Notes: generated by a model from the letters alone, not told the origin. A DNA stretch of 63,278 nt, filler included, from Octopus bimaculoides (GCF_001194135.2; 6 parts of 6 records of this genome joined end to end with filler, not necessarily neighbours in it); one strand, 5' to 3'. Counted from the whole stretch's first letter, positions 1 to 63,278 are shown. Made by a program: numbers and translations.

Positions 1-11587: not shown

Positions 11588-12300
11588 CTAAAATAACAGT
11601 GAAATATCAATATCTGTCATTGTTGTTCACCTATGGGGTAATTTGTTTTGACTTGCTTTGAAGTTTTATAGGACACTACATTCTTAAAGGGACTTTCCCT
11701 GGACAAAATACCACAGTTTTTCTTTGTACATTTTAATTGTAACTTCTCCCCAGTGCCTTTTTTTAAAATTTATTTTTCACTAAATATTTCTACTATTTTC
11801 TCAAGTTATCTTAGGATCTGGTAAGTGTAAATAAGACTATTTTGCACCGAGGATGTTTTAATAAGACAGAAACATGAGTGGATTTTCTCACATATGTGCA
11901 AAAATAAGACTTGCTAATCATTGCATGTACCCAAATTCAATTTTAAATTAATTTGGATTTCAGGCTTTACGCTTGTCTTTTTATCAATAAATAATCAGTG
12001 AAGCTAATGATTTCTTTCTTCTTTATTAAGGGTATAATTTTAATAAACTAAAACTTTGTTTGGCTCATTACATTTATTATGTTTGTTCTAATTTAACTAT
12101 GTCTTTTATGTAAGAAGCATGACTGAGAAATGTTTTCCATCTATATAATGCAATAACTCTGCCTCTGTTGTTTCACTTCACTTTACATTTAAATACCCAT
12201 CTATTCCTTTAAGTAAGGAGCAGTAAGGCCAATCTCTAGCATATATACATTCAGGCAAATAAACAGATTCAATCCTGAGAGCTAACTGCTGTAAGTATAC

Positions 12301-12353
12301 CATTTCGCCAAAATTCTGTCTGGTGGTCATAAGTCCCAGCTGTAGATAATAAC
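12301..12353 (-). CDS. Host gene internal exon (G-YYLQLGLMTTRQNFGEM)
   Basis: Acceptor tcttatttcag, donor ATG|gtatac. 53 nt, phase 1 in and phase 0 out, fitting both neighbours. Confidence 0.72.
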
Positions 12354-12619
12354 CTGAAATAAGATAGATTCCTGCAAGCTACTTTTACTTATAATAAAGT
12401 ACATGAACAAGAAGCTCTCAGTGTTCAATCCATTAAGATTTTCAGAATGTTTCATATACAAGTTGTGATTTCTCTCAGAAAATGAAAGAATGAAAGAAAG
12501 ACTTGGTTTCAATTGTGAAAAATGAAGAAATTACTAAAAATAGTACAGGAAACAATGGAAAAAGCCTCAATGTTAAGATGACTAAAGAGAGATAAAATAT
12601 AGTTTGATTAAACACTGAC

Positions 12620-12723
12620 CAATATGAGCATCATAAAGACTTTGGTCAGTAGGCCTCTCTCCATGGCAATGAATACACTCATGTAGATGGATGAAATTGT
12701 TCCATGGTTGCTTCTGATGCATC
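12620..12723 (-). CDS. Host gene internal exon (R-MHQKQPWNNFIHLHECIHCHGERPTDQSLYDAHI-G)
   Basis: Acceptor atcttag, donor TG|gtcagt. 104 nt, phase 2 in and phase 1 out. Open frame containing HECIH. Confidence 0.72.
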
Positions 12724-12964
12724 CTAAGATATCATTATTCTTAGGGATGTAGCCAAATGAATTATGTGTCCAGGGATTTGAAGAAAACTTCCATGAGACA
12801 TAAGAACCCCTAGAAGAAAACCCTTTAAAACAGAAATTTCCTAAGATTATATCTTAGGAAATTTTTGAATTCAAAAATTCAATTCGATTTGAATTGAATT
12901 CAAGGAAACTTGAATTCAATCCCTCAGGCAGTGAATTGGCAAAGTCCATAAGTCTAAATCTTAC

Positions 12965-13045
12965 TGTGATTAACTTTGCCTTTCATCTTTTCGGGGTCAA
13001 TAAAATTAAAGTACCAGCCTAGAGTAATGAATTTGGCAGAATGAA
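12965..13045 (+). mobile_element. SINE family B central-domain fragment (intronic)
   Basis: ACTTTGCCTTTCATCTTTTCGGGGTCAATAAAATTAAAGTACCAG matches the family B core. Confidence 0.65.
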
Positions 13046-13132
13046 TTGTATAAGTATAAAATAAGATGACTTGTGGTATTTGCTCTGACTCTTTGTATTC
13101 TGGGTTCTTGAATGGCATACTTAATTCATCAC

Positions 13133-13256
13133 CTGGTCTTAATGTGGTACCCATTTGGATCAGGTATCTGATCTGAAGATAGCATGCTTTCTTCTTCCAC
13201 CAATTTCCAATGTCTTAAAAAATAGAGAGTTATGAATTTTGCCCTTTCCTCTTGAA
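13133..13256 (-). CDS. Host gene internal exon (x-QEERAKFITLYFLRHWKLVEEESMLSSDQIPDPNGYHIKT-R)
   Basis: Strong acceptor tttttttactgtttag, donor AG|gtgatg. 124 nt, phase 1 in and phase 2 out. Upstream exons not located. Confidence 0.72.
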
Positions 13257-13979
13257 CTAAACAGTAAAAAAATTGAATGATATAGAAAGAATAAAAAGAA
13301 TCCTTTCCAAAAAATATTTACACTGAAGTTTTTTCTCCAAAATTTTTTTTTTATCCTAAATAATCAAAATAAGGTAATATATAATCAATTATGAAAGCAT
13401 TAATATAGCACTTTTATAATTATTTAAAACCAAAATCAAATAATTAAATTGATAATTTAATCCTTTAATAATTTCCCTTTTGAAGATTTTAATTATTGTA
13501 GGATTTTGAACTGGAGGAGGTTTGTCTTAAGAGAAATTGTGTATCTTCCAACTGAAAAATCAGCAGTTTGTATCCTGGCACTGCATTGTCTGAAATATCT
13601 ACTCACAAAAATATTCATTTAAATTTCAGATGATCCTGGTTTAGTTGGCTAGTTCAGTAAATAGGTACATAGAGCTTTGGTAGTACTGTGAAATTCATAA
13701 TTGCTTTGTTGGTTTGTAAATGCAGAAATCAAGTACTCCTGTGTACATAGTTTAATGTCTGCTAGTATGTGCTTATTGAATAACATAGAAAATATGTAGT
13801 GCTGAGGAGTATCAATTAGCTGCAGGCAAATGACATATGTTCACTTCCCAGCTGAGCAATTCTTTTCACCTGTGACATTTCACCTCTTACATTTCTGAGC
13901 AAAGTTAATATTTTGTGAATTTGACTCCATCAAATTGGTTTGTTCTTTACACAATATATAAAAAGTAAACCTTCAAAGG

Positions 13980-14510
13980 CAGGGCTGGATTAAGACCCAG
14001 CGAGGCCCTAAGCACTAAAAAGATTTTGGTGCCCCCATAAAAAATTATGTAATTCAAAATATAAACAATAGCAAACCATAAAATAAATTTTTATTTTTCA
14101 AAACGAAACAAAACAGTAAGAGGAAAAATAATGTTTATTTTAGTATACTTCTACTTTGTTTATATTTGAAAAGTTTCCTCCTAGTTTTTGAATTGCAAAA
14201 TCTTTGATCAGATCCTTAAAATTAATCTTAGGTAATACATCTGCATCTATACTTAGTAGAGATGAAGGCATCCTGAATATTATTTTAGTAAGTTTGAAGT
14301 GATTTCTTTTGTGCCATAAACCATTTACCATTTCTATGGTTCTCCTTCCTTCTCTTGATACCCTAAGCACATGCTTATTTTGTTTAATCATTAATCCACT
14401 GCTGTTCAGGTGTGATGTAACATTGCATTTCAATGTCTTATAGCTGTAGACTTGTTGGAAACGATATTCAGTACTTTAATTTTCATGCAATAGATCCACT
14501 TGACAAAGTC
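13980..14510 (-). mobile_element. hAT transposon 3' end with dimerisation-domain remnant
   Basis: Terminus CAGGGCTGGATTAAGAC...GGCCCTAAGCAC at 13980. Translation ...FKLTKIIFR..SLLSIDADVLPKINFKDLIKDFAIQK resembles the hAT C-terminal dimerisation domain. Confidence 0.75.
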
Positions 14511-14514
14511 AATC

Positions 14515-14912
14515 TGTTCAAGATATTGGCTTCAAATTATGACACAAAGCCAGCAATTTCAGAGGATGGGATAAGTCGATTAAATCAACCCCAGTGCTCA
14601 ACTTATACTTAATTTCTTGACTTTGAAAGGATGAAAGGCAAAGTTGACCTCCGTGGGATTTGAACTCAGAGCATAATGACAGATGAAGTACCACTAAGCA
14701 TTTTGCTCGGCACGCTAACAATTCTGCTAGTTTGCTTTGGGGGAGGGGGTAAGTTGATTACATCAACCCCAGAGTTGAACTGGTACTTAATTTATCGATC
14801 CCAAAAGGATAAAAGGCAAAGATGACCTAGGTGGATTTGAACTCAGAACATAAAGACAAATGAAATACCGCTAAGCTCTTCACCTGGCAGACTAACGATT
14901 CTGCCAGCTTGC
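14515..14912 (-). mobile_element. Two tandem SINE family B copies (14515-14735, 14740-14912)
   Basis: Each has GAAAGGATGAAAGGCAAAG..GACCT..GGATTTGAACTCAG...CTAAC.ATTCTGC. CpG-decayed relative to 48820-49027. Confidence 0.85.
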
Positions 14913-15460
14913 TCAGTAATCTCTTCAAGATATTAACAAATAAGTTTGTTGATATGAACCTGAGAGGACTTTTTCATGTTTTTTTCATTTTTTTTTTCAT
15001 TTTTAGGAATGGAAATGAATAAATGACATTAACGTATTTCCACAAGAACCAATGATAAATCTCTAATAAAATAGCTCTAATGAATTTAAAATGAGAAGCG
15101 ATTTGGCTTCATCAAAGTTAGAAAGATAATAAGACTGCATTAGGTTCATGCCTTTTTTCAAGTGACAAAGAGACAAGCTACAACTACAGCCTTTACAGAC
15201 ACATAGACAAGCTTCAACTTTTGACAAGTATATTGCCTCCTCCCTGTTTATTAAACTACCACTATAATGACCTCTACTCCTCTGAAATGGTTGGGGCTCA
15301 TAACACTTCTATTCATGCATTCCTGTCTTACTCGTCTCCCCTCCTCTCATTACTTTTATTGAGTCGATCTTCCCCGGCCCTGCGTCAATTACAACACCTA
15401 GTCCTAGAATATTGCCCCTATAGAGTTCCCTCTTTTCTCATATCTTTCCCGCAGGTGTTG

Positions 15461-16330
15461 ACTTACTGATCTCACCGGTCTAGAAGGTCTTCTGAAAGCT
15501 ATGGGCACTCTTTCTTTCTCGCGACGGAGCAAGTATAAAAAAAAAAAAGAAAGAAAAAGAAACTCATATTTATAATGTTTCTTAAACTGGTACAAAACCA
15601 TACATAGGAGTACTTGACTTATCGTTATTTTATCAACCCCGCTGTGAGGAAGTGAAAAAGTCAACTTTTCACTTAGCATACAGTAAGAGGAAACTAAATT
15701 CCGGAAAACATTTAATCTATTTATTGCTCTTGCCAATCCATCTATAACGATAATCCTTTTCAAATCTCGACAAAATACTTAAGTCTTGAAATTTTATCAC
15801 CGTAAAACACATTTAACAACTATTATCTTTTCTTTCATTTTCAATGTCGAGACAAGTGATTAAAACTATTTAACATTTGTTACTTCGAAGGATAGAGATA
15901 AACAAATTTTCGGCTGATTTTTTAATTTCAATTTTCTTCAGAGTCCACTCTCTTTCGTTTTCGTTGATTTTATTGTTTTATTAATTTAGTGAGTAGAAAT
16001 CGTTTCAGTTTTCGCGCCATATAATCGTAAGGGCATAAATAGGTCAATTAGAAAAAAAAAGTGTATCAATGAAAGTAATTCAGATTTCAATAAATGCTCA
16101 AATGTAGTAAAGATAGTCATCAAAGAGAATAGTGGTCACTATGTATTTCGAAGATTACAAAATTCGATTTTGGTTAAATTTTTCTCACAAAAATGGTGTA
16201 CTATATAAATATTTCAAATGTTAGACCATTCAAAGTGCTGAGTATAAAACTCGTCTCGTTTTATAATACCAAAGTTACATAAAGGTTTTTCTATCGACAT
16301 ACGTCGCTAAGTATCGTTTTATTTCACTAA
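15461..16330 (-). promoter_or_regulatory. Candidate promoter and first non-coding exon of the minus-strand gene
   Basis: Consensus donor GTAAGT on minus at 15466-15461. CpG-richer than 11000-15300 by eye. E2F-like TTTTCGCGCC at 16009-16018. The link to the gene is inference. Confidence 0.35.
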
Positions 16331-16685
16331 TGTTTCTCCCTCTCTATCCATTGCATTATGTTCTGTATGTTAAAGATATATTTGAACTGCTAAAGAATAC
16401 ACGCACGCACACGCACACACACGTATTTATATATGTATGTATGTATATNNNNNNNNNNNNNNNNNNNNNNNNNNNNNNNNNNNNNNNNNNNNNNNNNNNN
16501 NNNNNNNNNNNNNNNNNNNNNNNNNNNNNNNNNNNNNNNNNNNNNNNNNNNNNNNNNNNNNNNNNNNNNNNNNNNNNNNNNNNNNNNNNNNNNNNNNNNN
16601 NNNNNNNNNNNNNNNNNNNNNNNNNNNNNNNNNNNNNNNNNNNNNNNNNNNNNNNNNNNNNNNNNNNNNNNNNNNNNNNNNNNNN

Positions 16686-16905
16686 CCAGCATCGGTCGTC
16701 AAACACATAAAGATATACACACACATACATATATACATATATACGACGGGCTTTCAGTTTCCGTCTACCAAATCCACTCACAAGGCTTTGGTCGGCCCGA
16801 GGCTATAGTAGAAGACATTTGCCCAAGGTGCCACGCAGTGGGACTGAACCCAGAACCATGTGGTTGGTAAGCAAGCTACTTACCACACAGCCACTCCTGC
16901 GCCTA
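16686..16905 (-). mobile_element. SINE family A
   Basis: CTTTCAGTTTCCGTCTACCAAATCCACTCACAAGGC...GGGACTGAACCC...TTACCACACAGCCACTCC, next to an N gap. Confidence 0.88.
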
Positions 16906-16949
16906 TATGTATACATATGAAGCACATGTGTATGTATATATGTGTGTAT

Positions 16950-17255
16950 TCTTTTATTTATTTTAGTCATCTGACTGCGGCCATGCTGGAGCACCGCCTT
17001 CAGTCGAAGAAGTCAACCCCAGGACATTTTCTTTTGTAAGCCTAGTACTTATTCTATCGCTCTCTTTGCCAAACCGTTAAGTTATGGGGACGTAAATAAA
17101 CCAACATCGGTTATCAAGCGATACTGGGGGACAAACTCAGACCCGCCCCACAAATATGTATATATACATATATATATATACACATACACACATACATACA
17201 CACACACACACACATACACACATATATATATATATATATATATACATATATACAA

Positions 17256-17287
<32 letters not shown>

Positions 17288-17845
17288 ATATATATACATA
17301 CATGTATATATATACACATACATATATATACATATATATATACACATACACGCATATATATATACATATATATATACACATACATACATACATCCATATA
17401 TATATATATATNNNNNNNNNNNNNNNNNNNNNNNNNNNNNNNNNNNNNNNNNNNNNNNNNNNNNNNNNNNNNNNNNNNNNNNNNNNNNNNNNNNNNNNNN
17501 NNNNNNNNNNNNNNNNNNNNNNNNNNNNNNNNNNNNNNNNNNNNNNNNNNNNNNNNNNNNNNNNNNNNNNNNNNNNNNNNNNNNNNNNNNNNNNNNNNNN
17601 NNNNNNNNNNNNNNNNNNNNNNNNNNNNNNNNNNNNNNNNNNNNNNNNNNNNNNNNNNNNNNNNNNNNNNNNNNNNNNNNNNNNNNNNNNNNNNNNNNNN
17701 NNNNNATATATATATATATACGACGTGCTTCTTTCAGTTTCCGTCTACCAAATCCACTCACAAGGCTGTGGTCGGCCCGGGCCCACAGTAGAAGACACTT
17801 GCCAAGGTATCACGCAATGGGACTGAACCTGGAACCATATGGTCC
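16950..17845 (-). mobile_element. SINE family A with expanded internal TA/CA microsatellite and gap
   Basis: Tail 16950-17150, microsatellite and gap 17155-17720, head 17720-17845. Confidence 0.82.
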
Positions 17846-17879
17846 TTACATACATACATACATACACACATACATATAA

Positions 17880-17909
<30 letters not shown>

Positions 17910-17910
<1 letters not shown>

Positions 17911-18897
17911 TGTTAATAATATTAGAGAATTTTTCAGAAAGATATATACATGTATAGAATAATTATTGTATTAAAAATATAAATATATGTAAATATGTAT
18001 AAGTATAAATATCTAATAAATATGACAGTTTAAAATTTAATAGTTTAAAATGAAGTTTTTAAAACATCTTACGATCGTTTCGCAAAAGTATTGTCTTTAC
18101 AATGGAATCCTAAAGAACAGGAGGAGATAATACGTACGTTTAAAGACGGTTATAGTTCATGGGAGTTGGACTAGGACTGGGACTTACTTCCAAATTACAC
18201 AACTTATGACAGGCTATTCGAGGAAACAAGCTTTGCCATGGTAGAAGCATTGGGTTTTAAAGGGTAGAAAATAGCTGCTCGTAAGTGGGGCGAGTTGTTC
18301 CATTTCCAGTTTTCACTTTCATTTTTCGTTCATTTGTCATAATTTAAAATTTTTGTTATATGTCCCACACGTCTTGTATTGTTCCATCTATGTGCGCCCC
18401 TTGTGAGCAATAAAGAAATAAGTTATACAAATTTAATTACGGATTACTGCAGAAGACTTGCCAAGAAGGCATATACGGATTTCAAGATTCGCATACTAAA
18501 GTGTACTTAACAAAATCAAAAATAGTAACTTTTAATTTATATTTCAAACAAGCACCATTTTCCAATATTAATTCGTATTTAAAAAAAAACTACTATTCGA
18601 TAAATTATACAAACTTCACATTTTATATCTTTGTGGAGCAGAAGTATTGTCTATAAATGTTTATCAACATAGGATTGCATTATAGAGACAATACTTTTGC
18701 GAAACGATCGTAAGATGCTTTAAAAAACTTAATTTTAAACTATTAAATTTTGAACTATCATATTTATTATATATTTATACTTATATATATTTACATACAT
18801 TTATATATATTTATATCTTTAATGCAATAATTATTCTACACATGTATATATCTTTCTGAAGATTTTTCTGACATTAATTTCCTGATATTATTAACAG
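17910..18897. mobile_element. Non-autonomous DNA transposon (MITE or foldback) with ~200-230 bp TIRs
   Basis: 17910-18115 is the reverse complement of ~18668-18897 (TGTTAATAAT...CATCTTACGATCGTTTCGCAAAAGTATTGTCT..AAT..AATCCTA). Flanked by TA. Non-coding ~550 bp interior. Confidence 0.85.
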
Positions 18898-19040
18898 TAT
18901 ATTATATATAATCGCTCGTATTAAATGTATAAATACTTTAATAGTATTAATACTTTGATACAGAAGAGTACTCACTGTAAATTCAGTATATAATATTCTC
19001 CTAGAATACATTTAACTAAAGATTTATATANNNNNNNNNN

Positions 19041-21047
19041 GTGAAGAGAAGAAGTAGGAGTCGGAGCAAGAGAGGAGAGGTGGGTGGGAGAAATTAGGTG
19101 TGAGAGGGAGAGAGGAGGGGATGAGGTTAGATGAAGAGGGAAGGAGAGTTGAGCCCATGTGGGGCAAAGGAGTAAAAAGATAAGATTAATCCCTGTTCAC
19201 GGCGCAAATGGGAGTCAGGATGGCCCTTGTGCAAGGACAATCCGATCACAGACAGGTGTTGCAAAGAGTGACCGGTAGAGCAGAAATGGCGTGAGACCGG
19301 GGTGGCATTGGCCGAGTCGGATGTCTCGGAGATGTTCCGCGAACTGGTCAGCCAAGCGGCGTTCCGTTTGCCCGATGTATAGAGAAGGGCAGAGAGAGAG
19401 CAGGAGATGCAGTAGATGACATTGGTAGAAGTGCAGGTGAAGGAGTCGGTGATATGATGGGTGCTGGTGAGGAGAGTGGTGTTGGAGAAGTAAGGGCAAG
19501 TGAGGCAGCGTGGGCGGGAGTAGGGGAACGAGCCGGGTTGGGAGGTTAGGTTAGGGAATAAGCTGTGGACCAACAGGTCTCGTAGGTTGTGGGCTCGTTT
19601 GAAGGAGAGAAAGGGAGAGAAAGGGAGATAATATAGTCACGGTGATCCCAAAACGAAGGTGCGTGTGCGTTTGTATAAGAGAGCGTATATGTGCGTGTGG
19701 AAGAGGGCTGGTAACTTTGACATATGCGTGTATGTGGGATGGGAAGCGGGCAGTGCTAGTGTGTGCGTGGTGGTGTGAGGTGATGTGGTGTTGTGTGGTA
19801 TGATGTAGTGGTGTGGTGTTGGGATGTGGGTGAGGCGAGAGTGGGGAAAGCAAGGGTGAGGTGTGGGTTAGGCTGAGAATGGGGGTAGAGGTGGGGTATG
19901 TGGGAGTGGGTGTAAGGGATAGGGTGGAATGGGATGGATAGGGAAGGTGAGGTTGGATTGTAATGGGTGGGGTTACGAAGGAGGGCTGACGATGAAGGGA
20001 GAGGGAGAAAGGAGAAGGTGGGTAGGAGTGAAGAGAAGNNNNNNNNNNNNNNNNNNNNNNNNNNNNNNNNNNNNNNNNNNNNNNNNNNNNNNNNNNNNNN
20101 NNNNNNNNNNNNNNNNNNNNNNNNNNNNNNNNNNNNNNNNNNNNNNNNNNNNNNNNNNNNNNNNNNNNNNNNNNNNNNNNNNNNNNNNNNNNNNNNNNNN
20201 NNNNNNNNNNNNNNNNNNNNNNNNNNNNNNNNNNNNNNNNNNNNNNNNNNNNNNNNNNNNNNNNNNNNNNNNNNNNNNNNNNNNNNNNNNNNNNNNNNNN
20301 NNNNNNNNNNNNNNNNNNNNNNNNNNNNNNNNNNNNNNNNNNNNNNNNNNNNNNNNNNNNNNNNNNNNNNNNNNNNNNNNNNNNNNNNNNNNNNNNNNNN
20401 NNNNNNNNNNNNNNNNNNNNNNNNNNNNNNNNNNNNNNNNNNNNNNNNNNNNNNNNNNNNNNNNNNNNNNNNNNNNNNNNNNNNNNNNNNNNNNNNNNNN
20501 NNNNNNNNNNNNNNNNNNNNNNNNNNNNNNNNNNNNNNNNNNNNNNNNNNNNNNNNNNNNNNNNNNNNNNNNNNNNNNNNNNNNNNNNNNNNNNNNNNNN
20601 NNNNNNNNNNNNNNNNNNNNNNNNNNNNNNNNNNNNNNNNNNNNNNNNNNNNNNNNNNNNNNNNNNNNNNNNNNNNNNNNNNNNNNNNNNNNNNNNNNNN
20701 NNNNNNNNNNNNNNNNNNNNNNNNNNNNNNNNNNNNNNNNNNNNNNNNNNNNNNNNNNNNNNNNNNNNNNNNNGAACGACTGCTTGGAACTGGCCAGGAG
20801 CTGGCATCCACTGGATTATCGGCGGCCTGGGTTGGTGAAGCAGTCCTCCTCATTAGATGCAGTTGGAGTGTCGCGGAAAAGCGCACACAACCTAACACGG
20901 CGCACAAAGCTATAGATATCGGCACGAGTCCGAAATTCATTGCTGGATGGCGTGAGGGGGATAAAGCGCAGACCCCTACTGAGGAGGGAGCGCTCTGCCT
21001 CAGGGATGGGAAGGTCTGGAGGAATGGTAGCAACAGACTGAAGTAGA
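19041..21047 (-). mobile_element. Penelope-like element (Neptune-like): N-terminus, gap, linker and GIY-YIG endonuclease
   Basis: FKRAHNLRDLLVHS..PGSFPYSRPRCLTCPYFSN..FTCTSTNVIYCISCS..LYIGQTERRLADQFAEHLRDIR (19127-19600). N-terminal match to 970-1190 at 20774-21046. Confidence 0.9.
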
Positions 21048-22444
21048 GGTCACAATTTGTAGATTGAAAACAGCTTACATAATATGTATATTAAATTACA
21101 TGTATATTCGATATTTTTAATGCTGATGATTAAGATGAATATTCCAGCAGACGCCACGAAGAAACTCTGCCACAGTCTTGTGGTCCTCCCGTCGAGCAAC
21201 ACACAAGTTGCGAAGGCGTTCTTGTAGCTGCACATAGCGTCGACGAACTCTTTTTTGAGGTGGGTTTCCAATAGCATCCTTCTGGATAATGGTGTTCACT
21301 GTCACTTCTTCATGTTGAAACCATTCAATGACACACCAGAGTGAAGGAGGTTAGTGACCAACGAGGTTGAAGTATTTATCATTCCACCCTTCGCAGATGT
21401 TGTTGATACGGGCGTTGCTGTTCATGGTGGCGTCATGCACATTCCATAGGTGAAGGGCAAACATAGGTGGAATGTGATGCATTCTCAGAGGCATCAAGGC
21501 ATCACTGGACATGGCAACTGGCTGCTGAATCAGTCGAAAGGAGCCACTAACATAAGTACAATCGAAGTACATGAGCAACTCCTCGGCGTCAGGTGGATCT
21601 TGTGGAATGACAATTTGAGGTATCTCATACCTTCTAGAGACCCCCCCCCCCAGAGCATCGATCATGTCACAAAACAAACGAAACTTAGCATTGGTGTTAT
21701 ACTGTTTTCTCAAACCCAGTTCCTGGATTTTACACCAAGAGGACTACGTAAGATAGTAGAAACAACCTTCGTCGCTGTTAAACACTGCAAGAACAGCTCT
21801 CAGTACACCGTCTTCAGAGTTAGTCACTACAGTTCGCACATTAATAGAATAGCCTACGTCTATACACTTATCAACTATAGCCTAAAAGAGTTCGTTGTAG
21901 GTAGCACGAGTCTTGTTTGGAAGAAAAGTGTACACTGAAGAAACAACTGTATCGCCGAAAGAGACAAGGATGACAGATTTGTTTGAAAATATTTGGAGCC
22001 ATAGCAAAGTTGCCATCCATATATAGAGTATCAGCACCAGCAAGGAGTATGAGGCCATCACTAGTACCAAACACTAGAATGCGGTTGTTTGCATTTGGTC
22101 CGTTATCATACAGTAAAAACTCTCCGGGATGAGGGCCAACTGTCATAGTATGGTCAGTAGGAAGTTCATCTAGATCATTTAGCAAATGTTGTACAGGAAG
22201 AGTAGGCCATTGGTTTCGCAGAATTCATAACTCGTTAATTTACAATTAGTTCTGCATATTCCTTCACAGAGACTGAGTGACTTATTAATCTTAAAAAAGT
22301 GAGAATTCGACAGTTAACTTTTCTATTAAAGAAAGAAGTACTTAACGTTGTCCTGTCTTTTTTTTCCTTTTTCCTGTGACTCTTTTTTCCGTGACTTCTT
22401 TTCCTGTCACTTATTTTACCTGTGACTTGATTTAACCTGGATTC
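21048..22444 (-). mobile_element. Mutator/MULE transposon with degenerate transposase and one terminus
   Basis: FLLYDNG..RILVFGT..LYMDGNFAMAPNIFKQ; VYTFLPNKTRATYNELF; YFDCTYV..LWNVHDAT..INNICEGWN. Terminus at 22444 with tandem AAAGTCACAGG-like subterminal repeats. The other end abuts the PLE. Confidence 0.88.
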
Positions 22445-22905
22445 ATATANNNNNNNNNNNNNNNNNNNNNNNNNNNNNNNNNNNNNNNNNNNNNNNNNNN
22501 NNNNNNNNNNNNNNNNNNNNNNNNNNNNNNNNNNNNNNNNNNNNNNNNNNNNNNNNNNNNNNNNNNNNNNNNNNNNNNNNNNNNNNNNNNNNNNNNNNNN
22601 NNNNNNNNNNNNNNNNNNNNNNNNNNNNNNNNNNNNNNNNNNNNNNNNNNNNNNNNNNNNNNNNNNNNNNNNNNNNNNNNNNNNNNNNNNNNNNNNNNNN
22701 NNNNNNNNNNNNNNNNNNNNNNNNNNNNNNNNNNNNNNNNNNNNNNNNNNNNNNNNNNNNNNNNNNNNNNNNNNNNNNNNNNNNNNNNNNNNNNNNNNNN
22801 NNNNNNNNNNNNNNNNNNNNNNNNNNNNNNNNNNNNNNNNNNNNNNNNNNNNNNNNNNNNNNNNNNNNNNNNNNNNNNNNNNNNNNNNNNNNNNNNNNNN
22901 NNNNN

Positions 22906-22945
<40 letters not shown>

Positions 22946-23809
22946 AATACATACTAGCTGCTGAAATAACCAGCGTTGCCTAAGTGGAAGACTCGCGGAA
23001 TTAACAGTGACATCGGAAAGCAATTTATTCACTTACAGTAAATCTTTGGGAAAAAACACTCAGCGAAATTTCGGTCTAAGAACGCTTTGTAGATCCATTT
23101 TGAAAACATTTTTTCAAGAATATTTTTTTCCATATATCCTGTATTAAACCTATACGATTCCAATTCTGCAAAATATTGTACACAGATTCGAATTTTTTCT
23201 ATATTTAAATTTCTGTAATGGCATAATTTTAACCCTAATCTGAATATCAACAAACCCTAACTATTATACCACACCCTAAGTTTCTAATTCTAAATCTTAA
23301 CTTTAAGCTTATATCTAATACTATGCTCTGACCCTAAACCTATTTTAATGTATAGAATCGCAACCTCCTATATTTAAAGCAGTTGCTTCGAGAGAAAAAA
23401 AATTGAAACGGAAAAAATATTAATTTCAAAGCTGTAAATTTGAAAAGCATTTTGTTTGTACAATTGTAATCTCTAATGTTCAAACAATAGAAAGTAGTAT
23501 TTTTTTTAAATGATACAAAGGTATTTGGGAGTGACTATCCAAGACTTAACCAAAAATATTAGAGCACTGGATGTACTAAACTTGCACCTTTGCATCAATG
23601 TGGGCTATCTAAGTTTCGGCAAAAAAGTAATTGTGGACGTTTATGTATTTGTTTTGCAAGATTTCTGATATGAGATCGTGTGTTGAAAATGGTGAAACAA
23701 ACAAATCCATAATATATGTTTTCATATTCTTTTAATACACAATTTTTTTACATCTCTTACACTTTTATTTATTTTTTTTGTTTGTTTTGGTGACCGGGAG
23801 TTAAAGTAA

Positions 23810-24170
23810 ACATCAACCAAGCCCTTTTCGAATGACAGTCAAAAATCTGGCGAAAACCTCATGGTACAGGAGTAATACAACAGATTAATAATCCAGAATT
23901 TCTTAAATTGTGCAAGCTTCGATTCAGCGCTTCCAAAGATTTTTATAAGTCATCGTGAATTTATCTCAAATAAGATGACACCTTTTTAATACTTGTCCAT
24001 GTTAGATGATTTACTGATATAGCAAAATTTTTTGTAGCTTTAAAATAAGTTCTAGCATTGCGCTTGGGCAATTCCACTTATAAATTATATCTGTAAAAAT
24101 TGTACACTTTTACATTGTAAAGGTTTAAAAGAGCCAATTCTACCACGTTTATCCTGGCATTAACCCATTT
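23810..24170 (-). mobile_element. Helitron PIF1-helicase remnant
   Basis: KSLEALNRSLHNLRNSGLL..GFRQIF resembles the Helitron helicase motif ALNRTLQDLR...GDFRQ. Stops and frameshifts present. Confidence 0.6.
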
Positions 24171-25317
24171 TAGTTGATATTTTTAAACCCCAATTATTCA
24201 CACATACACATCTTACACACTCATACATACACACACACATAGTATGCGTTAGTGTAAGCATTTACGTGTATGCACTTGTGTATGTGTGTGTATAAACATA
24301 ATACATACATAAATGCACATATATACGCATCTGTTTATACACACACGCATATATATCTTTGTGTGTGTGTGTATGTGCGAGTGTTTAAGAGAGATAGTAT
24401 GAGATAGTTTTGAGAGATAAAAACAATTTAAGTTTAGCGCACGTGCCTCGGTGTCTTTGTGTGTGTGCGCGTGCGCGCGTATGCGATGGACTTGAGGACG
24501 TTTTTAACTGACATCTGTTGTCAAATTACCAACCCTTTAACACTTAGCTACACTTCTCACAAATGCTCCACCTTTTCTTTTATCAATTGTCTTCTCTCTA
24601 CAACTTTGAANNNNNNNNNNNNNNNNNNNNNNNNNNNNNNNNNNNNNNNNNNNNNNNNNNNNNNNNNNNNNNNNNNNNNNNNNNNNNNNNNNNNNNNNNN
24701 NNNNNNNNNNNNNNNNNNNNNNNNNNNNNNNNNNNNNNNNNNNNNNNNNNNNNNNNNNNNNNNNNNNNNNNNNNNNNNNNNNNNNNNNNNNNNNNNNNNN
24801 NNNNNNNNNNNNNNNNNNNNNNNNNNNNNNNNNNNNNNNNNNNNNNNNNNNNNNNNNNNNNNNNNNNNNNNNNNNNNNNNNNNNNNNNNNNNNNNNNNNN
24901 NNNNNNNNNNNNNNNNNNNNNNNNNNNNNNNNNNNNNNNNNNNNNNNNNNNNNNNNNNNNNNNNNNNNNNNNNNNNNNNNNNNNNNNNNNNNNNNNNNNN
25001 NNNNNNNNNNNNNNNNNNNNNNNNNNNNNNNNNNNNNNNNNNNNNNNNNNNNNNNNNNNNNNNNNNNNNNNNNNNNNNNNNNNNNNNNNNNNNNNNNNNN
25101 NNNNNNNNNNNNNNNNNNNNNNNNNNNNNNNNNNNNNNNNNNNNNNNNNNNNNNNNNNNNNNNNNNNNNNNNNNNNNNNNNNNNNNNNNNNNNNNNNNNN
25201 NNNNNNNNNNNNNNNNNNNNNNNNNNNNNNNNNNNNNNNNNNNNNNNNNNNNNNNNNNNNNNNNNNNNNNNNNNCAAGATTCTTTATGTGATTTCGTGTG
25301 TTGAAGCATATTTTGTT

Positions 25318-26359
25318 GTGTCTGGGGAGAGTCATTCTCTATTATTTAACAAACACACACCGGTAAAGTTTCCACTCGTTTATATATTTTTCCTAAAATT
25401 TTCGTTGCGTCTTGCAACCTTTTCAATAGTCGTTGACTCTGTCCGTTATTCACACTGCGTTCTCTTAGTTTGTTTGTGCGCATGTGTGTGGGGGTCAGTG
25501 TGTGTACGCATACACATGTATGTATGTATGTATGTATGTATGTATGTATGCATGTATATGTGTCTGCGTATGTCTATGTATGTGTGTACGTTTGTATATG
25601 TATTCTGCATATTCATGCATTTGTGTGGTTTTATGTGTGTGTGTGTATACCTTTGTCTCCTTGCGTGAGCATGTCTGAGTGTGTGTGTGTGTGGAGGGGG
25701 TTGTGACTATGTACTGTGTTTGTGTGTATGGATGTGTGTTTCCATGTGTCCTTGTGTGAAGTGAAGAGTGTGTGTATATGGTCATATGTTTCATTTTTCA
25801 TTTGCGTATGTGCGTGTGTATGTGTGCGTATACAGGCGGATAGGTACACAGGTAATATGAACAAATAAGCACACATTCGCAAATGAAAACTGAAACACAT
25901 GATCATACACACACACACACATATGGAGATACACATCCATACATACAGACATAGCACATAGTCAACCTCCCCCACACAGACACACTCACACATGCACACA
26001 CACACATAAAACACAAACATAAATATGCAGAATACGTACATACAAACGTACACACACACACACATATATATATATACATACGTACTACACACACACACAT
26101 ACATGCATACACACGCATACATACATACATACACTACATACATGAGTATGTGCACACACTGATCCGCACACTTGTGCACAAACAAACAAACAAACAAACA
26201 AAAAGAACGCAGCTCGGATAACGGACAGAGTCAACAACTATTAAAAAGGTTGCAAGACGCAACGAAGATTTTAGGAAAAATATATAAGTAAATGAGTGGA
26301 AACTACCGGTGAGTGCATTAAATAATAAGGCACTAAAAGAGAATGGCTCTCCCCAGACA
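25318..26359. repeat. ~1 kb imperfect inverted repeat (foldback), arms ~500 bp, loop ~25815-25870
   Basis: Complex sequence 25318-25480 is the reverse complement of 26175-26359. The inner parts also pair (GTTTCATTTTTCATTTGCG vs CGCAAATGAAAACTGAAAC; GGAGGGGGTTGTGACTATG vs CATAGTCAACCTCCCCC). Confidence 0.88.
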
Positions 26360-26779
26360 TTTCCAAATAAGTTTATCTTAATCTTTTTGATGTGACTCCA
26401 CTCTATACTGTTGTCTCCCCATATCCTTTTCTCTCATTCCCTTATTTCTCCGCTTCACCGTTCTCTCTCTCTCTCTTTCTTCCCTCTTTTTCCTTTACTC
26501 TCTCTCTCGTTGCTCACCCGTGACCATTGTCCACCTTTCTTTTCCTCACGCGATCATCTTTCTTTTCTTTCAGGGCTGTCCTAAGGACTAGACTACCCTA
26601 TCTCTCTCTTGTCAAAGAAAATATTTCTCCAGCGTTCACAATTTTACTCTTGTTCTGGTCTAACCACCCTCCATGATTGTTTTCGTTCGGTTTTCTTGTA
26701 TGTCTCCACTGTCCTATTTTTATTCTCAACTTTGACGCTCCATAAATCTTAAATCTTATTTTGGTATTTATGCGAGCAA

Positions 26780-26970
26780 CTGTTTTCGAAGACTCATATT
26801 ATTATTCAGTGCTCGAAATGAGGACTAGACAGCCGACGACTGATGAAGGGTAGTTCTTTATGTTACTTGTCCTGTTTTCCATTTATTTCTCTCGTTGTTT
26901 GCATTTTGAACTCATTTGTTTTCGTATTTCATGTTGTTTACTGTTGGTGACGTCCTGTAACCATATATGC
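26780..26970 (+). repeat. Dispersed repeat (second copy ~33410-33600, minus), possibly PLE-terminal
   Basis: Shared TAGACA.CCGAC..CTGATGAAGGGT...TGGTGA.GTCCTGTA.CCATATATGCAT in both copies. Confidence 0.5.
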
Positions 26971-26980
26971 ATGTGTGTGC

Positions 26981-27019
<39 letters not shown>

Positions 27020-27954
27020 CGCTACCACAATGACCTCACATTTTCTATATGAGTGTGTTCGCACGTTCGTTACCTACGTTAGACCAATGACTGACAAGTA
27101 TATATGTATGACAGTGTATGTGTCTCTTAGTATACATATATTTTTGAGACGACCGATACACACAGGGACAGAGAAAGACTTCAGATGTGCATTAATGTAC
27201 GTGTGTGCGTGTCTTAGTTTATGTAACTTTCTCCTGCCCAACAGTGAAACGCGCCGGTATTGAAAATTTAGCTGAGGCCTGGATTTTAAACGAACAACAA
27301 CGTTCACTTTGAAGTACTACCAACATGAAGATTTGGTTGATTTAATACCACTTACAATACTCGCAAATATATCTGAAAAAAAAAAATGTTATTCTGGTTA
27401 TTATAACAAATTCGGAAACTTGGAGAAGTAGAAAGCCTCAGTGGCTCTTTCAATATAATTACAGAAATGTTATTCCACTCCTTCTAACCAGTTTCAAGAC
27501 GACGCACAACCTTTTTACTACATTAGTTAATATTTATTTGCAGCCTATAACGTTACACAGTTAAAAATATGCAGTAATGTCAAATTAATTTATATCTTGC
27601 TACATACCTCCTTCAGGAAATATTTTAAATTAACGTTACAACAACAGCATCTTCCTTTCTTTACACTTGGTTCAGCGTTCGTTTCAAGATTGTAAAATAG
27701 ATTATTTTTGTAAAAAAAATTTAATTGTGCTTTCTGAATTTTCTTGGACTTTCGTTTTCTTCACCGTGATATTCAATCCTGAATTCTATATGATTTAGTA
27801 CATGTTCCCAATAAATGTTGAGTTTCTGTACGTTGTTACATTGGTGACTTTCCATTTTTTTTATAACTATGCTACAGAAAGTATGTTTTGCACCTATATT
27901 AACTACATTTAGTAACTTTCCAGTTTTTTATAGCATAACTATGCTATAGAAAGT

Positions 27955-28380
27955 ATGTTTTGCACCTATATTGACGACATTTCGTTTCGCTTGATCTTCG
28001 TATGTGTACATTTTGCTGTTTCCAATATCAAATTCTATGAATGTGTTTATGCGTTCCTCACGTCTATAGTAAACTTAGTAAAGAACATTTTACACTGTTT
28101 TAATGAGCCCACATATAATGAAATAGCCATCCTTATGGTTGGTGATCCCCATGAAAATCATGATATTCTCATTTGTGTTCAAGATAACAACCTTAAACGT
28201 GTTTCAGAGACTCATCCCTTTTATCATGCTCTCCGGTATACTCTTATTCTGTAGAATGGACAAGATGGGTATCATTCCAATATTCCACGGATTGAACCTG
28301 CAACAGGATAGCCAATTACAAACAAAAAGGTGTCATCAAATGACTTCTATTTTTACCAACTGATGTTAAGAACAGAACAA
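27955..28380 (+). mobile_element. Helitron RepHel N-terminal remnant
   Basis: FNEPTYNEIAILMVGD..HDILI..LKRVSETHPFYHALRY..GQDGYHSNIP..KKVSSNDFYFYQLMLR matches conserved Helitron segments. Confidence 0.78.
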
Positions 28381-29139
28381 TCAAATCAGTTACACATGTC
28401 AAATAAACTTTCTTTCATTTACATATTTTCTACATTATCTCAACAACCAGCTATAGTTATTTCAAATACACTTCTCTACAACGACCAGATTTCATTAGAA
28501 AATGAAAATAGTTTCACTTTCAATTTGAAGCAAAATTACAGTGTTGCATTACGAGAGTGACAACGTGTGAATAATGAAAGTAATGTTTCTCTGAATTAGT
28601 CACGTCTGTATTATAATAAAGAAAGCTTTTTTGACTCCACAACTCTTTTTTACAACTAAATTAACTACGTTGGGTCGCACAATTTTCAGGTCATATTCGG
28701 ACGATATTTCGTTTTGCTTCCAGTGTTTCACGCATGCATAGAATTCTACCCAGACAAACATTTATGAAAATGTACACATAAATATTGTATTAAAATAAGC
28801 CACAATAAAAAAAAATTACATTAAAAGACATCCATTTTTCTGTTATGAGAAAAACAGTCACAAACACACACACACACATANNNNNNNNNNCTCTCTCTCT
28901 CTCACGCACAAAAAAGATGTATACATATGTATTTATGGGCAAAGGTGAAGAATACGCACTCCCGGTGTTTAGGGTTAGGGTTACGCCGAAAACGGGTGGT
29001 GTGCGTATTCTTTACCTCCGCTATATATGTGTGTATGAAAGATAATGTGTGTGTGTGAGAGAAAGAGAGAGAGAGAGACAGAGTACCACTTACACACATG
29101 CAAAACAATTCATACATCACAACGCATACCTTCACTCAG

Positions 29140-29198
<59 letters not shown>

Positions 29199-30231
29199 CA
29201 CACACGTCCATTTCATATATGCGTACATCTTACACTTTCTCCTCTCACTTTAAACCAAATGTCGCTTTTTCATTTTATCCTCTCTTTCAATTTCTGCTCT
29301 CTTCAAAGCATACAGAAATTTAAATAATTNNNNNNNNNNNNNNNNNNNNNNNNNNNNNNNNNNNNNNNNNNNNNNNNNNNNNNNNNNNNNNNNNNNNNNN
29401 NNNNNNNNNNNNNNNNNNNNNNNNNNNNNNNNNNNNNNNNNNNNNNNNNNNNNNNNNNNNNNNNNNNNNNNNNNNNNNNNNNNNNNNNNNNNNNNNNNNN
29501 NNNNNNNNNNNNNNNNNNNNNNNNNNNNNNNNNNNNNNNNNNNNNNNNNNNNNNNNNNNNNNNNNNNNNNNNNNNNNNNNNNNNNNNNNNNNNNNNNNNN
29601 NNNNNNNNNNNNNNNNNNGTAGAATTCTACGCATGCGAGAAACATCAGCAAAAAGTGAAAGAATGGGAGAATTTAGCTTTTTGAAAATTGCTAGGTGATG
29701 GGTGGGTGAGGTGGAGGAAGGGGCATTGAGTATTTCTTTAAGAAAAATTAAACTATAATATATATATATGTATATATATCCCAGATTCGTAATCTCTGTA
29801 TTTTTCTACATAGATAACAAAAAATTCGAAAAAAGTTACAAATTAAGAAATTGCGGTATGGATAGGGGGAAATTTAGATATTGAAAATGTAATTTCTGGA
29901 CAAAATCGTATTAACCCCCTTTTATTCGATGAAACAATACATAGTTTCTGATCCTTCTTAAGAACAGGAAGCACTTTCATGCAAATTGTACCCTCGTCCT
30001 TCACTATTAAACAAACAATAACTTCCATTCTTCCATTAACTGTATATCAACTGTGCCGATTCTGCCCATAAGAAATGAGCAAATAATACGTGTTTGTAGG
30101 CCATAACATCTGGGCAATGCCGGGAAGCATTGCTAGTGTATATATATATATATGTAGTGAAACTACCTATCGTCACTAAATACAAAACTACTATCGCCAT
30201 TACATACAATCTTCTCATTTAAATATAAATA

Positions 30232-30331
30232 NNNNNNNNNNNNNNNNNNNNNNNNNNNNNNNNNNNNNNNNNNNNTTAATTAATTAANNNNNNNNNNNNN
30301 NNNNNNNNNNNNNNNNNNNNNNNNNNNNNNN
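30232..30331. other. Artificial scaffold spacer N44-TTAATTAATTAA-N44
   Basis: Exactly 100 bp; the 12-mer gives stops in all six frames. Repeated at 35497-35596, ~38249-38348, 49172-49271 and 61866-61965. Confidence 0.95.
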
Positions 30332-30380
30332 AACCCTAACCCTAACCCTAACCCTAACCTTAGGGTTAGGGTTAGGGTTA
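30332..30380. repeat. Inverted telomere-like repeat (CCCTAA)n/(TTAGGG)n
   Basis: Perfect 20-bp arms 30337-30356 and 30361-30380 around a 4-nt loop ACCT. Confidence 0.85.
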
Positions 30381-30629
30381 ATTGTTTCAGAATCGTTTGT
30401 TTATGTAGTCGGCACTTAATGTATATCGGCTGAATGGACGTCAGTGATTGGTTGAAATTACAGAAATACGACAACTTTAACATGGAATAACTTATGGATT
30501 TCTTTTTTTTTTAAGAAGACTAAGAGAAAAAGATGACACATTCTACCAGTGTTCCAACTTTCAAAGTGTTTCGTTAATGAAAAATGTGGGCCCCCGTTTT
30601 AAAAAAGATCCGAATTTGGTAAATATGGA

Positions 30630-31000
30630 AGCCTTCCACTCTGATCTTGATTTGGAAGTTGAGTAGAGAGAGGGTTCTGGATTCGTCTGGATGTTCAATC
30701 TCGTATTTGATGTTTGTCGGTGTTATTAAAGGTCTGGTTTATGTTAATGGCCTTATCCCTGGAAGATGTAATGATAAGGATGTCATCAACGTACCTGGAG
30801 AAGAAGATGCATGAGCGACAGGTATTGAGTACTGTGCATTCTAGCTTATCCATGTACATGATAGCCAGCGAGCCTGAAAGGTTAGATCCCATAGGTAGGC
30901 CGGAAGTCTGTTTGTAAATCACACTGTTATATTGGAAGTAGGTGTTACCATCTATACTGGTTAGTAACTCTTGCCAATGCAACACCAATGTCCTCTCACT
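30630..31000 (-). mobile_element. Penelope-like RT fragment (third PLE lineage)
   Basis: TYFQYNSVIYKQTSGLPMGSNLSGSLAIMYMDKLE..FSRYVDDILII..EIEHPDESRTLSLL. Confidence 0.88.
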
Positions 31001-31039
31001 GATTAACCGGAGATTGATTTTTAAAATGAGGATATCTGA

Positions 31040-31107
31040 AATAAACTCAACTGCTCTCACAAATGAGAATGATAAAAATGAACCTTACCATTCTCAAAAA
31101 TTAAGTG

Positions 31108-31142
<35 letters not shown>

Positions 31143-31330
31143 AAAAATAATTTAGAATCCTTGTCTGGTACTGGATTGATCCCAAAACCTAATGAGTTTG
31201 TGCCAGTCATGAGTCCAAACATCCCTGAAAGTTTCATCCATATCCATCCAGTGGTTCTTGAGATATCTTGTCCACAGACAAACAAACAAACATAGCTGAA
31301 AACAATAGCTCTGCCAAGGTGGAGGTAATA
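31040..31330 (+). mobile_element. Helentron/DINE-like non-autonomous element end
   Basis: GAAAGTTTCATCC..GTGGTTCTTGAGATATC..(CAAA)n followed by the terminal hairpin CTCTGCC-AA-GGTGGAG-GTAATAATA. Class assigned from recalled structure. Confidence 0.45.
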
Positions 31331-31369
31331 ATAATAATAATAATAATAATATTAATAGTAACAATAATA

Positions 31370-31812
31370 ATCCTTTCTACTATAGGCACAAGGCCTGAAA
31401 TTTGAAGAAGCGGGATAATCGATTGTATATCACTCTCAGTACATAACTCCTACTTGGTTTATCAACTCCGAAAGGATGAAAGGCAAGTCGACTTTGGTGG
31501 AATTTGAACTCACAACATAATGCTGCTAAGCATTTTGTCTGGTGTGCTAATGGTTCTGCCAGCTGACCACCTTAAATAGCAATAATAATAATAATGCTTT
31601 CTAGTATAGGCACAAGGCCTAGATTTTGTGGAGAGGTGGGATATTCAACCACATCGACCCCAGTACTAAACTGGTACTTAATTTATCGACCCTGAAAGGA
31701 TGAAAGGCAAAGTCGACCTCGGTGGAATTTGAACTCGGTTCGTAGCAGCAGACAAAATACTGCTAAGCATTTCACCTGACATACTAACGATTCTGCCAAC
31801 TCGTTGCCTTAA
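31370..31812 (-). mobile_element. Two tandem SINE family B copies (31370-31575, 31600-31812)
   Basis: Each has AGGCACAAGGCCT...GAAAGGATGAAAGGCAA.GTCGAC...GAATTTGAACTC...TTCTGCCA and is preceded by an (AAT)n tail. Confidence 0.85.
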
Positions 31813-32659
31813 TTAATCATAATGAAGAAGAAGAAGAAGAAGAAGGTGGTAATCCAGTAGAATAGAACTGGAAACTTCGTCGGACATCACTGTTTTAAAC
31901 ATCTGAGATTGTGATTAGATATAACTATAGGAAAGTAGTTGAAGCGAATCACGTCGGGGGTCACCAATTATAGGAAAGTAGTTATACACCATTAGGTGTA
32001 CACCCGCTTTCCTATATTAAACTCAAAAGAAACAACGAAACACTGACTCTGAACTATCAACACAACAATATATATTTATGGAGGAAATAGGCATCTTTAA
32101 TCTTGGTTGCTGAGACGCCTTCTGTGAGAGAGCTCTGTTGGACATCTGTCCTCTTCGCTGGCCGGCGAGAAAAGAGAATGAAAAGAGNNNNNNNNNNCTT
32201 CGCTGGCCGGCGAGAAAAGAGAATGAAAAGAGCGGGAACGTTTTAGATGTTGAATTCCACGCATGCGCACGAGACAAGGCGTTACTACATAACGATGTAA
32301 CGATTTTTCACTTTTAAATAATTACTGTAACTTTGAAGGTTTCACACAATTCTGTTGTATACACACATTATTACAGCCTTAAAGTAAATCTTCATCAGCT
32401 CACCATTTCCAGATTTAAACAGTGGATCCATGTGTTGTGCCTTTTTACCAAAATAGAAAGATGTTCTCTCGTTAGAGTTTGTCAAAGGTTTTCTCCATTA
32501 AATTCTGACAAAAACGTGCACCTTTAGCAGTAAATTTGCATCATGTCAGAATGAAGCAGTGAGGCTGGTTCTACAATTGCAGACGTAATACATAATGTGT
32601 ATATTAGGGTACTGCAAACACAACTTTTTAACTCGCAGACAGATGTACACACATGTGCA

Positions 32660-32810
32660 GTAATGAAGTTCAATCCTCATCGACGTGATATCAGGTTTAG
32701 TCCCTCTGTGTGGCACCCTGAGCAAGTGTCTTCGACTATGGCAGCAACCCCGGACCAACCAATGCGTCATGAGTGGATTCAATAGACGGAAACTGAAAGA
32801 AGCCCACATT
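32660..32810 (+). mobile_element. SINE family A head fragment
   Basis: GGTTTAGTCCC..GTGGCACCCTGAGCAAGTGTCTTC..GACGGAAACTGAAAGAAGCCC. Confidence 0.7.
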
Positions 32811-32984
32811 GCAATGACATGGAAAGAAACTGAGGTATGATTGGTGTTCTGTGTTGTCACCTTCCAGTCAACAAATCGTTTGGAAGATCTGATCTTTAGA
32901 AGAAGACTCCTTTATTTAAAATTGAAAAACAAGTCGGAGTTAAAATTAGAAACGGCATCTGACTGTGAAACAATACTAACTCAA

Positions 32985-33295
32985 TATATATTTTTCTAAT
33001 TCGAGCGAGATCGTTGCCAGTGCCGCCGAACTGGCTTTTGAGCAGGTAGCACGTAAAATACACCATCTTGAGCGTGGCCGTTGCCAGTACCGCCTGACTG
33101 GCCTTCGTGCCGGTGGCACGTAAAAGCACCTACTACACTCTCGGAGTGGTTGGCATTAGGAAGGGCATTCAGCTGTAGAAACTGTGCCAAATCAGATTGG
33201 AGCCTGGTGTAGCCATCTGGTTTCACCAATCCTCAGTCAAATCGTCCAACCCATGCTAGCATGGAAAGCGGACGTTAAACGACGATGATGATGAC
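32985..33295 (+). mobile_element. Family C repeat (RTE-type tail, (GAT)n end)
   Basis: CACTCTCGGAGTGGTTGGCATTAGGAAGGGCAT...GCATGGAAAGCGGACGTTAAACGACGATGATGATG. Confidence 0.78.
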
Positions 33296-33619
33296 GATAT
33301 GTTAGCAAGGGAAAACAAACATAATGATATACGTAAGTAGATACAAATACACACACACACACATATATATATATAAATAAATAATATAATATTATATGTA
33401 CATGCATATATGGGTACAGGACATCACCAACGATGCAAATAACATACACTTGAGAAATAGATACAAGATGTGGACTGTAATTACAGGACAAAAAAAGTGA
33501 AATACGCAGACAACAAGAAAAAGTGGCAGACAGAACAAATTAACACAGTAAAAGGACCCTTCATCAGCTGTCGGTTGTCTATCTACTCCTTTTCCTGTGT
33601 TAACTTTGCCTTTTTTTTC

Positions 33620-33947
33620 CCATTTTTACTTATTGCTTACGTATTTCACAGAAGCAAGGTAACTGAGTTCCTTTTGAGCATTGGGCCTCATGGAAGCAAA
33701 GTGGCTGAGTTCCGTCCAAGTGTTGGACCTCATGCAGGTATTGTGTCATGCTTGAGGAGACTCACCAAGCAGAGCAAAATCGCAGTCATGGCAGATACCG
33801 GTATCGTGCAAATGGCACCCATTACACTCTCGGAGTGGTTGGTATTTAGGAAGGGCATCCAGCCATAGAAAACCAGGCCAAATCAGACTGGATCCTGGCA
33901 CAGCCTTCCCATGCCAGCGTATACAATGGACGTTAAATGATGATGAT
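33620..33947 (+). mobile_element. Family C repeat
   Basis: ACACTCTCGGAGTGGTTGG..AGGAAGGGCATCCAGCC..TGGACGTTAAATGATGATGAT, then a gap. Confidence 0.72.
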
Positions 33948-34791
33948 NNNNNNNNNNNNNNNNNNNNNNNNNNNNNNNNNNNNNNNNNNNNNNNNNNNNN
34001 NNNNNNNNNNNNNNNNNNNNNNNNNNNNNNNNNNNNNNNNNNNNNNNNNNNNNNNNNNNNNNNNNNNNNNNNNNNNNNNNNNNNNNNNNNNNNNNNNNNN
34101 NNNNNNNNNNNNNNNNNNNNNNNNNNNNNNNNNNNNNNNNNNNNNNNNNNNNNNNNNNNNNNNNNNNNNNNNNNNNNNNNNNNNNNNNNNNNNNNNNNNN
34201 NNNNNNNNNNNNNNNNNNNNNNNNNNNNNNNNNNNNNNNNNNNNNNNNNNNNNNNNNNNNNNNNNNNNNNNNNNNNNNNNNNNNNNNNNNNNNNNNNNNN
34301 NNNNNNNNNNNNNNNNNNNNNNNNNNNNNNNNNNNNNNNNNNNNNNNNNNNNNNNNNNNNNNNNNNNNNNNNNNNNNNNNNNNNNNNNNNNNNNNNNNNN
34401 NNNNNNNNNNNNNNNNNNNNNNNNNNNNNNNNNNNNNNNNNNNNNNNNNNNNNNNNNNNNNNNNNNNNNNNNNNNNNNNNNNNNNNNNNNNNNNNNNNNN
34501 NNNNNNNNNNNNNNNNNNNNNNNNNNNNNNNNNNNNNNNNNNNNNNNNNNNNNNNNNNNNNNNNNNNNNNNNNNNNNNNNNNNNNNNNNNNNNNNNNNNN
34601 NNNNNNNNNNNNNNNNNNNNNNNNNNNNNNNNNNNNNNNNNNNNNNNNNNNNNNNNNNNNNNNNNNNNNNNNNNNNNNNNNNNNNNNNNNNNNNNNNNNN
34701 NNNNNNNNNNNNNNNNNNNNNNNNNNNNNNNNNNNNNNNNNNNNNNNNNNNNNNNNNNNNNNNNNNNNNNNNNNNNNNNNNNNNNNNNNNN

Positions 34792-35497
34792 CAGAGCCAG
34801 AAATCAGGGATCTGGAACTATCCAGTAATTTTTGCCAGTTTATTTTGTCTCTTCGTCTTTGCTCCTGTGTGCTATATGAACATTTTATTGTGTTTTAGAG
34901 TCAAGATTTGGCTGCTATTTCCAGCATAGCGGTATCTCATCGATACCCTAAATTATAATTTTAAAAAATTGTTACCTTTGATGGTTTTTATTCCCATGCT
35001 GGCCACTTGATAAAAAATCGATATCTAACTATCGATCTTATCCTTATTTATATAAATTTATTTCGTCATTACATTCACTGCGATGATATTCTGACCGTAT
35101 CGCACAAGGAGTTTTTTTGGCGGGCAGTTTAAACTGGTCGTCTGCATACGTGCGCATATATATATGTATGTATACGTTCGTATATCGTATATTATGTATA
35201 TATATTTGTATTTTATGTGCTTTTCTGAGTGTATTCCACTGATGAGGCAAAGCATTTCTTATGCAAAGCCAGAAATCCAGGATCTGGAATTATCCAGTAA
35301 TTTTTGCTAGTTTATTTTGTTTTCTTCGTCTTCGCTCCTGTCTGCTATATGAACATTTTATTGTGGTATAGAGTCAAGCTTTGGCTGCTATTTTCAGCAT
35401 GGCGGTATCTCTTAGATACCCTAAATTATAATTTTAAATAATTGTTACCTTTAAATATCGATCTTATCCTTATTTATATAAATTTACATATATATAN
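34792..35497 (+). repeat. Tandem ~472-nt hammerhead-bearing unit (retrozyme-like or PLE-derived)
   Basis: 34795-35053 aligns with 35268-35485; the second copy has a ~50-nt deletion. Both copies carry the HHR 3' half GCCAGAAATC..GGATCTGGAA. Confidence 0.8.
35233..35290 (+). ncRNA. Type I hammerhead ribozyme (one extra A before GAAA)
   Basis: ATTCCA-CTGATGA-GGC AAA GCAT TTCTT ATGC AAA GCC-A-GAAA-TCC A GGA-TC-TGGAAT. 6-bp stem I, two-part stem II, stem III ATCC/GGAT. Predicted cleavage after AUC at C35284. Confidence 0.75.
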
Positions 35498-35596
35498 NNN
35501 NNNNNNNNNNNNNNNNNNNNNNNNNNNNNNNNNNNNNNNNTTAATTAATTAANNNNNNNNNNNNNNNNNNNNNNNNNNNNNNNNNNNNNNNNNNNN

Positions 35597-35638
<42 letters not shown>

Positions 35639-35639
35639 T

Positions 35640-49757: not shown

Positions 49758-49800
49758 TTGTGCTGATGATGCGTACCGAAACAGAAATATGAGTCCACAG
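49758..49800 (+). ncRNA. Candidate minimal type I hammerhead ribozyme
   Basis: TTGTG-CTGATGA-TGCGTACC-GAAAC-AGAAATATGA-GTC-CACAG. 5-bp stem I (one U.G), intact core, GUC triplet. Stem II is only 1 bp plus a mismatch. Confidence 0.5.
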
Positions 49801-49905
49801 CTGTCCACTTCTCTTCAGATAAACTGCGTTTCTTTATACAGACACACGCATAGACACATGCATACAATATGTATATACATGTACATACATAGATACATGC
49901 ATACA

Positions 49906-49966
<61 letters not shown>

Positions 49967-51149
49967 GCATTTAGATAGATAGATAGATAGATAGATAGCA
50001 CCTACCAATCGTATACAGACAAACGACCTGAGACGGAAGAATTTCTTAAAACATGTCATTATTTTACTCGTCCCTTATTTTCCCTTTGTCTCTTATACCT
50101 CTCTTCAACACAGTACCTATAGATCCCCGATCCTTACGGTTCCAATAGTGTGAGCCCCAAGCCTCCAGCCACTCTCCAATTCTTTAGTCTCCAACTAGAA
50201 GCATCTGGTTAGCCAAATTTTCCCCCTCCCTCCTAAGCCTGGTTTATTCACCGTTATAAAGCTCAAAAACTCAACAGGTTTCTCACCCAACCAGTAATTT
50301 GATTAGGCCCAGTCGATCGAAAAGGATTATGCACATGTCAAATGGCTACGTTAGCTGGACATCATGAAATGCATGTCGTCACCGTCACTTATCATCACTC
50401 TACCGACAATGTATACCCAAGTGCAAAAGGTTGATATTTTACAGATGGATTGCTTTGATTTCTGTTTTCACATTGATCAGTTTGTATTCTGCACCCAGAA
50501 ATTGTGCAGTTCGCTGATAATGTATACATAAGCGCAACAGAGTGATAATCTATAATTGGGTTACTTTTATTACTGTATTGCTTTTTTGGAATTAGTAGCC
50601 CAATCTGAGATTGTAGATTCTGAAAGTTTTGCATTCTCATCTCTGAAGATTGAGATCTCATTCTTGTTCATTTTGATTTGCAATCAGGAACTGTATTTGG
50701 TATCTGGGTTTATGTAAGACAACCTTCGTGCTTTAGATTTGATACATGCCACTTGATATTATCAGTGGCATGAAATTGTATTGCATTGTAACGAAGTGTT
50801 TTGAGTTGTATTTGTTGTATTTCGTACCGTATTCAATTCACGAGCTCTTAGGTTCTGCACCTGGTGGCATTTTATTCATGGTAGCACTATTGTCCCTAGT
50901 TTCCGACCGCTCACTAAGAAAGCTGGTGTATGTTACTCTGTGATAGCGATAGATCATGTGTACTGTGGCGCACCGAAGTGAACAGTTAACAGCAATAATT
51001 GTACATTCTTATATGTATAGCATGCTTTTCGCATTACATTTTGATATTTGTTTTCTAGTCTTTTGATATTTAACTTTTGAATTTGTTTATGTTAAGTTTC
51101 TATCATTTAAGCCAGACGGAATAGTTCAGTAAAATATGAGACTAATGTC

Positions 51150-51430
51150 GACTTCATAAAATACATTATAATCTTTCTCCTACGATTAACATCTTGACCC
51201 TCACAAGCAAAATGGGTCTCAGATAAGACAGCAATATTCACCCTGTAGAAAGTAAAGCAGTTTTTCTTTCAGCAGATAACTCATTATCTTTCAAGGTCCT
51301 CACCTTCTAACAGCTAATCTGAAAACAGGATGCATGCTTTTAACAGTCGCTTGATGATAACCGTAGATCAGCTGTCTTTCCTGCAAGTCAAAACCTACAA
51401 ACTCTTGCCTTGTAAGACCTTTTTGCCATC
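51150..51430 (-). mobile_element. RTE LINE APE N-terminal remnant
   Basis: AERKTALL..YRVNIAVLSETHFACEGQ, with frameshifts. Confidence 0.55.
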
Positions 51431-52018
51431 TACACTACTATACTTATATATGTTTTCTTTGTCGTTTTCGAGATAACACCAACCTAGTGTTTATACAAAA
51501 TGTATCAACCTCAAAGTAAATTAATGATTATACAAAATATCTGTGAATAGATTTCCCCCAAAGAAGTCAAATGATTTTTAAAGCAATTTAGTAGACCATT
51601 TATATAAATAAGCAATACTTATACATGGATAAGATCTACGACATCCATAATAAAAGGAAATTATAGCTTGCTCAACACTACAATGCCATATATAAAAATT
51701 ACCAAAGATAATTGAGTATAAATAAAAATTACTGTTCATCTAATATCATATCGGTTTAACCTATCAGGTTATTCTCTGGAAAAAAACTCACTACATCATG
51801 CTTTCAAAGTATGCCTTTTGTCTGTTTTGTTTTATGACTGTAAAACATATTAAACAACTAGTGCATTTCCAGTAAATATTATCAACAAATTTTGCATGTA
51901 CTTGAAGAGAATATGGGAAGGTAACTGAGGTCAAAAGTCATCTTGGCTTTTGATTAGATTTCCATCACACACACACACATGTATATGTGTGTATGTGTGT
52001 GCATGTGTACATGTCTGT

Positions 52019-52092
<74 letters not shown>

Positions 52093-52127
52093 GTCCTCCT
52101 GGGGCTAAAAGCAACAGTAACATCCAC

Positions 52128-52160
<33 letters not shown>

Positions 52161-52299
52161 AAAGATGTCCCTTTTCATTTGACCACATTAATGACTTCTC
52201 ATCCTACGTCTTTCATACTATTTCTCTCGTCTCCTATCTTCTCTTTAGAACCTTCAGTTACTTCTCCAATGTGTACATTAAACCTCCCAAGCCTTCATA

Positions 52300-54150
52300 G
52301 ATTTGAGAATTCTTACAATTGTCATAAAGCACTTTGGAATATATAATGTTCTTCGTTTTACTGTGATAAAAAATAAAAGAGATTATGGAGACTTGCAATT
52401 CTTGAGGCTCCACATATGCAGTCCACCTTCGAATTTATTGATTGATATGGTAAAGCATTATTGTTCTGGAAACAAGAATATTCTAAATCAAAAGGCACAT
52501 ATATTGTTATTAGAGGAATTCTGGGTAGCATTTTATCCTCGATATTTGGTACACCTTGTGAGATTTGTTGTTTTAGTTCTTTTTTTTTTTAATTAACCAT
52601 TTGTCCAGCGGCAGTTATGCCGCTGATCTAAATTCCGCAGTAGCATTATTGGGGATGATTCTTAGCTGAAGTCTGTCTGGTATTAAATCTGAAGATTCCA
52701 ATGAATTTTATAATTCTACATGAGAGGGAGCTATTTCTTCTTGACCCACATCAGTGTACATTATAATTTGTAGATATGACTATTTCCTGGAAGTGCCTGA
52801 AACAACTGTCAGTTGACGTTGTTTTACCCAAAGTGGTGCGTTACTTTATGAAGTTGGCGAAGAATAACTTCGATATTAATTCATCTGCTATTGAATATAT
52901 AGAAACTTGGGGAATTACTATTGTTGAAGTAAATTTTCTTTCACCAACATTTAACAAATTTTTACAGAGGTTACCAGACGGCTCATTTCCAGAAAAGTTG
53001 ACTCTCATATTGTAAACAGTTTCATGATTTTTAACTTTGGACTAAAGTGATGGTGAATTAAGGCAAGCATGAAATTCATCGGTTTGTTTTCCTTTTGGTT
53101 TCACTAGCAGGCTGATGCGACACCACTACTATTCCTTCCATTTGAGACCTATTTTCATGCAGGTCCTGCAGTAAACTGCCTAGTATCTCGAGAGCTCTCT
53201 TTATTGCTGTTATACATTCATCCTAAACAATTATTCAGAATATCTTATGAACTCGTCAGGTTACAGAATTCTTGGCAATGTTGCAAAAAAGTACATATTT
53301 TTTCTGTCCAAGTCTAAGAAGAGCACGAAAGCAGAATGTGGTGTATGGCTCCTCAGAAAGAGTGTGGCAGAAATACTTGAAGAATTAGCTGTAATTGCCA
53401 TGCTTTATGTTGACAGACTTTGGCAAGCAATAGACTGATGAAGGATGTCTTTCCAGTTCCACTATGACACCCAATTCCACCAAAAAAGTAAATTCCAGCT
53501 TCTTGATACTGGATCCTCTAGAAGTAACAAAAGAGATAGCTTCCTTTGTCTGTGGGTTAGGGTTCATTTTTAACGATATACATTGTGCCAACATTTTATA
53601 AGACCTTTTCCAAATATTTTTATTGTTGATTTCAATGTACTTAATATGAGAGAAGCCGTATTTTTTGAAGTTCTTGGTCATGTGTATCATTGTCGATGAG
53701 AGTGTTTTCATCAGTCAATATTTTCATGCAGGGACACAACTATTGACTCTGACACTTGAAATCTCCGACATGATTAACTCAATACTAGACATATATCATC
53801 AACAGATGATATATTTGCATGCGAATTTAATGGGCTTTATTTAATTATAGAAATCAAAGTATATTTAAGCATTAAAGGACTTGATCGAGAGTGGGCAGTG
53901 GAGAACTCTCCATTTGTTGTTAATTTCTACTGTCCAAGCAAGGTTTGGAAATCTCCAGTTACTAGTTCTCATCTTTTGTAACTGAGATAGCCATTTTCAC
54001 TGATTTTAAGTTTCTTCATAGATCTTGGAAATTAATCTTGAAAACTGTTTGGTGTGTTTATTGTTATTCAGGCTAAGTGACTTTCTGTTGAGAGCCCCAC
54101 AAGGTCTTAGCAAAACTGAAAAGTTCATTCTCTCTACCAGCACCTAGAAG
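52300..54150 (-). mobile_element. Heavily decayed non-LTR retrotransposon with RT and probable restriction-like endonuclease (R2/NeSL-like)
   Basis: ..CPLS..FNA.. then VDDICLV (RT). Downstream ..CFRHFQE.., ..LIPD.. and ..TIYVPFD.. resemble a degenerate zinc knuckle and PD..D RLE motifs. Many stops. Confidence 0.45.
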
Positions 54151-54733
54151 GTCTACGAATATGATTGTAAATACAATCAAAATGTATGCATGCGGAAAGT
54201 CCACACTATTAGTGGCATTAGTGACGGAAACATTACTTGCAATCAATTTCTATGATCGTAATTTGAACTCGCACCTGCTAAACTTGTCTACGCGCTAAAA
54301 TTAATTAAAACCAGCTGTTTTGACAAATCAATTTCCCGCAAAAACTGTTACTTTGTTACTAATATCTGATGGAGAAAGTAAGAAAAAACTAAAAATAGAA
54401 AGGGAAACGGTTACAATGTGAGAAACAAAACAAAAGAGTAAGAAAACATTAAATTGAATTATTTATGTGTGTGTGTATGTGTGTGTGTGGTGTGCACGTG
54501 CGTATACACGTATATGTACGCTCGCGCGCAAATAATGTCTGTGGGCGTGCGTGCGTGTGCGTGCGTGTGCGTCTGTTCAGTCGATTTCTAGCATGATCAC
54601 CTTCCGTTCCTTGTCAGTCACTCTTACGCTTCATGAATACTAAGTGACCCGTCAAGCTCTCCAAGGAGTGGCATGTCGGAGGCTCTGTAGGAGGAAAAGT
54701 CGCGTGAGATGACAGATAATCAAACAGCACGCA

Positions 54734-54770
<37 letters not shown>

Positions 54771-56499
54771 TATGCGCACATATGTATATGTGTGTGCGAC
54801 TATATATNNNNNNNNNNNNNNNNNNNNNNNNNNNNNNNNNNNNNNNNNNNNNNNNNNNNNNNNNNNNNNNNNNNNNNNNNNNNNNNNNNNNNNNNNNNNN
54901 NNNNNNNNNNNNNNNNNNNNNNNNNNNNNNNNNNNNNNNNNNNNNNNNNNNNNNNNNNNNNNNNNNNNNNNNNNNNNNNNNNNNNNNNNNNNNNNNNNNN
55001 NNNNNNNNNNNNNNNNNNNNNNNNNNNNNNNNNNNNNNNNNNNNNNNNNNNNNNNNNNNNNNNNNNNNNNNNNNNNNNNNNNNNNNNNNNNNNNNNNNNN
55101 NNNNNNNNNNNNNNNNNNNNNNNNNNNNNNNNNNNNNNNNNNNNNNNNNNNNNNNNNNNNTATATATATATATATATGCGAGTATAGATACATGTCTATA
55201 TCTATGTGCTTATGCTTGGAGGTATTTATACTGACAAAGTTGTTCATGCATCTATGAGTTTGAATTCTTTATCGTCTTTTATTACCTTTTTTGACATATT
55301 TCTTTTACGCATACGTTTATGTGTATGTGTTCATTATGATTGGGCATGTGTAATGTATATGTGTGTACGTACGGACGTACAAATGTATGTATGTATATAT
55401 ACATGCGCATATTTGTTACGAAAGTGTGTGTATGGGCTTGTATGTATGTGTTCAAACCAGGTTACATAAATGTCTCTTCTTTTCTCTCGTCCACTTATCT
55501 CAGGATCAGTGAATCGTACTAAAGGCGTTCAGATATTTGACCATCTAACCAACCTTATACCATTATGATCACAACAATCTACGTGTCTTCACTTCGTTTA
55601 CTAATACTAATCCAGTATTTTTTGTATTCTTTCTTTGCTTTCTTTCCTTCCCTTGCATGTCTCCTTCTATTTCTCCCATTTTCTCTATATCTTTGTATCA
55701 TTGACCACTTTAATTTATTTCTCTTAACTCATGTAAAATTTAAATTATGCGAATTATCTTATGCTTGAAATATTTTCATTATATTTGTATATCTCTAAGT
55801 TCCACAAGTGCTGCATTCAAGTTACGACAATTGCTGTTTTGATGTCACATTTCGAGGTAGAAACATAGTCCACAGTCGTTATCTTGTTTCCATACAATCA
55901 AACTGCCTTTTCCTTAATGGCGTGTCCACTCTGAGTGATTCTTCATTCCTTAGATTGCCTCCCTTTCTTCTCTGGATCTGGTCTCGATTGTCACTCAGAA
56001 CTTGTTCGTTTATTTCTCAGAGGTAATATAACTTCAATAAATTAAGAATTTGTATTGTGGGGTATTTCATGTGTGTGTGTGCGTGTGTGTGAAATGCATA
56101 TACATGTACATATATGTACATATGTATATATNNNNNNNNNNNNNNNNNNNNNNNNNNNNNNNNNNNNNNNNNNNNNNNNNNNNNNNNNNNNNNNNNNNNN
56201 NNNNNNNNNNNNNNNNNNNNNNNNNNNNNNNNNNNNNNNNNNNNNNNNNNNNNNNNNNNNNNNNNNNNNNNNNNNNNNNNNNNNNNNNNNNNNNNNNNNN
56301 NNNNNNNNNNNNNNNNNNNNNNNNNNNNNNNNNNNNNNNNNNNNNNNNNNNNNNNNNNNNNNNNNNNNNNNNNNNNNNNNNNNNNNNNNNNNNNNNNNNN
56401 NNNNNNNNNNNNNNNNGACTATATGTCAGTATTTAAATTACATGACTATATGTCAGTATTTATACACTAAGATAGAAAACTGCGAAGAGAATTCGTGTA

Positions 56500-56905
56500 T
56501 TATAATCCAAATTTCCTTTCACTAGTCTCTATAATTTGAAAGTTCTTGTCAAAAAGGTGGTTGGCACTCCGTCGGTTACGACGACGAGGGTTCCAGTTGA
56601 TCCGATCAACGGAACAGCCTGCTCGTGAAATTAACGTGCAAGTGGCTGAGCACTCCACAGACATGTGTACCCTTAACGTAGTTCTCGGGGAGGTACAACA
56701 GAAATAAGAAGAAAGAGTGAGAAAGAGTGAGAGAAAGTTGTGGTGAAAGAGTACAGCAGGGTTCTCCACCATCCCGTGCCGGAGCCTTGTGGAACTTTAG
56801 GTGTTTTCGTTCAATAAACACTCACAACGCCCGGTCTGAGAATCGAAACCACGATCCTACGACCGCGAGTCCGCTGCTCTAACTACTGGGCCATTGCGAC
56901 TCCAC
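56500..56905 (-). mobile_element. tRNA-derived SINE family D
   Basis: On minus: GTGGAGTCGCAATGGCCCAGTAGTTAGAGCAGCGGACTCGCGGTCGTAGGATCGTGGTTTCGATTCTCAG (A and B boxes), followed by a long non-tRNA body. Confidence 0.75.
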
Positions 56906-58623
56906 TGTCACAAAGTACCTATATGAAAAAAATATATTACGAGACAGAAGTGTTTATTCATAAATTATTTAATTTAGTCAAGTCATTTATATAGTTTTTG
57001 AACAAACACTCCAGGTTTGTTATATGTGTGTGTGTGTGTGTTTGTCAGTCTGTCTGTCTTTCTATATATGTGTGTGCGTATAATGTGTGTGTATATGGGA
57101 GATTCATTACATAAATAATAATAACACACGCACAGGTTCAATTCCACTTCTTTATTGTTAGCCAATTGGTTAAATATCCAATCAACCAACCAACTAATCG
57201 ATCGTTTGTTTAATGTGCTGGTTAAATAATCAATCGGTTGTTTGTTAGTGAAAGCTCTTTCGACGCTGTTCGCGACCTTTTCAGTGACTTGATGACTTCT
57301 TCTCTCGCTCCAAGGTCTGCTCTGTGTCTGTCTGAGAATCGGTCTTATGTCTGTGTGTATGCATGCTTGAATGTGCGTGTGTGTGTAGACGTGTGTTTGC
57401 TTAGAGGAGGCAGTAAGGGTGTGACAAAGTGAAGGGTTTTCATGTGTGTGCATATGCGTGTACGGTACCTGTGTGTGGTTGTGTGTATGTGGTTGTGTGT
57501 ACGCCCATATGACTGTTTGTATGCAAGTTTGTGTGTTTGTGGGGGAGTGCACTAGCCATCCGTGACCTCTTAAAGGGTTCAGCATTTTGTCTATTTTAAT
57601 ACCTTTGTCAGTCTCATATTTGCTGAAGATTTATGGGTTTAGGGTGTAGTTCTTTATATGAGAAGGGGAAGGCGAAGGAATAACAGAGTAGATTTGACTA
57701 TTAGCATCTGTGTGCGCGCGTGTGCATGACCACCTACGTGTGAGTGTGTGTGTGACAGGGAGAGTATGTATGTGTAGGCGCACGTATGAGTGGTCAAGTA
57801 TGCTTGTTCGTGTGGTTGAGTCAATTCTGTGAGCGAGCATGTATGTTCGTATGTGCATGTNNNNNNNNNNNNNNNNNNNNNNNNNNNNNNNNNNNNNNNN
57901 NNNNNNNNNNNNNNNNNNNNNNNNNNNNNNNNNNNNNNNNNNNNNNNNNNNNNNNNNNNNNNNNNNNNNNNNNNNNNNNNNNNNNNNNNNNNNNNNNNNN
58001 NNNNNNNNNNNNNNNNNNNNNNNNNNNNNNNNNNNNNNNNNNNNNNNNNNNNNNNNNNNNNNNNNNNNNNNNNNNNNNNNNNNNNNNNNNNNNNNNNNNN
58101 NNNNNNNNNNNNNNNNNNNNNNNTCGTGTGGTTGAGTCAATTCTGTGAGCGAGCATGTATGTTCGTATGTGCATGTGTGTGTGTGTTCCTACTTACGTGT
58201 TTGTGTGCATGCTTGTGTGCACGTGTGCCTGTGCATGTGTGTCTGTGTGTATGCGCTTGTGCCTATGCATGTTTGTGTATGTCTGTACGTGTGTATGCAC
58301 TGTGTGTTGATGCATGTGTGGTTGTGCGTATATGTGTATTTATGTGTGCGCGTGTGCGCATGTCTGTCCGTGCGTACGTTTGGAATTTGTATGGATGTGT
58401 ATGGGAATTGTACACATTTACATGTATTTATTTGTATGGGCTTACCTGCATTCTTCGTTCATTCTAACTCTGCCCTTTATATACCTGCCTATACCATCTC
58501 ATACATGTCCACCTACCCTCTTACCTGCATACCTACCTAGCTACCTACCTACCTACCTACCTACCTACCTACCTATCTACCCACCTACCTTCATACAAAA
58601 ACGAAGTAAGATATGTATATATG

Positions 58624-58655
<32 letters not shown>

Positions 58656-58678
58656 AGTGAGTGTGAGTGTGTGGGTGT

Positions 58679-58753
<75 letters not shown>

Positions 58754-59603
58754 CATTGTCCTGCTTGCACTAGCCTGGTAATACAATTCTTTTCAGGGCT
58801 GACACCGTCTGAGCCACACCACTTTGAGACAACCATTTCTGCTTTCCGCTTACTGACCCCTGTGATGTATATTCTTTGCATGTATCTATATAGATGTGTA
58901 TGTGAGTATGAATATCAATTTGTCTTTCCTCAAAGTTTCATGTCTTCGGGCTTTTGGTGCAATCATCAGACGAGAATGTGTCATCAGAACATTCTCCTTA
59001 AACTACATTTTGTGCTTTTGACGATAGCATTAATCCAGTTTACGTAGGCAAATACTGATGCATATCCCGCATATTAATTACATGTATATATGTGTGTGCA
59101 TATATACATATGTATAAATATATATACATATGTATGTATATATATATATNNNNNNNNNNNNNNNNNNNNNNNNNNNNNNNNNNNNNNNNNNNNNNNNNNN
59201 NNNNNNNNNNNNNNNNNNNNNNNNNNNNNNNNNNNNNNNNNNNNNNNNNNNNNNNNNNNNNNNNNNNNNNNNNNNNNNNNNNNNNNNNNNNNNNNNNNNN
59301 NNNNNNNNNNNNNNNNNNNNNNNNNNNNNNNNNNNNNNNNNNNNNNNNNNNNNNNNNNNNNNNNNNNNNNNNNNNNNNNNNNNNNNNNNNNNNNNNNNNN
59401 NNNNNNNNNNNNNNNNNNNNNNNNNNNNNNNNNNNNNNNNNNNNNNNNNNNNNNNNNNNNNNNNNNNNNNNNNNNNNNNNNNNNNNNNNNNNNNNNNNNN
59501 NNNNNNNNNNNNNNNNNNNNNNNNNNNNNNNNNNNNNNNNNNNNNNNNNNNNNNNNNNNNNNNNNNNNNNNNNNNNNNNNNTATGTATGTATGTATGTAT
59601 GTA

Positions 59604-59639
<36 letters not shown>

Positions 59640-60119
59640 TGTATGTATGTATGTATGTCCATGTGAGGTTTGATTCGTTTGAATAATTGAGAAATTGCAG
59701 AATCTACCGAAATACCAATGAAGGTATAAATAAATAGCTCGTATATATCTTTTGAAATAGCTCTCTATTTTTTGAAATGGTATGTCGTGATAATACCGTG
59801 TCATTTCATTTGTCGATATATTGAAAGGTGAACTTGTGCTTGAATGCTATGAATGTTATTGAAAGTGCTCTAACAGATTACTCTACATGAATCAAAGAAA
59901 TTCTGGCACCTAGGACTGACACCATTGCTTCGTAGCTTAACAATTCAGCTCTTCACTTTGGTATTTGCAGTTTTCTACATTGGCAACTATAACTTTTAAT
60001 TTCTGTTGACAGAATACTAAACGTACACATTTACACATATTTATTTATACAGTTACAAGTATGTGTGTGTGCATGTGCATGTATGTGCATGTGTGTGTGT
60101 ATGTGTGGGCATACATTTC

Positions 60120-60290
60120 TTTTATCTTTCACTTGCTTAAGTCATTGGACTGCAGTCGTGCTGGGATACCACCTTGAAGGATTTAGTCAATCGAACAAAT
60201 GTATTTTTGAAGCCTGTTCTATCAGCCTCTTTTGCAAAATCGCTAACATAAATAAATCAAAACCGGCTATCAAGCGGTGGTGAGAAATGA
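60120..60290 (-). mobile_element. SINE family A tail, diverged
   Basis: AGTCATTGGACTGCAGTCGTGCTGG..ACCACC..TCAAGCGGTGGTG, next to a gap. Confidence 0.6.
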
Positions 60291-61830
60291 ACACCTGAAC
60301 AGAGACGCACATAGGTATANNNNNNNNNNNNNNNNNNNNNNNNNNNNNNNNNNNNNNNNNNNNNNNNNNNNNNNNNNNNNNNNNNNNNNNNNNNNNNNNN
60401 NNNNNNNNNNNNNNNNNNNNNNNNNNNNNNNNNNNNNNNNNNNNNNNNNNNNNNNNNNNNNNNNNNNNNNNNNNNNNNNNNNNNNNNNNNNNNNNNNNNN
60501 NNNNNNNNNNNNNNNNNNNNNNNNNNNNNNNNNNNNNNNNNNNNNNNNNNNNNNNNNNNNNNNNNNNNNNNNNNNNNNNNNNNNNNNNNNNNNNNNNNNN
60601 NNNNNNNNNNNNNNNNNNNNNNNNNNNNNNNNNNNNNNNNNNNNNNNNNNNNNNNNNNNNNNNNNNNNNNNNNNNNNNNNNNNNNNNNNNNNNNNNNNNN
60701 NNNNNNNNNNNNNNNNNNNNNNNNNNNNNNNNNNNNNNNNNNNNNNNNNNNNNNNNNNNNNNNNNNNNNNNNNNNNNNNNNNNNNNNNNNNNNNNNNNNN
60801 NNNNNNNNNNNNNNNNNNNNNNNNNNNNNNNNNNNNNNNNNNNNNNNNNNNNNNNNNNNNNNNNNNNNNNNNNNNNNNNNNNNNNNNNNNNNNNNNNNNN
60901 NNNNNNNNNNNNNNNNNNNNNNNNNNNNNNNNNNNNNNNNNNNNNNNNNNNNNNNNNNNNNNNNNNNNNNNNNNNNNNNNNNNNNNNNNNNNNNNNNNNN
61001 NNNNNNNNNNNNNNNNNNNNNNNNNNNNNNNNNNNNNNNNNNNNNNNNNNNNNNNNNNNNNNNNNNNNNNNNNNNNNNNNNNNNNNNNNNNNNNNNNNNN
61101 NNNNNNNNNNNNNNNNNNNNNNNNNNNNNNNNNNNNNNNNNNNNNNNNNNNNNNNNNNNNNNNNNNNNNNNNNNNNNNNNNNNNNNNNNNNGCGCGTGTG
61201 TGTGTGCGTGCGTGTGTGTGTGCGTGTGTGTGTGTGTTGGGATAAATGGATTTCAAGATGATCTGAAAGGGCTTGGGAGAAATTGCCTTTCTCTTACTTC
61301 GCTGTGTATGTGTGTGTTTTGTTTTCACACACACTCACACACACACATACACACACACATTTATGCATATGTATATGTGAGTGTACACGAGCTCGTGTGT
61401 ATAAACACACAAACACATATATATAGTCCAAACGTTTCAAAAATAGAACAAAGTAACAAAAATATAGTGAGCATCCATACGTAAGACATTATTAGTTTTA
61501 CGTGGTAAGGAAAAAACAAGACAGTTTGATCCTCGAAGAACAAGAGAGAAAGAGAAAATTTAAAGGAGATGAGGAAAAGAACGTACTTTGATTATTGTTT
61601 CATATAGAGAAAAGGTGGAAGAGATGGAGATTAAGAAACAGTGTCTTCTGTCAAGAGAGTAGGACAGGGGAAGTAAGTGAGATGTAGTATAATGGATATA
61701 ATAGTACTGTCTATTGTTTGTGCGTATGTGTGAAAGTTGGGTGTGGATATACAGTACGTATGAGAGTAAGAAAGTTATGCGTCGAATATGGGGGGGGGGT
61801 ATGTCGATATGTATACATATGAGTGTGTGC

Positions 61831-61865
<35 letters not shown>

Positions 61866-61966
61866 NNNNNNNNNNNNNNNNNNNNNNNNNNNNNNNNNNN
61901 NNNNNNNNNTTAATTAATTAANNNNNNNNNNNNNNNNNNNNNNNNNNNNNNNNNNNNNNNNNNNNA

Positions 61967-62250
61967 ATACTTCACCGAGAGGAGATATAAGCTTCTGCTT
62001 ATTCCTGTCTGAAGTATCGTCTGATACTTCAGACTTATCGTCCGATGAATTTACTTTGTTGACATTCTTCATCGACATAATTTTTATACCTTTCAACCTT
62101 TCAGTCAAGTCCGCCTTTCTTCCAGTAACATACTGTCCATATAATCTTAAATATTTCTTTAACTCAGGCACAGTAAGTACTTCGATAGCTGAATCATCGA
62201 GCTGCTTTATATCCATGATAAGATGTAAAACAATAACAATAGCGTGGATA
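61967..62250 (-). CDS. SAP-domain-containing ORF fragment, probably transposon-derived; runs into a scaffold spacer
   Basis: IEVLTVPELKKYLRLYGQYVTGRKADLTERLKGI fits the SAP pattern LTVxELKxxLxxxGxxxxGxKAxLxxRL. Followed by an acidic/Ser linker. Confidence 0.6.
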
Positions 62251-62724
62251 GTCTGCGGAAGTTTAATTGTCCATATGGAGTGCCGCCTAGCCAAGGGAGA
62301 TAACCTACTTATAGGAAAGCCCTATAGTAGAAAGGATATGTGCATCTCTGATCATGAGCAGAGGAAGTTGGGGAGCATTATAGCCATGTGTTGAGAGGAA
62401 TCCTTTGGGGTTTGAATAATTCACCTCTGGAAACATGGTGTTTCGTTTAACATCCTTAAACAACCCTTATTCAAGGACCTTTTGAGCAGGATGAGATACT
62501 CGACCTGATGAAAATTCTAACAGGGCCCCCACCTGCAAGGTCATGTGCTGTCCATCTTGATATGAGATCACCATATAGCGCATATATGGTTGCGATGCAT
62601 GTCACTGGTGTACCCTTATCGGACGGGTAGTCATGATGGGTACACTGGGCTTCGTTTAACCCCACTGTCACTTTGATGGCAAGCACTTCTCTCTCACTCA
62701 ATAATAATAATAATGATAATAAAA

Positions 62725-62940
62725 ATCCTTTCTACTAAAGGCACAAGGCCTGAATTTGGGTGGGAGGCAGTAGGCGGATAGTCAATTACATCGACACTAG
62801 TACTCAATTGGTATTTATTTTATCGACTCTGAAAGGATGAAAAGTAAAGTCGACCTCGGCGGAATTTGAACTCAGAATGTAAAAATGGACGAAATGCCGT
62901 TAAGCATCTTACCCAGCGTACTAACGATTCTGGCAGCTCA
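62725..62940 (-). mobile_element. SINE family B
   Basis: AGGCACAAGGCCTG..GAAAGGATGAAA.GTAAAGTCGACCTCGGCGGAATTTGAACTC..CGATTCTG. (AAT)n tail at 62700. Confidence 0.85.
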
Positions 62941-63278
62941 TAATAACAATAATCAAATATTTAGGTAGATTTGATTTAATTATCAAAGACGAGGCAAATT
63001 TGAAACATCACGAAACATCAATAGGGTTGTGTCCCTTTGAACTATAGACTGCATAATGCTCTGGAAGAAATTCGAATAAAAATCAGTTTTATTTCACACA
63101 CACCCACACACACACAAAAACTGTTACGACTCCTGTCCTGAAAGATTGAAAGAATAAAGAAAAAAAATTACAATAATTGTGCAAAACCTACACAGGAAGT
63201 AAAGTTACTAATATATTCATTTAATAGAAATTTAATAGAAAAGTTGGTGAAGATGGAGTATATGTAATCTGGGTATAC

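What the first reader, a model, noticed from the sequence alone, without database searches (positions are those of the whole stretch)
34792..35497. Retrozyme-like tandem unit: two hammerhead cleavage sites 472 nt apart that could release a circularisable RNA
Seen: a type I hammerhead at 35233-35290 (6-bp stem I ATTCCA/TGGAAT, CTGATGA core, stem II GGC/GCC plus inner GCAT/ATGC, GAAA, stem III ATCC/GGAT, AUC triplet). Seen: a second copy of its 3' half one unit upstream (predicted cleavage at C34812; its 5' half is in the gap). The unit is non-coding and the two copies have diverged. Established: metazoan non-LTR retrozymes are tandem HHR-bearing monomers of a few hundred nt that give circular RNAs and are thought to be PLE-mobilised. 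Inference: cleavage at 34812 and 35284 frees monomer 34813-35284, and ligating it rebuilds an HHR (stem I TTCCA/TGGAA). Both copies keep an extra A between stem II and GAAA, an unusual core variant. I do not know of such a cephalopod family, but I could not search.
Basis: partly seen in the sequence, partly recalled or inferred. Interest (0 to 1): 0.85.

Follow-up and report, generated by a model that had tools for sequence, protein, structure and literature searches.

The report
Hammerhead-bearing tandem repeat in octopus DNA
A non-coding ~472-base repeat in an octopus genome carries a hammerhead self-cleaving RNA motif at the repeat junction, so it looks like a "retrozyme" (a small mobile element that spreads through circular RNA); that class is already known in other animals, and activity here is unproven.

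Summary
A complete type I hammerhead-like motif lies at 35233-35290 (+). Its 3' half recurs 472 nt upstream at 34792-34818, directly after an assembly gap. The two repeat copies are 91.5% identical, and both carry an extra A between helix II and GAAA. A relaxed descriptor gives about 1.5e-4 chance hits in this piece. A covariance model built from four experimentally validated retrozyme hammerheads (coral, mussel, axolotl) scores the site 20.2 bits (E~1.5e-4). The best background score in ~158 kb was 13.8 bits. Rfam 15 reports no hammerhead family here, but it also missed real Penelope-element hammerheads that I fetched.

The unit is non-coding, 34% GC and strongly self-paired (z about -4.4). 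A Penelope-like reverse transcriptase remnant lies in the same piece. The DNA is Octopus (bimaculoides or a close relative).

The retrozyme-like reading is therefore plausible, about 0.6. Several things are not shown:
- a second complete ribozyme
- an array beyond 1.5 units
- any other genomic copy
- cleavage
- circular RNA

The core insertion would fail standard hammerhead descriptors, and the copies are old. This is a new member of a known kind, of modest interest.

The parts
35233..35290 (+). Complete type I hammerhead-like motif: helix I 35233-38/35285-90, CUGAUGA 35239-45, helix II 35246-70 (3 bp + AAA/AAA internal loop + 4 bp + 5-nt loop), inserted A35271, GAAA 35272-75, helix III 35275-83, C17 = 35284 (predicted cut after it)
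   Evidence: Sequence. Only descriptor hit in the piece. Model R1 scores it 20.2 bits, E~1.5e-4, over the full model length. No Rfam hit.
34792..34818 (+). 3' half of a second hammerhead copy (end of helix II, inserted A34799, GAAA, helix III, C34812, helix I 3' strand UGGAAC). Its 5' half would lie in the assembly gap.
   Evidence: It differs from copy B at 4 positions, all in loops or at the distal helix I pair.
34813..35284 (+). Predicted 472-nt monomer between the two predicted cleavage sites: non-coding, 34% GC, strongly self-paired
   Evidence: MFE -121.2 kcal/mol, z -4.7 and -4.4. Still z -4.1 without the TA tract. GC. No ORF over 68 aa.
35285..35486 (+). Partial second unit (copy B), 91.5% identical to 34813-35060, with a 47-nt deletion. 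It then runs into CATATATATA at the piece edge.
   Evidence: The end matches copy A 35152-35162, so the array may continue beyond 35496.
35146..35225 (+). TA-rich, microsatellite-like tract inside the unit, just 5' of the hammerhead
   Evidence: TRF period 26 at 35146-35200. It gives spurious miRNA-like Rfam hits.
33949..34791 (.). Assembly gap (843 N) hiding the upstream part of the array, including the 5' half of the first hammerhead
30698..31060 (-). Context only: degenerate Penelope-like-element reverse transcriptase remnant (YVDD motif), on the opposite strand 4.2 kb away
   Evidence: Pfam RVT_1 8e-11. 1767 relatives found. 6 of 10 long relatives carry RVT_1 plus a C-terminal GIY-YIG hit at E<=0.01; three reach Pfam's cut-off.

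Best explanation
This is a genuine hammerhead-derived element: a type I hammerhead sitting at the junction of head-to-tail ~472-bp non-coding units in an Octopus genome. It is a cephalopod representative of the metazoan non-LTR retrozyme / hammerhead-satellite class.

Inferred mechanism:
1. A multimeric + strand transcript is made.
2. The ribozyme cuts after C17 in each unit. It probably works as a double hammerhead, because the monomer's helix III is only 3 bp while two copies can form a 4+4-bp helix III.
3. The released ~470-nt RNA has 5'-OH and 2',3'-cyclic phosphate ends, which a host tRNA ligase can circularise.
4. The circle is copied into tandem cDNA by a Penelope-like element's reverse transcriptase.

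What is shown: the motif, its statistical excess, its resemblance to validated retrozyme ribozymes, the tandem layout, and the compositional and structural properties of the unit.

What is inferred: transcription, cleavage, circularisation and mobilisation.

These two copies are old (8.5% diverged, with indels) and share an inserted A in the core, so they may be weakened or dead relics of the family.
For: - All core nucleotides and three helices are in type I order.
- About 1.5e-4 chance hits are expected in the piece.
- Model R1 was built from coral, mussel and axolotl retrozyme hammerheads (PMC7229834 Suppl. Table 2). It scores the site 20.2 bits, against 7.9 for the next hit in the piece.
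- The best non-hammerhead background score was 13.8 bits in 80.8 kb of other loci and 13.1 bits in 72 kb of bacterial DNA.
- The 3' half is repeated 472 nt upstream, with the same inserted A.
- The 4 differences between the two hammerhead halves all fall at loop or distal positions (p 0.004-0.04).
- The unit is 34% GC, non-coding and self-paired with z about -4.4, more so than its reverse complement at -3.0. This matches the published description: tandem units of 150-450 bp, GC below 45%, 'highly self-paired' (PMC7229834).
- Hammerhead-bearing Penelope-like elements co-exist. There is an RT remnant in the piece and a textbook min-hammerhead at L006:11434-11475 on an O. bimaculoides chromosome.
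- Rfam's silence is weak evidence, because it also missed the real Penelope-element hammerheads in L003 and L004.
Against: - No Rfam hammerhead hit at E<=10.
- The inserted A between C11.1 and G12 interrupts the core. The insertions described in the papers I read lie elsewhere: between A9 and 10.1, U13a, A6a, 2a/2b (PMC4209133, PMC3088659).
- Only one complete ribozyme and about 1.5 units are visible.
- No copy of the unit was found in 41.7 kb of O. bimaculoides DNA or about 85 kb of fetched loci, nor in metagenome or viral pattern scans.
- The hammerhead fold (-9.2 kcal/mol) loses to a competing hairpin UCCAG-GAU-CUGGA (-12.8 kcal/mol), and helix III has probability 0.002 in the monomer.
- The AUC triplet was 'essentially absent' from the natural hammerheads known in 2006 and favours metastable misfolds (PMC1636495).
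- Genome-wide, about 90 chance motifs are expected under my relaxed descriptor, so one motif alone proves nothing.
Confidence: 0.6

Rival explanations
1. A chance hammerhead look-alike inside an ordinary local tandem duplication of AT-rich intergenic DNA. There is no ribozyme ancestry and no RNA function.
For: - Rfam reports nothing.
- The core is interrupted by an extra A.
- The hammerhead fold is not the MFE, and the 58-mer's stability is unremarkable (z -0.83).
- High self-pairing is not unique to the unit: two of seven control windows gave z -2.8 and -4.3.
- No other copies were found.
Against: - Only about 1e-4 to 1e-3 chance hits are expected in this piece or window.
- An independent model built from validated retrozyme ribozymes scores the site 6.4 bits above anything non-hammerhead in ~158 kb.
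- The motif sits in a tandem unit, with the copy differences confined to non-essential positions.
- The architecture (6-bp helix I, G10.1-C11.1, near-palindromic short helix III) is the metazoan type I pattern described in PMC4209133.
Confidence: 0.22
2. A fragment of an autonomous Penelope-like element: tandem or solo pseudo-LTRs carrying that element's hammerhead, rather than an independent non-autonomous retrozyme family.
For: - Penelope-like elements carry hammerheads in their pseudo-LTRs and insert as partial tandems (PMC4209133, PMC8557442).
- A Penelope-like RT remnant lies in the same 5-kb piece.
- A 2026 preprint derives retrozymes from pseudo-LTRs (10.64898/2026.07.22.740005).
Against: - The RT remnant is 4.2 kb away, on the opposite strand, and separated from the unit by SINE-like repeats.
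- No ORF lies between the two cleavage sites.
- The Penelope-element hammerheads I could inspect (L006 in Octopus; L003 and L004) are minimal motifs with the extra nucleotide on the 5' side of helix II and a 1-2-bp helix III without a loop. This motif is different.
Confidence: 0.12
3. The duplication is an assembly artefact next to a gap.
For: The repeat abuts an 843-N gap and the scaffold end. Elsewhere in the piece, a 35-nt exact duplicate flanks a 10-N gap (32153-32232), which shows the assembly does make such errors.
Against: The two copies differ by 19 substitutions and by 1-nt and 47-nt indels. Artefactual duplicates are identical.
Confidence: 0.02

Closest known systems
Metazoan non-LTR retrozymes (e.g. 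Mytilus galloprovincialis Mg353, Acropora millepora Amil224, axolotl Ax330/Ax353; Cervera and de la Pena 2020, PMC7229834)
   Same: Type I hammerhead at the junction of head-to-tail, non-coding, AT-rich units of a few hundred bp. Helix I is 6 bp, and helix III is short and near-palindromic. The unit is predicted to be highly self-paired. Hammerhead-bearing Penelope-like elements co-exist in the genome. A model built from these four ribozymes finds the site.
   Different: - The unit is 472 bp, slightly above the 150-450 bp quoted (though within the 51-972 bp range of the 2026 preprint).
- Helix II is long: 3 bp + a 3x3 internal loop + 4 bp, instead of 3-4 bp plus a loop.
- An A is inserted between C11.1 and G12.
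- The triplet is AUC rather than GUC or GUA.
- Only about 1.5 units are seen.
- Copy number, transcripts and cleavage are unknown.
Penelope-like element minimal hammerheads (Cervera and de la Pena 2014, PMC4209133), including the Octopus example at L006:11434-11475
   Same: Type I topology, a single extra nucleotide at the helix II/core junction, a longer-than-usual helix II, an expected need to act as a dimer, and the same host genome.
   Different: - The extra nucleotide is on the opposite strand of the junction (11.1/12 rather than 9/10.1).
- Helix III here has 3 bp and a loop, instead of 1-2 bp with no loop.
- Helix I is 6 bp.
- No adjacent RT/GIY-YIG ORF on the same strand.
Newt satellite 2 and Schistosoma Sm-alpha hammerhead repeats
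   Same: Tandem or SINE-like repeats of about 330 bp with a type I hammerhead whose weak helix III favours double-hammerhead cleavage (PMC6155905).
   Different: Those ribozymes have an uninterrupted core and proven cleavage, and (from my own knowledge) they belong to the seed of Rfam's type I hammerhead family. This motif does not reach any Rfam hammerhead model.
Plant LTR retrozymes (PMC4918200)
   Same: Non-autonomous, hammerhead-bounded, and propagated through circular RNA.
   Different: Those use type III hammerheads inside LTRs, with PBS/PPT, >55% GC and 600-1000 nt circles. None of that applies here.

Membership tests
Hammerhead ribozyme, type I | Conserved core C3 U4 G5 A6 N7 G8 A9 / G12 A13 A14 / A15.1-U16.1 / H17, in type I order | tested here: met
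   CUGAUGA 35239-45, GAAA 35272-75, U35283, C35284. My descriptor hits only this site in the piece.
Hammerhead ribozyme, type I | Uninterrupted core (no insertion between helix II and G12) | tested here: not met
   A35271 (and A34799 in the other copy) lies between C11.1 and G12. Insertions described in the papers I read are at other positions.
Hammerhead ribozyme, type I | Helices I, II and III closing on the core, with G10.1-C11.1 | tested here: met
   Helix I is 6 bp, helix II is 3+4 bp starting with G35246-C35270, and helix III is 3 bp. In the thermodynamic ensemble, helix II has p>0.96, helix I about 0.4-0.7 and helix III 0.002.
Hammerhead ribozyme, type I | Match to a curated covariance model (Rfam hammerhead families) | tested here: not met
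   No hammerhead family at E<=10 on 5.2 kb or on 121 nt. Caveat: Rfam also missed the real Penelope-element hammerheads in L003 and L004.
Hammerhead ribozyme, type I | Match to a model of experimentally validated retrozyme hammerheads | tested here: met
   R1 scores the site 20.2 bits, E~1.5e-4, over the full model length. The background maximum was 13.8 bits.
Hammerhead ribozyme, type I | Site-specific self-cleavage | not testable with these tools
   Needs in vitro transcription of monomer and dimer constructs.
Metazoan non-LTR retrozyme | At least two consecutive tandem units, each with a complete type I hammerhead (criterion of 10.64898/2026.07.22.740005) | tested here: inconclusive
   One complete motif plus one 3' half. 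The other 5' half falls in the 843-N gap. About 1.5 units are visible, and TRF does not report the repeat.
Metazoan non-LTR retrozyme | Unit of a few hundred bp, GC <45%, no ORF | tested here: met
   472 nt and 34% GC. Longest ORF is 68 aa. No protein relatives for the six-frame translation.
Metazoan non-LTR retrozyme | Many copies or arrays in the genome | tested here: inconclusive
   None in 41.7 kb of O. bimaculoides or ~85 kb of fetched loci. No tool here searches a cephalopod genome by DNA.
Metazoan non-LTR retrozyme | Highly self-paired monomer RNA | tested here: met
   z -4.7 and -4.4. However, 2 of 7 control windows were also low.
Metazoan non-LTR retrozyme | Expression as linear and circular monomer RNA | not testable with these tools
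   No RNA-seq access.
Metazoan non-LTR retrozyme | Co-existence with autonomous hammerhead-bearing Penelope-like elements | tested here: met
   An RT remnant lies in the piece. An RT fragment with a min-hammerhead lies on O. bimaculoides CM046608.1.
Penelope-like element pseudo-LTR hammerhead | Minimal motif: extra nucleotide between A9 and 10.1, and helix III of 1-2 bp | tested here: not met
   The extra nucleotide is on the 3' side of helix II, and helix III is 3 bp plus a loop. Compare L003, L004 and L006.
Penelope-like element pseudo-LTR hammerhead | Flanks an RT/GIY-YIG ORF on the same strand | tested here: not met
   The only RT remnant is on the - strand, 4.2 kb away.

The most novel reading that the evidence does not exclude
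The inserted A between C11.1 and G12 is not decay. It is a functional, family-wide core variant of a cephalopod-specific retrozyme whose hammerhead still self-cleaves (probably as a dimer) and yields abundant ~470-nt circular RNAs in octopus tissues. That would be a natural hammerhead with a bulge at a core junction not previously known to tolerate one.
Probability: 0.15. Interest if true: 0.5.

Novelty: new member of a known kind. Interest (0 to 1): 0.35.

Why it matters
If confirmed, it would extend hammerhead retrozymes to cephalopods. I found no paper in the searched library reporting them there. It would also add a candidate source of small circular RNAs in octopus tissues.

It would provide a natural test of whether the hammerhead core tolerates a bulged nucleotide between helix II and G12. 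This is the mirror image of the known A9/10.1 insertion in Penelope-element and CChMVd ribozymes.

It does not open a new category. Tandem type I hammerhead repeats are already described across many animal phyla, including molluscs.

Tried and rejected
1. Rfam 15 cmscan on the piece and on 121 nt around the motif found no hammerhead family, only low-complexity miRNA-like noise.
2. I tried to find other copies through spurious ORFs. A 45-aa ORF and a 1281-aa six-frame concatenate of the unit gave no relatives among 5.8 billion proteins. Exact look-ups of a 68-aa unit ORF and a 132-aa ORF from elsewhere in the piece found nothing on record.
3. Exact-pattern DNA scans gave 0 hits in metagenome contigs (two patterns) and 0 in viral contigs. 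The bacterial/archaeal genome scan gave 9 hits. All were chance matches in coding DNA with no CUGANGA upstream.
4. I fetched about 85 kb around relatives of the RT remnant, including 41.7 kb of O. bimaculoides. There was no copy of the unit, only TA-microsatellite matches.
5. I looked for alternative registers that would give an uninterrupted core: shifting helix II, a G.A pair at 10.1/11.1, or placing the extra nucleotide on the 5' side. None works with the sequence.
6. There is no hammerhead on the - strand of the unit.
7. Mis-assembly was rejected because of the divergence between the copies.
8. The search for homologous proteins on the RT remnant returned nothing. The exhaustive HMMER search was needed to place it.

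Full report
**What is in the sequence**

The finding's piece is window 30332-35496.
- AUUCCA (35233-38)
- CUGAUGA (35239-45)
- helix II: GGC / AAA / GCAU-UUCUU-AUGC / AAA / GCC (35246-70)
- an extra A (35271)
- GAAA (35272-75)
- UCCAGGA, then U35283 and C35284
- UGGAAU (35285-90)

All 13 conserved hammerhead core nucleotides and the G10.1-C11.1 pair are present, in type I order.

One detail needs correcting. A 4-bp ATCC/GGAT helix III would leave a 1-nt loop. The monomer can therefore form only AUC/GAU with a 3-nt loop. Two copies could form a 4+4-bp intermolecular helix III around an A.A mismatch (-9.0 kcal/mol).

The 3' half recurs at 34792-34818, directly after an 843-N gap. It has the same extra A (34799) and a predicted cut after C34812. 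The repeat spacing is 472/473 nt. The copies are 91.5% identical over 224 aligned nt, with 1-nt and 47-nt indels. This is a real, old duplication and not an assembly artefact.

Copy B ends ...AAATTTA|CATATATATA at the scaffold edge. That matches copy A at 35152-35162, so the array may continue beyond the piece. Only about 1.5 units are visible, and TRF does not report the period.

**Is it more than chance?**

I wrote a descriptor just loose enough to accept the motif, with one inserted nucleotide allowed next to helix II. It finds only this site on either strand of the piece. In 815 Mb of first-order Markov sequence of the same composition it gave 14 hits with helix I >=6 bp. That corresponds to:
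- about 1.5e-4 expected in the piece
- about 90 in a 2.7-Gb genome

The motif is therefore unexpected locally, but a lone motif would not be proof genome-wide.

Rfam 15 reports no hammerhead family at E<=10, either on the whole piece or on 121 nt around the motif. I weigh this lightly, because the same search also missed the genuine Penelope-element hammerheads in loci L003 and L004.

As a more relevant test, I took the four experimentally validated retrozyme hammerheads printed in Supplementary Table 2 of Cervera and de la Pena 2020: coral Amil224, mussel Mg353, axolotl Ax353 and Ax330. I aligned them, built a covariance model (R1) and searched with filters off.
- The candidate is the top hit at 20.2 bits, E~1.5e-4, over the full model length. 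A35271 is treated as an insertion, and loop 2 has 19 nt instead of 7.
- The next hit in the piece scores 7.9 bits.
- In 80.8 kb of other fetched loci, the best scores were two real Penelope-element hammerheads (14.7 and 13.9 bits) and one junk hit (13.8 bits).
- In 72 kb of bacterial DNA the maximum was 13.1 bits.

**Further internal evidence**

The four differences between the two hammerhead 3' halves fall as follows: one in the helix II internal loop, two in loop 3, and one at the outermost helix I pair. None touches the core or the inner pairs. The chance of this placement is 0.004-0.04, depending on how the last position is classed. This is a post hoc test on a small sample.

The 472-nt monomer (34813-35284) has these properties:
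- It is 34% GC.
- It has no ORF over 68 aa and no protein relatives in any frame.
- It folds far better than shuffles: z -4.7 and -4.4, and still -4.1 without its TA-rich tract.
- Its reverse complement reaches only -3.0.

Five of seven control windows in the piece lie between +0.8 and -1.3. Two lie at -2.8 and -4.3. The property is therefore supportive but not unique.

**Evidence on the negative side**

- The isolated 58-mer prefers a competing hairpin, UCCAG-GAU-CUGGA (-12.8 kcal/mol), over the hammerhead fold (-9.2 kcal/mol). Helix III has probability 0.002 in the monomer.
- The AUC triplet was 'essentially absent' from the natural hammerheads known in 2006 and favours metastable misfolds, although it is catalytically good (PMC1636495).

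**Context**

The ORF at 30698-31060 (-) is a reverse transcriptase fragment (Pfam RVT_1 8e-11). An exhaustive HMMER search found 1767 relatives. Of ten long relatives, six have RVT_1 followed by a C-terminal GIY-YIG hit at E<=0.01 (three reach Pfam's cut-off), which is the Penelope-like element architecture.

Two relatives lie on chromosomes of assembly GCA_001194135.2. From my own knowledge, that is Octopus bimaculoides. The window's SINE-like repeat 33093-33298 matches those loci at 94-95%. The window is therefore Octopus, either bimaculoides or a close relative.

On one of those loci, about 900 nt downstream of the RT fragment and on the same strand, sits a textbook Penelope-element minimal hammerhead (L006:11434-11475):

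GAUAU CUGAAGA A GGAAU-UUUUAU-AUUCC GAAA UA U U|AUAUC

Two metagenomic Penelope-like elements (L003, L004) have the analogous CUGANGA-N-GCC GUUAA GGC-GAAAC-GU motif next to their ORF ends. Hammerhead-bearing autonomous elements therefore co-exist in this genome, as the retrozyme model requires.

Their ribozymes differ from the candidate in two ways. Their extra nucleotide lies between A9 and 10.1, and their helix III has no loop.

**Interpretation**

The best-supported reading (about 0.6) is a hammerhead-derived, retrozyme-like tandem repeat. The published class is defined as type I hammerheads in tandem, AT-rich, non-coding units of 150-450 bp, expressed as highly self-paired circular RNAs and co-existing with Penelope-like elements (PMC7229834). 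A 2026 preprint reports units of 51-972 bp, mostly seven or fewer units per array, and sometimes only a handful of copies per genome.

All testable features match. The inferred mechanism is transcription of a multimer, cleavage after C17 (probably as a double hammerhead), circularisation by a host ligase, and reverse transcription by a Penelope-like element. That mechanism is taken from those papers and is not shown here.

The inserted A is at a position where I found no described natural variant. The described insertions are A9/10.1, U13a, A6a and 2a/2b. Standard screens would discard the motif as a 'cryptic mutant hammerhead' in a repeat. Together with 8.5% divergence and indels, this makes it likely that these particular copies are weakened or dead. 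Of the validated ribozymes, axolotl Ax353 has a U.U at 10.1/11.1, so that junction is not completely rigid.

**Rivals**

- A chance look-alike in an ordinary duplication (about 0.22).
- A pseudo-LTR fragment of an autonomous Penelope-like element (about 0.12). This is disfavoured by the motif type, the strand, the distance, and the lack of an ORF between the sites.
- Mis-assembly (about 0.02).

**What I could not do**

No tool here searches a cephalopod genome or transcriptome by DNA. Copy number, arrays, covariation and back-spliced reads, which are the decisive tests, remain open. Indirect routes all failed: spurious ORFs, pattern scans of the metagenome, viral and prokaryote collections, and about 85 kb of fetched loci.

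**Verdict**

This is a new member of a known kind, with a possibly new core variant if it proves active. Interest is modest (0.35).

Noticed in passing
window 30698-31060 (-), extending with frameshifts to about 30560: Degenerate Penelope-like-element reverse transcriptase remnant (YVDD; RVT_1 8e-11). Six of ten long relatives carry a C-terminal GIY-YIG hit at E<=0.01. It is cut off on one side by an A32 tract and SINE-like repeats, and on the other by the piece start.
   Followed up: yes
L006:11434-11475 (+), O. bimaculoides CM046608.1: Textbook Penelope-element minimal hammerhead (5-bp helix I, CUGAAGA, extra A before a 5-bp helix II, GAAA-UA-UU), about 900 nt 3' of an RT fragment on the same strand. 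It appears neither in my model R1's hit list (E<=10) nor among Rfam-type matches to the related loci.
   Followed up: partly
L003:250-300 (+) and L004:3455-3500 (+): Two metagenome-derived Penelope-like elements (1040- and 1050-aa ORFs) each have a CUGANGA-N-GCC GUUAA GGC-GAAAC-GU minimal hammerhead. One is just upstream of the ORF start, the other about 300 nt downstream of the ORF end. Rfam missed both at E<=1.
   Followed up: partly
window 30332-30381: Head-to-head telomere-type repeats, (AACCCT)4 abutting (TTAGGG)3, forming a perfect 21-nt palindrome at the very start of the scaffold. This could be an interstitial telomeric sequence or an assembly fold-back artefact.
   Followed up: no
window 31344-31820: Two tandem units of about 224-237 bp from a SINE-like repeat, with a tRNA T-arm-like GGTGGAATTTGAACTC segment (reverse orientation). 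They match several places in O. bimaculoides locus L005 at 66-84%. ARAGORN calls no tRNA.
   Followed up: partly
window 33000-33298 and 33815-33948: Another dispersed repeat (...CACTCTCGGAGTGGTTGG...GGACGTTAAACGA(TGA)n). It is 94-95% identical to copies in O. bimaculoides loci L005 and L006, and this is what identifies the source genome as Octopus.
   Followed up: partly
window 32153-32232: An exact 35-nt duplicate (CTTCGCTGGCCGGCGAGAAAAGAGAATGAAAAGAG) on both sides of a 10-N gap. This looks like an unmerged contig overlap, i.e. an assembly artefact.
   Followed up: no
window 35276-35288: UCCAG-GAU-CUGGA is an inverted repeat that spans the predicted cleavage site. It out-competes helices I and III in the predicted ensemble. 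Copy A (34804-34816) has a weaker version.
   Followed up: partly
window 31108-31139: An A32 homopolymer immediately beside the truncated RT remnant, possibly the poly(A) tail of a + strand retroposon inserted into it.
   Followed up: no
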